A DNA stretch of 64,000 bases from a virus. Taxonomy: Duplodnaviria; Caudoviricetes. Position 1 is the first letter of the stretch; the number at the start of each line of letters is the position of its first letter. The position numbers and the translations under genes are program-made. The stretch lies in the IMG/VR virus record IMGVR_UViG_3300021091_000011. The stretch is one strand, 5' to 3'. The notes under the pieces are model-generated. The model had not been told where the DNA came from, searched no databases, and saw only the letters and a list, made by a program, of their open reading frames with translations. Shown piece by piece: positions 1 to 64,000 of this stretch.

Positions 1-682
1 TGTTCGACGCAAGTATCAAACGAGGGATTTCATACCCTCGACTTCGATAGAGTTCTGGAAAGTTTTTCCAGAACCAATCCATGATGAAACGTAAATACAT
101 ACGAATCAGATACGGACGATTCTCGGCAAGCGTTGATTTAGGATGCGTGCCGAATAACCTGTAAAAAACGTCATGGATTTTATTTAGTATCGACCCAACA
201 TCGGTTCTATAATGCGAATAAACACGATTATTGTCTTTAGGGTGCAAGTTGACATAAAAAGTCTTGTGTTTGACTTTCGCAAAAGCAGAAAAAATGCCGA
301 TTAGTTCCGCGATTTCTTCATTTAAGAATGGTGGGTATTTTTTCTTCCCGATTTTCGGCGCGTCTAACGGAAGCAACGTCTTATCATCGGCATAAGACGG
401 CGAAGGGACCAAGTAAAGCCAATCATTCTTGCGAAGTTCCCCCGCCTCTTTGCGAACGTATCGTCCGTCAACGCGGCTCCAAACGTCGATGCCGTGTTCG
501 GGCGTCATATATAATGTGTAGCCGCTCGTGGTTTGAACCTTGAGCAGCGGGCCACTTGGGTACTCGGTCTTATTGACGAATGGCCTCACGCCGTCCGGCG
601 TGCCAATATTGCCCGAATCCGGCAAATGCTTGATCTGGTAAAGCCCGCCATCGTGCCAAGTAATCGTCGAAGGGTGGACGCA
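1..682 (-). mobile_element. Intein in the RecD2-like helicase (N-terminal part only)
   Basis: After LAYAQTVHK (normally followed by SQG) the frame continues CVHPSTITWHDGG...; block B MTPEH is present; the sequence becomes AT-rich; the first LAGLIDADG-like helix is degenerate (EEIAELIGIFSAFAK). Confidence 0.85.
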
Positions 683-2767
683 TTTGTGGACGGTCTGCGC
701 GTAAGCCAAGCGCAACGTCTTAGCCGCGTCAGACATTGGGAATCGAACGAGTGCTGACGGCGTGCCCGGAACGCCAAACACATTGGCCTCAATCTCTTTC
801 GCCACACGGTCAATCCGGCGCACGGTGCCCACGTCGCCGTTGTAGACACCCTTCTGGTAATCGTTCTTGACGACCATGATTCGGTCGCCCTCGCGCACAA
901 CGGAAGTGCCGATCTTCGTCTCGCTCATGCCCGACATCGGAGGGTTTAACTGCGAACGAATACGGTCATTGAGCACCGTCACGCCCGCATCGCCCGAATG
1001 ACGTGGCGACAAGACTTGAAAGTTCGACCGCTTCTCGTAAAGCGCCTGCGTCAACCGCAGGATAATCTCAGACGCCTCGGTCTCCGTGCTGGCAGGCACG
1101 ATCACGAAATCACGCCCATCGGATTCCGGAGTCCGGCCTTTATGAACGGCGTGCGCCGCAAGCACGATGCCGTTTGTGTCCTCTTGCCGAAAGATGCGAT
1201 CCAAATGCGTGTGCGGAAACGACTTGCTCTCAACCAAGTCGCCCAACACATCACCCGCGCCCACCGAAGGCAATTGATAAGGGTCGCCGACGAACACCAT
1301 TCGGCAATCTAGTTTGGTGCCGGACAAGACTCGATGGAGCATATTCAGGTCCACCATCGAAGTCTCGTCAACAATCACCACGCTGGCCGGATGCGGATTT
1401 CCAGGTCCATACCCCCACGTTTCGTCCGTAGGGCTGTTCACCGTTTTCTTCGTGTCCGTGTCACCCACGAAACCCTCGTAGGCGACCTCACGATCATCCG
1501 ACTCGCCGTATTTGCCCTTTGCTCCAAAAGCGCGATGAATCGTAAAAGCGGGCGCATTGACGACATTGGCGAGCCGTTTGGCCGCGATGCCCGTCGGGGC
1601 TACGAGCAAGAAACTAATGCCCGTGTCTTTAAGCAAGGTCACGACGGCGCGCAAAGCCGTGGTTTTGCCTGTTCCGGGCAAGCCCGTGATCAAGCAGACG
1701 TTGTCGGTCAATGCCGAAAGAGCGGCGTTGAGTTGATCCTCGGTCAGCGTGATACCAGAACCCAATGACCAATCGGCCAATGCCGACTTGACGATGGTTT
1801 TGTGGTCCGCACCTGATTCTACGGAAGCCTGCGCCTGCGGCCCCACGCGAGCGAAAAGCGGGCTGTAATCCTGCGAAGGCTTGGTCTGCAAACGGCTCAC
1901 TAAAGTCGTCGCGCACGTTTGTTCCAAGTCGTAAATCGTCGGATCGTAAAGTGCGACGGTGCCCGCTTTCGTGTTTCGGTCTAGTACCAGCGCGTTTGAC
2001 CTAACGAGGTCTTTCACGGCTTGGGCAACCGCAGCGTCATTCGCATTTGGAACCAGAGTAAGGACGTTCGATAGGACGTCGCTCATCGTAGAATACAAAT
2101 GCCCTTCGGACGCCGTGTTGTTCATAGTCGCCAAAACCGCGCCACACATACGACTTGGCGAGTCCAATGGCACGCCGAGCCTGCGAGCGATTTCGTCTGC
2201 CTGCGCGAAGGTGATGCCGTCCACTTGCACGAGTGCCCAAGGGTCTTTCGTGACGATGGTTTCAACGTCGGTGGAGTATTTCTTCCAGACGCGCTCGATC
2301 ATCGCGTTGGGCACTCCGGCCTGAGCGAGAAAAGCGGCGGCGTACAAATGCGCCTTCGCCGCCTTCCAACGCTCACCAACGTAAGCAAGTTCAGGCGGTA
2401 AACCTTCACCCTCTAACACGGACAAAAGGGATTGGTTGCCTGCGTGCCCCATCAAATGCACCCGCACGCCAGGCCCAATGCCCTGCGCGGATAGAATCGA
2501 AAGCACACGGTCATTCGACCAATGCTCGGGAACGACCGGACTTCGCTCTACGGCGATCTGACGTCCATAGGTCGGGTGAACCGTGTAACGTCCCTCAAAG
2601 CAAACCCAAGTACCCGGCACAATCGCCTGACCTGAGAAATGCCCTTTGGCCGTGACTTGACCACCGGAGTCGTCAAGGCTGATTTTTACGATTCGGAAAC
2701 CAGCACCGTCATCGTAAGTGACGGTGCTGATGCGTCCCGAAAAGACCTGTAAAGTAGAGTCCGACAT
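1..2767 (-). CDS. recD2: RecD2-like SF1 DNA helicase with intein; runs off the left edge (absent from the ORF track)
   Basis: Manual translation from ATG at 2767: MSDSTLQVFSGRISTVTYDDGAGFRIVKI..., DPWALVQVDGITFAQADEIARRLG, Walker A GLPGTGKTT, APTGIAAKRL, VIVDETSMVD, FVGDPYQLPSVG, FRQ, GDRIMVVKNDY..GVYNGDVG, LAYAQTVHK. No stop before position 1. Confidence 0.93.
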   Translation of the reverse strand, partial: MSDSTLQVFSGRISTVTYDDGAGFRIVKISLDDSGGQVTAKGHFSGQAIVPGTWVCFEGRYTVHPTYGRQIAVERSPVVPEHWSNDRVLSILSAQGIGPGVRVHLMGHAGNQSLLSVLEGEGLPPELAYVGERWKAAKAHLYAAAFLAQAGVPNAMIERVWKKYSTDVETIVTKDPWALVQVDGITFAQADEIARRLGVPLDSPSRMCGAVLATMNNTASEGHLYSTMSDVLSNVLTLVPNANDAAVAQAVKDLVRSNALVLDRNTKAGTVALYDPTIYDLEQTCATTLVSRLQTKPSQDYSPLFARVGPQAQASVESGADHKTIVKSALADWSLGSGITLTEDQLNAALSALTDNVCLITGLPGTGKTTALRAVVTLLKDTGISFLLVAPTGIAAKRLANVVNAPAFTIHRAFGAKGKYGESDDREVAYEGFVGDTDTKKTVNSPTDETWGYGPGNPHPASVVIVDETSMVDLNMLHRVLSGTKLDCRMVFVGDPYQLPSVGAGDVLGDLVESKSFPHTHLDRIFRQEDTNGIVLAAHAVHKGRTPESDGRDFVIVPASTETEASEIILRLTQALYEKRSNFQVLSPRHSGDAGVTVLNDRIRSQLNPPMSGMSETKIGTSVVREGDRIMVVKNDYQKGVYNGDVGTVRRIDRVAKEIEANVFGVPGTPSALVRFPMSDAAKTLRLAYAQTVHKCVHPSTITWHDGGLYQIKHLPDSGNIGTPDGVRPFVNKTEYPSGPLLKVQTTSGYTLYMTPEHGIDVWSRVDGRYVRKEAGELRKNDWLYLVPSPSYADDKTLLPLDAPKIGKKKYPPFLNEEIAELIGIFSAFAKVKHKTFYVNLHPKDNNRVYSHYRTDVGSILNKIHDVFYRLFGTHPKSTLAENRPYLIRMYLRFIMDWFWKNFPELYRSRGYEIPRLILASN

Positions 2768-2808
2768 AAGTCGGACTTACACTTATTTCAGGATAAAGTC
2801 GCCCCCGA

Positions 2809-3969
2809 TTAGCGGGTCGCAGCGTATCGAGCCGCAACGCGCTTCGCGCTCGCAATCAAACGGCGGGAAGCGCGACGGCGAATGTCCGATTGATACGTCC
2901 GCGCGATGTCCGTCTTGGACTCCAAGATGCGTTGGACACTAGAAGAAGCAAGGGCCTGCTTAATATCGTTGGCGACGGTTTCGCGGAAAACCTTGGCGAT
3001 ATAGGGGACCGCCTTCTGCAAGCCCGAAAGTGCGTTCACCGCGCTGCCGAGTTCGTTTTGCTTGATGCTGAAGTTATAAGCCTCGTCAACGTCCGTCACT
3101 AAATCAGGATTGCTCTGGATCGCCGTCCAAATCGCAATCTCGATATCACGTCGAACATCGGCGTCCGTGTTTCCATGGACGCGATCCGCACGGGCCTCGA
3201 TTCGGCCAATGACGGCGTTATTCAACGCCTTCTGAACATCACGGTCGCTCATCGCGCCCAAGAAGTCGAATGATTGATCTTCGACCGACGAGTAAGCGTC
3301 ACCAACCGTGACGATATCGCCGTCGTCCGTCGCGCCAGCAGAGGTGTCGATATCGACGAGACTCACGTTCTGCTCACCACGGAAAATGTCCGTCATGTAG
3401 TTAATGAGCGTTTTACGCGCGTAGGCGTCGACCTGAATCTCAAGAGAGTTTGAGCCCGTGCGCGCTTTTTCCGCGAACTCGTGCCCGATGAACCAATAGA
3501 AAGGGCGTCCTCTAGTACGAGCAAGCGAATCGCCCGTGAGCGGGTTCAAGCCCATGATGAGCGACTGCATGAGGTCATAAGGCTCAATGCGGGAGGCCCG
3601 AAACTTCGTCCGCTTAAGAGCGTTGACCGCCGTTTGATAGGGCTTGTTCTCGGGACCAAAGAAACTGAGCAACTCGTCAACCGAGTATTTCTCCAAGAGC
3701 GGGTCCACGAGCGGGTCCGAACCGCCGCTCTCTAAAGTCTGAACCACTTTGCTCAAAACCGAAGCCGCACGGTTCGCCAAAGTGTTCGGCTGCTTGCCCA
3801 AGAAACCCTCAAGAAACGAAATCTTGAGAAACTTGTTCATCAAAGGGGCTACAGCCCGAAGTTCTGACAAGTCATCTTTGCTCGCAGTACGAACAAAAGC
3901 AAGTCGAAGGAACGGATGGGCAAGCATCGCACGACGAACAATAGGGTGCAGCATCGGGAGAAACCTCAT
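2809..3969 (-). CDS. Hypothetical protein, possibly divergent sigma-70-like; C-terminal RVAARY tag
   Basis: 386-aa ORF. EPYDLMQSLIMG and YARKTLINYMTDIFR resemble sigma region 2; VSLVDIDTSAGATDDGDIVTVGD resembles region 3.2. Ends SAKRVAARYAATR. Confidence 0.4.
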   Translation of the reverse strand: MRFLPMLHPIVRRAMLAHPFLRLAFVRTASKDDLSELRAVAPLMNKFLKISFLEGFLGKQPNTLANRAASVLSKVVQTLESGGSDPLVDPLLEKYSVDELLSFFGPENKPYQTAVNALKRTKFRASRIEPYDLMQSLIMGLNPLTGDSLARTRGRPFYWFIGHEFAEKARTGSNSLEIQVDAYARKTLINYMTDIFRGEQNVSLVDIDTSAGATDDGDIVTVGDAYSSVEDQSFDFLGAMSDRDVQKALNNAVIGRIEARADRVHGNTDADVRRDIEIAIWTAIQSNPDLVTDVDEAYNFSIKQNELGSAVNALSGLQKAVPYIAKVFRETVANDIKQALASSSVQRILESKTDIARTYQSDIRRRASRRLIASAKRVAARYAATR

Positions 3970-4124
3970 TCGGGATAACGTGACCTACGCTGGAAAAATC
4001 GTATAGGCAGATTAAAAACCTAGCACATTCGCGCCTATTGTGGTTATATACCCCCTAGATACGCCACCGACACCGTCTAACCGACCCGTCCGGCGTCCCT
4101 CTCTACCTCACTACATCGGAGCCC

Positions 4125-5285
4125 ATGCTCACCATGAAGATTCGTCATCAGCGTTTTGTCGCCGTTCTTTCACACGTCATCGCCGCCAAGCCGACCACCG
4201 ACGTTGGGGCTTGGGATTCGATCTCCGCATCGATCAAGCGTGTTTCGTTGGAGCCTGCGCCGTTGGGCGTCCACGAAAACGTAGTACGCCGTGACGTGAT
4301 TACCGCCTTTGGCTACAAGGGCCAAGCCGACTTGGTGTTCGACACGCTGCGCGCGATTGCCGACGGCAACGCCGACGTTTTTGCGTCGCGCCTCGCCTGC
4401 GTCGAAGTCGTGTCCGCGCTCAACGTGATGCTCCTGCGCCCGCAAGCCGAAACGACGCGGGCGTGGATCAACAAAGCCCTTAGTAAAGGGCTGCATCAAC
4501 GCCTCTGCGATATGCTGGCCCGCTGCTTCCCCAATGAGGATAGAAGCGAACTCGCCAGCATGACCAACGCCTGCATCGCGGCGTGGTGCAAAAAGGACAG
4601 TCTCAAGTCGCTGCTCGACAAGCACGGCGATATTCCCGACAACGTCCTCTTGGGCTTTATCAAAAAACGCATGGCGAACGAGTTTCGTAAGCGCGGCGTC
4701 GATGCCCACACGCGGACGACGCACCATGCGCGCACCGAAACCGAGCGTCGTAAGAACGACCTGCTTGGCGTCGCCTCCGCAGAGAACACGGCTAAAGTTG
4801 TCTACAAGACCGAAACCGATAAAGATAACGACATCGTCGATCAAAGCGCGGGTGCAGAAGAATTGCTCTGCACGGTCGACTTAGCAGAATCGGGTTCGAT
4901 CATCCTCGAAGCCCTTTCGCCCAACGGCGGCATTCGGCGTAGTCAGATTCTCCGTTCGGTCCTAAACGGCGCAAGCCGACAAGACTTGATGCGCGAATTC
5001 GGGCTGGCAGAAAACCGCGTGAATCACCTGACGACAGAAATCAAGTCGTTCCTGCGCGAGTCCGACGTCCTGATCGACCATGCGCTCAAGATTGTCTCCG
5101 CGCTCAAAGACGAGCCGTGGTCGAGCACCGACGAGATTAGCGACGACGTGGGGCTGACCAAGAAGCAAGTCCGTGCCGCCTTGCACTATATGGTCCGTAA
5201 ACGGCTCGTCGTGGCGTCCAAGGACAAGTCCTGCTACAACCTCACGCCCGCAGGCTACCACGCCGAAATCAACCTCTACGCTTGA
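4125..5285 (+). CDS. ECF-sigma-like / HTH transcription factor with an extra C-terminal winged helix
   Basis: LLGFIKKRMANEFRKRG (region 2-like); LEALSP...RSQILRSVLNGASRQDLMREFGLAENRVNHL (region 4-like HTH); STDEISDDVGLTKKQVRAALHYMVRKRLV (wHTH). Confidence 0.55.
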   Translation: MLTMKIRHQRFVAVLSHVIAAKPTTDVGAWDSISASIKRVSLEPAPLGVHENVVRRDVITAFGYKGQADLVFDTLRAIADGNADVFASRLACVEVVSALNVMLLRPQAETTRAWINKALSKGLHQRLCDMLARCFPNEDRSELASMTNACIAAWCKKDSLKSLLDKHGDIPDNVLLGFIKKRMANEFRKRGVDAHTRTTHHARTETERRKNDLLGVASAENTAKVVYKTETDKDNDIVDQSAGAEELLCTVDLAESGSIILEALSPNGGIRRSQILRSVLNGASRQDLMREFGLAENRVNHLTTEIKSFLRESDVLIDHALKIVSALKDEPWSSTDEISDDVGLTKKQVRAALHYMVRKRLVVASKDKSCYNLTPAGYHAEINLYA

Positions 5286-5638
5286 CCCATCGGCTTCTTT
5301 TCCCACCAACCGTCTAAAGGGTCTGACGATGGAACAATCTCGTCGTCGTCCATGACGGTCAAACCAATCACAACGACGCCCATAATCGAATCAGGGTCGT
5401 AAACCTCAACGGCATCCAACAAGTCGCCGCCGCAGGTAAGCCTGACGCGAACCGTTCTGACCCTTATCTCACGGATGCTTAAGGTCGACAAAATCTCACC
5501 AGCACGCTCCAAGGCGTCCTCGGGATTAGCCATCAAACCAACCTGATGAATCAAGTTCGGTGAACCGTCTCGCACTTGACGGTTCACCACCATCCAAACA
5601 GGATAACTCGCGTCGCTAGGCACTCGAACAACTCCCAC
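5276..5638 (-). CDS. Hypothetical protein
   Basis: 120-aa ORF with globular-looking composition, convergent on the upstream gene. Confidence 0.5.
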   Translation of the reverse strand: MGVVRVPSDASYPVWMVVNRQVRDGSPNLIHQVGLMANPEDALERAGEILSTLSIREIRVRTVRVRLTCGGDLLDAVEVYDPDSIMGVVVIGLTVMDDDEIVPSSDPLDGWWEKKPMGQA

Positions 5639-6417
5639 TCAAAAAAAGACAAGCACCACAAGATTTGGTGGGCAACCTCTTTACAAGCCACCCACCACTC
5701 ACTATAACGCTTGACGGTCGCTCGCTTACCCCCATTACGCTTATATAAGCAGAATAGGGTTAAGAAGATTCCCTAGAGCCTTGGAAGGCCGCTGAAGAAT
5801 GTCCGGTTCTTCATGCCGACCCCAAGAGGAGTAGGGACGAGGGAAACCTCGGTGGCAAGGAACTCCACAAGCGACCTCGGTTCTCTGAACGCTCACAGAA
5901 ATCGACCAAATGGAACTTACAAGGTTCTTCGCCCTCGTTTGATTTTTCAAGCAAGGTGAAAGGGACTTGGGTGGTGAGGGATTAACTTTCCCACTACTAG
6001 GGTCTACTACTTGGATGCAGACTTCTAACCTAGCCTCGTGACCGGACAAGTCGATGAGGGTTACAAACTAGATACGAAGTCTGAGGGTTTCAAGTAGTCC
6101 GAAAACAAGGCTATCGTTAGGGGTAGCAGAGCAATCTTCGTTCATTCACAATATCTACTTACCCTTGAACACTCTAAACTATTTCCAGAACATATCTAAA
6201 CACCTTCAGATATGATGAAATAGATGTTAGTAGAGGTAATAAGTAGATATAGTAAGAACAGATTGTTCATAATAAGAGCAAAGAAGAATAAAGCGAAAAC
6301 GACAACAACAACGACAACAACAAATCAAGAGAGTAAGACTCAGACAACGGCTGCTAGTAAGAAGAAGAGTAAAGAGGATAAGGCTAAGAAGATGATGACG
6401 AATCATCCGATTGGTAC

Positions 6418-6529
6418 AGAGGTTGATTGTCTAGAAGTTGATTGTCTAGAGGTTGATCTGGATTGTCCAAGTAGATCTAGGTTGATCTAGGTTACTCAAG
6501 TGAATCTAGGTTGATCTAGGTTACTCAAG
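6418..6529. repeat. Short tandem repeats in an AT-rich intergenic region
   Basis: 15-bp unit AGA(G/A)GTTGATTGTCT at 6418 and 6433 plus a partial third at 6448; exact 26-bp ATCTAGGTTGATCTAGGTTACTCAAG at 6475-6500 and 6504-6529. Confidence 0.85.
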
Positions 6530-6593
6530 AGAGAACAGGTTATATGCCTATCGAACAAGGTATAGGTCACGTTACCTACCTTGAGAGAATCGA

Positions 6594-7100
6594 ATGGGCA
6601 GAGGAATCTATCGGAGTGGGTTAGGAAGCATACTTACTCCTGAACAACTTGCTCAAAACTTCGCTTTACCTGTTTATCGAATCGTAACAGGTTCAGCAAA
6701 GGTTACGTTCCCGAATGCGAACGCATCTAATCCTTCATCTTATGTGCTGATTCAGAGTTCCGGTCCAAGTCAGTATAGTTACTCTTGGATTGCAAACCTC
6801 CCGTTGACGTTGAATTGGATTCAATGGGAGAACGTGATTGTTCCTGTTTTGCTTGACGCCCGAGTATCTTCTTGGGTTGGCGTCTTAAGGCGAAACGGTA
6901 AGCCTGTTTACTTGTCGAACACCGTTGTAGCCCCTAATGGGGTAACAGCCGTAACGACGAGTGGATTGCCTCTGACTCAGGGTACGTTGATTGGGTCAAG
7001 TTCGATTACCGACGAACAAGTAAGCCGTTTACTTGGGGACGCGGAATATATCAGCCTCATCGCAGACCTGATTCGACTTCAGGCTGAAGGGGGCGGTTAA
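6594..7100 (+). CDS. Hypothetical protein (possibly structural)
   Basis: 168-aa ORF rich in predicted beta-strand residues; no recognisable motif. Confidence 0.65.
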   Translation: MGRGIYRSGLGSILTPEQLAQNFALPVYRIVTGSAKVTFPNANASNPSSYVLIQSSGPSQYSYSWIANLPLTLNWIQWENVIVPVLLDARVSSWVGVLRRNGKPVYLSNTVVAPNGVTAVTTSGLPLTQGTLIGSSSITDEQVSRLLGDAEYISLIADLIRLQAEGGG

Positions 7101-7126
7101 ACCTTGCTTCGGGTAAAACCCTTTCT

Positions 7127-7306
7127 ATGAACGTCATCAAGAACGATAATCAAGTTGGTCGTCAAGTTTGGGTTAGTTGCCGAGCGACGCCTTCTTGTAT
7201 GGGCAGGCAAGCTGAAATCAAAATGCGATTCAATCTCCCTTCGGGCGGGATTGCGATTCGTTATCGTTGCTTGACCTGCAATAAGTCGTTTCACATTACG
7301 ATCTGA
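7127..7306 (+). CDS. Small zinc-ribbon protein (59 aa, below the ORF-track cutoff)
   Basis: MNVIKNDNQVGRQVWVSCRATPSCMG...RYRCLTCNKSFHITI; two Cys pairs; fills the gap directly up to the next ATG at 7307. Confidence 0.65.
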   Translation: MNVIKNDNQVGRQVWVSCRATPSCMGRQAEIKMRFNLPSGGIAIRYRCLTCNKSFHITI

Positions 7307-7909
7307 ATGGGCACGCCGATTTTGTTTCACGGTCCTTCGGGACGTGATCGTGCGGTCGCTTGGTCCTTTGACTCAGGCCGACCCATTTCGGAACCACTTG
7401 GCGACAACGGTCTCAAGGTTGACGACTCGCGTTTGATCGTCGGTCTAAGCAATCAGGCGGGCGTCGGTGACCGTCCTCCTACATTGGTCATCGGCCCGAT
7501 TGATCGGGCTACGGTCGAGGCGTCTGACGCTTTGCTTAAGACGTTAGAGGATTTGGCCGAGGGTCCTTTGCGCGTCGTGCTGTGGGCTGATTTCTTGGTC
7601 AGCGTTTCGCCAACCATTCGTTCACGCACGCAGGCCATTTGGTGTGCGGGCGTGGCCCGCATCCCCAAGGCGACGCGGCAAGCCGCAGAGTCGGTTATTC
7701 AGGCGCACCGTGAGAACAAAGCAATCGTGTCCAAGACTCACGCGGCGTTAGAAGAACAAGACCCCGAGATTTTGCTCGACGCGATCATAGGCGCGTTAGA
7801 CGTGAACGACGCAAACGACTTAGCCCTATGGGAACGCTTGCGCCCCATGCTCGGTTCACGTTGGGTGACGGCTAAGACGGCCTTTATCGACGCCGTGGTG
7901 CCGACGTGA
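7307..7909 (+). CDS. holB: DNA polymerase III delta-prime (HolB)-like clamp-loader subunit
   Basis: IGPIDRATVEASDALLKTLED and SVSPTIRSRT match the AANALLKTLEEP and LPTIRSRC (SRC) signatures; no intact Walker A. Confidence 0.75.
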   Translation: MGTPILFHGPSGRDRAVAWSFDSGRPISEPLGDNGLKVDDSRLIVGLSNQAGVGDRPPTLVIGPIDRATVEASDALLKTLEDLAEGPLRVVLWADFLVSVSPTIRSRTQAIWCAGVARIPKATRQAAESVIQAHRENKAIVSKTHAALEEQDPEILLDAIIGALDVNDANDLALWERLRPMLGSRWVTAKTAFIDAVVPT

Positions 7910-8835
7910 AGAAACTTCATTCGATCATGGTCTTGGCAGGCTCCGAGGATTTCCTGCGCGACCGCGAAAAGCAACGAATGATTCAAGCCGCTTGGTCCAA
8001 CGGCTATCAGGTCATTCACGCCTCCGATCAAAACCAAGTAGACGACGAGATTTCGCAAGTCGGCGTCATTGCGATTGACCCCTTGCTCATCGTCGCTCAA
8101 GGCTGGAAGCCTGACTTTAGCGACGACGTGCCGGACAACGTGAGTTATCTGGTCGTCTTGGACGGTGACAAACTGCCCGACTTGCCGAAGACCGCCAAGA
8201 CTTCGGTTTATATGCGTGGGGCTACCCGCCGTGACCGCAAACAGGCTGCGGAGAAGTTTTGCACGTTGGAGGCCAAACGTCATGGGCTGACGATTGCGAG
8301 CGGCTTGGAAGAAGCCATCGTGAATCTGACGGGCGACGATTTAGGCGTCGTCGCGTGGGAGATTTTCAAGGTCGCTGCGTTGGCGCGTGCAAAGTCCACC
8401 GTGCAAATCACGAGCGAGTTAATCTCGCAGACGATTCGCATGGCGGTCACCACGCCTGATTTATCAGCCTTGGTCGAATCGCTCGGCAATCGTGATGGGA
8501 AAACTCTTGCACGCACGCTCGCGCGCTTTGGTCACGGTGACGATCCGACCATGTTGCTTCTAAGGGCCAAAGGCGGTCCCGTGGACGCGATTTTGACGTG
8601 GTTGCGAATCTGCGACGCTTCGCAACAAGACGCCGATTATCTGGCGAACGTGCTTGGTGTTCATGCGTGGCAATTGAAGAACCGTGATTTGCCAGCGGTC
8701 AAAAGATGGGGCAAAGAGCGGTTACGCGGGCTATTGAAAGCGTTAGCAGAAATCGAACGCGCGATTGTCGAAGGCCGCTGCCCAAATCCTTGGCTTGCTT
8801 GTCAGTCCGTGTTTCTAAACGCCGTGAGGGTATAA
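7906..8835 (+). CDS. holA: DNA polymerase III delta (HolA)-like clamp-loader subunit
   Basis: MVLAGSEDFLRDRE at the N-terminus; IVNLTGDDLGVVAWEIFKV matches G.DL..L..E..KL; C-terminal LKALAEIERAIVEG; GTGA overlap with the holB-like gene. Confidence 0.7.
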   Translation: MKKLHSIMVLAGSEDFLRDREKQRMIQAAWSNGYQVIHASDQNQVDDEISQVGVIAIDPLLIVAQGWKPDFSDDVPDNVSYLVVLDGDKLPDLPKTAKTSVYMRGATRRDRKQAAEKFCTLEAKRHGLTIASGLEEAIVNLTGDDLGVVAWEIFKVAALARAKSTVQITSELISQTIRMAVTTPDLSALVESLGNRDGKTLARTLARFGHGDDPTMLLLRAKGGPVDAILTWLRICDASQQDADYLANVLGVHAWQLKNRDLPAVKRWGKERLRGLLKALAEIERAIVEGRCPNPWLACQSVFLNAVRV

Positions 8836-8839
8836 GACC

Positions 8840-9283
8840 ATGCCGCCGACGCAATACAAGCCGAGCATCCTGCACAATCTCAGGGGCGAGCCTGACCAAC
8901 TGCTGATTATCCAATGGGCGGGCGCGATCTTTTTGACCATCGCAATCGCGTGGAACGCAACTGTAGACGCCTATCTCGGTCACGATCTGGTTGTTGAGCC
9001 ACAAAGCAACGAGGTAGTTTTCAAGCCCACTCGGTTCAAACAGATTGCCCCCGACACGCTTTTGTTTTTGGTAGCCATGGCGGGTGGTGCGGGTGGCTTG
9101 TATAACTGGCGAAGGGCACAAGACCGCAAACACGAGATTGAAAAAATCAGGGTTGCACCTGCGGCTGTCACGCCGCCGCTTTCGCAATCGTCGGGTTCCT
9201 ATGGGGTGCGGCAACGCGCTCGGGATTTGAGGCCGACTGAACCGATTGACGTCATGCCAGGTGATCCCGATGCCAATATCTGA
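8840..9283 (+). CDS. Membrane protein with two predicted TM helices (holin-like topology, unproven)
   Basis: Hydrophobic stretches LLIIQWAGAIFLTIAIAW and LLFLVAMAGGAGGLYNW, followed by a basic tail. Confidence 0.55.
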   Translation: MPPTQYKPSILHNLRGEPDQLLIIQWAGAIFLTIAIAWNATVDAYLGHDLVVEPQSNEVVFKPTRFKQIAPDTLLFLVAMAGGAGGLYNWRRAQDRKHEIEKIRVAPAAVTPPLSQSSGSYGVRQRARDLRPTEPIDVMPGDPDANI

Positions 9284-9623
9284 CGGCGGTGACGCCAATC
9301 GGTTCGACACGGTTAACCTGTTGGTCGAAATCAAGTTACGCATTTCGGACGGCGCAATCTGGACTTCGCACAGGCCCGCTACGCCGGGCGATGCGAGCCG
9401 ACTTGAGCAATGGCCTTCGGGCGGTCTGGTGCAAACCGCCCACGCGCTGCTCATTGAAGCCCTGCGACGTGAAGCCTACACGATGGCAATCACGAAATTG
9501 TCGCAAGGGCATGAAAAGATAACGCCGAAAGAACTACAAAATGCGTTGACCGTGGTGGTTCAACGGTTCGTAGATCAGTTTAGCCAAGGCGCTGTTCAAG
9601 ACGCCTTGAGCAAAATCAATTAG
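9270..9623 (+). CDS. Hypothetical protein
   Basis: ORF overlapping the end of the previous gene; ATG at 9270 chosen as the likely start. Confidence 0.6.
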   Translation: MPISDGGDANRFDTVNLLVEIKLRISDGAIWTSHRPATPGDASRLEQWPSGGLVQTAHALLIEALRREAYTMAITKLSQGHEKITPKELQNALTVVVQRFVDQFSQGAVQDALSKIN

Positions 9624-10185
9624 CGGATCGCCATTGGTTCTGGTGCTCGCGTGAGCAAAAGAACACGCCGAGTTTGTTTCCGGCGATTTCAGACGGCTTA
9701 CGCTTCAAAGGCGTACTGCAAATCGCGCAAGAAACGCCGCTCGTCGTGAGCGGCTTTGGCCTTACCGCGTGCTGTTCTTGATGCTCGCGTGAGCAAAAGA
9801 ACACGCCCGTCTTACTCTTCGCCACGTCCGAAGGCTTGCGGTAAAGGTCCACACCGCAAACGCCGCAGTTTACGAGCGACGCACCGCGTCTCTTTTCAGA
9901 CGAGGTTTCCACAACCTCGACCTCAATTGTCGGCTCGGGGATCGGCGCGGGTCGTGCCGTAGCCTTTATCTCCGCGAGATCCGCATACGCTCGCTCGATT
10001 GCGAGTTTGTGCGATTCCGCGTCAGGCACACTTGTCACTAAACGCATAGGCGTATCCGGCCTTTTCTCTGGCCTCGTCGAACGGCAACCTGCATACCAAC
10101 ACGCAGGGCTATTTGCGGGCAGACGAACCGTAGACAAGTGATTCAAGCAAACCCACGTTTGCTCGTTGAGCCATTTCGCTTTCAA
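9616..10185 (-). CDS. Zinc-finger repeat protein (homing-endonuclease-type DNA-binding fingers, no nuclease domain)
   Basis: Two repeats CGVCGVDLYRKPSDVAKSKTGVFFCSREHQ and CAICSTPLKRKPSEIAGNKLGVFFCSREHQ, plus an N-terminal Cys cluster. Confidence 0.7.
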   Translation of the reverse strand: MKAKWLNEQTWVCLNHLSTVRLPANSPACWYAGCRSTRPEKRPDTPMRLVTSVPDAESHKLAIERAYADLAEIKATARPAPIPEPTIEVEVVETSSEKRRGASLVNCGVCGVDLYRKPSDVAKSKTGVFFCSREHQEQHAVRPKPLTTSGVSCAICSTPLKRKPSEIAGNKLGVFFCSREHQNQWRSAN

Positions 10186-10235
10186 CGCAAAAACCCCGTC
10201 GAGATACAGTCGTTTGACTGTACCCTAACAGGGTT

Positions 10236-12431
10236 TCACGCCGCCTTAAAGGACTTGGCGACACCTTCGATCTTCTTGGCGCGGCTCGGGAACATCACGC
10301 CCTCAAGATACGAGGCAAGCATCGCGGGCAGGTTTTCAACCTGCGGGACCGAAAGGTGCTCGGGGAACATTTGCCCGACCGAAGCACCCGCGTAACCCAA
10401 GCCGATGCCGACGATCTTGATTTGCGCGTTTGCAGACACGCGAATCTGATTGCGGACCACTTCAGGGTTATCAGGCACACCGTCGGTAATCGTCAGCACG
10501 ATCCGGTGACGCTCGCTGCGCTTATTCAACTCTTGGAGCGCGTACTGAATACCGTCTTCGAGCGGCGTACCACCCGACGCCGTGATGCTCGGGAAGCGGG
10601 GCAGAGCCGTCACCATCGACTCGTTCCAATCCTTGAATACGTCGATTTTGATCGGCTGGTGACGATGGCATCCCACAGCCTCATCGTAATAAGCGCCGCT
10701 ACCGTTTCGCGGGCCAATAGCGAGCACCGGACAACCGAGGGAAGAAAGCGCGTCGGCAATCGCCACCGCACCCTTGACCGTATCCTTGCGAAGCCCGTTC
10801 ATCGAACCGGACTCGTCGATTACGAGCGCAACCGCGAGGCTACAATCGTTCTTCTTGTCCTTCTGGTAATCGGGGCGCGTCGGGTCCATGCCCATCGAAA
10901 TCTCGACAATCGAATCGACCATGCGACGCTCGCTCAGGTCCACGCCCTTTCGGACACCGTGCGTGTAAGACGGCGTTCGCGCGGCCAAAAACTTGTTGCG
11001 GAGTCGCGCACGCAGCGCCGCAATCTCCTTGCGGACGCTATCACGAATATTGGAACCCGATTTGCCTTCACGCACCGGAGCGAAAGCGACCTTATCCTCT
11101 TCGGGGCAAGGGGACCGCCACGGCCTCTCGCCTTTCGCAAGGTCGTTATTGAACGCAGCCGTAATCGCCTGCTCAAGTGCCTGCGCCACGTCTTTCACGT
11201 CCATCGTGGCGTCATGCGCGATGGCCTCAATCAATGCCGAGGCAAGTTCACGGACCTGATCGTCGGTGAGAACCGTGTGACCGTTTGCACCCTGCTCGCC
11301 GTCATTCGACTCGCCGTCGTCCCCGTCCTGATCGTCGTCCTGATCGTCGTCCTGATCGCCGTCGTCCTGATCGTCGTCGTCCTGATCGCCGTCGTCCCCA
11401 TCCTTCGGCTCAGGCTTATCGCTACCGCTACCGTTGCCATCCTTCGGCTCAGGCTTACCGCTACCGCTACCGTTGCCATCCTTCGGCTCAGGCTTACCGT
11501 TCTGCTCGCCCTTCGGCTCAGACTTACCGCCGCCTTCGGCGTCGTTCTCGTCCTGCCCGCCTTGCCCGCCCTCGCCCTCATTCTCGCCCTCTTGCGGCTT
11601 ATCCTGCTCCGAAGCAAGGTCGCGGAGAAGCAAGGCGATGTCCATCGCCATCCAAATCGCTTCCATATCAGCCGATTCGGGCAGGTTGATTGCCTTGTCG
11701 AGCATCGGACGCAACGGCCCATTCACGAAAGCGACCGCTTCGGGGCAAACCTGCTCGTAAAAAGCGAGCGCGGACCGCTGGCGCGGCGTGCCGTAGCCAA
11801 GCCCAAGGTCCCGAAAAACACAACCGATCATCGTCAAAAGCAAGTTCTCGGGCATCTGCTTCTCGAAGCCCTCTTGCTCCATCTTCAAGATCAAGTCTTG
11901 CAGGGCTTCCATCTTGGGCAACGCACCGGGAAACCGCGCGCAACCCAATCGCTCAATGCGGATATCCTCGATGATGTTCGACCAACCCATCATCACCGAA
12001 TGCTGGCTCTTCCAAAAGGCCATATCAGCCTTGCTCCATCGCTCGTTCAGCGGAGCCTCGATCTCTTCGCGCTTCAACGTCGTGCGCCGCGAGTATCGAG
12101 TGTGCCACGCCTCGTGGTACGCACCGCCGACGAGCGCGAGCGCCGTGCCCGCAGGCAAATCGTCCGGCGTCGCCGCGATCACGATATGCGGCGTAAAGTT
12201 CACGTCCGCGTTCGCCGTGTTCAGCAGACTGCTAATCTGCCACGACTTTCCGGCATAGTAGGACATCGCCGTGAAAAGCGCACGGCCCGTCCAACGGTCG
12301 CGGTTCATAAACCCCGAACCGTAGGATCGGACCGGACGCCGCACGTTCAGGTCGTGCAGCATACCGTCAACCGATTGCTGATGCGTCGCGCGCCACTTCG
12401 CGCCTGAAAGGGCCTTGAGCATGGTCGTCAC
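10236..12431 (-). CDS. CobT-like VWA-domain protein (MoxR/CobS AAA partner) with an acidic low-complexity linker
   Basis: N-terminal HEAWH and NIIEDIRIERLG; MIDAS motif VIDESGSM; SGGTPL; LTITDGVPD. ATG at 12422 is an alternative start given the AAGGAG RBS. Confidence 0.85.
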   Translation of the reverse strand: MTTMLKALSGAKWRATHQQSVDGMLHDLNVRRPVRSYGSGFMNRDRWTGRALFTAMSYYAGKSWQISSLLNTANADVNFTPHIVIAATPDDLPAGTALALVGGAYHEAWHTRYSRRTTLKREEIEAPLNERWSKADMAFWKSQHSVMMGWSNIIEDIRIERLGCARFPGALPKMEALQDLILKMEQEGFEKQMPENLLLTMIGCVFRDLGLGYGTPRQRSALAFYEQVCPEAVAFVNGPLRPMLDKAINLPESADMEAIWMAMDIALLLRDLASEQDKPQEGENEGEGGQGGQDENDAEGGGKSEPKGEQNGKPEPKDGNGSGSGKPEPKDGNGSGSDKPEPKDGDDGDQDDDDQDDGDQDDDQDDDQDGDDGESNDGEQGANGHTVLTDDQVRELASALIEAIAHDATMDVKDVAQALEQAITAAFNNDLAKGERPWRSPCPEEDKVAFAPVREGKSGSNIRDSVRKEIAALRARLRNKFLAARTPSYTHGVRKGVDLSERRMVDSIVEISMGMDPTRPDYQKDKKNDCSLAVALVIDESGSMNGLRKDTVKGAVAIADALSSLGCPVLAIGPRNGSGAYYDEAVGCHRHQPIKIDVFKDWNESMVTALPRFPSITASGGTPLEDGIQYALQELNKRSERHRIVLTITDGVPDNPEVVRNQIRVSANAQIKIVGIGLGYAGASVGQMFPEHLSVPQVENLPAMLASYLEGVMFPSRAKKIEGVAKSFKAA
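11312..11530 (-). repeat. Coding tandem repeats in the VWA linker
   Basis: 39-bp unit at 11400, 11439 and 11478 encoding KPEPKDGNGSGS; followed by (DQDDD)n repeats. Confidence 0.9.
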
Positions 12432-12450
12432 TCCTTAGTAAAGATTGTGC

Positions 12451-12497
12451 CTACACCATCCAAACGGTCGGGCAGCGCAGGAAAAACCGAAAATCGA
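12451..12497 (-). promoter_or_regulatory. Bipartite promoter-like motif, copy 1 (upstream of the VWA gene)
   Basis: Reverse complement GATTTTCGGTTTTT-N14-CCGTTTGGATGGTGTAG. Confidence 0.75.
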
Positions 12498-12498
12498 C

Positions 12499-12783
12499 TC
12501 AAAAACCGAGCCGCTTCAAATCGGCGTTCATGTGACGCCCAAGCACCTGCGACTCGGCTGATAGATAGGTCTTGCCGTTCACGTCCGTCTTGACAACGGC
12601 GTTCGTCAGGACCTTGCCCGCCTTAATCCCACGCGCAAGCCGATTCGCCAACGCGCGCTTCGTGTGCGGCAACGTCCAGCCATAGACGTCGCTACGGTCA
12701 ACCAGCCCCTCGGGAGCCGTTACGCTCACCTGAAGCAATCCGTAGCCTTCTGTAATCGTCACGTCAAACATCGCTTGCTCCAT
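12499..12783 (-). CDS. Hypothetical protein
   Basis: MEQAMFDVTITEG...; directly downstream of motif copy 2. Confidence 0.65.
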   Translation of the reverse strand: MEQAMFDVTITEGYGLLQVSVTAPEGLVDRSDVYGWTLPHTKRALANRLARGIKAGKVLTNAVVKTDVNGKTYLSAESQVLGRHMNADLKRLGF

Positions 12784-12794
12784 ATTGATTGCGC

Positions 12795-12842
12795 TTACAC
12801 CATCCAAACGGTCAGGCACCGCCCGAAAAACCGAAAATCGAC
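12795..12842 (-). promoter_or_regulatory. Bipartite motif, copy 2
   Basis: TTACACCATCCAAACGG-N14-AAAAACCGAAAATCGA on the + strand. Confidence 0.75.
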
Positions 12843-12965
12843 ATTCGCTTTTTCGGTTTTTTCAGGACTCGCCAACCGTTTAGATCACCCACTATGTAAA
12901 AATCAGGCCCATGTGCGCGCACAACGGTTGATTGCCTCGCAGAAAACCGAAAATCGACATTCACT

Positions 12966-13009
12966 TTTTCGGTTTTCTGCGTTCGGGATAACCGTTTGGA
13001 TGGTGTAAG
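12966..13009 (+). promoter_or_regulatory. Bipartite motif, copy 3
   Basis: TTTTCGGTTTTC-N14-CCGTTTGGATGGTGTAAG, then the RBS AGGGAG and ATG at 13036. Confidence 0.75.
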
Positions 13010-13035
13010 CACAACACAACAAGGGAGTGACGAAC

Positions 13036-13323
13036 ATGACGATCCAAATCACGAAGATCAAGTCGAACGGTGATCACACAACTTCTACGCAGGAAGTTGC
13101 GAAGGGCGTGTCCCCGCTCGATGCGCTCGATTGGGACGACGCCCGCGACTTCCTTGAAGGGTACGTCGAGGTCATCGGCCTCCGCACGGACGGGTTCCGT
13201 CACAAGACGTGGATGATGGTCGACGAGGATGGGCTTCCGAAGGCCCTCGCCCCGAACCACACGGCCAGCGTCATCGCGGGTCGCCGGATCGTCGGCAACG
13301 CGATCTGGATCGAAGTAATCTGA
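13036..13323 (+). CDS. DUF3846-like phage protein
   Basis: LEGYVEVI...MMVDEDGLPKALAPNHTAS..AGRRIVGNAI matches my recollection of the DUF3846 signature. Confidence 0.65.
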   Translation: MTIQITKIKSNGDHTTSTQEVAKGVSPLDALDWDDARDFLEGYVEVIGLRTDGFRHKTWMMVDEDGLPKALAPNHTASVIAGRRIVGNAIWIEVI

Positions 13324-13325
13324 GT

Positions 13326-13373
13326 CGATTTTCGGTTTTCCCAAACCGAACCATCCGTTTGGATGGTGTAAGC
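13326..13373 (+). promoter_or_regulatory. Bipartite motif, copy 4
   Basis: GATTTTCGGTTTTC-N14-CCGTTTGGATGGTGTAAG. Confidence 0.75.
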
Positions 13374-13521
13374 AATCTCAAGGAGCAAAGCCATGGAGTG
13401 TCCGCGACAGGACCGAGAAAGCCGCCTACGTTCGGCCCATCTTGGTCACAGAAATCAAGTATTTGCAGGACATTCCGGCGCGCATTATCGCAGGTGAACT
13501 GCCCGGTTGGGAGGTCTGAAC

Positions 13522-13980
13522 ATGAACGCACGAATCGAAATCACCGACCTGACCACGCGCGCACGCACGGTCAAGACGGTCGAGAACGCGCCGGACTACC
13601 CGCCACCCGCCGAAGACTTCACGGCGGTTCTCTGGACCTACGACAACGGCACGCAATTCGTCTGCAAGGCAAACAGCGTGACGCCCGTGCCCGCGTCGGT
13701 CGATTGCCCGACCTGCGGCGCACCGCACCACGCGAATCAACATTGTTTCGAGTGCTGGTTCTGGGACGACGTCGCACAAGACGCCGACGTGTTCGTCGTC
13801 AACGGCAACGCCTATTGCATGGGGCCGGAGAACGCCACCATGAAGGGCATGGGCGGCACCAAGTATCGCGTCCGGTCGCTGCACGGCAAAACCGAACGGA
13901 CGACGACGAACCTCTGGCACCGAGGCAAAGTCCCGCCCTCGCACCAAACCCGACTGCCCAACAACGCCTACTTTGCTTAA
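13522..13980 (+). CDS. Hypothetical protein with a CxxC...CxxC motif
   Basis: GGAGG RBS; CPTCGAPHHANQHCFECWFW. Confidence 0.7.
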   Translation: MNARIEITDLTTRARTVKTVENAPDYPPPAEDFTAVLWTYDNGTQFVCKANSVTPVPASVDCPTCGAPHHANQHCFECWFWDDVAQDADVFVVNGNAYCMGPENATMKGMGGTKYRVRSLHGKTERTTTNLWHRGKVPPSHQTRLPNNAYFA

Positions 13981-14042
13981 GCGTTAACAACGCTATCAAA
14001 GCCCATGAGCAGCAATAACCTGATTTTTACAGGCATGGGCAC

Positions 14043-14699
14043 ATGAACAAGATTTCTTCTCAAGACCGAAGCGCGCTGATTAAATTAGCCGCAAGTCTGC
14101 CGCTCGGCTCTGCCGAGCGCAGGGTGATCCTCGCCGGAATCGGATACCGTTGGCTACCCGAGAACATTCGCGGGACATCGCCAAATGTCCCTTCTGAAAA
14201 CACGGACCTCGAAATCTGGACCTATGAAGTCGCCGGAAAGCCCTACGCCATCGCGTATCAGGGCAAGTCTAGCAAGCCGCTGTTTTACTCGTTGTTCCGA
14301 AGTGAAGAACAACGCCGGAACACGATTCAAAATGCAATCAATAGCCGCAAGTCGGCTATTGAAAGCAAAGCGTTGCGACGCAAAGAGCGTAGTGAGTATC
14401 AGCACACGCTCAAAGTGGGCGACATCCTCTACTCTAGTTGGGGATACGACCAAACCAACGTCGACTTCTACGAAGTCGTAGGCGTCAGCGGCAAAGCCGT
14501 CGCCATTCGTGAGATCGAACAGCGCGTGGTCGAAGGCAATGACTTTACAGAGAGGGTCGCCCCCATGCCGCGAAAGTATATCGGCCCCGTGCTAAAGAAA
14601 ATCCCGCGCGATAACTTCGTGCGCCTGAATAGTTTTTCAATTGCTCGGCTTTGGGACGGCAAGCCGAAGACGCAATCCGGCCCATACGGAGGCCACTAA
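14043..14699 (+). CDS. Leader-tagged protein with a common phage domain (SWGYDQTNVDFYEV)
   Basis: Starts MNKISSQDRSALIKLAASLPLGSAERRVILAG; C-terminal GDILYSSWGYDQTNVDFYEVV. Confidence 0.8.
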   Translation: MNKISSQDRSALIKLAASLPLGSAERRVILAGIGYRWLPENIRGTSPNVPSENTDLEIWTYEVAGKPYAIAYQGKSSKPLFYSLFRSEEQRRNTIQNAINSRKSAIESKALRRKERSEYQHTLKVGDILYSSWGYDQTNVDFYEVVGVSGKAVAIREIEQRVVEGNDFTERVAPMPRKYIGPVLKKIPRDNFVRLNSFSIARLWDGKPKTQSGPYGGH

Positions 14700-14748
14700 G
14701 TCCTTTTACTTAGCCTATCACGCCAACCGTAGGCAGGAGACCGATTAC

Positions 14749-15126
14749 ATGAACAAGATTTCTTCGCAAGACCGAAGCGCGCTGATCAAGTTGGCATCAA
14801 GTCTGCCCGCAGGCGACGAAACCCGTCGCGCGATTCTCGCAGGCTTGACCAAACTCGCCGCCCCCTACAAGCACGACAGCACCACCAGCGGTGGTAAGCG
14901 TTGCCGCAATCAATCCTGCGGCGGCGTCGGCGCACCGGGCAAAGGTTTATCCGAGTACGACCTGCTCGCAAACTACGGCGATCACGTCGGCACCGACCAC
15001 GATCCCCAAAAGAATATGGCGGGCTATATGCGTTGGTGGCGTGAAAACCAAGGTCAACACAAAGACCGCACCGTGAGCCCCACGGGTGCAGGCAACGAGA
15101 CTTTCAATCCTCAAAAGAAGAAGTAA
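14749..15126 (+). CDS. Leader-tagged small protein
   Basis: GCAGGAG RBS; MNKISSQDRSALIKLASSLPAGDETRRAILAGLTKLAA followed by an unrelated ~90-aa domain. Confidence 0.75.
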   Translation: MNKISSQDRSALIKLASSLPAGDETRRAILAGLTKLAAPYKHDSTTSGGKRCRNQSCGGVGAPGKGLSEYDLLANYGDHVGTDHDPQKNMAGYMRWWRENQGQHKDRTVSPTGAGNETFNPQKKK

Positions 15127-15269
15127 GTAAGTCTCCCCCCCTAGCCCTTAGAAAAGCCCTCTCGCTCGCGCAAGAGGGGCTTTTTTTATGCCCAAAAAGC
15201 GTATGATCACGCTATGCCTAGCAACACCGTCAGACTGATTCTCGGCGATAGCCTTGTCAAACTCAAAGA
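15061..15269. repeat. 209/210-bp direct repeat, copy 1
   Basis: Near-identical to 16599-16808; contains the 3' end of the 14749 gene, a terminator and the first 19 codons of the methyltransferase. Confidence 0.92.
15152..15187 (+). terminator. Rho-independent terminator
   Basis: AGCCCTCT-loop-AGAGGGGCT followed by T7. Confidence 0.8.
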
Positions 15270-15303
15270 TTTCTTAATCCGGCTATACCAATCTAACGCT
15301 TAG
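15214..15303 (+). pseudogene. Truncated start of the methyltransferase N-half
   Basis: MPSNTVRLILGDSLVKLKD is identical to the 16753 protein, then diverges and stops. Confidence 0.8.
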
Positions 15304-15325
15304 ATTATCTTGAAGGTGTATAGAC

Positions 15326-16441
15326 ATGAGCATGATTTCGCGGGTTGCGCAGAGATTCTTGCAGGCAGACGCAGTCAAAATTCATTGGTGGTTTCTTGAC
15401 GCGCATGAGGACCCGACCGTCAAACGTGCCGCAGAACGGCTATGGGGTTCCGTCGGTTCCGGGCTGGCTGAGATTGCCCCCATAAATGCGAGACTGCGGG
15501 CAATGAAACCCGAGGACGCGCACACGCCCAACGGTTTTCAGACGGTGCGCGCCGACGTGAGTCTCGTTACAAGTCCGCAAGTAGAGGGCGTCGCTTTGCA
15601 CTTGGATTTTTCTTTGGACGGCCGGACGGTCCTGTTCAACTCCAAGTTGAGAGTCAATCACCCGAAGTTTGCGGCTTTGCATGGTAAGAAAGCAACGCCG
15701 GCCAAGATTCTGTCAATTCTCTTTGCGGACTTCACGCAAAAGAAAGCCGAGTCCAATGCGTTTCAAGACGAACTCGACGCGGAATATGCACGGGTTCGGG
15801 CAAACTTTCAGACGCAAGCCGAGGACTTCGCCAAGTTTCTAGCCTTCCAGATTCCCACACTTCGGTCCAACGTCCCGGCGATTACCGGGAGTGTCAAGTC
15901 CGTCACGGCTTCCGAGAATGGCTTTTCGGTCGTGTCGGAGTTCAAGACCGCCACGGGCAAGCCTTATCAGATAGGGTGTGACGTCCGAAACGGAACGTTG
16001 CAAATCACACGTTCTGACGGTAAGCCCGGGTCTAAGTTCTCGATAGACTCCGGGGACACACGTTCAGTCGGCAACGCCGTCCATCATGTTTTGAGTGTGG
16101 CCCGTGGCATTGCCAGTAGTGAGAGTCAGGCGTCGGACAAGGTGACGGCTCTGATTCAAGCCACGCGGACGGAAAAGGGCGGGCGAAACCGTAAGGTTTC
16201 GTTTATTCCTGGGAAGACCCCGCGTTGGGACGTTCGACCGGACACGCCGAAGTCTTTGGACCATTACGGTCCTGACGGTTGGGACGAAGACGCGTGGACG
16301 GAAGAATACGCGGAGCCGATTGAGACGGCGGTGCTCGCCGAGTTAGACGCCGCTTTTGGACGCGGTATGTTCCACATCGACGTAGAAGAGAACGGTGATT
16401 TCACCGTTTACGCGACTCCGGCTGGTGCCCGACTGTTCTAG
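15326..16441 (+). CDS. Hypothetical protein with an N-terminal RVAQRFLQA tag, lying between the 209-bp direct repeats
   Basis: 371-aa ORF starting MSMISRVAQRFLQAD. Confidence 0.75.
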   Translation: MSMISRVAQRFLQADAVKIHWWFLDAHEDPTVKRAAERLWGSVGSGLAEIAPINARLRAMKPEDAHTPNGFQTVRADVSLVTSPQVEGVALHLDFSLDGRTVLFNSKLRVNHPKFAALHGKKATPAKILSILFADFTQKKAESNAFQDELDAEYARVRANFQTQAEDFAKFLAFQIPTLRSNVPAITGSVKSVTASENGFSVVSEFKTATGKPYQIGCDVRNGTLQITRSDGKPGSKFSIDSGDTRSVGNAVHHVLSVARGIASSESQASDKVTALIQATRTEKGGRNRKVSFIPGKTPRWDVRPDTPKSLDHYGPDGWDEDAWTEEYAEPIETAVLAELDAAFGRGMFHIDVEENGDFTVYATPAGARLF

Positions 16442-16598
16442 TCGACGAGCTTCTTGACGAGAGCCTCGATGCGGGCCGACAAATGGGTCCGCACGATTTC
16501 GTCCGTGGCCTTACGTCCCGAATCAAGAAATCCGTCGGGAGTATTTGAGACGAATCGAACGTCTTAATAACGCTCAGGCGGCGAGCGAGGCGGTCAAA

Positions 16599-16808
16599 AA
16601 AGACCGCACCGTGAGCCCCACGGGTGCAGGCAACGAGACTTTCAATCCTCAAAAGAAGAAGTAAGTAAGTCTCCCCCCCTAGCCCTTAGAAAAGCCCCTC
16701 TCGCTCGCGCAAGAGGGGCTTTTTTTATGCCCAAAAAGCGTATGATCACGCTATGCCTAGCAACACCGTTAGACTGATTCTCGGCGATAGCCTAGTCAAA
16801 CTCAAAGA
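16599..16808. repeat. 209/210-bp direct repeat, copy 2
   Basis: Matches 15061-15269 with a few substitutions and one extra C in the terminator stem. Confidence 0.92.
16689..16726 (+). terminator. Rho-independent terminator (duplicate)
   Basis: AGCCCCTCT-loop-AGAGGGGCT followed by a T-run. Confidence 0.8.
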
Positions 16809-17406
16809 CCTAGCGCCAAACTCAGTAGACGCCGTAGTTTCAGACCCACCCTATGAATTAACCGCTAACAAAAAAGGCGGCTCAGGGGTTGCCAGCATCA
16901 ATCTTGAAAGTCCATACGGACGTTCACGGATCGGAACGGGCAACGGCGGCGGCTTTATGGGTATGAAATGGGATTCGACCGGAATCGCCTTTTCACCCGA
17001 ACTTTGGGGCGAATGCTTTAGGATTCTAAAACCTAACGGCGTTATCAAAGCCTTTTCAGGCACGAGAACTTTTCACCGAATGACCCAAGCCCTGAAAAAA
17101 TCAGGATTCGTAGACTTTGAAATTCACGCTTGGACTTACGGCTCAGGCTTCCCGAAGTCTATGGACGTGAGCAAGCAGATCGACAAGGCGGCGGGCGCGG
17201 AGCGGGAAGTGGTGGGGCGTGTGGCAGGCATGGGTAAGCAAAACCCTGAATGGAACGGCACCGCACAAGGACGCGCTGAAAACTCGTTCAAGTCGGAATA
17301 TGATGCAACCGCACCCGCCACCGATGCCGCTCGGCAATGGTCCGGGTGGGGCACCGCTCTAAAGCCCGCTTGGGAACCAATCATCGTCGCAAGAAAGCCA
17401 ATATGA
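16753..17406 (+). CDS. N4/N6 DNA methyltransferase, N-terminal part (motif IV DPPY; no SAM-binding motif I)
   Basis: LILGDS, VDAVVSDPPY, FMGMKWD, ECFRILKPNG, WTYGSGFPKS, TALKPAWEPIIVARKPI. Confidence 0.88.
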   Translation: MPSNTVRLILGDSLVKLKDLAPNSVDAVVSDPPYELTANKKGGSGVASINLESPYGRSRIGTGNGGGFMGMKWDSTGIAFSPELWGECFRILKPNGVIKAFSGTRTFHRMTQALKKSGFVDFEIHAWTYGSGFPKSMDVSKQIDKAAGAEREVVGRVAGMGKQNPEWNGTAQGRAENSFKSEYDATAPATDAARQWSGWGTALKPAWEPIIVARKPI

Positions 17407-17489
17407 TCATCCACGTCTTGAGAAAGCCGTTGTCAGACACGGTCGCTCAAAACGCCTTGGCTCATGGAGCCGGAGCAAGGTGCCATTGA
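17403..17489 (+). pseudogene. Truncated copy of the methyltransferase second part
   Basis: MIIHVLRKPLSDTVAQNALAHGAGA, then interrupted at about 17478 by the inverted endonuclease remnant. Confidence 0.8.
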
Positions 17490-18074
17490 ATTCTAAAGCC
17501 GCCCCCATTTCAGGCAGGAAATAGTCTAGTACGGTCCCATAGCGACCATTTGGCCCCCGTAGATAATACTGATGTACGCAGGGCACACCTAGACGTTGAA
17601 GCACATCACCAACTTTCATTTCTAAGCCCGAGACGCGGGGTATACGGCCTTCCGCAATCGCCAAAGAAGTTGTCTGAGATAACTTGGCCTTGGTTTCTTC
17701 CGTGTGCTGATAGTTGCCCGCCGCCTTTCGGCGAACATTCATCTCACGTCGACGTTCGGCCTGCGCTTGTCGGGTAGCCTCTGGAATGATATAGGGCGTT
17801 TCTACTTTCCGACCTACCAAGCCCATCGAGCGAGCCTGATAGGAGCATTTGCGGGAGCATAAAAACGCCGTGGTCTTCGACCGAGCCACCACCGAAGGTG
17901 GTCTGGTTACAGGAGTGCCGCAAACTCCACAAGATTTTGCGATTGAGAGGGTGTTGCTCTGCCCCACAGGGCGTGAGAGCATTTACGAGAACAAGTCGTC
18001 TGCCGCCCATGTAATAAGCGGGTAGGGTCTGCTTGGTATAGGTCCCCGCAAACGGGGCAAAGTCGTTCAATCAC
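17478..18074 (-). pseudogene. Homing endonuclease remnant (Zn fingers + NUMOD3-like + Vsr/DUF559-like domain), frameshifted and truncated
   Basis: GTG at 18074 gives IERLCPVCGDLYQADPTRLLHGRQTTCSRKCS. A different frame carries CGVCG...FLCSRKCS, HTEETKAKLS and SGLEMKV...VLDYFLPEMGAALEFNGT, cut before the expected WH. Confidence 0.75.
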
Positions 18075-18123
18075 GAGGTCACCACCTATGACAAATGAGG
18101 GAAACGGTCGTAGGGAGGGTCAG

Positions 18124-18926
18124 ATGATTCGCTTGGTTTTAGGGGACTGCATCGAGAAAATGCAGGATATCCCCCCAGGAACCATTGATGCGATCATCAG
18201 CGACCCTCCCTACGGCTGAATATATCAGGACTAGAATTCATGGGGAAAGAATGGGACGCACCTTGGAAGTCAAACGGATGGCAAGCCGGAGGCGGGTTCT
18301 CTAAACCTGGTATTGGCGAACGCCATACCGCATGGCCTAGTTTCACCGCGACTTCTAAGTTCGGTGCCACAAATCCAACTTGTGAGACTTGTGGGGGACG
18401 TGCGCGAGGTAAAAAACGCTGCGGTTGCGCTGAACCACAATGGAAAGCCATCGGCAAACGCCGCCACGTCGAAAATGAAGGCTTACCGTCTGACGTTACG
18501 AGTTCAGGGATGAGTAATCACCTTCGCCACTTTCAAGATTGGTGCGAACTTTGGTCAAGCCAATGCTTTAGAATCCTAAAACCTAACGGCGTTATCAAAG
18601 CCTTTTCGGGGACACGAACTTTTCACCGTATGACCCAAGCCCTGAAAAAATCAGGATTCGTAGACTTTGAAATTCACGCTTGGACTTACGGATCAGGCTT
18701 CCCGAAGTCTATGGACGTGAGCAAGCAGATCGACAAGCAAGCGGGCGCAGAACGAACGGAAGTCATAAAGCCGTTCAATGACGAAAACGGTTGGAACGCG
18801 AACGGAACCACGGGCGACCACGCCTATACCGCACCCGCCACCGACGCCGCCCGTCAATGGTCCGGTTACGGCACCGCTCTAAAGCCCGCTTGGGAGCCGA
18901 TCATCGTCGCAAGAAAGCCAATATGA
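18124..18926 (+). CDS. Second methyltransferase N-terminal part, interrupted by a 14-nt insert just after DPPYG
   Basis: GGAGG RBS; MIRLVLGDCIEKMQDIPPGTIDAIISDPPYG, TGA at 18217; resumes LEFMGKEWD at 18231 and continues to ...EPIIVARKPI. Confidence 0.8.
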
Positions 18927-19381
18927 TCGTTCACGTCTTACGAAAGCCATTGTCAGGCACGGTCGCTCAAAACGCTTTGGCTCATGGAGCCGGAGCATTG
19001 AACATCGACGGATGCCGGATTGCTGTTTCTAGCGAAGAAAGAAAAACCTACGACGCCAATATGCGTGCGCTTGAACGGTACGCAGACGGCAGAGAAAAAA
19101 TCGGGCAGTTTGAGGGTGGCTGGAAAGCAGACCCGTCCCGTGTCAAAAACGTGGGCGCTCGCTGGCCCGCTAATCTCGTCCATGATGGAAGCGAGCACGC
19201 CCTAGATAATTTTCCCGAGGCGGGAAATGGATGGAAGAAAAATTACGGTGATGAAGTCTATGCCGTTGAAGGCCGTCATTATTCCGGAGGTTCTTTTGGC
19301 GGTGGTGGTTTTCTAGGGGGTAGCACTTATACGGACTCAGGCTCGGCATCTCGATTCTTTCAACAAGTGATAATCAAATGA
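18923..19381 (+). CDS. Methyltransferase second part, paralog A
   Basis: MIVHVLRKPLSGTVAQNALAHGAGALNIDGCRI...RWPANLVHDGS...GSASRFFQQV; ATGA overlap with the N-half. Confidence 0.8.
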   Translation: MIVHVLRKPLSGTVAQNALAHGAGALNIDGCRIAVSSEERKTYDANMRALERYADGREKIGQFEGGWKADPSRVKNVGARWPANLVHDGSEHALDNFPEAGNGWKKNYGDEVYAVEGRHYSGGSFGGGGFLGGSTYTDSGSASRFFQQVIIK

Positions 19382-19806
19382 TCGTTCACGTCCTGAGAAA
19401 GCCATTGTCAGGCACCGTCGCTCAAAACGCCCTGCAACACGGCTGCGGGGCATTGAACATCGACGGATGCAGGGTTAGTTTGTCTTCCGATGAAAATCCA
19501 GACAAGTTGAGCGCGAGAAGCGGTGGGAACCGTGGTTTTGCTGAAGATTATGTAGGCGGGGTAACACGAAATTTACCTGCTGGTTGGGATTGCAGCAAGG
19601 GGCGTTGGCCCGCGAATCTCGTCCATGATGGAAGCGACGAAGTTGTAGAGACGTTTCCTGAGAGCAACCGCTGGTTCAACGCACCGAGAAATAGCGATGG
19701 AAAAGGCAAAGACGGCCAGATTTTTGATACTCACCGTGGCAGCGGGATGGGTGGCGGCGACTCCGGTTCGGCATCTCGATTCTTTCAGCAAGTAACCCTC
19801 AAATAG
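19378..19806 (+). CDS. Methyltransferase second part, paralog B
   Basis: Same conserved blocks as paralog A with different variable segments; ATGA overlap. Confidence 0.8.
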   Translation: MIVHVLRKPLSGTVAQNALQHGCGALNIDGCRVSLSSDENPDKLSARSGGNRGFAEDYVGGVTRNLPAGWDCSKGRWPANLVHDGSDEVVETFPESNRWFNAPRNSDGKGKDGQIFDTHRGSGMGGGDSGSASRFFQQVTLK

Positions 19807-20111
19807 CAAACCCCCAAAAAGCCCCCCTTACTAATAACCCCCTCGCCCACAGACGAAACCTTACTAGACTAGATGCGATAGGCGTGCGTGGGTGGGGCTA
19901 GTGTTTAGGCATTAGCAAACCAATTCCAAGCCGTCCGTTTTTCAATGCGGTTTCAATATGGCTTTCGGGGTGGGTCCCGAGGCTTCGAAAGGTTTTACGC
20001 GCGGTTCTGGACACTCGTGTTTAGACCTCGACCAGACCGCGAAGTTGAAAAATCAGGTAGGGTTGCGATGAAACATTCGTTGCGGCGCTAGGGGATTTCA
20101 GCGGTCGTGGT

Positions 20112-20630
20112 ATGATAGTGGTTATGAAGAAGAATCCTTTGATAGCCGCGAAGATTAAGTCTTTGGTGGGTGTGTTGAAGGGTGTGGGCGACAAGGCTAC
20201 GCGCGTGGCTTGTCTGCTTGGCGTGTTGTTGGGGGAGACGAGCGCGGAGGGTTTAGTCTCTTTGCGTGGTGAGGCTTCCCTTCTTCGCATACGTCGGGTG
20301 TATGGGAAGGTCTATGGTGCGGAGTTGGCCGACCATTTGGGTCGGTTGCTTCCGGAGGGCGACGTCCCTTGTCTATTGGGGCGTGGCGGCAAGGCGTTAT
20401 CCCGAGTGACGTTGTGGCGTCGCGTGGGGAAGATCGGCTTGGTGGGTCTGCGTCGTTTATCGTTGGCGTTTCGCAAGTTCTTTATGGAGCATTGCGAGAC
20501 GCGGGAAGAGGCGCGGGATTGTGCGTCGGGGACGGGCTTTGTGTTGGGCACGCCGACGTCTTGGGTTCGTGTGTACGCTTGGTGGCCTGACGCACCGGAT
20601 TGGTGTGGGCGGGTGAGGCGCTTTATATAA
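20112..20630 (+). CDS. Hypothetical protein (possible HTH)
   Basis: 172-aa ORF in G/T-rich sequence; LSRVTLWRRVGKIG is HTH-like. Confidence 0.45.
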   Translation: MIVVMKKNPLIAAKIKSLVGVLKGVGDKATRVACLLGVLLGETSAEGLVSLRGEASLLRIRRVYGKVYGAELADHLGRLLPEGDVPCLLGRGGKALSRVTLWRRVGKIGLVGLRRLSLAFRKFFMEHCETREEARDCASGTGFVLGTPTSWVRVYAWWPDAPDWCGRVRRFI

Positions 20631-20674
20631 GCGTGTTTGCGTCGTCGAAGCCGCTTGGAATGGGTGAGGGAGAT

Positions 20675-20953
20675 TCACGGGGCTTTGCTTCCGTGGCCGT
20701 AACCCTGACCGTGACCGCTGCCGTAACTGCCACCGTAGCCGTAACCGTGGCCGCTTCCGTCGCTGAAGCAGTCACCGTAGGCGCTTCTGTGCCAACGAGA
20801 ACGCTGCGGCGGCGGCGGCGACAACTCAAAGGCCGTGGTCAGCGGGACTTGAGCGAGTGCCTTACCCTTGGCGTCAATCAGACTAATCGAGCCGTCGAGA
20901 TTAGGCTTGACGTCAGACGCCGCTTGAAACGGTGGTGGGAGGCTTTTGATCAT
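20675..20953 (-). CDS. LPxPF-domain paralog with a Gly/Tyr-rich tail
   Basis: SLPPPFQAASDVKPNLDGSISLIDAKGKALAQVPLTTAFEL plus GSGHGYGYGG. Confidence 0.8.
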   Translation of the reverse strand: MIKSLPPPFQAASDVKPNLDGSISLIDAKGKALAQVPLTTAFELSPPPPQRSRWHRSAYGDCFSDGSGHGYGYGGSYGSGHGQGYGHGSKAP

Positions 20954-21348
20954 CTATATACGCCGTCGATTGAGGCTATTCCCCCATGGGTTTGGATCAG
21001 TTGTCTGAGGATTTCATGCGGCACATAGGCGTAGACGGTGTCCGTCGGGTCGTCTGAGTTTTCAGCGTAGGTTTGGATCAAGTCGTCAGGTTGATTGGGG
21101 AAGCCTAACTCATAATGAGTCCACGGCCCATGGTCCTTGCGGGGTCGGCAGTAGTGCGTTGCGCTGGCCCTTACGGAGACGGAGAACCCATCTTTGCAAG
21201 TGACCCGACCTTGATATAGGCCCAAATCTAAGGCCGTGTGCAGCGCAACTTGAGCGAGCGTCTTACCCTTGGCGTCGATCAGATCGAGTGAGCCCTGAGC
21301 GTTAGGCTTGATGCTCGTCGCGTCTTGAAACGGTGGGGGCAGTTTCAC
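20950..21348 (-). CDS. LPxPF-domain paralog fused to a different globular phage domain
   Basis: MKLPPPFQDATSIKPN...ALDL plus CKDGFSVSVRASATHYCRPR...ELGFP...YAE...PTDTVYAYVP. Confidence 0.8.
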   Translation of the reverse strand: MKLPPPFQDATSIKPNAQGSLDLIDAKGKTLAQVALHTALDLGLYQGRVTCKDGFSVSVRASATHYCRPRKDHGPWTHYELGFPNQPDDLIQTYAENSDDPTDTVYAYVPHEILRQLIQTHGGIASIDGVYR

Positions 21349-21575
21349 GGGCTTCTCCCACCGTCACCTTCGGACTGCTCATCACCGTAACCGCGTCCGT
21401 CACCGTAGCCACGTCCGTCACCGTAACCGTGGCCGTAGTCTTTTGTGCTCAACTCAAAGGCCGTGGTCAACGGGATTCGCGCCAACGGCTTGCCCTTGGC
21501 ATCGGTCAGGCTGATCGTCCCGTCGGGATTAGGCTTGAGGTTAGTCGCGGACTGAAACGGATGTGGTAGGTTCAT
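21345..21575 (-). CDS. LPxPF-domain paralog with a Gly-rich tail
   Basis: MNLPHPFQSATNLKPNPDG...TAFEL plus (GYGDGR)n. Confidence 0.8.
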   Translation of the reverse strand: MNLPHPFQSATNLKPNPDGTISLTDAKGKPLARIPLTTAFELSTKDYGHGYGDGRGYGDGRGYGDEQSEGDGGRSP

Positions 21576-21925
21576 TTGGGAACCTTGCCTCCGGAGCCGT
21601 TGCCGATTCCAAATGGGTCGTATCCGGCACCTGAGTTGCCATCAGCGAAGCGGCATTTAGCACCTAAAGCGTCGCTGTAGCCGTAGTTCAGCGAAGCGAA
21701 CAAAATGCCGCCGCCGAAAGGCATGATTTCAGATATGTTGGTCTTGTCGAGTAGCGAGTAGGCCGTGTTCAACGGCACGCGGGCAATCGGGAGGTCATTT
21801 TCGGTGGTCAGGTCGATTGTCCCATCGGCGTTTACGCGAATCCAGCGCACGTCTTGAAACGGACGTGGCAACGGCGACCGACTATGTGCAGGGTAGTGGA
21901 CGTTGTCTGAGATGTAACCGTTCAT
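21572..21925 (-). CDS. Divergent LPxPF-domain paralog
   Basis: SPLPRPFQDVRWIRVNADGTIDLTTENDLPIARVPLNTAYSL. Confidence 0.75.
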   Translation of the reverse strand: MNGYISDNVHYPAHSRSPLPRPFQDVRWIRVNADGTIDLTTENDLPIARVPLNTAYSLLDKTNISEIMPFGGGILFASLNYGYSDALGAKCRFADGNSGAGYDPFGIGNGSGGKVPK

Positions 21926-22248
21926 GGGGACTTGCCTTTGCCGCTTATGTAGCCTTGGCCGTAAGCGACTCCGATTCCGAATCCTTCGCCGTAGCCGATT
22001 CCGAATCCATCACCCGAACCGTCTCCGTGATCTTTGCCGTAAGTGCCGTAACCGAAATCTCCATCGCCGCTGCCATCGTTGCTTGGCTTGAAGTCGCACT
22101 CATCCTTGTCACCGAGCGGCGACAACTCAAAAGCCGTGGGCATCGAGATTCTTGCGAGCGGCTTCCCGCTCGCGTCGATTAGGTCGATTGAGCCGTCGAG
22201 ATTAGGTTTGAGACCCGTCGCGGACTGAAACGGTGGGGGCAGTTTCAC
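21922..22248 (-). CDS. LPxPF-domain paralog with a Gly/Asp-rich tail
   Basis: MKLPPPFQSATGLKPNLDG...TAFEL plus GSGDGDFGYG repeats. Confidence 0.8.
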   Translation of the reverse strand: MKLPPPFQSATGLKPNLDGSIDLIDASGKPLARISMPTAFELSPLGDKDECDFKPSNDGSGDGDFGYGTYGKDHGDGSGDGFGIGYGEGFGIGVAYGQGYISGKGKSP

Positions 22249-22604
22249 GGGCTTCTCCCATTAGCCCTATGGGAACGCTTGCCGTAACCGTCACCGTCAC
22301 CGTGACCGTCACCGTAACAACCGATACCGCGACCGTGACCGTCACCGCGACCGTTGCCGCGACCGTCACCGTAACAACCGTAGCCGTAACCGTCACCGTA
22401 GCCGAGGCCGTAACCGTCGCTGTAGCCGAGGCCGTAACCGTGACCGTCACCGGAACCGTAGCCTGCGGCCTCGGGACTTAGATCAAAAGCCGTGGTCAAC
22501 GGGATTCGCGCCAACGGCTTGCCCTTGGCATCGGTCAGGCTAACCGTCCCGTCGGCATTGGGCTTGATGCTAGATGCGTCTTGGAACGGATGGGGCAGTT
22601 TCAC
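22245..22604 (-). CDS. LPxPF-domain paralog with a long GYGDG tail
   Basis: GTG start at 22604 after AGGAG: MKLPHPFQDASSIKPNADG...TAFDL plus (GYG/GDG)n. Confidence 0.8.
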   Translation of the reverse strand: MKLPHPFQDASSIKPNADGTVSLTDAKGKPLARIPLTTAFDLSPEAAGYGSGDGHGYGLGYSDGYGLGYGDGYGYGCYGDGRGNGRGDGHGRGIGCYGDGHGDGDGYGKRSHRANGRSP

Positions 22605-22621
22605 GGAGTTCAGTCTCCTGA

Positions 22622-23098
22622 TCAATCATCAATGTCTTCGGAGATGTCGAATGCCTCGATGATCTCGTCAGGCAGGTCTCCGTGTGAGGTCACGGTATAC
22701 TGTTGGTCCTCGCCGTGCCCAAAGATTCCGGCGAAAGCCATGCCAGGTTCATAGTAGAGCCCTCTGACGTCGAAACCGAGCTTGATTAGGTGTTGGTAGA
22801 ACGCGATTGGGGGCGACCAGGCCGTGAAAAACTTAGCCGTAATCTCTCCGTGGACGGAGGCAGTCACGGAACCCTCATCTATGTCCCATTTCGTGCCCCA
22901 ATTGTCACAGCACCAATCATAACTGTCCCTAGCACCGTACTTAGCGAGGTTTTGCTCGGCAGACTGACCCTCCAATTCAGGGGGGCATGGCAGGAACTCG
23001 TGGAACAGTTCGTTGCGACTTAGGGCTTTCTCGGCGCGGGTTAGTTCGTCCACGGACTCGTGCTTCAGCGTCAGGTGGTTCATACACCAATTGGGCAT
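22622..23098 (-). CDS. DUF1281/YubB ferredoxin-like phage protein
   Basis: MPNWCMNHL...YDWCCDNWGTKWD...FFTAWSPP...YYEPGMAFAG. Confidence 0.8.
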   Translation of the reverse strand: MPNWCMNHLTLKHESVDELTRAEKALSRNELFHEFLPCPPELEGQSAEQNLAKYGARDSYDWCCDNWGTKWDIDEGSVTASVHGEITAKFFTAWSPPIAFYQHLIKLGFDVRGLYYEPGMAFAGIFGHGEDQQYTVTSHGDLPDEIIEAFDISEDIDD

Positions 23099-23149
23099 GG
23101 TCTAACTCTTCTTTCTATGGGCTGATCTTGGTTGTCACAAACACTCGGG

Positions 23150-23587
23150 CTATCTGTCGAGGCCAGGTTCGAGTGGGGCAAATTCACGTTCTCCCCCCAC
23201 CGTCAACGTCACCGTAACCGACACCGGAACCACCGGAACCACCGTGACAGTCGCCGTAACCGTCGCCCTTCTCCCACCGTCACCGTTGGGCAGCCCGTCA
23301 CCGTAACAACCGTAGCCGTAACCGTCACCGTAGCCGAGGCCGTAACCGTAGCCGTAGCTGTCGCTGTAACCGTCGCCGTCGCCGTCGCCGGAACCGTCGC
23401 CGCAACCGTAGTCGGAACCGTAGCCGTAACCGTAGCCTGCGGCCTCGGGACTTAGCTCAAAGGCCGTGGTCAACGGGATTCGCGCCAACGGCTTGCCCTT
23501 GGCATCGGTCAGGCTAACCGTCCCGTCGGCATCGGGCTTGAGGCCCGTCGCCGCTCGAAACGGATGAGGGAGGTTTAGGCGTCCCAC
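23150..23587 (-). CDS. LPxPF-domain paralog whose 3' end is a frameshifted fusion
   Basis: LNLPHPFRAATGLKPDADG...TAFEL plus a GYG tail; after GDGGR the frame reads Val/Thr while the Gly-rich reading continues in another frame. Confidence 0.65.
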   Translation of the reverse strand: MGRLNLPHPFRAATGLKPDADGTVSLTDAKGKPLARIPLTTAFELSPEAAGYGYGYGSDYGCGDGSGDGDGDGYSDSYGYGYGLGYGDGYGYGCYGDGLPNGDGGRRATVTATVTVVPVVPVSVTVTLTVGGEREFAPLEPGLDR

Positions 23588-23907
23588 AAGCCGGACTCCC
23601 ACGCCGCCGCCGCTTGAGGCGTGCAAGCCAGCAGCCCCGTTATGTCCGTGTATTGCGCCATAGGCGCGGGAGGCGAAATCCTCGACCCCTGCAAAGGCCC
23701 CGTGTACGCAAGGCCGACGAACCCCCGCACTTCGGCGGGCCAATAGACCACCACTCTGCAGTCCTTGAGCGTGATGGTCGACGGGTTCTTGGTCGTGGTC
23801 CCGTCCGGACTCACGACCTCAGTAGCGAGGTTGTACGAGACAACCTCACCGAAGAAAACGCCGCGATGGGCGGTCGTGACGACGACCTTCTGACCGACAA
23901 AGTTCAT
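23575..23907 (-). CDS. DUF6948-like protein
   Basis: GQKVVVTTAHRGVFFG...ITLKDCRVVVYW...GFVGLAYTGP...SRIS...LLACTPQAAAAW. Confidence 0.7.
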   Translation of the reverse strand: MNFVGQKVVVTTAHRGVFFGEVVSYNLATEVVSPDGTTTKNPSTITLKDCRVVVYWPAEVRGFVGLAYTGPLQGSRISPPAPMAQYTDITGLLACTPQAAAAWESGLWDA

Positions 23908-23928
23908 TTGCTACTCCTGCTACGAATT

Positions 23929-24159
23929 TCAAGTTCCTTCGACGTAACCTTGCTTGGTCAGGTCATCGATCCAAGCGCCGAAAATCGCGCGAGTGACCGA
24001 ACCGTAAAGCGGCTGACCATCCGACCAGCCTGCGGCCTCGACCGTGTGGTTCTCACCTGCGACGGGCATCACCACGCCTCGCCATGACTTTCGATACTCG
24101 CAAGTCACGAGAACGGCCAAGACCTTCCCATGAAGTGCGATATGTGCGACGTGCTTCAT
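23929..24159 (-). CDS. Hypothetical protein
   Basis: GGAG RBS; first gene after motif copy 5. Confidence 0.65.
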   Translation of the reverse strand: MKHVAHIALHGKVLAVLVTCEYRKSWRGVVMPVAGENHTVEAAGWSDGQPLYGSVTRAIFGAWIDDLTKQGYVEGT

Positions 24160-24184
24160 TAGTTTGACTCCTTAATTTCACCGC

Positions 24185-24230
24185 TCACACTATTCAAACG
24201 GTCGGGCATCGCAGCGAAAACCGAAAATCG
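24185..24230 (-). promoter_or_regulatory. Bipartite motif, copy 5 (variant GAATAGTGTG)
   Basis: CACACTATTCAAACGG-N14-GAAAACCGAAAATCG on the + strand. Confidence 0.7.
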
Positions 24231-24422
24231 TCAACAGCACTCCAAACATTCGTCGTTTTCGTGCTCGGTGCGTCGTCCGCATTCATAGCAGTAGGCGTAG
24301 TAGTAGCCCTCGTCGTTCGCACCACGGTCGCTTTCTTCGATGGGGACCGTCTCCCAAGCGTAGACGCGCTCATTTGACTTGGTGCCAGCGTAGGGATCAC
24401 AAGGCTTAGTGCGTGTGGACAT
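24231..24422 (-). CDS. Small Cys-rich protein
   Basis: MSTRTKPCDP...YCYECGRRTEHENDECLECC. Confidence 0.6.
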   Translation of the reverse strand: MSTRTKPCDPYAGTKSNERVYAWETVPIEESDRGANDEGYYYAYCYECGRRTEHENDECLECC

Positions 24423-24442
24423 CTTTGATTTCCTCTGTGTGT

Positions 24443-25111
24443 TTAGCAGCAGGACTCGTGGTAGCAACCGGAAGCCTTGCCCGGCGGGTCGTAGACCATA
24501 TCGCTCCCGCTATGGATAGGCTCATGGCATCCGGCGCAAATCACGTCGAACGGCGCACGCACCGTCGGCAACAGCACCCGCTCAGGCTTCAACGGCTCAG
24601 GCTCAGGCTTCGACACACCCGCATTCGGCGACCATCGCGCCGCCATGTTCTGAAGCTCGGCAAGCGCGGCGTTCCGGCACTCGTGTCGCAAAGGGCATCC
24701 GTCGCACGTCTTGGCCTTGTGTGACCACCCGCCGAAACACGGCGTCATGTTCATCGCCACCCGCGCGAAGTACGCATCGCCGCCGTAACCCTCGCCCTCG
24801 CCCAAAGCGCGAGCCTCGGGCAAAAGGGGCAAGACCGTCCGCGTCGGCTCCACCACCACCGCTGGCGCGGGCTCCGCGATCACTTCGGCCTGCTTCTCAG
24901 CGGCGTCGCCGTTCAGGACCTCGTACCTCGTCCGCGCATTACGCCCCCGATCAGGGAACGTCACCGCGCCCGCGTTCTTAAGATCGTTCAGCGCCGACTT
25001 GAGCGTTGGCTCGTCCATCGGGACGGCGAGATTCGCCACGATCTCGTCCCAAGAGCAATAACCCGAACCGTTTGCCGCACACGCGGCTTTGATTGCATTG
25101 ACAATGTTCAT
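24443..25111 (-). CDS. Hypothetical protein: wHTH-like N-terminus and two Cys clusters
   Basis: LKSALNDLKNAGAV; CFGGW...TCDGCPLRHEC; CAGCHEPI...CYHESCC. Confidence 0.7.
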   Translation of the reverse strand: MNIVNAIKAACAANGSGYCSWDEIVANLAVPMDEPTLKSALNDLKNAGAVTFPDRGRNARTRYEVLNGDAAEKQAEVIAEPAPAVVVEPTRTVLPLLPEARALGEGEGYGGDAYFARVAMNMTPCFGGWSHKAKTCDGCPLRHECRNAALAELQNMAARWSPNAGVSKPEPEPLKPERVLLPTVRAPFDVICAGCHEPIHSGSDMVYDPPGKASGCYHESCC

Positions 25112-25132
25112 GTTGCACTCCCTTTTTGATTG

Positions 25133-25172
25133 CTTACACCATCCAAACGGTCAGTCAGCCCCGAAAAAACCG
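25133..25172 (-). promoter_or_regulatory. Bipartite motif, copy 6
   Basis: CTTACACCATCCAAACGG-N14-AAAAACCGA on the + strand (distal half partly degenerate). Confidence 0.65.
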
Positions 25173-25176
25173 ATTT

Positions 25177-25449
25177 TCAGGACTGAAAGTTCGTCGGAGC
25201 CTGCCGCCCCAAGCCCAAATCGACCTCACGCGGGTCGTCCAGCGTCGGACAGCCGTTCAGGAACGACCGATAACGGTCGCATTGGTACGCGACTCGTCCG
25301 GGCGTGTTGCAGATCTCCACCTTGCGCCACGTCTTGAGCGGCGCACCGCGAAAGGCCGAAGCCTCGAACGTCTCGACCGTCTTCGCAGTCGAGTAGTCCG
25401 CAGCCTCCGGCGCTCCGGTGAAAACCACAACCGTCACGAAACTCTCCAT
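25177..25449 (-). CDS. Hypothetical protein
   Basis: CAGGAG RBS; MESFVTVVVFTG... Confidence 0.65.
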   Translation of the reverse strand: MESFVTVVVFTGAPEAADYSTAKTVETFEASAFRGAPLKTWRKVEICNTPGRVAYQCDRYRSFLNGCPTLDDPREVDLGLGRQAPTNFQS

Positions 25450-25467
25450 GCTCACGCTCCTGAAAGT

Positions 25468-25588
25468 AGGGTCAAACAGATTGTGCGCTTTTAGGCCCCG
25501 TAGGAAGTCTCGGGTAGCCTCACCGAAACCGACTGACAAGCCCGAAGGCCCGCTCCTACGCGGCTAGAAACGCACAATCTGTCAAAGA
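25468..25588 (-). ncRNA. Putative structured RNA, copy 1 (unknown family)
   Basis: Terminal arms ACAGATTGTGCGCTTTTAG / CTAGAAACGCACAATCTGT; inner stem CGTAGGA/TCCTACG; UUCG-capped hairpin on the minus strand. Confidence 0.5.
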
Positions 25589-25590
25589 TG

Positions 25591-25712
25591 AGGGTCAAAC
25601 AGATTGTGCGCTTTTAGGCCCTAAAGGAAAGTCTCGGGTAGCCTCACCGAAACCGACTGACAAGCCCGAAGGCCCGCTCCTATACGGCTAGAAACGCACA
25701 ATCTGTCAAAGA
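25591..25712 (-). ncRNA. Putative structured RNA, copy 2
   Basis: Tandem near-copy with compensatory changes in the inner stem (TAAAGGA/TCCTATA); begins just downstream of motif copy 7. Confidence 0.5.
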
Positions 25713-25720
25713 AACCGTCG

Positions 25721-25766
25721 CTTACACCATCCAAACGGTTTCGAACCGTCAGGAAAACCGAAAATC
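25721..25766 (-). promoter_or_regulatory. Bipartite motif, copy 7
   Basis: CTTACACCATCCAAACGG-N14-GAAAACCGAAAATC on the + strand. Confidence 0.75.
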
Positions 25767-26196
25767 AACCGCGACCATCGCAAATCGGCCCAAGCCCCGA
25801 CTCAAGCGACTCCGGATGCGTGAGCTTCCGGCCACACTTGCCACACTTGCCGTCGTGCCACACTTCAAGGCCCTCGGGGATCGTCCCCGCCGCGATGCGC
25901 TCCCACGCCCAAGCGAAAGCCTTGTGACTCGGAGCGTCCGCACCGATCTTCGACTTCGCCGTGCGAATGAACCCACCGTTGGCCCCGATCAGGCCCATGT
26001 ACGCATAGGACGCCTCGTTGTCAGGACCGTTCAGGACCTTGACGAACCGAACCTTGCCGCCGTCCTTCGGCTCCTGCACCTTGAAGGTGAAGTGACGGCC
26101 CGTGGCCGTGCTCTTGAAAGTCACCGTGGCGTTGCCGCCAAGGATGAAAGCAGCGGCGTGGTCGGCGTTCTGGATCGGGCGGGCGTTCGCGTTCAT
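25765..26196 (-). CDS. DUF6011-like protein
   Basis: ATG at 26196 after GGAG: FILGGNATVTFKS..TGRHFTFKV...FVKVLNGPDNE...WHDGKCGKCGRKLTHPESLESGLGPIC. Confidence 0.8.
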   Translation of the reverse strand: MNANARPIQNADHAAAFILGGNATVTFKSTATGRHFTFKVQEPKDGGKVRFVKVLNGPDNEASYAYMGLIGANGGFIRTAKSKIGADAPSHKAFAWAWERIAAGTIPEGLEVWHDGKCGKCGRKLTHPESLESGLGPICDGRG

Positions 26197-26227
26197 GTTC
26201 GGTGCTCCTAGTTTGCTTGGTTCGTCG

Positions 26228-26327
26228 CTTACACCATCCAAACGGTCGCAGGACGCCCGAAAAACCGAAAAAGTGACGTCGATTTTCGGTTTTCTTAGCC
26301 CGAAGCAACCGTTTGGATGGTGTAAGC
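26228..26327. promoter_or_regulatory. Back-to-back divergent pair of the bipartite motif (copies 8 and 9)
   Basis: CTTACACCATCCAAACGG-N14-AAAAACCGAAAAAGTGACGTCGATTTTCGGTTTTC-N14-CCGTTTGGATGGTGTAAG. Confidence 0.75.
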
Positions 26328-26356
26328 GCAAGAAACCACTTTCTAGGGAGCCTTCG

Positions 26357-26494
26357 ATGAAGTTCCGCGACAACAAGATTGCCACCGCCCGCACCGAGGC
26401 GGGAATCGTGCGATCCAAGGCGGCTCGCAAGGCCGCGATCCGCGCGGTACGCCGCGCACGCATCCTCTTCATCGAGGATAGCGCGAAGAACTGA
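26357..26494 (+). CDS. 45-aa basic peptide, copy 1
   Basis: GGGAG RBS; MKFRDNKIATARTEAGIVRSKAARKAAIRAVRRARILFIEDSAKN. Confidence 0.7.
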   Translation: MKFRDNKIATARTEAGIVRSKAARKAAIRAVRRARILFIEDSAKN

Positions 26495-26495
26495 T

Positions 26496-26542
26496 GATTT
26501 TCGGTTTTCCAAGCGGCCCCGAACCGTTTGGATGGTGTAAGC
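26496..26542 (+). promoter_or_regulatory. Bipartite motif, copy 10
   Basis: GATTTTCGGTTTTC-N14-CCGTTTGGATGGTGTAAG. Confidence 0.75.
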
Positions 26543-26571
26543 GCAAGAAACCACTTTATAGGAGACTTTCG

Positions 26572-26709
26572 ATGAAGTTCCGCGACAACAAGATTGCCAC
26601 CGCCCGCACCGAGGCGGGAATCGTGCGGTCCAAGGCGGCTCGCAAGGCCGCGATCCGCGCGGTACGCCGCGCACGCAGCCTCTTCATCGAGGATAGCGCG
26701 AAGAACTGA
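26572..26709 (+). CDS. 45-aa basic peptide, copy 2
   Basis: AGGAG RBS; identical to copy 1 except one I-to-S change. Confidence 0.7.
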   Translation: MKFRDNKIATARTEAGIVRSKAARKAAIRAVRRARSLFIEDSAKN

Positions 26710-26755
26710 GATTTTCGGTTTTCCAAGCGGCCCCGAACCGTTTGGATGGTGTAAC
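26710..26755 (+). promoter_or_regulatory. Bipartite motif, copy 11
   Basis: GATTTTCGGTTTTC-N14-CCGTTTGGATGGTGTAAC. Confidence 0.75.
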
Positions 26756-26784
26756 CACAACTTGAAACCTTGCAGGAGTAGAAC

Positions 26785-27153
26785 ATGAAATTCGTCAACC
26801 TCACGCCCCACGATATCGTGCTCGCGTCCGGCGAGAACAACGCCAAGCGCATGACGATCCCCGCGAGCGGGATCGTCGCGCGAGTCTCAAGCACGCCCGG
26901 CGCGGCTGAGACAATCGACGGCGTGCCCGTCCCCGTGATGGGCCGTCAAACTTGGGGCAGCGTCGAAGGTCTCCCCGACCCCGTGCCCAACACACTCTAC
27001 ATCGTCAGCGGGGTCGTTCTCGCTCGACCCGAGTGCCAAAGCCGTATGGACGTCGTTGGCCCGGGCACCGGACCCAACGACAACGCCATTCGATACACCG
27101 ACGGTCCCCGAAAGGGGCAGGTCGAAGCGGTCACCCGACTCGTTCGCGGTTGA
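26785..27153 (+). CDS. Conserved hypothetical phage protein (NLTPH family)
   Basis: MKFVNLTPHDI...SGIVARV...VEGLPDP...LYIVS...R.DVVGP. Confidence 0.75.
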   Translation: MKFVNLTPHDIVLASGENNAKRMTIPASGIVARVSSTPGAAETIDGVPVPVMGRQTWGSVEGLPDPVPNTLYIVSGVVLARPECQSRMDVVGPGTGPNDNAIRYTDGPRKGQVEAVTRLVRG

Positions 27154-27200
27154 CGATTTTCGGTTTTCCAAGCGGCCCCAAACCGTTTGGATGGTGTAAC
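27154..27200 (+). promoter_or_regulatory. Bipartite motif, copy 12
   Basis: GATTTTCGGTTTTC-N14-CCGTTTGGATGGTGTAAC. Confidence 0.75.
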
Positions 27201-27230
27201 CCTAACTTGAAACATTCCTTGCAGGAGTAG

Positions 27231-28313
27231 ATGAACATGAACGCGATCCCCAACGAAGTGCTCGAAGCGTGGCAGAACCGCCCGATCAAGACCCGCCGCC
27301 CCGCCCCCCGACTCGTCGATCTCACCGTTGAGATTGGCGACGTCGAAGTGCCCGTCGATACGGGCATCACGGCGAGCGATTGCTTGCCTATGCCCGAAGG
27401 CTACAAGTTCCCCACTAAGGGTGCGGCCAAGAAGTGTACCGAGCGCGCAATCCACGCGCTCGTGAAGGGCCGAAACGCCTTCATTCACGGGATGCCGGGC
27501 ACGGGCAAGGACGCAATCGTCCACGCCTTCAGCGCCATGACCCGCAAGCCCGTGCTCATGGTCACTTTCCGGCCCGGGACCGATCTCGCACCTTGGTTCT
27601 ATATGCGGTCATACACGGCGGGCGAAACCGGATGGCGCTACGGCGCACTCTGGAACGCACTCACCGAGGGCGTTATGGGCACCGACGGTAAGCCCCGCGC
27701 ACCGCTGATCCTGCTCTCCGACGTTGACCGCGCCGATAGCGCGCAAGCAGAGTGGTTCCGAATCTTGACGGACAGCATTTCGGGCCGGATTCTCGGACCC
27801 GATGGACGCATGGTGCCGATCTTCCCCGGTACGCAGTTTGTCTGCACCGCCAACTCCTGCGGCACGGGCGATAGCCGTGGCCGCATGACCAGCGCAAACC
27901 CCATCGACGCCTCCATCATGGACCGCTTGGGCCGCGCAATCGAGTTCACCTACCTGCATTGGGACGACGAGGTTCAGGTCCTCCGCGAGAAGTTCCCGCT
28001 TCTCGTCGAAAAGGCCCCCGACGTGTTCACGCAGTTGCAGGGGTGCTGCGAGGCACTTCGCAAGGCAATCAAGAACGAGGAAATCTACGGCGAGTTCACG
28101 CACCGTGGCATCTGCGACGTGCTGGCCGAAGCCCAAGACCGACTCGAAATTACGGGCAAGAGCGACAAACTGCTTCAAACAGGCTTCATGGCTTGGCTCC
28201 ACCGACTCGACGCCGATAACCGACTCGCCGCAAAGCGACTCATCGACCCCTTTATGAAGGGTGGCGCAATCGCCGACGACATTGGTGAGGCCGAATCCAC
28301 CGAATCCCCCTAA
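27231..28313 (+). CDS. MoxR/CobS-like AAA+ ATPase
   Basis: Walker A GMPGTGKD; Walker B-like ILLSDVDR; VCTANSCG; DASIMDRL. Confidence 0.85.
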   Translation: MNMNAIPNEVLEAWQNRPIKTRRPAPRLVDLTVEIGDVEVPVDTGITASDCLPMPEGYKFPTKGAAKKCTERAIHALVKGRNAFIHGMPGTGKDAIVHAFSAMTRKPVLMVTFRPGTDLAPWFYMRSYTAGETGWRYGALWNALTEGVMGTDGKPRAPLILLSDVDRADSAQAEWFRILTDSISGRILGPDGRMVPIFPGTQFVCTANSCGTGDSRGRMTSANPIDASIMDRLGRAIEFTYLHWDDEVQVLREKFPLLVEKAPDVFTQLQGCCEALRKAIKNEEIYGEFTHRGICDVLAEAQDRLEITGKSDKLLQTGFMAWLHRLDADNRLAAKRLIDPFMKGGAIADDIGEAESTESP

Positions 28314-28320
28314 AAAGCGC

Positions 28321-28368
28321 CGATTTTCGGTTTTCCTAGACCGAACCAACCGTCTGAATAGTGTAAGC
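28321..28368 (+). promoter_or_regulatory. Bipartite motif, copy 13 (variant CCGTCTGAATAGTGTAAG)
   Basis: GATTTTCGGTTTTC-N14-CCGTCTGAATAGTGTAAG. Confidence 0.7.
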
Positions 28369-28403
28369 GCCACTTGAAACATTCCTTGCGGGAGTAGCCG
28401 AAC

Positions 28404-28775
28404 ATGAACACGATTGTCACTTTTAGAGGCCGAAACACGGCGGGTATCCTCGACGATGCCCGCGCCAATGGCCTGCTCACCGACGAGAGCAAGGTCATCG
28501 TCGTCTCCCGAGAGGGTGACGCACTCGCAGGGCCGTCCGACGTGACGAATGCGCCCATGCCCGATGACGATCAGGTCATCGGCGAGCTTATCGTCATCGC
28601 CAACGGCGGGACGACCAAGCAATCCGCGAAGTATTTGTTCAATTTAGGCAAGTACGACGTGGCATCGCACTACGGCGACCGCCCACGGAACAAGTTTCGG
28701 GTCGTCGAGATTCAACAAGGCGGCGCATACGAAGTGCTCTGCCGATGGGGTTACACCCAACTGCCAAACGAGTAA
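28404..28775 (+). CDS. Hypothetical protein ending in a truncated WGR-like segment
   Basis: C-terminal RNKFRVVEIQQGGAYEVLCRWG. Confidence 0.55.
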   Translation: MNTIVTFRGRNTAGILDDARANGLLTDESKVIVVSREGDALAGPSDVTNAPMPDDDQVIGELIVIANGGTTKQSAKYLFNLGKYDVASHYGDRPRNKFRVVEIQQGGAYEVLCRWGYTQLPNE

Positions 28776-28777
28776 GT

Positions 28778-29086
28778 ATGAAGCGCGATTCAGAAACACG
28801 CTGGCTGACTAAGATACTGCCTGTGGTGCAGGCTTACAGCCAAGCCGTCGCCTACAACGAGTTCGTCACGTTTTTGAACCCGAAGTACAGGGGACAAAAC
28901 TTCAGTTGGGTCCGCTTCGTGGACATCTGCGAAAGAACCGCCGAGATCTCGGCGTACTCATGCTTTTCAGTCCGTGATTGGAATAAGTACCAAGACCGAA
29001 TCACGGAGCACGCCAAACGATACGTCCGCTTGCACGCGCAAGAAGCGTTGGAGCGTTCTGGAATCCTGGAATGGTGGGAGAAGTAA
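28778..29086 (+). CDS. Hypothetical protein
   Basis: ATG two bases after the previous stop; about 100 aa. Confidence 0.6.
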   Translation: MKRDSETRWLTKILPVVQAYSQAVAYNEFVTFLNPKYRGQNFSWVRFVDICERTAEISAYSCFSVRDWNKYQDRITEHAKRYVRLHAQEALERSGILEWWEK

Positions 29087-29173
29087 ATATGTTCGACTCA
29101 TACCAGCCCATTAAGAACCACCTCGACCACAACACCAAACTCAAACATCAGTCAGACGGATCAGGTGATTCAT

Positions 29174-29204
29174 AAAAAGGCTCCTCGCGGGCCTTTTTGT
29201 TTTT
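29174..29204. terminator. Bidirectional-type Rho-independent terminator
   Basis: AAAAAGGC-loop-GCCTTTTTGTTTTT at the end of the accessory region. Confidence 0.7.
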
Positions 29205-29377
29205 ACTCGTCTGATTTTAACGCGCGTGTTTGTCTATACGAATGAATCAAATAGATTCAACCTAAATCCATACGGCCTTTACACGACCTTATTTCTTAGT
29301 GATTACAAAGACTTGCTTATCGAACCCATCTTGAGTTTGAATCGGTAAAATACAGGGCGCACAGAAAAAGGCGAAAG

Positions 29378-29935
29378 ATGAGCCTTAGTATCTCACTTAA
29401 CTCTAGTGCTGCGAAGTCCGGTATCTCTGGACCGCTTTGGTTTGCGTTTAGTCGAGAATTCGGCTTGGCTTTGGCTTCATGGTTGAACGCGAGTGCCTAC
29501 GGCTATTCGCCTCTTGGTATTGCGCCTCCGGCTCCGTCTCCGATTTCAGTAACGGGCTCGGGTCGATTGCAGACGTTTCGTGTGAGGTCACCTTCTGGCG
29601 TCAGTTCGGGACCTTTGGGCGTGAACACGGAGCGTGCGATTCTGGATGCGTTGGTTTTCGTGCCAATGGTTTTGAAGCCTCTAGGTTCTGGTTCGGGCTC
29701 TGGTGTGAGTCCTATATTGCCTTCGGGTAGTTTCCGTTCGAGTCTTGGTCCGTTGGGTGGTTATCTGGTCGCGCGTGTGGGGACGTTATCTGGTCCTGTT
29801 GGCAAGTCTTGGCTTTTGGATTTCGGTACTCGTCTGGAATCAGGTATGTCGTTTGTGGGTACTGCGACGGTGATTTCTCAAGTGCCTGTCCCCGTCCCCG
29901 TGATCGTATCTGTGGGGGTGATATGTCCTTTGTGA
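29378..29935 (+). CDS. Hypothetical (probably structural) protein
   Basis: 185-aa Gly/Ser/Pro-rich ORF heading the structural operon. Confidence 0.55.
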   Translation: MSLSISLNSSAAKSGISGPLWFAFSREFGLALASWLNASAYGYSPLGIAPPAPSPISVTGSGRLQTFRVRSPSGVSSGPLGVNTERAILDALVFVPMVLKPLGSGSGSGVSPILPSGSFRSSLGPLGGYLVARVGTLSGPVGKSWLLDFGTRLESGMSFVGTATVISQVPVPVPVIVSVGVICPL

Positions 29936-32900
29936 TTAGCGGGTCTGGTGATCTATCTGGTGCGGTGGTCTGTGTGCCGAGCATCTGGATTAGACTTGGT
30001 GATCCTTGGACGAGGGTTTGTCCTCAACCTGCGAACGCGGTCAATCTTTTTGCATCAGCCGCCGTGAACAATAGCAATAGTGCGGTCACTCTCACGCCTC
30101 GTGCGGTCGACTTGTATCATTGGGTTGAATCTGGCGTTGAGGTTAGAAATGTCGGCGCGATTAAGCCTTCTGGCAACGTCATACCGAGTGGGTTTGCTGT
30201 TGGCGATCAACTGCCTGATTACTTTCTTTTGGGTTTGGGCGGTGTGAGTGTTGATTGCGAGTTAGTGAGTAACAATCCCGGTGGCTTAACGCCTAATAGG
30301 GCTTACCTAAACATTAACAACGGCGAGTTTTACTTAGGCGCGGGCTTGATACTCGAAACTTTGCAGTACGGCCTAGACACCGTGCAGAGTTTAGTGGTTG
30401 GGGGGGATAACAAGGCCCGAGTTTGGGTGAATACGCTGCGTGTTGGCTTGGGTTTGGTTTTGTCTGACTGTATCTACGGCGTGTTAAACTGCCGTCTAGT
30501 AATCTCTGACTCAGACTTGCCTTTGCCTGCTGGTATTAGCCCGACTGAGTTTTACTTATCGCTTGCTTCGGGCTTGTGTGTATTTTCTTCGGTTTATATT
30601 TCTGGTCGTGTGCTGAAAATCTTGGGCGTGGGCGTTTCTAGTAATCCCGTGCCGAATGTTCGTCATGTAGTATTGAATGCGAACGGTCGTGGACAGGTTC
30701 CCGCAGCCGATTCGTTGACCTTGTGGCCGTCGAACTTAGCGGGTTGGTCGCGTGGGCCGATTACGGCGGTTGGCGATAGACCTTCGGCGTGGGGTGTTGT
30801 TACTGAGAATTCGGGCGAGTTGTTTATCGTGGGCAAGCGTGATTTGCTTGCGATTGTCGAGTATGACTCGGACTTGCCGACGCAGGGTTACGGTTTGAAT
30901 CGTGAGCGGGGGTATTACTCGCTTGAGTCTGGTGCTTTGCAGGTTCGTTCGGGTGTGGGCAACGAAGTTGTTGATTTCAAGTGTGGGTTAGTGCCTGTTG
31001 GTTTTGAGGCTCCTGTTGGCGTCGTCAGTTTAGTGGGTTTGCTTCGTGGTCCGTTTGACTTGAGCGGCGAGACATTTGTTTTCGCGCTTGACGGCGTTGT
31101 GACGTCATTTACGTTGCCGATTGGTAGATATACTTCGGGTCAGTTGGCCGTGTTGCTTAATGCGGCCTCTGGTGTTCCGAATGCGTGGTTTGATTTAGCG
31201 GGTGGTTTGGCTTGCGTAGCGAACGCGAGCATTGAGATTGGTTGGGGCGACGCTCGTATTGGTTTCGCGCAGGGTTGGATTGTCACGTCGGGCGCGCGTT
31301 GGAATTCTTACAACGGCTTGGCGATGGGCTTATATCGTCAGGTGGGCGAGGGGGATTTGACCGTCCGTTTGTACGGCGAGGTGGACGATGAGATTCTGGT
31401 CGAGAAGATCGGCGAATCTTCGTTGGTCTATTTGGGTCAAGGTTTTCCGGACGCGCTGCAATCTGGTTATGAGCCCGATGGTTTCTTTGAGATTGTGGGT
31501 TCCAACGGCTTGATTTCGCAGCCGTTGTCGGGTCGTCCGACGGCGGGCGTTTTCACGAGTTCGTGGGGCGTGGGTTTGCTTTTAGATTGCGTGGAGCGCA
31601 ATCGTTTCTCGTGGGTCGAGCGTTTTGAGACGGGGTCTATTTCAGTAGACAACGGCGTGGATCAAATCACGCTCGACGGCTTGGGCGTGATTTCACTTAC
31701 TCTTGAGGTCCAAGAGCCGAATTTGCCGTGGTTGCCGCAGGAGTATGTTCTCGTCGGCAACACGGCGTTGTTTTCATCGCGCATCGGCGCGGATTTACTA
31801 TCGGGCGGCGTGGGCGAGTCTGTATCTGGCGTTTTCACGGACGTCACGATTGCTGATTTCACAGTTGCAAACGTGAACGTCGGTGACTTGCTGGTGACGA
31901 GCGATAATCTCGTCTATCGAATCATCAGCGTCGCGGCGGGTGCGTTGGGTTTATATCCGAGTGATTCGTTCGGGCTTGTGGGTTGGCAGGTTTTAGATAC
32001 CGAGCCTGTTGGTTTAGCCGTGTACGATCCGGCTTTGATTGCCGACAGGCAGTTTTTACAGTTGCCGACGTGGGACGGTGGTGATCCGTTTGCGATTCGG
32101 GTGATTACGCCGTTATCGGGCGCGACGGCGAATCTTTCTAAGCCCTATGCGAAGTCGCTCCGTTACGGTGCTGTGGACGCGGGCAATAGTGCTTTGGACT
32201 TGCTTGTGCGTGGCGTGAGCATGGGCGCTTTGTCCTCGCAGATGCAGATGCCTGCTTTTGTTTTGTCAGACCCGCATTACACGACGAGTACGGCGGGTGG
32301 TTTTTACTTCAGCCTTCGTGTGCCGACGGCTGTGATCGTGATTACGTCGGCCTTCACGGTGCCTTCGCCGCCGCTTGGCGTGATCGAAGTCGGCCTATTC
32401 GGTTCGGGCATCAGCGGCCAAGTGCGTGTCGCATCGAACTTAGTGACGGCCTATGCTGATTTATTGGTCTACTACGATCAAGAGTTCTTGCCCGCTGGCG
32501 TGATCGTGAACGCCGAGGGCGATATAGCGACGGGTGCATTGAACATTCCGACGGCGTATGCGGGCGAGTCGTTGTTCTTGGTCGAGAAATACACGTCGGA
32601 TTCGGTGACGGTGAGCCCTGTTCCGGGCACGGCGTTTTTTCAGACGCCGATTGAGCCGAGGCAATACGTTGAGGCGACGTATTACCCGACGAACTCGGGT
32701 GGTGTGAATAAGACGGGCGACTTGATTGTCGAGTTCATGCCCATTTCGATTCGATTGGAGGAAGCGACGCGCATCAATGCGCGGCTTTACAGTTTCAATC
32801 CATCGGGCTTGGCGTATGACTCTGCTTCGGAGCCGATGATTTGGGTCGGTGCCGAGATGCAGAATTACTCGGGCAATCTTACTGCTACTGTAAACGGTGC

Positions 32901-35900
32901 ATTGTCGCAGATAGCCTTTACTTACGACGTGCCCATAACGTCGAAGGTTCAGATTACCTACTCGGTGCTCAACGCGCCTTTGGGCACGGCTTCTCAGTCG
33001 TATCAGGTCACGCAGGCTCCGGTGTGGCAACCGCCGTTCTGGTTGAACGCGGGTCAATCGGTGTTTGTGTTGGAGGGTGATCGTACTGCGACGGTCGCGC
33101 CGGATCATTTGATCGGCGTGGGCGGGAAATACGTCGCTTATGTGCAGGGCGTCACGTTATTGCCGAGCGGCGATACGCAGGTCGAGATTTACCCCGCGCC
33201 TGTGCGCGAAGTCGGTTCACGTTCGCCCGGCGTAGATCAAGGCTTGGTGATCACGGATCGTAATGTAACGGACGTGGACTTTATTCAGGTCGTCCCGAAC
33301 GCATTTCTCGGTGCGGGCGTTGGCGCGAGCCTGATTCAGTTTTACGGCGATGCGAGGTCAATCATCGCGCCGAGGCATTTGATTGACCTCGACGGCGTTC
33401 CGTATCTAGTCCAGAACGTCCAACTCACGAGCGATGGGCGCAAGACCGTCGCTTACCTGCAAATTCCTTTGCAGCGTGACGTGGCCGAGGGGTCAGTCGT
33501 CAAGTGCTCTTTTAGGCCCATTTACCAGAATCAGCCCATAGATTTCACTATCTCGGGCACGCAGATTACGGGCACGAGTTTCACGGCTATTTTATTCTCG
33601 TCTGATTCTTCGATTCCTGGCAAAGTTCTAGTCCCGAATACCCAATACGTCGTCGAAAACGGCGCGCTCAAGTTTCAGACGCAGTTTCAGACGCCTTTGC
33701 AGCCGAATGAACGGTTGTACGCGAGTTACACGAAAAGCAAGGTGATTTCGCCGACGATGATTGACGATGCTTTGGTCGTGCCGAAGTATCGTGCGACGTA
33801 CTTGGCGATTACGCAGCCTTCGGACGCAAATGGTCTGTTGGGCGGCGTGTTGAAAGGCAAGTATTTCTATCTCGACGCTGAATCGTTCACGCTGAAGATT
33901 CAGCCGATTGCCGACTACTTGCCCATAGTATTACTCGACGCGGCACGTCGTCCCGAGAATCCCGATGATACGGCCACCCCGACGCCTTTCCCGCAAGGCG
34001 GCGCGGTGACTGTGCAGAAGCAGGCCGAGAATGCGCGCAACGCCTATTGGGATGCCTTGAATCTCGATGCGGGTGGGCGCGTGTTCGTCACGCTGTTTAA
34101 CAACGCCGTGACGCCCTTCGAGCAAGTGCTTGAGACCATCGACGGTCGCGTCATCGGTGACCGCGATGGCAAACTGCGGTTGTATGTCGGTCCCGAGTCC
34201 GTCACGCCTATTGCGGGCGGTGTTTATGCGCTCACGTCGCATTTGTACCCGCGCGTCGTATGGCGTGATTTGTTGGAAGCGTGGTCGCCGAATACGTCCG
34301 GCTGGTTCTTCATGCCCGACGACTTTATCTATGACCCTCGCTCTATCACGTTGGGCGTAAATCCGGGCTCTTTGAACGGTTACCCGCCTTCCGGCCCTGA
34401 TCTGGATTTCTTCATTGACTTGCAGCGCGAGTATCAGCGCAACGACGTAGACGACGTTCTAATGACGTCGTTCAAGCGCAACGTAACGCTCGCTAACACG
34501 CTATTGCCCGTCATTACGTTCAAGGGCCGCTTCGAAAGTGCGTGGCAACCTAACGCATTCTCACGGCTCTATCCCGAGCAGACGCGCTATTTCACGCGGC
34601 TATTGCCGGGCCTTGAGGCGCAGATTGACGCTAACACGGGCGAAGTAATCGACGCAGGCTTTTACTCAGCCGGACGGCTGCTGCCCGTCGCTGGTACTCA
34701 GCCCGGAACGACAGTTAACAAGGTCGTCAAAACGCGCAACACGGTCATCGGGCAAATCTCGAACCCCGTCTTGGGCGAACTCAAGAACGTATCTGATATC
34801 ACGGCCAATGACCGTGGACCTCGTGCGCGCGTGTGGGCCTATTATCCGAACGGCAACGCCGCTTTAGATGCCGCACTTGCTTTGGCGACGCCGACGGTTG
34901 GCCGCGCTACGCTGGTGTTGACGCCTCAGACGATTAACGACTTCGTGATAGATCAAATCACGGGCTTTCCGGACACGAGCCTGCTGGTCACGAATGGCGG
35001 CGCGAATCCTGACGTGAACTCAGGTGATGCCGAACTGTCTACGCCGGAGTTTGCCTCCGGCGATCAGATTCTCTTGGGCAATCCCGACGGCACGGTTCGA
35101 ACCGTTTACTTGCCCGCATCCGGCCTTGGCGCTGCCGAGAATCCCGTGTTCGTGGACGATATTCAGGCCGGATGCGTAGTCTTCCTGAAGGATTTGAACA
35201 ATAGTGCCCTTTCGGGCGCGCAGATTTTTATGTCGGACCCCATATCAGGTGGCGGCATTAGTTTTGATCCGACGCAGGGCGACACGATCTTCACGCCGAC
35301 GTCGCAAGCGGCGATTGCACCCAATCTTGTGAGTGATCCGGTGAGCCTCGCGGACGCCGCGAAGTTGATTGAGACGAACGGCGACTATCGAATTCAGAAT
35401 GACCTCAAGGTGCGCCGCAGGACGGGGCAGATTCTCGACGCCAGCCTGCCCGTCGTAGAGGACATTTGGGGGCTTCCGATTCAAGATTGGGCGGGTCAAA
35501 ACCCGCCGCTTCCGGGCTCTTGCATCGAAGGCACGGCTGATATTATCAACGCCGACTCGGAACCCGCCCGATTGCCCGCGCTCTTTGGCGGCACTCGTGA
35601 CGATTCCGGCGATAATCAGATTCCGTTTTTGGCGTTGGGCAACACGGAAATTCGGCTACTGCAACAAGCCTCGCGTTTGTTTGACGGCTTGTTTCTGGAC
35701 TCAGCGGCACCCGTTCAAGCGGTGTACCCCGATGAGATCGCGGTGTCCGATGGCGTGATTTACGGTGCGGTGACGGGTGGCTTGGAACCTGCGACGCTTT
35801 ACACGGCGACGGCGAACTTCACGCCTGTTTTCGTGGCGGGCTCTGGTGTCGGCCCCGCGCGCCAACGTGATTTCTTGCTTGTGCAGACCGGACAATCGCC

Positions 35901-38900
35901 TATTGGAATCACGGGCATTCAGTCGATTGGCTCGGTGAGTGCTGACTCGGTTGAACCCCCTCGATTCGTCACGAACACGCAACGCGGCGACTTGCATAGG
36001 TACACGGCTCAGAATCTCTTTGGGCACAAAGGCGGCGGCACGACGGGCCTTCGCATTACCGAAGTCGGCTTCGCACGTCTATTCGACTTTTCGGATGTCG
36101 CAGGCATCGTACTCGATGACGGCTTGGGCGCAGGCAACGGTGGTCTGGACGCGCTGATTAATCTTGGCGTATCGCCAGGCAACGTGCTCGTCATCAACGT
36201 CTATAACCCAAGTCCGTTGGCCGTAAACGCCTACTTGGGCAGCGTGGTGATACCGAGCACGGTTTTGGCGGCGGTGATTTACTACAAGCCCGCTGTCGGT
36301 GTGGCCGTATCGACAAATCTCACGCCTCCGGGCTGGACGCTGCTGAACTCGACGCAGTTGCAAATCAACGCCGTGGCGTCCGTCTTGAGCACGCTTGGCT
36401 TGGTTTCGGGCCAAGCCTACGACTTCACGCTTACAGTTGATACCTACGTCGATACGACGACGAGCAATCTGACGAGCGGTGCGTTGGCCGTCGGCTCCGC
36501 ATTAGGTTCGACCTCCTGTTCGATTCGTGTGAATCGACTTACTTTCGACGAGCGCGTGTCGTTTGCCTCGGCTTTGCCGCGAAACACGAACCCCGCGAAC
36601 GGCGACGGCTCAATCGAAATGGGCCTCGCGCTCAATGTTTTCGAGAGTCCGGTCGGCGCGGGCGCGGTAATCTCGACGGTCAACAACGCCTCCGAAATCA
36701 ACGGCGGGCTTTATCTGACTTTTCTAGCACGCACTTACGGCGTCGGCACTTTCACGGCGGCGACATTGCCCGCAACCGAAATCGGTTCCGTGCGCGCGAT
36801 GGCGTGGGAAGGTCACGGCAATACGCCGATCACGGCGACGAATCTGGTCGTATCTGCGGTGCCCTCGTCCGAACGTGATGCCGCTGGCGTCATTTGCGAC
36901 GGCTCCGGCGTCATTCTCGATGCGGTCGCGCCCTACGCGACCGAGAACGTGACGTGGTTGCAAACGCTGGCCGTCGCTAACGGTGCAGTAGCGAACGTCG
37001 AATCTGGCGACGTCGCTATCGTCAACGGCGGGCTAATCACGGGCGCGGTGAAAACAGGCACTTACTTGGTGCGTCACGCGGTCACCGAAACTGCTTTCGG
37101 CCTGCGACCGATTAAGAACTCGACGCTGGCGGGCAGCAAAACCTGTTTCGACCTTCGATTCCCAACCGTCGTGAGCATTTCGGGCGTCCTGAGTCTTACA
37201 GTAGGCAACGTGCAGCCTGTTTTGTATTCCCCGACGGGCTGCGGTTTCCCATCATCCGGCTTCGTCTACGTCATCCGAAATGACGTGTGGGTGACTTGGT
37301 CTGCGGGCGTTTACACGCTCAACGCCGAGGCGGTCTACAAACTCGGCTACTCGGCGGTCGCTTACAACGCTGCGACTAAGACGGCGGTTTTCACGCTGAC
37401 GGGCTTGAGACTAAAAGCCGATGGTTCACCCATCACGCCGTCTGAACTCGCGTTGGGCGTTACTGCAAACCTGAAAGTGTCCGGTTTCAAGTATCTGCCC
37501 ATCGGACGCTTGGCCGATGATTTGCCGGACAATAATCTGGTGGGCTTCGGTTCGGCTGGCGGCATCGCGGGCGTCACTAACGTCACCATCGGCACGCAGG
37601 CGATTGCGGGTGCTCCGGTGGCGTCATTCACTTGGAACACGGCTTCGGTCCCCGCATTGGTTCAAGACCTCTCGGGCGCGGGTCCGGCTGCGAATCAATT
37701 GGCCGTGCGCGTTCCGACGCCGAATGACTCCACGGCGTTCTATGCCGACACGAACGCGGTGATTTACGGTCGCGTCGATAACGGCGTGAACCCCGTCACA
37801 GGCGTCGCTTCGCATCTGGACCTGACGACGATTGATTGGGACACGGTGCATTTCAATCCCGTGTTTGCCCCGACCGTCCTGCAATGCTTATTGCCCGGCG
37901 ATGAAGTCGCGTTCTCGGACAGCATCAGTCCGCTTGCGAATCCCGGATTTTCGGCGGTCGCGGGCATCTTCTTAGAGCCTTCGATACCTAAGCCCGTCGG
38001 TGACTTGAACAGTCTCGACCCCCATGTGGTCACGGCTTCGCACACGACGCTCGACGTGGGTATCCGCAAGTACGGTGATTTCGTCGCGCTCGGCACGCAA
38101 GAAACCGTGCAGTTTGCCATTCGCCGCATTCGTCGCTTCCATGACGTGCAAACGAACCTCTCGGCAATCATCGACCCCTTGCGATTCGTCTACGAGACTC
38201 GTCGCGGGCCTATCGCCGTCCCTATTGCTACGCCGACTGTTAACGTCACTTTCGCGGACGGCACGACGCTCGGCTTTTTTGACGACCCCGATGTGGCCGT
38301 AAAGCCAAGTTGCACGCTGCGGGTACTAAACGCTGCGGGTGATGTTCTCGATACGGCTGAAATCAGGGCGGTGCTCAGTTCAACATCGTTGCTTTTGCGC
38401 GAACCCGGACTAACGCAAGACCTGACCTCTGCTGCGTCCTTCGAGATTTACCTCGTCGATGCGCCCGTGCCCCATGAGCAATCATGCGCGCAGTTGCTAG
38501 ACGCACTTGTTGACCCGAATGGCGGCGGCTCGATTGTTTATAAGCGCACGGTGGACTACTCGACCTACCCCTTCGGAAATGGCGGCTCGGTCATTACTGC
38601 GAATGAGTTGCTAGATGCGGGCTTGGCTACGCTCACGTCTAGCGAGTTGGTGCTTCAAGACGACTATGTGATTGTCGATCCCGCAGGGGCTTTGTTCGCG
38701 GCGGGCGAGACGGGCCTATTCCCGAACGGTGACACTTCTGTATCGGGACGTGTGCCCTTTGTCGCGGGGCGTCCGTCGAAGTTGGACGACAATCGCGGCT
38801 TTTATCGCGTCACGGCGAATCAAACGTCCGGCGATAACAAACTTGTGGTCTCGGGCACCACGCAATTCAGCGGCTCGGATGAACTCGGCGGCGACGACGT

Positions 38901-39654
38901 GATCTACGGCGACGTGGGCGCTGAATACGCGGTGCTGCCGACGATTAGCGGGTCATTGGTTTCGCAAGGCCCGACCGAAGGCCAGCAAACTCTTCGCGTC
39001 ACGGCTTCGGCTGACGGCACGGGTGCTTTCTTAGGTCGTGTTGGCGACGCGCAGTATCGCTCGCTTGAGCCTTTCGGCTTCACGGTGATTCGGCCTGCCC
39101 GCACGGTGTTTTCGTCGAACGAATCCATCGAGACCACGTTGTTCATGCGCGAACGTATGTTGAGCCTGATTCAATACATGGCTTCGGCTTATGGGCGAGG
39201 CGGGACGTATTACGTTTTCCAGCGTGACGATCAAATCGAGAACCTGCCTAACCCATCTGACGTACTCGTGGGTCAAGGCGTGTTCACGAACGCCATTGTA
39301 GACTTACTTCGCGGTCTGACTAACTACGCGCCGTTTGCGAACAACCCAATCTGCCTGTCGGTGCATGACCGAAGGCTTTGGATCAAAGATTTCGCGTTGG
39401 ATTATGAAAGCCCGAACGGTGTCGCGCCTTTCTATGCGGCTCTTAGCACGAACGGACTGAATCAGAGGCCCATTTTGACGGATTTCATCGACGATGTGCT
39501 TGACAACGTCGATGATTTGCATGGCGCGCGTTACGCTTGGCTTGAATATCGCACGAATCAGGTAAATGGGACCATCGTGAGCGCGAGTCGTTCGAAAGAA
39601 AGAATCAATCAAGTTAGGGTGAAACAGGCGAACGCGATTCGACGTAGCCGCTAA
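29923..39654 (+). CDS. Giant probable virion structural protein (about 3240 aa)
   Basis: Uninterrupted 9.7-kb ORF rich in Gly/Val/Thr/Ser with beta-strand character; ATG at 29923 overlaps the previous stop region. Confidence 0.8.
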   Translation: MSFVISGSGDLSGAVVCVPSIWIRLGDPWTRVCPQPANAVNLFASAAVNNSNSAVTLTPRAVDLYHWVESGVEVRNVGAIKPSGNVIPSGFAVGDQLPDYFLLGLGGVSVDCELVSNNPGGLTPNRAYLNINNGEFYLGAGLILETLQYGLDTVQSLVVGGDNKARVWVNTLRVGLGLVLSDCIYGVLNCRLVISDSDLPLPAGISPTEFYLSLASGLCVFSSVYISGRVLKILGVGVSSNPVPNVRHVVLNANGRGQVPAADSLTLWPSNLAGWSRGPITAVGDRPSAWGVVTENSGELFIVGKRDLLAIVEYDSDLPTQGYGLNRERGYYSLESGALQVRSGVGNEVVDFKCGLVPVGFEAPVGVVSLVGLLRGPFDLSGETFVFALDGVVTSFTLPIGRYTSGQLAVLLNAASGVPNAWFDLAGGLACVANASIEIGWGDARIGFAQGWIVTSGARWNSYNGLAMGLYRQVGEGDLTVRLYGEVDDEILVEKIGESSLVYLGQGFPDALQSGYEPDGFFEIVGSNGLISQPLSGRPTAGVFTSSWGVGLLLDCVERNRFSWVERFETGSISVDNGVDQITLDGLGVISLTLEVQEPNLPWLPQEYVLVGNTALFSSRIGADLLSGGVGESVSGVFTDVTIADFTVANVNVGDLLVTSDNLVYRIISVAAGALGLYPSDSFGLVGWQVLDTEPVGLAVYDPALIADRQFLQLPTWDGGDPFAIRVITPLSGATANLSKPYAKSLRYGAVDAGNSALDLLVRGVSMGALSSQMQMPAFVLSDPHYTTSTAGGFYFSLRVPTAVIVITSAFTVPSPPLGVIEVGLFGSGISGQVRVASNLVTAYADLLVYYDQEFLPAGVIVNAEGDIATGALNIPTAYAGESLFLVEKYTSDSVTVSPVPGTAFFQTPIEPRQYVEATYYPTNSGGVNKTGDLIVEFMPISIRLEEATRINARLYSFNPSGLAYDSASEPMIWVGAEMQNYSGNLTATVNGALSQIAFTYDVPITSKVQITYSVLNAPLGTASQSYQVTQAPVWQPPFWLNAGQSVFVLEGDRTATVAPDHLIGVGGKYVAYVQGVTLLPSGDTQVEIYPAPVREVGSRSPGVDQGLVITDRNVTDVDFIQVVPNAFLGAGVGASLIQFYGDARSIIAPRHLIDLDGVPYLVQNVQLTSDGRKTVAYLQIPLQRDVAEGSVVKCSFRPIYQNQPIDFTISGTQITGTSFTAILFSSDSSIPGKVLVPNTQYVVENGALKFQTQFQTPLQPNERLYASYTKSKVISPTMIDDALVVPKYRATYLAITQPSDANGLLGGVLKGKYFYLDAESFTLKIQPIADYLPIVLLDAARRPENPDDTATPTPFPQGGAVTVQKQAENARNAYWDALNLDAGGRVFVTLFNNAVTPFEQVLETIDGRVIGDRDGKLRLYVGPESVTPIAGGVYALTSHLYPRVVWRDLLEAWSPNTSGWFFMPDDFIYDPRSITLGVNPGSLNGYPPSGPDLDFFIDLQREYQRNDVDDVLMTSFKRNVTLANTLLPVITFKGRFESAWQPNAFSRLYPEQTRYFTRLLPGLEAQIDANTGEVIDAGFYSAGRLLPVAGTQPGTTVNKVVKTRNTVIGQISNPVLGELKNVSDITANDRGPRARVWAYYPNGNAALDAALALATPTVGRATLVLTPQTINDFVIDQITGFPDTSLLVTNGGANPDVNSGDAELSTPEFASGDQILLGNPDGTVRTVYLPASGLGAAENPVFVDDIQAGCVVFLKDLNNSALSGAQIFMSDPISGGGISFDPTQGDTIFTPTSQAAIAPNLVSDPVSLADAAKLIETNGDYRIQNDLKVRRRTGQILDASLPVVEDIWGLPIQDWAGQNPPLPGSCIEGTADIINADSEPARLPALFGGTRDDSGDNQIPFLALGNTEIRLLQQASRLFDGLFLDSAAPVQAVYPDEIAVSDGVIYGAVTGGLEPATLYTATANFTPVFVAGSGVGPARQRDFLLVQTGQSPIGITGIQSIGSVSADSVEPPRFVTNTQRGDLHRYTAQNLFGHKGGGTTGLRITEVGFARLFDFSDVAGIVLDDGLGAGNGGLDALINLGVSPGNVLVINVYNPSPLAVNAYLGSVVIPSTVLAAVIYYKPAVGVAVSTNLTPPGWTLLNSTQLQINAVASVLSTLGLVSGQAYDFTLTVDTYVDTTTSNLTSGALAVGSALGSTSCSIRVNRLTFDERVSFASALPRNTNPANGDGSIEMGLALNVFESPVGAGAVISTVNNASEINGGLYLTFLARTYGVGTFTAATLPATEIGSVRAMAWEGHGNTPITATNLVVSAVPSSERDAAGVICDGSGVILDAVAPYATENVTWLQTLAVANGAVANVESGDVAIVNGGLITGAVKTGTYLVRHAVTETAFGLRPIKNSTLAGSKTCFDLRFPTVVSISGVLSLTVGNVQPVLYSPTGCGFPSSGFVYVIRNDVWVTWSAGVYTLNAEAVYKLGYSAVAYNAATKTAVFTLTGLRLKADGSPITPSELALGVTANLKVSGFKYLPIGRLADDLPDNNLVGFGSAGGIAGVTNVTIGTQAIAGAPVASFTWNTASVPALVQDLSGAGPAANQLAVRVPTPNDSTAFYADTNAVIYGRVDNGVNPVTGVASHLDLTTIDWDTVHFNPVFAPTVLQCLLPGDEVAFSDSISPLANPGFSAVAGIFLEPSIPKPVGDLNSLDPHVVTASHTTLDVGIRKYGDFVALGTQETVQFAIRRIRRFHDVQTNLSAIIDPLRFVYETRRGPIAVPIATPTVNVTFADGTTLGFFDDPDVAVKPSCTLRVLNAAGDVLDTAEIRAVLSSTSLLLREPGLTQDLTSAASFEIYLVDAPVPHEQSCAQLLDALVDPNGGGSIVYKRTVDYSTYPFGNGGSVITANELLDAGLATLTSSELVLQDDYVIVDPAGALFAAGETGLFPNGDTSVSGRVPFVAGRPSKLDDNRGFYRVTANQTSGDNKLVVSGTTQFSGSDELGGDDVIYGDVGAEYAVLPTISGSLVSQGPTEGQQTLRVTASADGTGAFLGRVGDAQYRSLEPFGFTVIRPARTVFSSNESIETTLFMRERMLSLIQYMASAYGRGGTYYVFQRDDQIENLPNPSDVLVGQGVFTNAIVDLLRGLTNYAPFANNPICLSVHDRRLWIKDFALDYESPNGVAPFYAALSTNGLNQRPILTDFIDDVLDNVDDLHGARYAWLEYRTNQVNGTIVSASRSKERINQVRVKQANAIRRSR

Positions 39655-39702
39655 TGCGGCTATCTAGTTGCGCTTGCGTAGCATTTACAAGAGGCCCATC
39701 GT

Positions 39703-42700
39703 ATGCCTGAAAGTTTTGGGAACGGCGTATCTCGCACTCTGAGTGCGCTAAATCGTCAGTTTCAAGCGGTCACTTGGCAGGCTAACAAGCCTCCGCTGGA
39801 CTCCGAACTCAACCTGATGGCGCAAGTCGAGTGGGAGCGACTTGGCAATCTCGTTCGCTCGCAGACGCATAGCGGGTTTTTCATTGACCCCATGCAAGCG
39901 ACGGCTGATTTCGTCACCAGCGCCGATTACTCGAACTTCTTTCGACTCGGCAACGTCCCCATTGGCTTTCAAGCCCCCGCAATGTGGGCTAACGTCAACG
40001 GTTGGGTTATTCCTGTCACGGGCGTTGCTTACAATGGCGTCACCAATCAGGTGAATCTCTGGCCCCCTCCGGCGAGCGATGCCCGAATCGACTTCGTGTT
40101 CTTGGAAGCCTGGCTTACTTTGGTCGCGCCGAATCCGAGCACGGCGAATAAGCCTTCGGCCTCCACGATTTACAAGTACGGCAACACGCAATACGGCGGC
40201 ACGAACGTCGCTGACGACATCGAAGATCCCGCGATTGGCTTTGAGACGACCGAGCGCGTGCAATTGCAGTATCGCATTCGCGTATTCGGCCAAGGCACGG
40301 GCTTGGGCAATAGCGTTGCGCTGAACGTCTATCCCGATGGTCTTGATGACCCTTCCGTGAAGGCTCAGGGCACCGCCGCTGCTCCTTTGCCTGCGTACTC
40401 GTGGGCGAATATGCGTGACGTGCTCGGCGATGCGGGCTTGTGGCGCGCAGGCGATGGTGACCCCGAAAACGCTTTGGGCACGCTCGACGGCTACGTTTAC
40501 GCGATCCCGATTTGCGCGGTCTTTCGTCGCAATACCAGCCCTTTTATCGCGCAACAGCCTGCGGGTAACGCAAATCAAAACGGCGCTTTCGACCGCAACC
40601 CATACTCGGCACCCATTACAGACCCCGCTGAAGCCGTCCGCACGTTCACTTCAGTCACGTTGACTTCGAGCCTGTCTGCTACGGCTTCGGGCGTGGTGAG
40701 CGTAACGAGCTTGGCGAATTCCGGCTTGGACAACCCCGATTTGTATTCGGGCGGCTCGGTTTTCTACCTGCTCGACGGCGAGGTTGTAGAAATCAGCGGC
40801 GTCGGCGCAGGCACGATCACGATTGCGTCGCGTGGGCGTTTGGGTACTCAGGCCGTCCCGCATGACGCGGCGACCGCCCTACGGTTCTATTGCTTCCGCG
40901 CAGACGGCTTGTTCTCAGATCAGATTGCGGCGAGTGACATTCTTGACCTTCGCCGTTCGATTACGCTTGGCGAGTGGGACTACAACCAAATCCTGCTGCA
41001 CAATCTCGGGCAGTTGTTCGCCAACAGGCTGCGGTCTAGTTACAAGCAGTCCGGCGCGGCTGATACCGAGGGCACGGTCGTCCCCGAGGTTTCATACCTG
41101 CCTACCACGAGCCTTTCGCCTGTGCCGAATCAAACCGAACAGGTGGATTCGCCCGATGGGATTCGTGAGGTGTTCTCGGACGCCGTGGTGATTCAAGACA
41201 ATGTGACCGTCATGCTTTTGCCTGACTCAAGCGGTGGGCCGGGCGCTCCGGTCGCGGTGCCTGATTTCACGTCGGGTGCGCCGACTTGGGAAACGGCTGC
41301 GGATTTCCAGCCGAACGGTTGGCAACCTTCGGGCGAGGGCATTCAGAACGGCACGGTCATCAATCTTTTCATCGGCGGTGCTTCGGGCAACGACGGTGCG
41401 CGCAAGTCCATGGGCGGTGTGCGAGCCGTTCGTTTCGCTACGCCCAAAGAAATGTGGCTCCAAGGCGCGGAGAGCAAGACGCCGTTCAAGTTGCGCTTCG
41501 TTGGTTCTACGACGGCGTCAAATGACGGCTTGTTCTGCGAGCCCCCGGTCACGGGCGAATTGGTTGGCGAACATCCTGGCCCGATGTACCCGCTTCCTCA
41601 GTTGAACTTCGAGTATCCGTTCATCGTTCTCGGTGGCGTGGTCGAAACGTCACTTCGCAATACGTCGGCAACCGTCGTGAGCGCGGCGACTACGGGTGAC
41701 TACGCCGAGGTGCAATTCCCTGGTCTGAATTTCACGGCGGGCGGCGCATGGGTGAATTCGACTGATCCGCTTAATCCTGCTTTGGTCACCAATCCGATTC
41801 TTTACGGCAAGCGCACGCTCTACGATATGATTACGAAGGGCGGCACGGATATCACGGGCCGTTCATCTGAACTCTATCTGGTCCTGTCCGGCGATACGAC
41901 GAACTCCGAAAACTGCGGTGTGTTCCGCGTCATCGGCGCGGGTGATGTTGCTTCCCAATACACTTCGGTTACGGGCACGGCAGTAAACTCGCTCGTCGTA
42001 GAAGGCGTGCAAGCGGGATGGACGGATTTCGTTGACGCGGCCAATCTGACCGCCGAAGTACGTTCGCAATACTCGAATACCGAGGACGGCCCGAACGCTT
42101 CCGTGGGCAACGCTGCGGCGGCAGTTGTCGTAATGACCGATCTCGCGGGCACGTTGGGCGGTGTTTCTAACCCATGGCGTGCTGCTACGCTTGGCGCAAA
42201 CGCCATGACGTTCCCAAATGCGAGCGCGGCGATTCTCGACACGAGCCTGATTTATGGCTCTGGACGTGGCGCAATGCCCCGCGTACCGGACACAATTGAC
42301 CGCTTCGCCGTCGTCAACCCCATTTCTTCAACCTACTTGCTTCGTCGCGCGGTGGGCACGATTGACCCCGCTGCGGGCTCTGCTGACGTGCCCACGAACG
42401 AGATTTACTATCCCGCTCAGGGCGTGCAAACGTGGTCGGGACTTTCAGACCATGGCCTCAACGCTCCCGAAGGTCAATCGCTCCCGCTCGGCAATGGGCG
42501 TGGCGCTTTGTCGGAGCAGTTGCGTGAGGGCGAACTTTTCGCCGATGCGGGTTCTAAGACGCTCGTGATTCGGCCTTACCGCAAGGTCAACCTGTCGGTG
42601 AATCTGCGTGATGTGAACGTGGACGGCGGCGGCACGCTTGTACCGACGACTTATGCTGCGGGCGCAGGCGCAGGCAATTCGGTTGACGATGCGGGCATCT

Positions 42701-45012
42701 TCGACGCGGGCTTGAAAAAGGGTTACAGCCTGCCCCCCGAGTATATGCCTCGATTCGGGCGGCAGGATATCCCCGTCTACAAATACGCGGCGACGGACGT
42801 TATCGCGGCGCTGCCCTATTACTTCGGCGTCAATCACCTGTTCGCTGATTCGGTCACGAACACCGACGCCGTGTTTAATCTCATCGGTGGCACGGATAAC
42901 GGTGGCGCTGCGGACGTCACGTCTATCTTGTTTCAGACGAGCGTAGCTTCGGGCTTGGACTATGGCGAGTACGGCCCGATTGTGGGCGGCAACAACGCCT
43001 ATCAGTCGCGGCTCTACACCGATATCAACGTCCGCGCTTCGGACTTGCCTCCGGGCTTGAAGGGCATTCAGTTGCCCCCATTCTTGGGCATCGCACGCAT
43101 TTACGGCGTGTACGATGCCCGCGAATGGGCGGGCTCTGGTGCGTGGCAGGCTGATCGCGTGACGCCGGAAACGGGCGGCACGCCTCCCAAGAACTTGATC
43201 CGCACGGATGCCGATAAGCAGACGTTGTTCATTGTTCAAGGCGGCGCAATCGACGTTACGCTGAACGAAAACGATCACACTTACGTCATCCCCGAAAACC
43301 TGATCGACATTCGGCTCTCGGGCTCTTTCGTCGCGGGCGAGACGTTTGACGATCTGGATTACATTGTCGAGTGCGAAGTGTTTGGCTTCGCACGAGGCTT
43401 CATCAACCTCAATAACTACGTCCTAGCCCGAAAGCACAACGGCGCAGGAGCCGCGCCTTCTGGACTCGCGCAGGATATCGGCATGGTCTTGCCTTTGCCC
43501 TTGCCTGCGAATAGTTGCTATGCGGCTTACCATCGCACCGTCTATCAAGGCGACCCATACATGACGCGGGGCGCAGCCGCTCAGGTCGTTTCTGACTATG
43601 AGCCGCGCTTCGGACAAATCTCCGTCGCCAACGCCTATCAACTCGTCACCGCGATTCAACAGTTCGACGCTAACGGCGATCAAGTGCCGGAAATCCCGAA
43701 CGCGCGTGGGCTTGAGATTCTGGCCGCTGCTGATTTTTATACGACGCTCGGCACGGGCAAAATCGGCGGCGCTTTGCAATCCGGCACGGCGACTGACATT
43801 GGGCATTTAGAGTCCAACGGCACGCGCTTGCCGACATCGGCCACCGCCAATCAGTTTCAGCCGCAAGCCCGCACGTTCACCGAAGGCCAGCCCGAATCCG
43901 CGCCTCGTGGTTCGCTCGTAATCCGCGTGCTTTTGGCTTCGGCGGCTTCGGCTAATCAGTCGATCTATTTCTATCAGGGTGCGAAGTATCAATACGCACA
44001 ATCAAATGCTAGTTTCTCCGGCCTGACGACTTCTGCTACGGCTGAAGACTTGGCTGACTTTATCAACAGTCAGGTCAATCCTTACGTCCCCGTCAAAGCC
44101 TATTGGAATGGCGGTAACGACGTTTTGGTTCAGGCGGTCAATTCCGGCGTGAGTGATATTAGAATCGACCTGCGGCCTGCGGGTACGAATCGTGACGTCA
44201 CGGGTTTCGCTCTGATCGCACCTACGGGTTATGCACCTGCATCGACCTCGCGCTATTTACTCGGCGGTCAGGACATTCCAGTAAACGCGGCGCGTGTAAG
44301 CGACGCGCCAACGCCGATTGCAATAACGGGCCTTACGGAACGCTTGCCTTTGGGCATCCTGCTCAATGACTCGGACTTCATTGGTGAGGACCCCGCGCGC
44401 ACGGGTTCTTCGATGCTTCACGTCGCGCCTTCGGCGGGTGGGCCTGCTGGCAACGTCAAGGTGCCCGAAGTGCGCGGTGCCGAATACGACCGCCTAAGCG
44501 GACCTGCGGGGCATCTCGGCATGGCCGATGGCGGCGTGTTGCTTTATACGGCTTGGACGACGGTGACGCCTACGGGTAGCCGACTCTTCCGCGTCTATCG
44601 CGGCGGCACGGCTTACGTCATCGGCGGTCAAAATCCGGGTGGTCCGGTCGATTGGACTTCCGGCAATCTGCCCGACGGCTCCGTGTTGAAAGGCTGTGTG
44701 CTCGCAGGTCGAGCCTATCTCGTCCGTAACTACGAAGAATCAGCCTTCGGCAACGTGACGACGCACGGTGACGAAATCCAAATGGTCATCGTCACTCGCG
44801 GCATCGTCGGCGAAAGTTTGAACTGCGAAAACGGCTACGCCCTTGTCGGACAGATTAGCCCGACGGGTTACGGCGAAGGCTATTCGGCGGCTGACCGATA
44901 TAGGCTTGAAGGCAAGCCCTTACACGCAGGCACGAGCAAGAACGGCCCGAATCCTGTTGTCCCCTTGGCTCCGTATCCTACGGACGACCCGCAACCCTCG
45001 ACGCCATGCTGA
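39703..45012 (+). CDS. Large probable tail/baseplate structural protein (1769 aa)
   Basis: N-terminal VTWQANKPPLDSELNLMAQ resembles DUF4815/DUF6519-type baseplate-protein starts; beta-rich body. Confidence 0.75.
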   Translation: MPESFGNGVSRTLSALNRQFQAVTWQANKPPLDSELNLMAQVEWERLGNLVRSQTHSGFFIDPMQATADFVTSADYSNFFRLGNVPIGFQAPAMWANVNGWVIPVTGVAYNGVTNQVNLWPPPASDARIDFVFLEAWLTLVAPNPSTANKPSASTIYKYGNTQYGGTNVADDIEDPAIGFETTERVQLQYRIRVFGQGTGLGNSVALNVYPDGLDDPSVKAQGTAAAPLPAYSWANMRDVLGDAGLWRAGDGDPENALGTLDGYVYAIPICAVFRRNTSPFIAQQPAGNANQNGAFDRNPYSAPITDPAEAVRTFTSVTLTSSLSATASGVVSVTSLANSGLDNPDLYSGGSVFYLLDGEVVEISGVGAGTITIASRGRLGTQAVPHDAATALRFYCFRADGLFSDQIAASDILDLRRSITLGEWDYNQILLHNLGQLFANRLRSSYKQSGAADTEGTVVPEVSYLPTTSLSPVPNQTEQVDSPDGIREVFSDAVVIQDNVTVMLLPDSSGGPGAPVAVPDFTSGAPTWETAADFQPNGWQPSGEGIQNGTVINLFIGGASGNDGARKSMGGVRAVRFATPKEMWLQGAESKTPFKLRFVGSTTASNDGLFCEPPVTGELVGEHPGPMYPLPQLNFEYPFIVLGGVVETSLRNTSATVVSAATTGDYAEVQFPGLNFTAGGAWVNSTDPLNPALVTNPILYGKRTLYDMITKGGTDITGRSSELYLVLSGDTTNSENCGVFRVIGAGDVASQYTSVTGTAVNSLVVEGVQAGWTDFVDAANLTAEVRSQYSNTEDGPNASVGNAAAAVVVMTDLAGTLGGVSNPWRAATLGANAMTFPNASAAILDTSLIYGSGRGAMPRVPDTIDRFAVVNPISSTYLLRRAVGTIDPAAGSADVPTNEIYYPAQGVQTWSGLSDHGLNAPEGQSLPLGNGRGALSEQLREGELFADAGSKTLVIRPYRKVNLSVNLRDVNVDGGGTLVPTTYAAGAGAGNSVDDAGIFDAGLKKGYSLPPEYMPRFGRQDIPVYKYAATDVIAALPYYFGVNHLFADSVTNTDAVFNLIGGTDNGGAADVTSILFQTSVASGLDYGEYGPIVGGNNAYQSRLYTDINVRASDLPPGLKGIQLPPFLGIARIYGVYDAREWAGSGAWQADRVTPETGGTPPKNLIRTDADKQTLFIVQGGAIDVTLNENDHTYVIPENLIDIRLSGSFVAGETFDDLDYIVECEVFGFARGFINLNNYVLARKHNGAGAAPSGLAQDIGMVLPLPLPANSCYAAYHRTVYQGDPYMTRGAAAQVVSDYEPRFGQISVANAYQLVTAIQQFDANGDQVPEIPNARGLEILAAADFYTTLGTGKIGGALQSGTATDIGHLESNGTRLPTSATANQFQPQARTFTEGQPESAPRGSLVIRVLLASAASANQSIYFYQGAKYQYAQSNASFSGLTTSATAEDLADFINSQVNPYVPVKAYWNGGNDVLVQAVNSGVSDIRIDLRPAGTNRDVTGFALIAPTGYAPASTSRYLLGGQDIPVNAARVSDAPTPIAITGLTERLPLGILLNDSDFIGEDPARTGSSMLHVAPSAGGPAGNVKVPEVRGAEYDRLSGPAGHLGMADGGVLLYTAWTTVTPTGSRLFRVYRGGTAYVIGGQNPGGPVDWTSGNLPDGSVLKGCVLAGRAYLVRNYEESAFGNVTTHGDEIQMVIVTRGIVGESLNCENGYALVGQISPTGYGEGYSAADRYRLEGKPLHAGTSKNGPNPVVPLAPYPTDDPQPSTPC

Positions 45013-45023
45013 GTTTGTAACCC

Positions 45024-45557
45024 ATGAACAAGCCGTCACCTATCCGTGTAGCAAGTCGCTATCTAAACGCCAGCCTCACGCTCGCCTTCGTCGGCAACGT
45101 CGGGGCCAAGAGCACTAAGATTCAGGACATTGGCGAAAAGGCCGCTGATGAACTCAAAGCGTTAGTCGGTGAAGCCGAAGCCGAAGCCTTGATTCGCAAC
45201 AAGTTGGCTCGGGACAAAGGCTTTTTCTTCCACGTCACGATTATTTCACCGCCCGAAGTGAAAGATATCGTGAACCGAATGGCCGCAGATAAAGCCATGA
45301 GCAAGTCCAAGGCATCGGACGAGTTCAAGGCCGAAGTCGAAGCGTTCGGCCTTACGGATAGCGGCTTGAAGTCACTCGGCTTGGGCAAGGCCGAGAAGGG
45401 CAGCGACGTGGCTTATTTCGCCGTTCTCGATTGGCCCGACGCTCAAAAACTGCGCGCCAAGTTCGGCTTGAGTGATTTCGATTTCCACACGACGATTGGT
45501 TTTGTTAAGGCCGACGTTCACGGCGTTCGCAAGAATCGATCTACTCTGATTCGCTAA
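45024..45557 (+). CDS. 2H phosphoesterase with an N-terminal RVASRYLNA tag
   Basis: Two HxT motifs: FFFHVTIISP and DFHTTIGF. Confidence 0.8.
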   Translation: MNKPSPIRVASRYLNASLTLAFVGNVGAKSTKIQDIGEKAADELKALVGEAEAEALIRNKLARDKGFFFHVTIISPPEVKDIVNRMAADKAMSKSKASDEFKAEVEAFGLTDSGLKSLGLGKAEKGSDVAYFAVLDWPDAQKLRAKFGLSDFDFHTTIGFVKADVHGVRKNRSTLIR

Positions 45558-45600
45558 CACGGCTATCGCCGTGTGATTGTTACACGACAGGGGACTTTCG

Positions 45601-46185
45601 ATGCGTAAGTTGAGTTCTGCTGATCGTTCGGCCCTGATCAAGTTGGCTTCCAGTCTTCCGTCTGGTTCGCCCGAGAGAAAGGCGATTCTCGCCGGACTTC
45701 AGGGTTCAAGCAAGAAGGCTTCTGGTGATGTTAACATTTCGGGTAAGCACATCACCGCTGCAGGGTACACCTACACGCCGAACGAGCTTCCGGTCTCGGA
45801 GATCAACCCCTCCAAGATCCCCAGTCGAACGGCCCGAGAGTACCAAAAGCGACTCCTCGTCGATCTCAAGAGGAAGTTCCCCTACAATGAGATCCGGCTT
45901 GACATGTTGGGGTTCATCACAGGCTCCCCCTTCACCTATATCAAGTTCAACGGTCTCGGGACCCGCCTGGACCTCGGGATGTGGTTCGACCAGAAGCCCC
46001 AGGACGTCTGGGTGCTCAGGCTCCACATTTCGTGGGGAAGCCACTACGAAAGCGGGAACTACAAGGCCATCGACATTCCTTGGGCTGGCGACCTCGACGC
46101 GATCTACGCAAAGGTCAAGAAGGCGTCAGTCACCCTCGTCGAGTTGGGGCTCTCGAAGATCGAGGAGGCCAAGGCCAGGCCATAA
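45601..46185 (+). CDS. Leader-tagged protein carrying a recently captured domain
   Basis: MRKLSSADRSALIKLASSLPSGSPERKAILAGLQGSSKKASGDVNISGKHI, then an unrelated domain with strongly C/G-ending codons. Confidence 0.8.
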   Translation: MRKLSSADRSALIKLASSLPSGSPERKAILAGLQGSSKKASGDVNISGKHITAAGYTYTPNELPVSEINPSKIPSRTAREYQKRLLVDLKRKFPYNEIRLDMLGFITGSPFTYIKFNGLGTRLDLGMWFDQKPQDVWVLRLHISWGSHYESGNYKAIDIPWAGDLDAIYAKVKKASVTLVELGLSKIEEAKARP

Positions 46186-46314
46186 CCCAGGAGTACCTGA
46201 TTGCCCTTCTACGGAATTAGAGCATGAAGCCTCATAAGGTTCCGTAGCGGATATTGGTGAAAAACCCGATTGTCGGGTCATCCAACGGAAACTCCAGAAT
46301 GGAACAGGAACACC

Positions 46315-47244
46315 GTGAAAAATAAGTCGATAGTGCTCGTTACTCTGACGCTCGCCTGCTCGCATCCGGTCGCCCGCGACGAGCCCGCGCCTCTCCTCAA
46401 CCCGTCTGCCGCGCCGCCCCCGACGCTGCGGACGCTCAAGATTACTTCCGAATGTGCGGACCCCATCTGGATTCAACAGGAGAACCACGCGGGTGCTCCT
46501 GCGCTCACGAAACTGACCAAGGGCACGTCAACTTCATTTAGTATCCCCGACGAAGGCTTGCCGTCTACGCGCTACTGGGCAAAGACGGGCTGCGACGCCA
46601 CCGGAAATAGCTGCGCGGTTGGACAGTCCTCGCCGCCTTGCCCCGCTGCTGGATGCGCTCCTCCGGTGGACAGCAAGTTGGAGGCAACGTGGGGCTGCAC
46701 GCTGCCAGAGGCGCAAAAGGAGCAATGCGCCAAGACGGATCAAGGACCACACGTCAAGAATACATGGTGGAACGCGAGTGCCGTTGACGGCTTCACGCTG
46801 CCCTTCCTCGTTGCGGTCAGCGGCGCATCCTCAGACGCCTGTGCGCCTGTCAACTGCGCCATGCTGGACCAGAACAAGTGTCCCGCGTCGGAATCCCTGC
46901 CGCCCGCCTACCCAGGTGGGGTGGATCTGCGTGTGCAGGGCGGTGCGGGGTGCTTCTCGCCATGCACGGCGCTCACCTATCCCGGCTTTGGCGGTAAAGG
47001 CATCCAACCGCCGAGCGACCCTCGCGCTGCCGCGTACTGCTGCCCGACGCCGCCTGTGTCGCCCGCACAATGCTCTAGTGGCCCTGCGGCGACGACGAAA
47101 TACGTCGAGGCTATCCACAAAATGTGCGCGGACACGACCTACGGCTATGCCTATGACGACGCGCTAGGTCTGCGTCAATGCGACCCAACAGTTGAACTTC
47201 AGCTTATTTTCTGTCCCGGTATTCCGGCAGTAGCGACGCCGTGA
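46315..47244 (+). CDS. Thaumatin-like (GH64-TLP superfamily) lipoprotein
   Basis: GTG start MKNKSIVLVTLTLA-C (lipobox-like); YWAKTGC, PPVDSKLEAT, WNASAVDGFTLP, GCFSPC, YCCP, YGYAYDD; many Cys. Confidence 0.78.
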   Translation: MKNKSIVLVTLTLACSHPVARDEPAPLLNPSAAPPPTLRTLKITSECADPIWIQQENHAGAPALTKLTKGTSTSFSIPDEGLPSTRYWAKTGCDATGNSCAVGQSSPPCPAAGCAPPVDSKLEATWGCTLPEAQKEQCAKTDQGPHVKNTWWNASAVDGFTLPFLVAVSGASSDACAPVNCAMLDQNKCPASESLPPAYPGGVDLRVQGGAGCFSPCTALTYPGFGGKGIQPPSDPRAAAYCCPTPPVSPAQCSSGPAATTKYVEAIHKMCADTTYGYAYDDALGLRQCDPTVELQLIFCPGIPAVATP

Positions 47245-47393
47245 TGCGCGGCGACGCCGAGGTGTCCGGCAAAGCCAAATGCTTCGGCAACGCCCGCATC
47301 GGTGGCACGGCTATTATCCTCGGTGGCGAATGGAACGGAAGCGAGGGTGAGGTCACTTCAGGTACTTGGCTGGCTCCGGGCGTTCCGGGCTGA
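47244..47393 (+). pseudogene. 3' remnant of a hexapeptide-repeat gene
   Basis: MRGDAEVSGKAKCFGNARIGGTAIILGGEWNGSEGEVTSGTWLAPGVPG is near-identical to the last ~49 aa of the 60738-62105 protein. Confidence 0.85.
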
Positions 47394-47435
47394 TTCCCTA
47401 GTTTTGACGACGCCTAACAAGAAGGTTTGACCCCC

Positions 47436-47978
47436 ATGCGTAAGTTGAGTTCAAGCGACCGTTCGGCCCTGATTCGGCTTGCTTATGCCCGACCTGATCT
47501 TCGTCCCGCTCTTCTGCCCCTCTTGAAGAAGGCGAGTAACTTCCCCCGCGTCGTGAAGGAAGTCGAAGAGGACTACAAGCGCAAGGCAATAACGGTCAGA
47601 GAAAAGAACGAACTACTCGCCGCCATTGAGGACGCGGAGACTGAAGAACAAGCCATGGGGTTAGTAAGGAACCACCGTAAGGGGCGTGTTGCAAAAGAGG
47701 CTTCCGCATCCCCGTCTAACCCGCGCATCGTGCGGTTGCGCGATGGGAAGTTCGGCATCGAGTTCCACACCAACCGAGGCGTGTTCGTCTGGACGCAGAA
47801 CAAGAGTTTCACCCACTCATTCAAACTCGACCGCGAAGATGACCGAGATCGTTCTCCTTTGACTTACGATTCACCTACTGCGGCGCAATCGGGTATGAAA
47901 GAGGCTCTTTACGAAATCTATCGTTACCGACCAGGTGATGAAGACTTCGTGCGTGGGCACGAACCCGTGAAAGTTTAG
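47436..47978 (+). CDS. Leader-variant-tagged two-domain protein
   Basis: MRKLSSSDRSALIRLAYARPDLRPALLPLLKKAS; internal linker RKGRVAKEASAS. Confidence 0.75.
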   Translation: MRKLSSSDRSALIRLAYARPDLRPALLPLLKKASNFPRVVKEVEEDYKRKAITVREKNELLAAIEDAETEEQAMGLVRNHRKGRVAKEASASPSNPRIVRLRDGKFGIEFHTNRGVFVWTQNKSFTHSFKLDREDDRDRSPLTYDSPTAAQSGMKEALYEIYRYRPGDEDFVRGHEPVKV

Positions 47979-47997
47979 GGGTCTACGCCTGATTCTT

Positions 47998-48420
47998 TCA
48001 GTATAAGTCGTCAGGCTCCGGCGTGACCGGAAATCTGACGACCCAAATCCATTCGACGCCGATGTAGGCCGAGCGCGTCAAACGATGCATTCCGTCCATC
48101 ACGTCGCCCTCTGCCGATAGTATGATCGGACAGAGCAAGTCCGCATCGGCCACTCTCTTCAAGTGGCCGATGAACGTATTGAGCGTGATCTCATGCTCCC
48201 AATGCCAATTGTCTAACTCCCTAGCGAAGTAGCCGAGCGGCATCTTGTACGGCGTCAGGTCTTTCGCTAGACGCCATAGGCGTTCCACGCGCCACGTCTT
48301 ACCGCCGCTAGAGTAAGTATGCTGATTTATCGCTTCATCAAATTGCGGCTCGATGGTGAGGCTTTTACTTTTGGCCTTATCAAGTTTGGCCTTTCCCCGT
48401 TTATTACGACGTGCGGACAT
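47998..48420 (-). CDS. ParB/Srx-like domain protein
   Basis: KRVADADLLCPIILSAEGDVMDGMHRL; the start is uncertain because of overlap with the next ORF. Confidence 0.7.
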   Translation of the reverse strand: MSARRNKRGKAKLDKAKSKSLTIEPQFDEAINQHTYSSGGKTWRVERLWRLAKDLTPYKMPLGYFARELDNWHWEHEITLNTFIGHLKRVADADLLCPIILSAEGDVMDGMHRLTRSAYIGVEWIWVVRFPVTPEPDDLY

Positions 48421-48620
48421 TTCAGGCACTTCCCTTCGTCCATCTGCAATAGCCCGCAGGCACGATGCCAATAGCAAAGCCGCTCGAAATCAGGGCCGCT
48501 TACTTTACCCCGCGAATCTTGCGGGTCAGGACCATAGACCTTTGCGTGAATCGGAGGCCACAAATCCCCGTTCGCACAAGTTATATCCGCACGATTAGCA
48601 TCCGGTTTCATTCGCTTCAC
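48327..48620 (-). CDS. Small Cys-containing hypothetical protein
   Basis: GTG start next to the polA stop; LCYWHRACG...KCLKCPHVV; overlaps the ParB-like ORF by about 90 nt. Confidence 0.45.
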   Translation of the reverse strand: MKRMKPDANRADITCANGDLWPPIHAKVYGPDPQDSRGKVSGPDFERLCYWHRACGLLQMDEGKCLKCPHVVINGERPNLIRPKVKASPSSRNLMKR

Positions 48621-48621
48621 G

Positions 48622-51600
48622 TCACAACCCCTCGTATCCCGCGATGATCTTAAACTCAGCGAATGACGCCTTGAAAGCAAACCCGAGCAAATCGGACCCA
48701 TGATCGGTCTCAATCACGATTTCGTCTTTGCCCCGATTCATGCACTTCGCCACCACCCGCGCCATGATTTCGGCAAGTTCCGGTGTCAGCCTATGCGCCG
48801 GAATCGTGTAGACGTGCCGCGATTGCGAAGATATGGGCATCACAAAATCAGGCGTGCTCTCAATCGGCGCGGCAACAGGGACCGCTTCGGCCACGGACTT
48901 TGCTTCGCCCACGCCGCCGTTCGCCAGATACTCAGCATAGAACTTCGGGAATACCCGCTGCCAACGCTCGGACCAAACTTCAGGCTTTGTCTCGCGCGGA
49001 TTCGTCATCGCTACGAGATTAAACGGCACCGTCCAATCATCGCCAAACTCGATGTCGTTCTTCAGCGGGATGATCCACCCGAGGTTTTTCACCGTGCGAA
49101 CCGTCATCAACTCATTGATCGTCACTACTGCTTCTTCGGCCAAGTCCTCATCGATCTCGAACACGAGTTCGTCGTGAATCGTCACACACATTCTAGCCTT
49201 ATCCAACCACCCGCGCTCTTTGCACTCGCGGTAAATAAGGCCCATCGCAAACTTCATAATGTCTGCGGAACTTCCTTGAACAGGGCCATTGACTGAGTTT
49301 CTTTCGGCCTTGGATCGGAACCCGCCGTCCGTGTGGTCAATGTCGGGCAATGGGTATTTACGGCCATAGGCCGTCGTGACGTACTTTTGCTTGCGCGCGG
49401 TCTTGTGCTGCTCTTCCCACCACTTCGCCAAGCCACGGTAGGACTTGTCAAACTGCCGCTTAATACGCCAGCCTTCTTCTTTGTCTACGCCAACCGAACG
49501 CTGCGCCGCAGACCCACCCCCGCCGTAACACATAGCGAAGTTGAGGCTATTATGAACTGCAAGCCCATTCGCCGCGTAGAGGTGATCTTCGGAGTCGATA
49601 TGCAGGTCTAGGCAAAGGGAATCGCCTGCCGGAACGATCAGCAAGACTTCATTCCCCAAGCGGTCATAGGCTTTGCTCGTGCCACTAATGCGCGCGATTT
49701 TGCCCGGATGCCGCATATAAGGTGCGATAAGCGCACCATCACGCCGCTTGAATCCGACTTTCACATACCATCTGGAATACTTCTTGTTCCACGACGTTGT
49801 GATTGTCGCCTCGCCGCCAATAGCACGAATGATCTCCGCGATCTGCCCCGCGAAAACAAAGTCCTTCGTGCAAATGTTAATGTCACCGCCTGATGACACG
49901 GAGCCGTCAGTATCAATCAAGCCGCCAAGATAGTGCGCCATAGCCGACCTGCCGCCTTGAAGAATCCAACGCGGCACTCGAAGCGTTCTTTTCGTCGACG
50001 GGCTACCGTCAACTAACCCGAGCGTCTGCATCCATCGAAGCACATGGCGGCTGCCTAGATAGACGTTCTTTTTTCTGGCGATTGGCTCTAACCCAACGTC
50101 CCGACACGCGGCCATGATGATTTCTTGCCACTCGGAGTAGCGGACCCCCAACGCATCCGTTTTCTCGACGGACCCATGCGTAATCGTGGCGCACGCCGTA
50201 CTAGAAGCACCATCCCCCGCGTGCAAGCCGCTGAAATAAGCCGTCGCCATTGTCGGCGTGTAGGCCATCTCAGGAACTCCTGCGAAAGCCTTGTGACTTA
50301 GTGTCTTCGGTTCTTGTTCATCGGCGGCAAGAAACACCGGAGCATGAAGCGTGTCGCCTGCTTTTAGACCTTCACGCAGAGATTTTTGCGTGCCGTCTGC
50401 CAACACGAACTTGTGCTCTTCAGAGCACGTCAAAACCCCTCTTCGGCTGACGACGTGGTAAAGGGGTTTGATGCCGCCGTTGTACGTCTCAAGTATTGGC
50501 GCAAAACCACCCTTCGGTGTAAGCACCTTTCCGGAATGCGGCTTGAATTCGTCCACACCACCAAAAGCGAGGTCACCGATGCGGGTGTACCCGCTATCCA
50601 TTCGGATCAGCGTGTCCGGATGCACGCACTTCGAGTTTTGGCGTTTTAGCTTGAAGTCGCTCTTTGACGGCGCATCTTCGCCGTAAATCGCCAATGCGGT
50701 CAGCGTGTGCAAGTCACCGATCTTGTCTGACCAACAAGACGGGCAGAAATGCGGAGGGCACGAACCCTTCTCAAAGCGGTGCTCACAACCCGAGCATCGG
50801 AAAAACTCATCAACCCACTTCGGCTCGCCCGAAAGATTCGTGACGATACGAAGCTCCACGCCCGAGTAGTCGATGGCGAACAGGATTTTGCCCGCCGTCG
50901 CTTTCACGCTCGTTCGCATCTTACGAACGCACTCAGGCTTAGACTTGTCATACGTCGCCGGAATCGAGTGTAGATTCCACCGCGATTGGCCCGTGAAATC
51001 CCCTGATTCAGAAGCGGGAGTTGAAAACCGCCCCGTGTCCGTCTTGGTAGCGTTGAACCCAACCCACAATCGACCGTCGGGGCTATTTCCAGGTGCTAGG
51101 TCATGGTAGACCGGAAACAGGTTAGACGAAAGCCCCTTTGCCACTTCACGGAACCGCTTGATTTTGGGCGCAAAGGGCAAGTCGTCGCCCATATCCTCGA
51201 AGATACGATTAATCTCATCCTTGCTCGTCTTGACCTGACCTGACTTTTCAGTCACGGTCAGCCCCTCGACGCCGAGTTCACGAAGCAAAAGCCCGAGTTC
51301 AGTCGGGATCGTCACGTCGTAGGTATTCGGAAACTGCACCGTCTCGCGCACTTTGGCGTCGGTGAGTGAAGGCACCGACTTCGGCACTTTCACGTCGGGG
51401 TCAGGCCCAAGGTCTTTAATGACCTGCTCCCGATGCTCCATGTACGACGGCTCCATGCAATCGGCATCGAATGGCGTATTGATTCGATGATGCTGCCCCT
51501 GCATGGACTTGAACCAACCGGGCCGCACATCGCGCCCCAAGATGGTTTCAATGCCCGCGTAAAGTTCAGCCAACGAGTCAAACCATTCGCGTTGGCCGAG

Positions 51601-52425
51601 CTTGATCAACTTGATAATCGTCGCGCGGTCCATTGGTACACGGCATCGCTCCATCCACCGTGTCGCCGTGACGCAAAGTTTCTCGATCTTGTAAACCGTC
51701 GCTTGGCTTTTACCGAAGGCGTCTTTTTGCGTCACTTCGGGATTCAGCTTGTGATAGAGCGCGAGAGTGTTAAGCGAGTCAGCCGCCGCATACCAGACGG
51801 TCGGCTCCCACTTTGGGTCGAGCGTCGAAAAGTCGAAACGCTTGGTCCCTGTGGGGAACAACTCGTTCAACTCAATCATTTCGCGCTCAAGCAACGTCTT
51901 AGCCAAATGCTTTAGACCGCGCCGCTTTTCACGCGCGTCCCGCAAATAGGCCAGCAGAATCGTGTCCTCCCACTTGGAGGGATCATCCCAACAGCCCATC
52001 GCGCCCGCGATATCGTGCTCTAAGAACTCTTGGTCGAACTTGCCGTTGTGAAACACCGTCACCGCACCGGACGCCTGAATCTTTAGGAGCAGGTCCCGCA
52101 CTAAACGCGGCGGGATATTAGCAGCGGCCCCGTCGTCTTTGTGGCGAATCGGCAAGTAATACGATTGCTTCTCATTCGGCGCGATGCAAACGCCAACAAT
52201 CTTGTCGTTGGTCACTTTAGAGCCATCTGGCTGCGTGAAAACACGCGCATCAAGGCCCGTTGTCTCAATGTCGAGCGCGTAGATTTTAGATTCGATGCAC
52301 TCGTCGGCGATGCGGTCTAAATCGGCCACGGTTGCCAGCGTTAGCGTGACGGTTTCCATCCACGGCTTTTTGCTCACCGTGGGGCGATTCAGGTCTTGCA
52401 GTTGGTCGAAGAAATCCATGCCCAC
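48622..52425 (-). CDS. polA: Family A DNA polymerase with 3'-5' exonuclease and an intein
   Basis: Exo I ALDIETTGL, Exo II FHNGKFD, Exo III YAAAD; motif A AIDYSGVELRIV; motif B KRQNSK|SLNFAMCYG; motif C IHDELVFE. Confidence 0.95.
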   Translation of the reverse strand: MGMDFFDQLQDLNRPTVSKKPWMETVTLTLATVADLDRIADECIESKIYALDIETTGLDARVFTQPDGSKVTNDKIVGVCIAPNEKQSYYLPIRHKDDGAAANIPPRLVRDLLLKIQASGAVTVFHNGKFDQEFLEHDIAGAMGCWDDPSKWEDTILLAYLRDAREKRRGLKHLAKTLLEREMIELNELFPTGTKRFDFSTLDPKWEPTVWYAAADSLNTLALYHKLNPEVTQKDAFGKSQATVYKIEKLCVTATRWMERCRVPMDRATIIKLIKLGQREWFDSLAELYAGIETILGRDVRPGWFKSMQGQHHRINTPFDADCMEPSYMEHREQVIKDLGPDPDVKVPKSVPSLTDAKVRETVQFPNTYDVTIPTELGLLLRELGVEGLTVTEKSGQVKTSKDEINRIFEDMGDDLPFAPKIKRFREVAKGLSSNLFPVYHDLAPGNSPDGRLWVGFNATKTDTGRFSTPASESGDFTGQSRWNLHSIPATYDKSKPECVRKMRTSVKATAGKILFAIDYSGVELRIVTNLSGEPKWVDEFFRCSGCEHRFEKGSCPPHFCPSCWSDKIGDLHTLTALAIYGEDAPSKSDFKLKRQNSKCVHPDTLIRMDSGYTRIGDLAFGGVDEFKPHSGKVLTPKGGFAPILETYNGGIKPLYHVVSRRGVLTCSEEHKFVLADGTQKSLREGLKAGDTLHAPVFLAADEQEPKTLSHKAFAGVPEMAYTPTMATAYFSGLHAGDGASSTACATITHGSVEKTDALGVRYSEWQEIIMAACRDVGLEPIARKKNVYLGSRHVLRWMQTLGLVDGSPSTKRTLRVPRWILQGGRSAMAHYLGGLIDTDGSVSSGGDINICTKDFVFAGQIAEIIRAIGGEATITTSWNKKYSRWYVKVGFKRRDGALIAPYMRHPGKIARISGTSKAYDRLGNEVLLIVPAGDSLCLDLHIDSEDHLYAANGLAVHNSLNFAMCYGGGGSAAQRSVGVDKEEGWRIKRQFDKSYRGLAKWWEEQHKTARKQKYVTTAYGRKYPLPDIDHTDGGFRSKAERNSVNGPVQGSSADIMKFAMGLIYRECKERGWLDKARMCVTIHDELVFEIDEDLAEEAVVTINELMTVRTVKNLGWIIPLKNDIEFGDDWTVPFNLVAMTNPRETKPEVWSERWQRVFPKFYAEYLANGGVGEAKSVAEAVPVAAPIESTPDFVMPISSQSRHVYTIPAHRLTPELAEIMARVVAKCMNRGKDEIVIETDHGSDLLGFAFKASFAEFKIIAGYEGL
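49549..50628 (-). mobile_element. Intein (360 aa) with a LAGLIDADG endonuclease in polymerase motif B
   Basis: Starts CVHPDTL; block B TCSEEH; YFSGLHAGDG and YLGGLIDTDG; ends AVHN followed by Ser. Confidence 0.93.
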
Positions 52426-52466
52426 TATACGCCGTCGGTAAAGCGTCTATCCCCACGCGGTAGCGT

Positions 52467-54350
52467 ATGCGCGTCGCAAGTAAAAATCAGCCCACGGACC
52501 CTGACCTGTGGGAGAAATCTAAAGCCAAGGCTAAGTCACGCTATAAAATCTGGCCGTCGGCGTATGCCGTAGGGCACGCGCTGAAAATCTACAAAGACGA
52601 AGGCGGCGGCTGGAAGAAGGCCAAGACCGCAGAGCGCGAATTCATAGCTTCCCGCGATTTCATGGCCCGTGGCAAAGCCAAAAAGGACGTCGGACACGGC
52701 GGGCTAGACGAGTGGTTTAGCGGTCACGGTGGCGACGAAGGCGAAGCGACTTGGGGCGATTGGGTGGCGATCAGCCCCATTAAGAAAACGCTAGAGTCCG
52801 GCAAGAAGGTCGTGCCGGGCGATATCGTCGGACCGTGCGGCGTATCGAAAGACCCCGATTGGTCTGAAGTCACGAACAAGGGCAAAGACCCCTTGAAGTG
52901 TATGCCGCGTCAAAAAGCACACGATATGAAAAAGTCCGAACGTGCTGAGTTAGCCAAGGCCAAGCAGAAAGCTGAGAGAAAAGACTCGAACAAAGGCAAA
53001 GCGCCCACGAATACGCCGACGTTCGAGAAATCATCAGCCGCCCGAGTCGCTAGTCGCTATCTTCAAGCCGCGCTTATCGGCGACCCTAAGCAGTTGCTCG
53101 CGGCTTACGAAAGCCGGATGGATTATCAAGAGCGCGAAGCCGAACGCGCGCAGGTAATACAAAACTACATCGAATCGCACATCGAAAAGCGTGAGTCTGA
53201 ACTTGTCAGCAATCTCAACGAACTTTCGTTTAACAGGGCATTGGTTCAGTATCAAGAACCAAACCTGCTAACTACGCTAAGTGGTGTGTGGGTGCGGCGC
53301 GAATCAGGGTCCAGCCTTAAAATTCAAGCCCTAATGTTGGGCCGTTCGTATGAATCAGGTTTCTTATATCTGCGTGAACACGCGCAACCGTTATTTTTGG
53401 CGATCTTGCAGCAGTTGTCTTTGCCCGCAAACCTGACGAAGAAAGTCCAAGCGGCATCGAAGTATTGGACGAAGTCGCGGCTCAACGCGCCCCGCCGTGA
53501 TAAGCGCCCTTGGGCTTCCGCGTTTCGCGGTATCGAATACCCCGATGCGTATTTGGCGCAGATGAGCGTGTGGCGTGAGCACATGGCTCTCGCCCGAGAA
53601 TGCCTCGCAAAAGGCGTCCCCCACGGCGAAGGCACCAAATCCAAGGTGCAAGCAGGCCCCTTCACGCTCGTCAACACGGGTTCGTTCTCCGATGAGGTCA
53701 TGGAGAACGTCAAGCAGGCCGTGTTGAAGTCTGCTAATGCGCTAACGAAGATCGGCTTGGGCAAAGTCTGCTACGGCGACATTCTGGTATCGAAGCAGAT
53801 CAAGTCCCGAAGCAACGTACTCGCGTTTTACTTGATCAACAGCGACGAAATGTTCGTTCGCGCGGACGCCAAAGCCACGCACGACATCGTGCAGACGATT
53901 TGCCACGAACTCGCGCACCGCCTTGAACACAAGTTCATGGGAAGCCCGAATCGTGATATCAACAGCCTTTACAACACCATCGCACGCTCCGACGCACAAG
54001 TTGTTGCCGTGTCCGGTTGGCCCGAAATCGGGCGTCGGATCACATACAAAAAACTCGACCTGATCGTGACGAAAGTAGATAAGGTCGGAAACAAAATCAC
54101 GTTCGAGCAGCCTCACGAGCCCGGCTTAACTAAGCGCCGTGTTTATTCCGCGCCGCTCGAATGGTGGGTTGAAAACATAGACGTTGGCGGGAAGATCGAG
54201 CGTAGTCCTGATTTCAAGGGCTTTATCACGCCCTATGCGAAAAAGGGCGGTCCTGGCGAAAACTTCGCCGAGATGGTGGCGTACTATGCGCTTGGCGAGT
54301 TGCCCGCTCCACTCGTCGCCTTGCTCAAGCCCGTCCTCGCCGCAAAGTAA
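52467..54350 (+). CDS. Multidomain protein: DUF5872-like modules, RVASRYLQA linker, C-terminal zincin metallopeptidase
   Basis: LWEKSKAKAKSRYKIWPSAYAVG; GLDEWF...WV...CG...LKCMP; SSAARVASRYLQAA; ICHELAHRLE (HExxH) and YAKKGGPGENFAE. Confidence 0.7.
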   Translation: MRVASKNQPTDPDLWEKSKAKAKSRYKIWPSAYAVGHALKIYKDEGGGWKKAKTAEREFIASRDFMARGKAKKDVGHGGLDEWFSGHGGDEGEATWGDWVAISPIKKTLESGKKVVPGDIVGPCGVSKDPDWSEVTNKGKDPLKCMPRQKAHDMKKSERAELAKAKQKAERKDSNKGKAPTNTPTFEKSSAARVASRYLQAALIGDPKQLLAAYESRMDYQEREAERAQVIQNYIESHIEKRESELVSNLNELSFNRALVQYQEPNLLTTLSGVWVRRESGSSLKIQALMLGRSYESGFLYLREHAQPLFLAILQQLSLPANLTKKVQAASKYWTKSRLNAPRRDKRPWASAFRGIEYPDAYLAQMSVWREHMALARECLAKGVPHGEGTKSKVQAGPFTLVNTGSFSDEVMENVKQAVLKSANALTKIGLGKVCYGDILVSKQIKSRSNVLAFYLINSDEMFVRADAKATHDIVQTICHELAHRLEHKFMGSPNRDINSLYNTIARSDAQVVAVSGWPEIGRRITYKKLDLIVTKVDKVGNKITFEQPHEPGLTKRRVYSAPLEWWVENIDVGGKIERSPDFKGFITPYAKKGGPGENFAEMVAYYALGELPAPLVALLKPVLAAK

Positions 54351-54386
54351 ACGCGGGGGCGCATTCATAGCCTGATGGCGTAGACC

Positions 54387-56012
54387 ATGGGAATACCCTA
54401 CAAAGGCTCCCTAATGTCTGACGCCATTCACGAAAAGTTGCGCCTCGTCCGCGAAAAAGAGGGCATCAATCTACCTCCGTCGCCCTATCTGCGCGAGACG
54501 ATCCGCAATCGTGACGGTTCAGACGGTGCGCCGCTCGTGTTGCGAAACTATCAAAAGCAAATGGTCGTTCATTTGCTCGCCATGAAGCGATTTGTCGTCG
54601 GTGACGACTGTGGTTTAGGGAAAACCCTCAGTTCTATTGCCGCACTTGCTCAAGTGTGGGCCAAAAACCCAAGCGTCAAAGCCGTCGTGTTGACGAAGAA
54701 ATCGTCCGTGTACCAATGGGAATCCGAGTTCCAGCGGTTCACCGATGGTGTGCGCGTTATCGTCGCAGACGGCACGCCGCAGGCCCGAGCAAAGGCACAC
54801 GCAGAGTGGGAAGCGTCGGTCGATCAGCCGACCGTGCTGATTCAGGGCTATACGTCGGCGGGTAACGACTTCGCCCGCGTACAGAATTGGTCCGGCTACA
54901 TACTCATCACCGATGAAGCGACCGTGTTCAAGACGCCCCAAACCCGCACGCACAAGGTCTGCCGCCACTTGGGGGATATGGCCGATAGGGTGTGGGCATT
55001 GACGGCCACGCTCATTAAAAACACGCTGATTGAGGGTTACGGCATCTATCGCGTCGTGGTGCCCGAGTTGTTCCGCATGACGCCGAACGCCTTTCAAAGC
55101 CAATTCAGCATCGTCAAAATGCAACAGGTCGCCCGCAATCGCATGGTGCCCGTCGTCGTCGGCTATCGGGACAGCGACGTTCGACGCTTTCGTGACCTGA
55201 TTGACCCCTATTATCTAGGACGCCCCAAGCACGCCGTTGCGACCGAGTTGCCCGTCTTGGTCACCCGCGACGTCGTCGTTGGCCTTACCGAGTTCCAGAA
55301 GGCTAAATACAAGGAAGCTCTCGACGGCTTGCTCGAAATGGCCGACGGCGATCAAAAGTCGACCGATCAGTTGACGTCGATCATCTACTGCCAAGAAATC
55401 GTCAATCATCCGGCGTTGATTGGGTTTGAGACCTATGATTCGGAGAAGTTAGACGCCTTAGTAGACCTGCTCACCGAAGGCGGCGACTTAGATGGGCAAA
55501 AGACCATCGTGTTCACGCGCTTTCGCACGATGGTAGACGTTGGCGTGAAAGTGCTCGCCAAGCACGGCATCAAGAGTGTGCGCGTCACGGGTTCTGAGGA
55601 CGGCGAGGCTCGTAAAAAGGCCATGCTTGAGTTCCAAGACCCCGATAACGACACGCAGGTTATCTGGATCACCATGGCGGGCGGCGATGCGATCAACCTG
55701 CAAACCGCTAAAGCCCTCGTGTTTTACGATACGCCTTGGAGCGCGGGTGATTACCTGCAAGTGCTCGGACGCATGATTCGCATTGGGTCGAATCACGACC
55801 GCGTGTTCGCGTTGCATCTGGTGTGCAAGGACACGATTGACGAGCGCGTGCAAGAGGTCCGGCGCAAGAAGATGAAGTTGGTCGAGTCGGTGCTCGGGCA
55901 GCGCGTCAAGGGAGAGGGGAGCGAAGCCCCCGATCAAACGTATGACACGACGTCCGAGGTCAAAGACCTGTTCGATGCCCTCCGTAATGACGCACGGAAA
56001 ATCACCCCATGA
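54387..56012 (+). CDS. SNF2-family helicase
   Basis: GDDCGLGKT, ITDEAT, LTATLIKN, IVFTRF, GGDAINLQ, LQVLGRMIRIG. Confidence 0.92.
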   Translation: MGIPYKGSLMSDAIHEKLRLVREKEGINLPPSPYLRETIRNRDGSDGAPLVLRNYQKQMVVHLLAMKRFVVGDDCGLGKTLSSIAALAQVWAKNPSVKAVVLTKKSSVYQWESEFQRFTDGVRVIVADGTPQARAKAHAEWEASVDQPTVLIQGYTSAGNDFARVQNWSGYILITDEATVFKTPQTRTHKVCRHLGDMADRVWALTATLIKNTLIEGYGIYRVVVPELFRMTPNAFQSQFSIVKMQQVARNRMVPVVVGYRDSDVRRFRDLIDPYYLGRPKHAVATELPVLVTRDVVVGLTEFQKAKYKEALDGLLEMADGDQKSTDQLTSIIYCQEIVNHPALIGFETYDSEKLDALVDLLTEGGDLDGQKTIVFTRFRTMVDVGVKVLAKHGIKSVRVTGSEDGEARKKAMLEFQDPDNDTQVIWITMAGGDAINLQTAKALVFYDTPWSAGDYLQVLGRMIRIGSNHDRVFALHLVCKDTIDERVQEVRRKKMKLVESVLGQRVKGEGSEAPDQTYDTTSEVKDLFDALRNDARKITP

Positions 56013-56725
56013 GCGCGAAGCACGATTGCCCCGATTGCGAAGGGTCGGGCATGGTCAGGGTGGGCGAGCCGGACGGCTTGCCGCCTAGATATAGGCGATG
56101 CGAGTGCGTGCTGCGCGAAGACCTATTGGCGAACGCCGACCGCGTGATGCCTGGCTTATCGGTCGCGCCAGCCGTATCCCGAAGCCCGCTTGCCGACAAG
56201 TGGAAGTCGAACCTAATGATCCACGCGCCTGAGCGGTGGTTCAGGTCGCATTTGCGGCACCTTGCGATTCGACGACCGCCCATTTGGGCAGGCCGTGTAG
56301 TATCTGACGCCGACTTGGTTACTTCATGGCTCGCCAGCGTCGCGCTAAAAGGCGACACCATCTTGGACCCTGATTCTCACGGCGTCAGCACCCAATACAT
56401 CACGCTGGCCGATTTAGTCGTGCCGCCCGATTTGCTCGTGATTCGCATGGGCGTCAAAGTCGCGCGTAACGTCGCGGCGAATGAGGTCTTGGCCGAAGCC
56501 ATCATGCTCCGTAAGCACTTGCAGAAACCGACGTGGGTTTGGGCGTTACCCGATTTCCCGCTCGCGCCAGGACATTTGTTCTGGTCCGATGAAGTGGGCC
56601 GAGTAATGTCTGATTTCTTGCAAATCGGCGCGGCGAATGACCAAGCACTTTCCGTAGAGCCTGAAGTCTCAAACAATCCCGTGCCGTCAACAAAAACCAC
56701 GTCGAAAAAGAGGTCGTTGCGGTGA
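56009..56725 (+). CDS. DnaC/IstB-like helicase loader with degenerate ATPase motifs
   Basis: CPDCEGSG...RRCEC zinc motif; PDLLVIRMG and EAIMLRKHLQKPTW align with the DLLILDDLG and R....KPT pattern; no GxxxxGKT; sits directly upstream of dnaB. Confidence 0.55.
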   Translation: MSAKHDCPDCEGSGMVRVGEPDGLPPRYRRCECVLREDLLANADRVMPGLSVAPAVSRSPLADKWKSNLMIHAPERWFRSHLRHLAIRRPPIWAGRVVSDADLVTSWLASVALKGDTILDPDSHGVSTQYITLADLVVPPDLLVIRMGVKVARNVAANEVLAEAIMLRKHLQKPTWVWALPDFPLAPGHLFWSDEVGRVMSDFLQIGAANDQALSVEPEVSNNPVPSTKTTSKKRSLR

Positions 56726-59484
56726 AAACCCTGCTTAGGTCTATAATCAGGGATCGCAACGATGACGCTGATCTTCTATTTCGCAACTATCAAGCGTTGC
56801 AGGACGCCAATCTACCGTGTGATATCGCAGAGGACACGGTTATTTGGAAGTTCGTGCAGGACTTCTCGGGACAGTATCATCACGTTCCCGATGCGGCGAC
56901 CGTTCGCGGGCATTTCGCAAGCACGCATCAACTTGAGGTCGTGGACCGTGTGGACAACATCATGGTCCAGACGGCACGCTATCAAGGCGACTTCCTGCGC
57001 TATCTCGAAGGGCGCATTGAAGATCGCCGCGTTCGCACGGTGACCGAAATCTTCCGCGAAGCCGGACGCATTATCGAAGTCGGTATCACGGTCAAAGAGG
57101 GCAAGGAAGAAAAACTCATCCGTGGCCCCATGCAAGCCATTCGCTACGTCATGGACCGTGGGCACGAAATCGTCACGCCGAGCACGGGCGTCAAACTCAC
57201 AGGTGACGTGACCGCTGACGGCGACGCTTTCGTTCGGGAAATCGAGCGCATCGAAGCCGATCCTTTGGCGGGCATCGGGCAGTTTTCGGGCATTGACCAA
57301 ATGGACCGTGCGCTGCGCGGTGCAAAGCGTGGCGAGTTGTGGACCCACACGGCTTTCACGGGCGGCATGAAGTCTACGCTCGCGCTGAATTGGCTGTATA
57401 ACCAAGCGGTCTACTACAAGCACTCGAACATCCTATACTCGTTGGAAATGCCCTATCCGCAGGTGCGCCGCATCTTGTACGCGATGCACAGTTTCCACGA
57501 AAAGTTTGACGACGTTCGCAAGAACTTGGGCATCAAGCGATGCGTGCCGTACCAGAAAATCCGTGACGGCGAGATGACCCCCGCCGAGCGCGAGTTCATG
57601 GTTCAGTATGTAGTGAAGGACTTTAACGACCCCGCTAATCAATATGGGTCGATTCACATTGAGGTCGCGGACCCTGACAAGTCTGATTTCACGGTCATCG
57701 ACCTGCGAAACAAAGCCGAGTTGCTGCGCGCAAAAGACCCCTCGATTTCAATGATCGTCGTCGACCACGCAGGTTTGATGGCCCCGCGCAATCGTCAGCC
57801 GTCTACTACTGAGCGATTGAACGAGGTCGTGCGTGACCTAAAGCGGTTGTCCATGAGTTTCGACCGTGGCGCGGGCATCGCCGTACTAAACCTGTTTCAG
57901 ATTTCGCGTGAAGGCTACAAAGCCGCCGAAAAAGGCGGCGGTTCATACAACCTCACGCATTTATCTTACGCCAACGAATGTTGTAAGTATTCGGAATCAT
58001 TGATGTTTTCTCGCGGCCTATTGCCTATCTGCGAATCGGTCGTTGGGGATAGGGTTTGGTCGGCTTCAGGTTGGAAGCCCGTGTTGGCGGTCTTCCCGAA
58101 GGGTTCCCGACCGACGTGGCTTTTGACGACGAATCGTGGCGCTGAGTTTGAATGCACCGAGAACCATCGTGTTCGCGTGTTGCGCGACGAGCGGGTTGAT
58201 TGGGAGTACATCGGCAACCTGCGGGCGGGCGACTACGTTCTCGGGACGCGCGGGGATTACCCCTTTGCGACGGACGTTCCTAAGTTGGATACGCCGTGGG
58301 GTTCTACTACGCACATGACGCTAGACTTGGCCTATCTTTTGGGCGCGTGGCATGGTGACGGTCGTGTGCGTCCGAACAGCGTAGGGTTCACGGGCAATCG
58401 TTCTGAGCAAGCCCTAGAGAATCGAATCGCAACCACACTTGAGCGTGTTCACGGCGAGAAGAAGGTTTCCCGCTATCATGCCAAGAGCCGTGCGGGTTCC
58501 TTCGACCTTGAACTCTACGACACCGCTTTCAAGCATTGGTTTGAAGGCATCGCCGGAGACAGGGGCGTGGCAATCCCTCGATTGATCCTGCAAAGCCCTA
58601 AGTCGTTCGTCTTGGCTTTCCTTCAGGGGTTGTTCGATACCGACGGCTGGATCACGAATCAAGGCGTGTTGGGCGTCAAAATGGCCCGCAAGTCTGAGGG
58701 GCTACTGCGCGGTATTCAGACGCTATTCACGGCCCTTGGCTATGATTCTTCTCTGAGCGCACGGTCAGATACGCTTGCGACCACGGGCAAGGCGTATGGC
58801 AGCGTCACGCTCCGACTGCGAGGGCGTGAATCTCTTATCAAGTTCGCGTCGGACATTCATTTCACGGAAAAGGCCAAAGCCGAAAGGCTGGATAGCCTCG
58901 CCGCTTGCCCGACGAAAGACAAGCGCGTGTATCCGGTTTCAAATGCCTTTATGCGCGTGTACCGCGCTGTTTTCCCGCGCCAGCATTCTAAGAAAGGTGA
59001 GAATCAAGACCGCCAGCCTTTGTGGAAGTCGGTCGGCGTCGCCAAAAGTAAGCGTCTGGTATCTCACGACGACATTGAGGCATTGTTGCAAGCCGCAAAT
59101 GCGCGCGGAGTCAACGTCCCCGATGTTGATCTCTTGGCAACCGTGCTGCGGCTTCATGTAGTGAAGATCGTTTCGTGTTCTCCGACGGGGCGCGAAGAAC
59201 AGGTTTGGGATATCGAAGTCGATGGGGACCACGAGTATCAAACGGGTCCGCTTCTCTCACACAACTGCGAGCGGTCGTCAGACATTGTGACCGCCGCTTG
59301 GATTGACGAAGAACTGCGAAGCAAAAACGTCCTGCGGCTTCAATGCCTCAAGGCCCGTGACGATAAGCCCTTCGATCCGTTTTACGCAGGCGTCGTGTTC
59401 GATTGCCGCCGCATACACACGGCGTATGATATCACCATCGAGCGCGCTCAACAGGCGGGTAACGAGATCGATCTTGGCGTCTGA
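56722..59484 (+). CDS. dnaB: DnaB-like replicative helicase with an intein
   Basis: GELWTHTAFTGGMKST, YSLEM, IVVDHAGLM, QISREG, LSYANE|CERSSDIV, KARD. Confidence 0.9.
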   Translation: MKTLLRSIIRDRNDDADLLFRNYQALQDANLPCDIAEDTVIWKFVQDFSGQYHHVPDAATVRGHFASTHQLEVVDRVDNIMVQTARYQGDFLRYLEGRIEDRRVRTVTEIFREAGRIIEVGITVKEGKEEKLIRGPMQAIRYVMDRGHEIVTPSTGVKLTGDVTADGDAFVREIERIEADPLAGIGQFSGIDQMDRALRGAKRGELWTHTAFTGGMKSTLALNWLYNQAVYYKHSNILYSLEMPYPQVRRILYAMHSFHEKFDDVRKNLGIKRCVPYQKIRDGEMTPAEREFMVQYVVKDFNDPANQYGSIHIEVADPDKSDFTVIDLRNKAELLRAKDPSISMIVVDHAGLMAPRNRQPSTTERLNEVVRDLKRLSMSFDRGAGIAVLNLFQISREGYKAAEKGGGSYNLTHLSYANECCKYSESLMFSRGLLPICESVVGDRVWSASGWKPVLAVFPKGSRPTWLLTTNRGAEFECTENHRVRVLRDERVDWEYIGNLRAGDYVLGTRGDYPFATDVPKLDTPWGSTTHMTLDLAYLLGAWHGDGRVRPNSVGFTGNRSEQALENRIATTLERVHGEKKVSRYHAKSRAGSFDLELYDTAFKHWFEGIAGDRGVAIPRLILQSPKSFVLAFLQGLFDTDGWITNQGVLGVKMARKSEGLLRGIQTLFTALGYDSSLSARSDTLATTGKAYGSVTLRLRGRESLIKFASDIHFTEKAKAERLDSLAACPTKDKRVYPVSNAFMRVYRAVFPRQHSKKGENQDRQPLWKSVGVAKSKRLVSHDDIEALLQAANARGVNVPDVDLLATVLRLHVVKIVSCSPTGREEQVWDIEVDGDHEYQTGPLLSHNCERSSDIVTAAWIDEELRSKNVLRLQCLKARDDKPFDPFYAGVVFDCRRIHTAYDITIERAQQAGNEIDLGV
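57979..59265 (+). mobile_element. Intein (429 aa) with a LAGLIDADG endonuclease in DnaB
   Basis: Starts CCKYSES; block B CTENH; LAYLLGAWHGDG and FLQGLFDTDG; ends LSHN followed by Cys. Confidence 0.93.
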
Positions 59485-60037
59485 GTCCCGATCCCTCAAG
59501 CGGGCGAACCGCATAAGGGAGCAGATACCTATGACGCGCGTGTTGGCCGAATACGGCTACCGCGTCAACCCCGAAGGTAACGACCACGAGCAACAATTCT
59601 CGTGCGACTTACACGGTGACGGGCGGGACAACAAGAAATCAGCGCGCTACTACCCTTCATCGAACTCGATGTATTGTTGGGCGTGTGGCCGAGCCCGCGA
59701 CAGCATTACGCTGGTGCGTGAGAAAAACGGCATCGGCTTTCACGAAGCCGTGACGTGGCTCGAAAAGCACTACGGTTTGCCCGACTTGCCTTGGGAAGTC
59801 GAAGAACAACCCAAGGCCGTAGAGATACAGACAGAGCGGGTCTCACCGCCAAACGAAGGCGTGAAGCGTTTAGGGCGCGCACTTGCGATTGCTACGCAAG
59901 AACGATCCATGCCCGTCGAACGATTAGCGGCGTTTTGGGAGGCACATGACGCCCTCGCACATAAACTGCACGAGGGCGTTGACATCATCGGCTTGCCCGA
60001 ACAAGCACTCGCTAAACTACACCAAGATCAATCCTGA
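59474..60037 (+). CDS. Stand-alone primase CHC2 zinc-binding-domain protein
   Basis: RIREQIPMTRVL...FSCDLHGD..DNKKS...MYCWACG...DSITLV...GFHEAVTWL; no TOPRIM domain; TTG start inferred. Confidence 0.75.
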   Translation: MASESRSLKRANRIREQIPMTRVLAEYGYRVNPEGNDHEQQFSCDLHGDGRDNKKSARYYPSSNSMYCWACGRARDSITLVREKNGIGFHEAVTWLEKHYGLPDLPWEVEEQPKAVEIQTERVSPPNEGVKRLGRALAIATQERSMPVERLAAFWEAHDALAHKLHEGVDIIGLPEQALAKLHQDQS

Positions 60038-60073
60038 CGTTCTCGCGCAGGTATTTCACGAAAGCAAACACAC

Positions 60074-60703
60074 TTGGCAAACTCAGTCGAACTACTTGGA
60101 TTCTACGGCAGCGACGAAACCCATGCGCTTAGTGCTTGGACGTCAACCTCGCGCGATTTGCCGGACGAAAAACGCAACCGCATCGGCGCGTTGCTTGCTA
60201 AACTCGCCAAAGATGGGCACTTGACGCCGTTCGAGAAGTCCAGCCTGCATTTCTTGGTGACGAGCGATATTGCTTCGCATATACACCTGCTCAAGCATCG
60301 CATTGGAATTAGCCTGAACTCAGAATCGGCCAGATACAAAGAACTGAAAGACGACAAGGCGCACGTCCCGAGCGATTGGCCGAAGCACTTGCAGGAGAAA
60401 CTAGAAGCCCATGCGCGGGATAGTTTCGCGCTCTATCATTGGGCGGTGCGTGAGTTGGAGATCGAAGGCATGACCCGCAAGCGGGCGAAAGAATCGGCGC
60501 GGTTTTTCTTGCCCTACGCGAATCAAATCACTTGCGACGTCATGTTCAATTGGCGGTCGTTCGCGCATTTCTTGGCGCTGCGAAACAAGCCCGATGCTCA
60601 AGTCGAGATTAGAGACCTCGCCGCCGAAATGCTCCGATTGGTCGAAGCGACGGGCGCTTTTCCGCTGACGATTGCAGCGTTGCGTGAAGCACGCCAGATT
60701 TGA
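60074..60703 (+). CDS. thyX: Flavin-dependent thymidylate synthase
   Basis: GHLTPFE, HLLKHRIGISLNSESARY, ARFFLP, NWRSFAHFLALR...AQVEIR. Confidence 0.92.
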   Translation: MANSVELLGFYGSDETHALSAWTSTSRDLPDEKRNRIGALLAKLAKDGHLTPFEKSSLHFLVTSDIASHIHLLKHRIGISLNSESARYKELKDDKAHVPSDWPKHLQEKLEAHARDSFALYHWAVRELEIEGMTRKRAKESARFFLPYANQITCDVMFNWRSFAHFLALRNKPDAQVEIRDLAAEMLRLVEATGAFPLTIAALREARQI

Positions 60704-60737
60704 CGGCGTTAGACGGATTATCGACCATTTTTAAGAA

Positions 60738-62105
60738 ATGGCGATGAAGCCATACCCTCTCTTCAGAAATGGACTTGCGATGAAACTCACGCCCAACCTC
60801 AAAAAGTTCTTTGATTTGCTTAAGACGCTCGATGAAGTTGCGTTTTCGATTAAAACCGATGACATAATCAAAGAAGCCTCTAAAAAATGTGATTTCGATC
60901 ATCTTCCTGAGAGATGGGATGATTATCTTGATAAGCAAGAGAAATATTTTTATGATGATGGGGATGGATATGAACTTATTGATAGTCTTTTAGTTGAGAA
61001 ACCTCAATTGAAAGCCCTCTCTAACGCTATCCATGATCCCGATGAAGACCCCGATTATACTGTTTTGGATTGGATCTATGATAACGCAGATGATTTTAGT
61101 GGGTTTTACATCCCTAATTTATTTGATAGGCTAAGGAGAGACTCGAAACTCGAAGAGGAGTATGAGGGTTATCTCTCTGATGCTATGAGAGATTGTCACC
61201 AGGACGCAGAAGAAAGTAGAGACCCTTACGGCTATCGTGGTCTGAGCCGTTCTATGTTCTATGCTTCGCGTAAAGTCGCCGCTTCTGACCGTTCGGCGCT
61301 GATCCGCTTGGCCTCTAGTCTGCCCGCTGGTTCGCCTGAGCGTAGGGCTATTTTGACCGGACTTCAAGCGTCAAGCAAGAAGGCTTCTGGCGGGGTCTAC
61401 AAAGGCAATTATAACATTCCTGGCAAACACATCTTGGGTCCAAACGCCGATGTGTCCGAAAACGCCATGGTAGCCCAAGACGCCCTGGTGTGGGACAACG
61501 CCAAGGTGTTCAACGGAGCCTTTGTGTTCGACAATGCTAAGGTGTTCGGAAATGCCAAGGTATACGGCGACGCCTGGGTTGGCGGTAGAGCCCATGTGTA
61601 CGGCAAAGCCGAGGTGTATGACATAGCCAAAGTGTTCGGCAACGTCAAGGTGTACGGCAACGTCAAGGTGTACGGCAAAGCCAAGGTGCGCGACAAAGCC
61701 AAGGTGTCCGGAAGAGCCCAGGTGTCTGACAACGCCGAGGTGTACGGCACGGCTCATGTGGGAGAAAGAGCCTATGTGGAGGGCAACGCCAAGGTGTACG
61801 GCGACGCCTGGGTGTCCGGTGACGCCTATGTGTTCGGCAACGCCGAGGTGAGCGGCAACGCCAAGGTGCTCGGCAACGCCGGGGTGTACGACAACGCCAT
61901 TGTGGGCGGCGACGCCCAGGTGTACGGCAATGCCGTGGTGTACGGCAACGCCGAGGTGAGAGGCAAAGCCGAGGTGTACGGCGAAGCCAAATGCTTCGGC
62001 AAAGCCCGAATCGGTGGTAATGCGATTATCCTCGGCGGCGAATGGGACGGAAGCGAGGGCGCGGTCACTTCCGGTACTTGGCGAGGTCCAGGCGTTCCTG
62101 CCTGA
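60738..62105 (+). CDS. Chimeric protein: AT-rich acidic domain, internal leader, hexapeptide (LbH) repeat domain
   Basis: Residues from about 60780 to 61210 are encoded in visibly AT-rich DNA; internal SRKVAASDRSALIRLASSLPAGSPERRAILTGLQASSKKAS; (VYGNAK)n repeats. Confidence 0.8.
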   Translation: MAMKPYPLFRNGLAMKLTPNLKKFFDLLKTLDEVAFSIKTDDIIKEASKKCDFDHLPERWDDYLDKQEKYFYDDGDGYELIDSLLVEKPQLKALSNAIHDPDEDPDYTVLDWIYDNADDFSGFYIPNLFDRLRRDSKLEEEYEGYLSDAMRDCHQDAEESRDPYGYRGLSRSMFYASRKVAASDRSALIRLASSLPAGSPERRAILTGLQASSKKASGGVYKGNYNIPGKHILGPNADVSENAMVAQDALVWDNAKVFNGAFVFDNAKVFGNAKVYGDAWVGGRAHVYGKAEVYDIAKVFGNVKVYGNVKVYGKAKVRDKAKVSGRAQVSDNAEVYGTAHVGERAYVEGNAKVYGDAWVSGDAYVFGNAEVSGNAKVLGNAGVYDNAIVGGDAQVYGNAVVYGNAEVRGKAEVYGEAKCFGKARIGGNAIILGGEWDGSEGAVTSGTWRGPGVPA

Positions 62106-62143
62106 ATCCCTAGCCTAGAACAATCAAGAAGGTTTGATCTCCC

Positions 62144-62311
62144 ATGCGTACTTTGACCGCCTCTGACCGTTCTGCTTTGATCAAGTTGGCCGCAAGCCTG
62201 CCTGCTGGATCACCCGAGCGCAAGGCTTGGACGAGGCGACGAAGCATGATGTCATCGCGGGCGTTGAAGAGCGATCCGCGTTCGGCGCTGAGAAATACGG
62301 CCAAGTGCTGA
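62144..62311 (+). pseudogene. Leader stub out of frame with the downstream gene
   Basis: MRTLTASDRSALIKLAASLPAGSPERKA, then the frame runs into an unnatural tail. Confidence 0.7.
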
Positions 62312-62454
62312 TGAGCCGTGACGGGCGTGATTCGGTGAACGATGCGGTGCAGGAGTTGATTGACGCTTTGCAATACGTTCAAGCAGCCCGCATGAAAGAA
62401 CAGGACTTAGGGATCATCAAGCCTTACCTGGCGTTGCTGACCCGATTGGTCTGA
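62227..62454 (+). CDS. Conserved small phage protein (KYG..L...GRD...DA..E..D motif)
   Basis: EKYGQVLMSRDGRDSVNDAVQELIDALQY; TTG start overlapping the leader stub. Confidence 0.6.
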   Translation: MDEATKHDVIAGVEERSAFGAEKYGQVLMSRDGRDSVNDAVQELIDALQYVQAARMKEQDLGIIKPYLALLTRLV

Positions 62455-62532
62455 TCGGTCTGACGGTAGACCGATTATCACCCGCTAGAAGGCAAATAGC
62501 GCGAAGTCGCTAAACCTCTTCTAGGGTTTTGT

Positions 62533-62961
62533 GTGAACATACGAGTGAGTGCCAAGCGCGTAGCCATCGCCCGCATGGAGGTTGAGGGGCTTATCGCTGA
62601 CAATACTGTCGGAAAAGTGCTGCGTCTCTATGCAGGTTGCTCGGACGTCTATATTGACGCGAAGGGCTACACGCTCAAGATTACGGCAGTCAAAGCCGAG
62701 TCGATTTGGGATGCTTATCAGGCCGAACTCGAAGAAGAGGGCTTGTTTCTCGGTTTGATGGGCCGGAAACCCCGAGGCAATCTTCATGAGATGATTCTTC
62801 AGAGGCTAACGAAACGCACCGTGTTCGCGTTGACGGAGGCTTTTGGCTTGAGGTTTCGTTTAGGCGAAGTGAACTTTGCGGATTTCGAGCGCACGCACAA
62901 CCTACCTTTCGAGGCCGAATTCAAGCCCGAGGATTTAGGCCGCATCCTTTTGACGTTTTGA
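62533..62961 (+). CDS. Hypothetical protein
   Basis: 142-aa ORF with ordinary composition. Confidence 0.6.
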   Translation: MNIRVSAKRVAIARMEVEGLIADNTVGKVLRLYAGCSDVYIDAKGYTLKITAVKAESIWDAYQAELEEEGLFLGLMGRKPRGNLHEMILQRLTKRTVFALTEAFGLRFRLGEVNFADFERTHNLPFEAEFKPEDLGRILLTF

Positions 62962-63108
62962 TCGGGGAAAAATGCCCTATCAAAGTTCACGGGCATCTTT
63001 TCAACATGGATTTGATTACCATGCGTAAGTTGATTTCTGCCGATCTTATCGACGAACTTCGCCGTTTGCGATTCAAAGTTCGTTTCGACAAGGCCGACAA
63101 GTCTATCG

Positions 63109-63681
63109 TTATTTCTTGAGCAAGTAACGCTTCACGATTTCGTCCGAGTAAACCAAGTCACTCGGCCAATGCCAACCGCCCATCATTCGCGTTTGGCTTA
63201 CCCAATCCACGGCCTCTACTAGCGCAGCCCTCTTCGCAGGGTTCGCCCTAGCAGCGATGCCTGCTACGACGCCCGCCTGAATCGTATGGCCCGAAGGATA
63301 CGAAGGGCTGTGCGCCGTCGTAGACTCCATCGTCGTAAAGTCCGTGTGCGCTAATAAGGGCATGACCTGAAAAGGTCGCGCACGGTTGTAGTGCCATTTG
63401 ATGCGGACGATGACGGGCAATAAGTCACGGACGACCATGCGTGCAGCGACCCTGAACTCTAGCGTCGCGTCGGCACCTAAAGCCTCGTACACGGTCACCA
63501 AAGGGTCCGTGTCTATCGCCATGATCGAATCACGATAAGCGTCACGTTCGCTCATCGCTTTAAGCATGGCGTCAGCCTCAACCGAAAAATCAGGCGGGTC
63601 GATCAGCGGCACCCAACGCGGCACGGTTGGGCACTTCGCCATTTGACGAGCCTGTTCATCGGTGAGGCTTCCGTAGATCAT
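63109..63681 (-). CDS. PAP2 / vanadium-haloperoxidase-type phosphatase
   Basis: KWHYNRARP (KxxxxxxRP), SYPSGH, TRMMGGWHWPSD (SRxxxxxHxxxD). Confidence 0.88.
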   Translation of the reverse strand: MIYGSLTDEQARQMAKCPTVPRWVPLIDPPDFSVEADAMLKAMSERDAYRDSIMAIDTDPLVTVYEALGADATLEFRVAARMVVRDLLPVIVRIKWHYNRARPFQVMPLLAHTDFTTMESTTAHSPSYPSGHTIQAGVVAGIAARANPAKRAALVEAVDWVSQTRMMGGWHWPSDLVYSDEIVKRYLLKK

Positions 63682-64000
63682 GCTTTAATACCAAGGCCCT
63701 CTGAGGTCTTCCCTGCCGCCTTGATAGCGTCCTCTAGCTTGTTGAGCGCGGCCTTCACCGTCTGGAACTCGGCCCTTGCAACACCCGTCCCGGCGCTCCG
63801 TTGGGCTTCTACAATGAGGTCGGTGCAGGCGTATACCTTGTCGATGGGGGTATCCCCTTCGTAGCGAAGGGTGCCCGCAACGAGGGCCATTCCGGATACC
63901 CCGTCCGTGTTCGCCAAGTCTGAACGGGGTCCCTGAAGTCCAGCGAGAATAGCCCGGCGTTCTTCCGAACCAGCCGGAAGGCTAGAGGCCAAGCGGATCA
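63678..64000 (-). CDS. Leader-tagged hypothetical protein; start lies beyond the right edge
   Basis: The reverse complement of the window end reads ..IRLASSLPAGSEERRAILAGLQG.. followed by an unrelated domain. Confidence 0.75.
   Translation of the reverse strand, partial: IRLASSLPAGSEERRAILAGLQGPRSDLANTDGVSGMALVAGTLRYEGDTPIDKVYACTDLIVEAQRSAGTGVARAEFQTVKAALNKLEDAIKAAGKTSEGLGIKA

What the first reader, a model, noticed from the sequence alone, without database searches (positions are those of the whole stretch)
45601..47440. Cargo capture recorded in the sequence: foreign DNA replaced the middle of a leader-LbH gene
Seen: the 45601 protein keeps leader + KKASG..NISGKHI, matching KKASG..NIPGKHI of the LbH protein at about 61380-61433, then switches at about 45753 to an unrelated domain. 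About 1.5 kb later, 47244-47393 encodes the last 49 aa of that same LbH protein. It is followed by the same intergenic CAAGAAGGTTTGA..CCCATGCGTA and another leader, as at about 62125-62150. So 45.6-47.4 kb is a paralog of 61.3-62.2 kb whose interior was swapped for a new in-frame domain plus a thaumatin-like gene. Inference: leader loci act as acceptor sites where new domains gain the tag.
Basis: seen in the sequence. Interest (0 to 1): 0.82.

Follow-up and report, generated by a model that had tools for sequence, protein, structure and literature searches.

The report
Phage gene's core replaced, scars kept
In an uncultivated freshwater giant phage, the repeat core of a leader-tagged beta-helix gene was replaced by about 1.5 kb of other DNA, which fused an unknown domain in frame to the leader, added a thaumatin-like lipoprotein gene, and left both ends of the old gene as scars.

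Summary
45617-45725 matches 61282-61390 (80% nt, E 8e-24). 47233-47448 matches 61945-62156 (81%, E 3e-54). The matches are collinear and the interiors are unrelated.

It is not an assembly artefact. Two other assemblies are 99.98% identical, and contigs from three sequencing runs cover both junctions.

The decisive evidence is synteny. Three related phage lineages carry [intact leader-LbH][leader-Y][small minus-strand gene][DNA polymerase A]. The window carries the split LbH (a left-handed beta-helix hexapeptide-repeat protein) in that same slot, so the intact gene is ancestral.

About 1.48 kb (45754-47229) replaced the hexapeptide core:
- A 143-aa orphan domain is now fused in frame behind leader + KKAS linker + LbH N-cap.
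- A thaumatin-like lipoprotein gene follows. It has its own signal peptide, lost its last two codons, and stops inside the LbH remnant.

A second pair, P0005/P0011 from syntenic contigs, is 90% identical up to the same cap residue ("..HI") and unrelated after it.

That the leader is a virion-loading tag is untested. The thaumatin-like gene did not gain it.

The closest analogy is cassette shuffling behind the capsid-targeting leader in T-even internal-protein loci, plus moron accretion.

Earlier notes of this scan concern this same genome only, not other DNA.

The parts
45601..46185 (+). Fusion gene (194 aa): leader + KKAS linker + LbH N-cap remnant + orphan domain
   Evidence: ORF. Called as a gene in independent JGI and Logan assemblies. 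100% identical cluster P0001.
45601..45723 (+). Leader (MRKLSSADRSALIKLASSLPSGSPERKAILAGLQ) plus GSSKKAS linker, residues 1-41
   Evidence: 80% nt identity to 61282-61390. The same leader occurs on 57 other metagenomic proteins with unrelated bodies. Six other copies lie in the window. AlphaFold2 predicts two short helices, at low confidence.
45724..45753 (+). LbH N-terminal cap remnant (GDVNISGKHI). The left junction falls after 45753.
   Evidence: Among 58 leader proteins the cap motif occurs only in LbH proteins, in P0001 and in the swapped P0011. It also heads the leaderless second LbH unit of P0048. Alignment.
45754..46185 (+). Orphan domain (residues 52-194) fused in frame
   Evidence: phmmer of residues 50-194 against 1.84 billion representatives returns only the protein itself. 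No Pfam or PHROG match in this or the alternative frames. GC at codon positions 1/2/3 is 0.52/0.40/0.83, which is coding periodicity. Single-sequence AlphaFold2 gives an alpha/beta fold, pLDDT 70-87 in the C-terminal half. Only weak fold matches.
46186..46314 (.). Intergenic spacer inside the inserted segment
   Evidence: GC 0.50. No promoter-like or terminator-like site on the + strand.
46315..47244 (+). Thaumatin-like lipoprotein gene (309 aa). Sequence is native up to 47229; the last codons VATP and the stop come from the junction and the LbH remnant read out of frame.
   Evidence: PF00314 full length, E 1.7e-15. 218 homologues, nearly all with a ...[AG]C lipobox-type N-terminus and the ending FCPG[IV]PA... 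Nucleotide similarity to the nearest relatives L006/L007 covers only 46412-47219. 3' end alignment.
47229..47232 (.). Right junction
   Evidence: The thaumatin-like relatives read ...CCCGCATCACCGTGA. The window reads ...CCGGCA|GTA|GCGACGCCGTGATG, and LbH homology starts at 47232/47233. No direct or inverted repeats at either junction.
47232..47393 (+). LbH C-terminal remnant: 53 codons, i.e. 2.5 hexapeptide turns plus the conserved C-cap. A 49-aa ORF starts at ATG 47244, which overlaps the thaumatin-like gene's TGA.
   Evidence: 81% nt identity to 61945-62105. 64-71% aa identity to the tails of the intact LbH genes of L010 and L013. All family-invariant residues are kept. dN/dS against B is 0.48. 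Weak match to phrog_7964.
47394..47435 (.). Intergenic region shared with locus B, including CAAGAAGGTTTGA (47418-47430)
   Evidence: Related upstream motifs precede leader genes in L003 and L005.
47436..47978 (+). Next leader gene (180 aa; diverged leader MRKLSSSDRSALIRLAYARPDL..KKAS). This is the 'leader-Y' slot.
   Evidence: The body behind the leader in this slot differs in each of four lineages.
47998..48477 (-). Conserved small gene used as the synteny anchor
   Evidence: 65-86% aa identity to genes in L010-L013 and L005. phrog_17560.
48622..52425 (-). DNA polymerase A (with intein), second synteny anchor
   Evidence: 70-72% aa identity to the 904-aa polA of L010, with a 358-aa insertion in the window's copy.
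60738..62105 (+). Locus B, the intact paralogue: AT-rich N-domain (60738-61265), internal leader + cap (61266-61433), hexapeptide core (61434-61943), tail (61944-62105)
   Evidence: PF18836 YdcK beta-solenoid 53.3 bits, Hexapep, Bactofilin. phrog_7964 E 3e-61. Composition.
62144..62226 (+). Downstream leader at locus B, cut after 28 codons
   Evidence: Homology to the other leaders ends at 62226. It is followed out of frame by a 75-aa ORF that matches only the C-terminal part of phrog_7609. Fixed in three runs.

Best explanation
The slot two genes upstream of the conserved small gene and DNA polymerase A originally held an ordinary leader-LbH gene. Its parts were a leader of about 34 aa, a KKAS linker, the NIPGKHI cap, an array of 18-nt hexapeptide repeats, and the C-cap GGxWxGSEG..SGxW..PGVP.

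In this phage's lineage the repeat core was replaced by about 1.48 kb of unrelated DNA, through non-homologous (illegitimate) recombination in one or two steps.
- The left break falls exactly after the cap (45753/45754). It joined an unknown coding sequence in frame, so a 143-aa orphan domain is now made behind leader + linker + cap.
- The right break (47229-47232) cut two codons off the end of a thaumatin-like lipoprotein gene. That gene now terminates at a TGA inside the LbH remnant.
- The last 53 LbH codons, the intergenic region and the next leader gene stayed in place.

Shown here: the homology of both flanks, the collinearity, the reality of the junctions, the intact state in orthologous slots, and the in-frame fusion.

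Inferred: the recombination mechanism, the number of steps, and that the fused product is made and behaves as a leader-tagged protein like its neighbours. If the leader is a virion-loading signal, as in T4 internal proteins, the orphan domain would then be loaded.
For: - Flank homology and collinearity: E 8e-24 and 3e-54; protein alignment of the A N-part plus tail with five intact LbH proteins.
- Junctions are real.
- Intact LbH at the orthologous position: L010/L011/L012 have a 199-aa leader-LbH, then a 122-aa leader gene, the anchor gene and polA. L013 has the LbH tail, a 280-aa leader gene, the anchor and polA. L005 has a 159-aa leader-LbH, a 176-aa leader gene and the anchor.
- Cap and tail are LbH-specific.
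- The thaumatin-like gene is truncated by two codons and borrows its stop.
- The thaumatin-like gene moves alone: its nearest relatives (80-82% aa) lie in unrelated contigs of 64-67% GC with no leader or LbH nearby, and nt similarity is confined to the coding region.
- Composition: the insert's GC of 0.604 is at the 95th percentile of same-size windows.
- The fused segment is coding: GC3 0.83 against GC2 0.40, and a predicted fold.
- No transposon hallmarks: no flanking repeats.
- Parallel event: P0005 and P0011, from syntenic contigs, are 90% identical over residues 1-182 up to '..HI' and unrelated after it.
Against: - No intermediate allele was found, neither the same phage with an intact LbH nor one with only one of the two inserted genes. 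One step or two, and the timing, therefore stay open.
- The relatives with an intact LbH are distant (polA 60-72% aa), and synteny holds only on the right side. Genes to the left of the LbH differ.
- The donor of the orphan domain is unknown. Its composition lies within the range of native genes (window ORFs: GC3 mean 0.64, sd 0.09, maximum 0.82), so 'foreign' is unproven for it.
- The remnant tail keeps every invariant residue, has an ATG overlapping the upstream stop, and has dN/dS 0.48. It may not be a dead scar.
- Expression is not shown; no RNA run was listed.
Confidence: 0.85

Rival explanations
1. Piecemeal origin. The left and right similarities come from separate events. For example, homologous recombination between leader repeats copied 'LbH tail + intergenic + leader start' from a B-like locus to a place in front of the 47436 gene, while the 45601 gene independently carries a leader variant that happens to include a cap-like motif. 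On this view no single LbH gene was ever interrupted here.
For: Leader DNA is a dispersed repeat of 73-88% identity that could mediate such exchanges. Synonymous divergence differs between the flanks (dS 0.76 in the leader, 0.32 in the tail), though it rests on only about 35-40 synonymous sites each. The leader at 62144 is itself a recombination scar.
Against: Both flanks are collinear and in the right order and orientation. The cap is otherwise found only in LbH proteins and one swapped allele. Three related lineages have one intact LbH in exactly this slot. The right-hand homology begins inside the repeat array, not at a leader.
Confidence: 0.07
2. Assembly chimera. The split arrangement was created by mis-joining reads across leader or LbH repeats.
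For: The leader and LbH repeats do break assemblies. Logan contigs end at 47460 and 47244, and paralogous contigs give false 'joints' at 45722->47253.
Against: Three assemblies made by different pipelines agree at 99.98%. One 20-kb contig spans both junctions without a mismatch. A run not flagged as the source tiles them at uniform depth. The junctions lie in unique sequence, not inside the repeats.
Confidence: 0.01
3. The arrangement is a working operon rather than a scar. The 49-aa LbH C-cap peptide is translated by coupling to the thaumatin-like gene (TGATG overlap) and retains a function, for example capping or binding other LbH paralogues. Its retention is then selected, not accidental.
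For: The frame is intact after about 19% nt divergence from B, and all family-invariant residues are kept. dN/dS is 0.48. The ATG at 47244 overlaps the TGA at 47242-47244. JGI called it as a gene.
Against: 53 codons give little statistical power. The divergence from B may predate the interruption. A C-cap without the solenoid it caps has no known role.
Confidence: 0.2

Closest known systems
Internal-protein (IP) loci of T-even phages: unrelated proteins sharing the N-terminal capsid-targeting leader, in hyperplastic cassettes (Repoila et al. 1994 as cited in PMC2839356; PMC12373910)
   Same: Unrelated proteins in a large phage share only an N-terminal leader and sit in tandem. The body behind the leader differs between related phages at the same locus. 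Conserved short sequences flank the cassettes. [quoted passage not shown]
   Different: - The leader here is about 34 aa plus a KKAS linker (predicted helix-turn-helix). The T4 signal is much shorter, about 10 residues from my own knowledge, not checked here.
- The leader here also occurs internally and C-terminally (P0002, P0005, locus B).
- Its packaging role is untested.
- The exchange documented here broke inside the cargo gene and left scars, rather than swapping a clean cassette between flanking elements.
Moron accretion in phage genomes (Hendrix et al. 2000, as discussed in PMC2839356)
   Same: A single autonomous gene with a cell-type function, the thaumatin-like lipoprotein with its own signal peptide, was inserted by non-homologous recombination. 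Its GC is somewhat higher than the surroundings. Its relatives sit in unrelated genomic contexts.
   Different: It landed inside a gene rather than between genes and lost its own stop codon. No promoter or terminator of its own was detected. It arrived together with, or next to, a coding segment that became fused to the host gene.
YdcK-type beta-solenoid / left-handed beta-helix hexapeptide proteins (Pfam PF18836, PF00132; phrog_7964, phrog_5070)
   Same: Locus B and the orthologues in L005, L010 and L013 are members. The remnants at A align to the family's N-cap and C-cap.
   Different: At A only 10 N-terminal and 53 C-terminal residues of the domain remain. The solenoid itself is gone.
Thaumatin family (PF00314)
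   Same: Full-length domain match, a Cys-rich secreted protein, and the C-terminal ..FCP motif.
   Different: It is phage-borne and has a bacterial lipoprotein-type signal. tblastn found no match in 50,697 GenBank phage records.

Membership tests
YdcK-type beta-solenoid / LbH hexapeptide proteins (for the remnants at locus A) | N-terminal cap strand [NF][IV]P[GD][KV]HI directly before the repeats | tested here: met
   A has NISGKHI at 45733-45753. The motif is restricted to LbH proteins among 58 leader proteins, apart from two swapped genes.
YdcK-type beta-solenoid / LbH hexapeptide proteins (for the remnants at locus A) | Tandem hexapeptide (18-nt) repeats forming the solenoid | tested here: not met
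   Only about 2.5 repeats remain at 47232-47280. Locus B passes PF18836 (53.3 bits against 30) and PF00132. The A products do not.
YdcK-type beta-solenoid / LbH hexapeptide proteins (for the remnants at locus A) | C-terminal cap GGxWxGSEG..SGxW..PG[IV]P | tested here: met
   47322-47390 encodes GGEWNGSEGEVTSGTWLAPGVP. tblastn to the LbH gene of L010 gives 64% identity, E 1e-16.
Thaumatin family PF00314 | Full-length match above Pfam's gathering score | tested here: met
   57.7 bits against 27.4, profile positions 2-209 of 209.
Thaumatin family PF00314 | Conserved disulphide framework and beta-1,3-glucan binding or hydrolysis | not tested
   The precursor has 19 Cys. The disulphide pattern and any activity were not examined.
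T4-type capsid-targeting-sequence (CTS) internal proteins | Unrelated proteins share only an N-terminal leader | tested here: met
   All 58 proteins retrieved carry the leader motif. The 57 other than the query match it over only 16-60% of its length, with visibly diverse bodies. Seven copies lie in the window.
T4-type capsid-targeting-sequence (CTS) internal proteins | The leader directs packaging into the prohead, and the proteins are found in virions and injected | not testable with these tools
   The phage is uncultivated. The leader is absent from GenBank phages. No proteomics exist.
T4-type capsid-targeting-sequence (CTS) internal proteins | The leader is removed by the prohead protease at a defined site | not testable with these tools
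   A recurrent K-[KT]-A-[ST] motif follows the leader. Earlier notes of this scan proposed it as a cleavage site. This is unverified.
T4-type capsid-targeting-sequence (CTS) internal proteins | Sequence homology to the T4 CTS | not tested
   No comparison with a T4 CTS sequence was run. The leader gives no Pfam or PHROG match and no tblastn match in 50,697 GenBank phage records. The relation is treated as an analogy only.
Transposon or homing-element insertion | Target-site duplication, terminal inverted repeats, or a mobility gene | tested here: not met
   No repeats at 45753 or 47230. The insert encodes only the orphan domain and the thaumatin-like protein.

The most novel reading that the evidence does not exclude
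Leader + KKAS linker + 'NIPGKHI' strand is a natural plug-in module of a widespread group of uncultivated freshwater huge phages. It would load whatever is fused behind it into the virion. The joint right after '..HI' would be a preferred fusion point, at which unrelated domains have replaced the beta-helix at least twice independently (this locus, and P0005/P0011). Such loci would then be the phage's way of recruiting new injected or packaged proteins, and the 45601 orphan domain a freshly recruited one.
Probability: 0.25. Interest if true: 0.75.

Novelty: new variant of a known kind. Interest (0 to 1): 0.5.

Why it matters
Phage mosaicism is usually inferred from clean module boundaries. Here both scars of the interrupted gene survive, the intact state is preserved in orthologous slots of relatives, and the junctions can be placed to within 0-3 nt. 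The event is therefore an unusually legible record of how a phage gene array acquires a new protein body behind a shared leader, and a cell-derived secreted protein beside it.

If the leader proves to be a virion-loading signal, this family would be a second, independent system of the T4 internal-protein type, found in uncultivated huge phages. It would come with a ready-made natural fusion joint that could be tested for loading foreign proteins.

If the leader has another role, the finding remains a well-documented but ordinary case of illegitimate recombination in a hyperplastic region.

Tried and rejected
- Relatives in IMG/VR: scans with the 45601 protein, the thaumatin-like protein, the 2H-SAK protein and the 47436 protein gave nothing. 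A JGI metagenome scan with 2H-SAK also gave nothing. A distant blastn of the locus against GenBank phages gave nothing. Relatives were reached instead through the protein cluster database and exact-protein look-ups.
- Whole genome: none is held, so the other LbH paralogues of this phage could not be read.
- Function of the orphan domain: Pfam and PHROGs gave no match. phmmer against 1.84 billion representatives returned only the protein itself. Foldseek against PDB had no match with E <= 0.001. The ESM Atlas gave only TM 0.5-0.57 to unnamed viral clusters. Alternative frames and the opposite strand have no Pfam match. The domain is unrelated to the P0011 replacement domain.
- Composition as proof of foreign origin: rejected as decisive. 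The insert's GC is only at the 95th percentile, and the orphan domain's GC3 of 0.83 is matched by a few native genes.
- 'Joints' 45722->47253 and 45723->47283 in the read layout: considered as possible intact alleles. Rejected because those contigs differ from A at 4-7 of about 59 leader positions, and one continues with the sequence of locus B. They are paralogues.
- Promoter, terminator and repeat scans at the junctions: nothing informative.
- RNA evidence: no RNA run was listed.
- Polymorphism at the truncated leader at 62226: none in three runs.
- Repoila et al. 1994 (PMC395341) is not held. It is cited only through PMC2839356 and PMC12373910.
Full report
**What the window is.** The window is part of a large, uncultivated freshwater phage genome.
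- No whole genome is held. The same proteins lie on a 204-kb contig.
- The runs that hold the DNA are lake-water metagenomes.
- The only GenBank phage with a similar DNA polymerase A is an uncultured 485-kb phage, at 49.5% aa identity.
- A conserved peptide of about 34 aa (..SDRSALIKLASSLPAGSPERRAILAGL..), usually followed by a GSSKKAS-type linker, starts or interrupts seven ORFs in the window: 14043, 14749, 45601, 47436, 61266 (internal), 62144 and the right edge on the minus strand.
- The same leader occurs on 57 further metagenomic proteins with unrelated bodies.
- It gives no Pfam or PHROG match and is absent from 50,697 GenBank phage records.

**Checking the observation.** blastn of 45400-47700 against 60700-62500 gives two strong collinear matches.
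- 45617-45725 matches 61282-61390 (80%, E 8e-24).
- 47233-47448 matches 61945-62156 (81%, E 3e-54).
- A short match covers the cap (45732-45753 to 61412-61433).
- The intergenic 13-mer CAAGAAGGTTTGA occurs exactly only at 47418 and 62125.
- Between the matches, locus A has about 1.48 kb unrelated to the 0.51 kb of hexapeptide repeats in locus B.
- Locus B (60738-62105) is a YdcK-type beta-solenoid / hexapeptide protein (PF18836 53.3 bits, PF00132; phrog_7964 E 3e-61).
- 46315-47244 is a full-length thaumatin-family protein (PF00314, E 1.7e-15).

The description is therefore correct. The corrections are minor. The retained LbH tail is 53 codons from about 47232. The next leader gene starts at 47436. 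The leader in B is internal.

**Not an artefact.**
- The locus is 99.98% identical on a 32-kb JGI contig and on a 20-kb Logan contig.
- In the contig layout one 20,306-bp contig of run X1 spans 45400-47460 without a difference.
- Run X2 covers the locus with two contigs.
- Run X3, not flagged as a possible source, tiles both junctions with error-free overlapping contigs at even depth.
- The 'joints' reported there (45722->47253, and 45723->47283 with 213 nt between) come from contigs that differ from A at several leader positions. One of them continues with locus B sequence. They are paralogous intact LbH genes, not alleles of A.

**Which state is ancestral.** Three observations decide this.
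1. *The retained pieces are LbH-specific.*
   - The cap [NF][IV]P[GD][KV]HI occurs in every leader-LbH protein retrieved (P0004, P0005, P0006, P0048).
   - It also heads the second, leaderless LbH unit of P0048.
   - Among the 54 non-LbH leader proteins it occurs only in P0001 (this gene) and P0011.
   - The tail carries every invariant residue of the family's C-cap, GGxWxGSEG..SGxW..PG[IV]P.
2. *Synteny.* The small minus-strand gene 47998-48477 and polA are conserved in related contigs.
   - In L010/L011/L012 (polA 70-72% aa, anchor gene 65%) the order, in window orientation, is intact leader-LbH (199 aa), leader gene (122 aa), anchor, polA.
   - In L013 (anchor 77%) it is LbH tail, leader gene (280 aa), anchor, polA.
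   - In L005 (anchor 86%) it is intact leader-LbH (159 aa), leader gene (176 aa), a 103-aa gene, anchor.
   - The window has the split LbH in exactly that slot. Locus A is therefore the positional orthologue of an intact gene, and B is a paralogue.
3. *Collinearity.* The A N-part and tail align collinearly with five intact LbH proteins.

**Anatomy of the replacement.**
- *Left junction, 45753/45754.* After ..GKHI the frame continues for 143 codons to the stop at 46185.
  - This segment has clear coding periodicity (GC at codon positions 0.52/0.40/0.83).
  - Single-sequence AlphaFold2 predicts an alpha/beta fold with pLDDT 70-87 in its C-terminal half.
  - It has no relative in 1.84 billion representative proteins. 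It has no family or convincing fold match, and nothing in the other frames.
- *Thaumatin-like gene.* A 129-nt spacer follows, then the gene.
  - Its product starts with a lipoprotein-type signal (..LTLAC), as do nearly all of its 218 homologues.
  - The homologues end ..FCPG[IV]PA(SP). The window's copy reads ..FCPGIPA|VATP*.
  - DNA alignment with the nearest relatives places the right junction at 47229-47232.
  - The gene lost its last two codons and its stop. It terminates at a TGA that lies in the LbH remnant, read out of frame.
- *No mobility hallmarks.* Neither junction has direct or inverted repeats, and the insert has no mobility gene. Non-homologous recombination is the default mechanism. 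This is an inference.

**Is the insert foreign?**
- *Thaumatin-like gene: reasonably so.*
  - Many homologues lie on long bacterial-size contigs or on MAGs named as bacteria.
  - The nearest relatives (80-82% aa) lie on short contigs of 64-67% GC whose other genes are unrelated to the window. They have no leader or LbH nearby.
  - Nucleotide similarity is confined to 46412-47219.
  - No GenBank phage has such a gene.
- *Insert as a whole.* Its GC of 0.604 is at the 95th percentile of same-size windows. This is only mildly unusual.
- *Orphan domain.* Its origin is unknown. GC3 of 0.83 is high (window ORFs: mean 0.64, sd 0.09), but a few native genes reach 0.78-0.82.
- *Most atypical segment.* Compositionally this is not at A at all. 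It is the N-terminal extension of locus B (GC 0.40, GC3 0.39, 0.6th percentile).

**Is the tail a dead scar?** This is undecided.
- It is intact, keeps all invariant residues, and has an ATG overlapping the upstream TGA.
- Against B it shows dN/dS 0.48.
- It has only 53 codons, and the divergence from B may predate the interruption.

**Does this generalise?** Several observations say these leader arrays are recombination-prone.
1. P0005 (N-domain + leader + LbH) and P0011 (same N-domain + leader + cap + unrelated domain) come from contigs with the same upstream genes. They are 90% identical over residues 1-182, up to '..HI', and unrelated after it. This is a second swap with its breakpoint at the same residue as here. 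L003 retains no tail remnant.
2. The leader-Y slot next to the LbH carries a different body in each of four lineages.
3. The leader at 62144 is cut after 28 codons and followed out of frame by a 75-aa ORF. That ORF matches only the C-terminal part of phrog_7609, and the arrangement is fixed in three runs.
4. Identical leader-plus-body modules occur with and without an N-terminal domain, for example P0047 and P0051.

At locus A, however, the breaks lie in the LbH body, not in the leader, and only one of the two incoming genes became fused. 'Leader loci are acceptor sites' is thus a fair but incomplete description. The hexapeptide-repeat gene may be what is fragile.

**How it probably works now (inferred).**
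- The 45601 gene should yield a leader-tagged protein with a new C-terminal domain.
- The thaumatin-like gene should yield a lipoprotein exported by the host. Its role is unknown. It may act on the cell envelope or on polysaccharide, going by what the family is known for.
- Whether the leader is a virion-loading signal cannot be tested here. No RNA run was listed, and there are no virion data.

**Comparison with what is known.**
- *T-even internal-protein loci* are the closest system.
  - Their proteins share only an N-terminal leader that directs packaging into capsids (PMC12373910).
  - More than 30 variants sit in two hyperplastic loci whose conserved flanking elements may drive shuffling (PMC2839356, citing Repoila et al. 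1994).
  - The present leader is much longer, also occurs internally and C-terminally, and has not been tied to capsids. It is not claimed as a homologue. This is an analogy, not membership.
- *Moron accretion.* The thaumatin-like gene fits this pattern, except that it landed inside a gene and lost its stop.

**Verdict.**
- The replacement history is strongly supported.
- The 'cargo capture' reading is plausible but untested.
- The finding is a new variant of a known kind, of moderate interest.
- Earlier notes of this scan on the leader, the LbH paralogues and the thaumatin-like gene all concern this same genome. None reports the event on other DNA.

Noticed in passing
window 60738-61265: The ORF of locus B extends 176 codons upstream of the leader through strongly AT-rich DNA (GC 0.40, GC3 0.39; 0.6th percentile of same-size windows), which makes the leader internal. 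The segment has no Pfam or Atlas match. It looks like a second, compositionally foreign fusion, this time on the N-terminal side of the leader. P0005, P0011 and about ten other metagenomic proteins have the same N-domain + internal-leader layout.
   Followed up: partly
window 62144-62454: The leader downstream of locus B is cut after 28 codons (..SPERKA at 62226). It is followed out of frame by a 75-aa ORF (TTG at 62227) that matches only positions 72-126 of the 130-position phrog_7609. This looks like a leader joined to a 5'-truncated gene in the wrong frame. It is identical in three sequencing runs.
   Followed up: partly
window 45551-45574: A stem-loop (ACACGGC-TATC-GCCGTGT) lies between the 2H-SAK gene and the 45601 leader and is unique in the window. 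A near-identical element (GCTAACACGGCTATCCCGCCGTGTTAGC) directly follows the stop of another LbH paralogue on a 5.9-kb contig of the same runs (loose ends). It may be a repeated intergenic element.
   Followed up: no
contigs of runs X1-X3, not in the window: A 419-bp contig, at a depth comparable to the phage's (about half to nearly equal), encodes a very short leader-LbH: leader, 213 nt, then tail. The phage therefore carries five or more LbH-type loci of very different repeat number.
   Followed up: no
window 49546-50619 (minus strand, inside polA 48622-52425): The DNA polymerase A carries a 358-aa insertion relative to the 904-aa orthologue in L010. The insertion starts C.. and ends ..HN, so it is an intein. 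The relative lacks it.
   Followed up: partly
window 47436-47978; L005 4481-5011; L010 8409-8777; L013 2296-3138: The gene slot between the LbH gene and the conserved minus-strand gene always starts with the leader but carries a different body in each of four phage lineages. The window's copy also has a diverged second half of the leader (LAYARPDLRPALLPLLKKAS).
   Followed up: partly
upstream of leader genes: window 47415-47435 and 62122-62143; L003 6040-6070; L005 3900-3926 and 4455-4480: A shared upstream motif (TCAAGA.AG....TTTGA.C.CCC before the ATG) precedes leader genes in different phages. The conserved DNA unit therefore extends about 20 nt upstream of the start codon and may include the ribosome-binding site.
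   Followed up: no
protein P0002 (329 aa, on a 249,913-bp contig): This protein carries the leader at both its N-terminus and its C-terminus. The peptide is therefore not strictly an N-terminal signal.
   Followed up: no
window 46315-47244: A thaumatin-like protein with a bacterial lipoprotein signal is encoded by a phage. tblastn found none in 50,697 GenBank phage records. Relatives of 60-82% aa identity occur on short metagenomic contigs of small ORFs, which may also be phages.
   Followed up: partly
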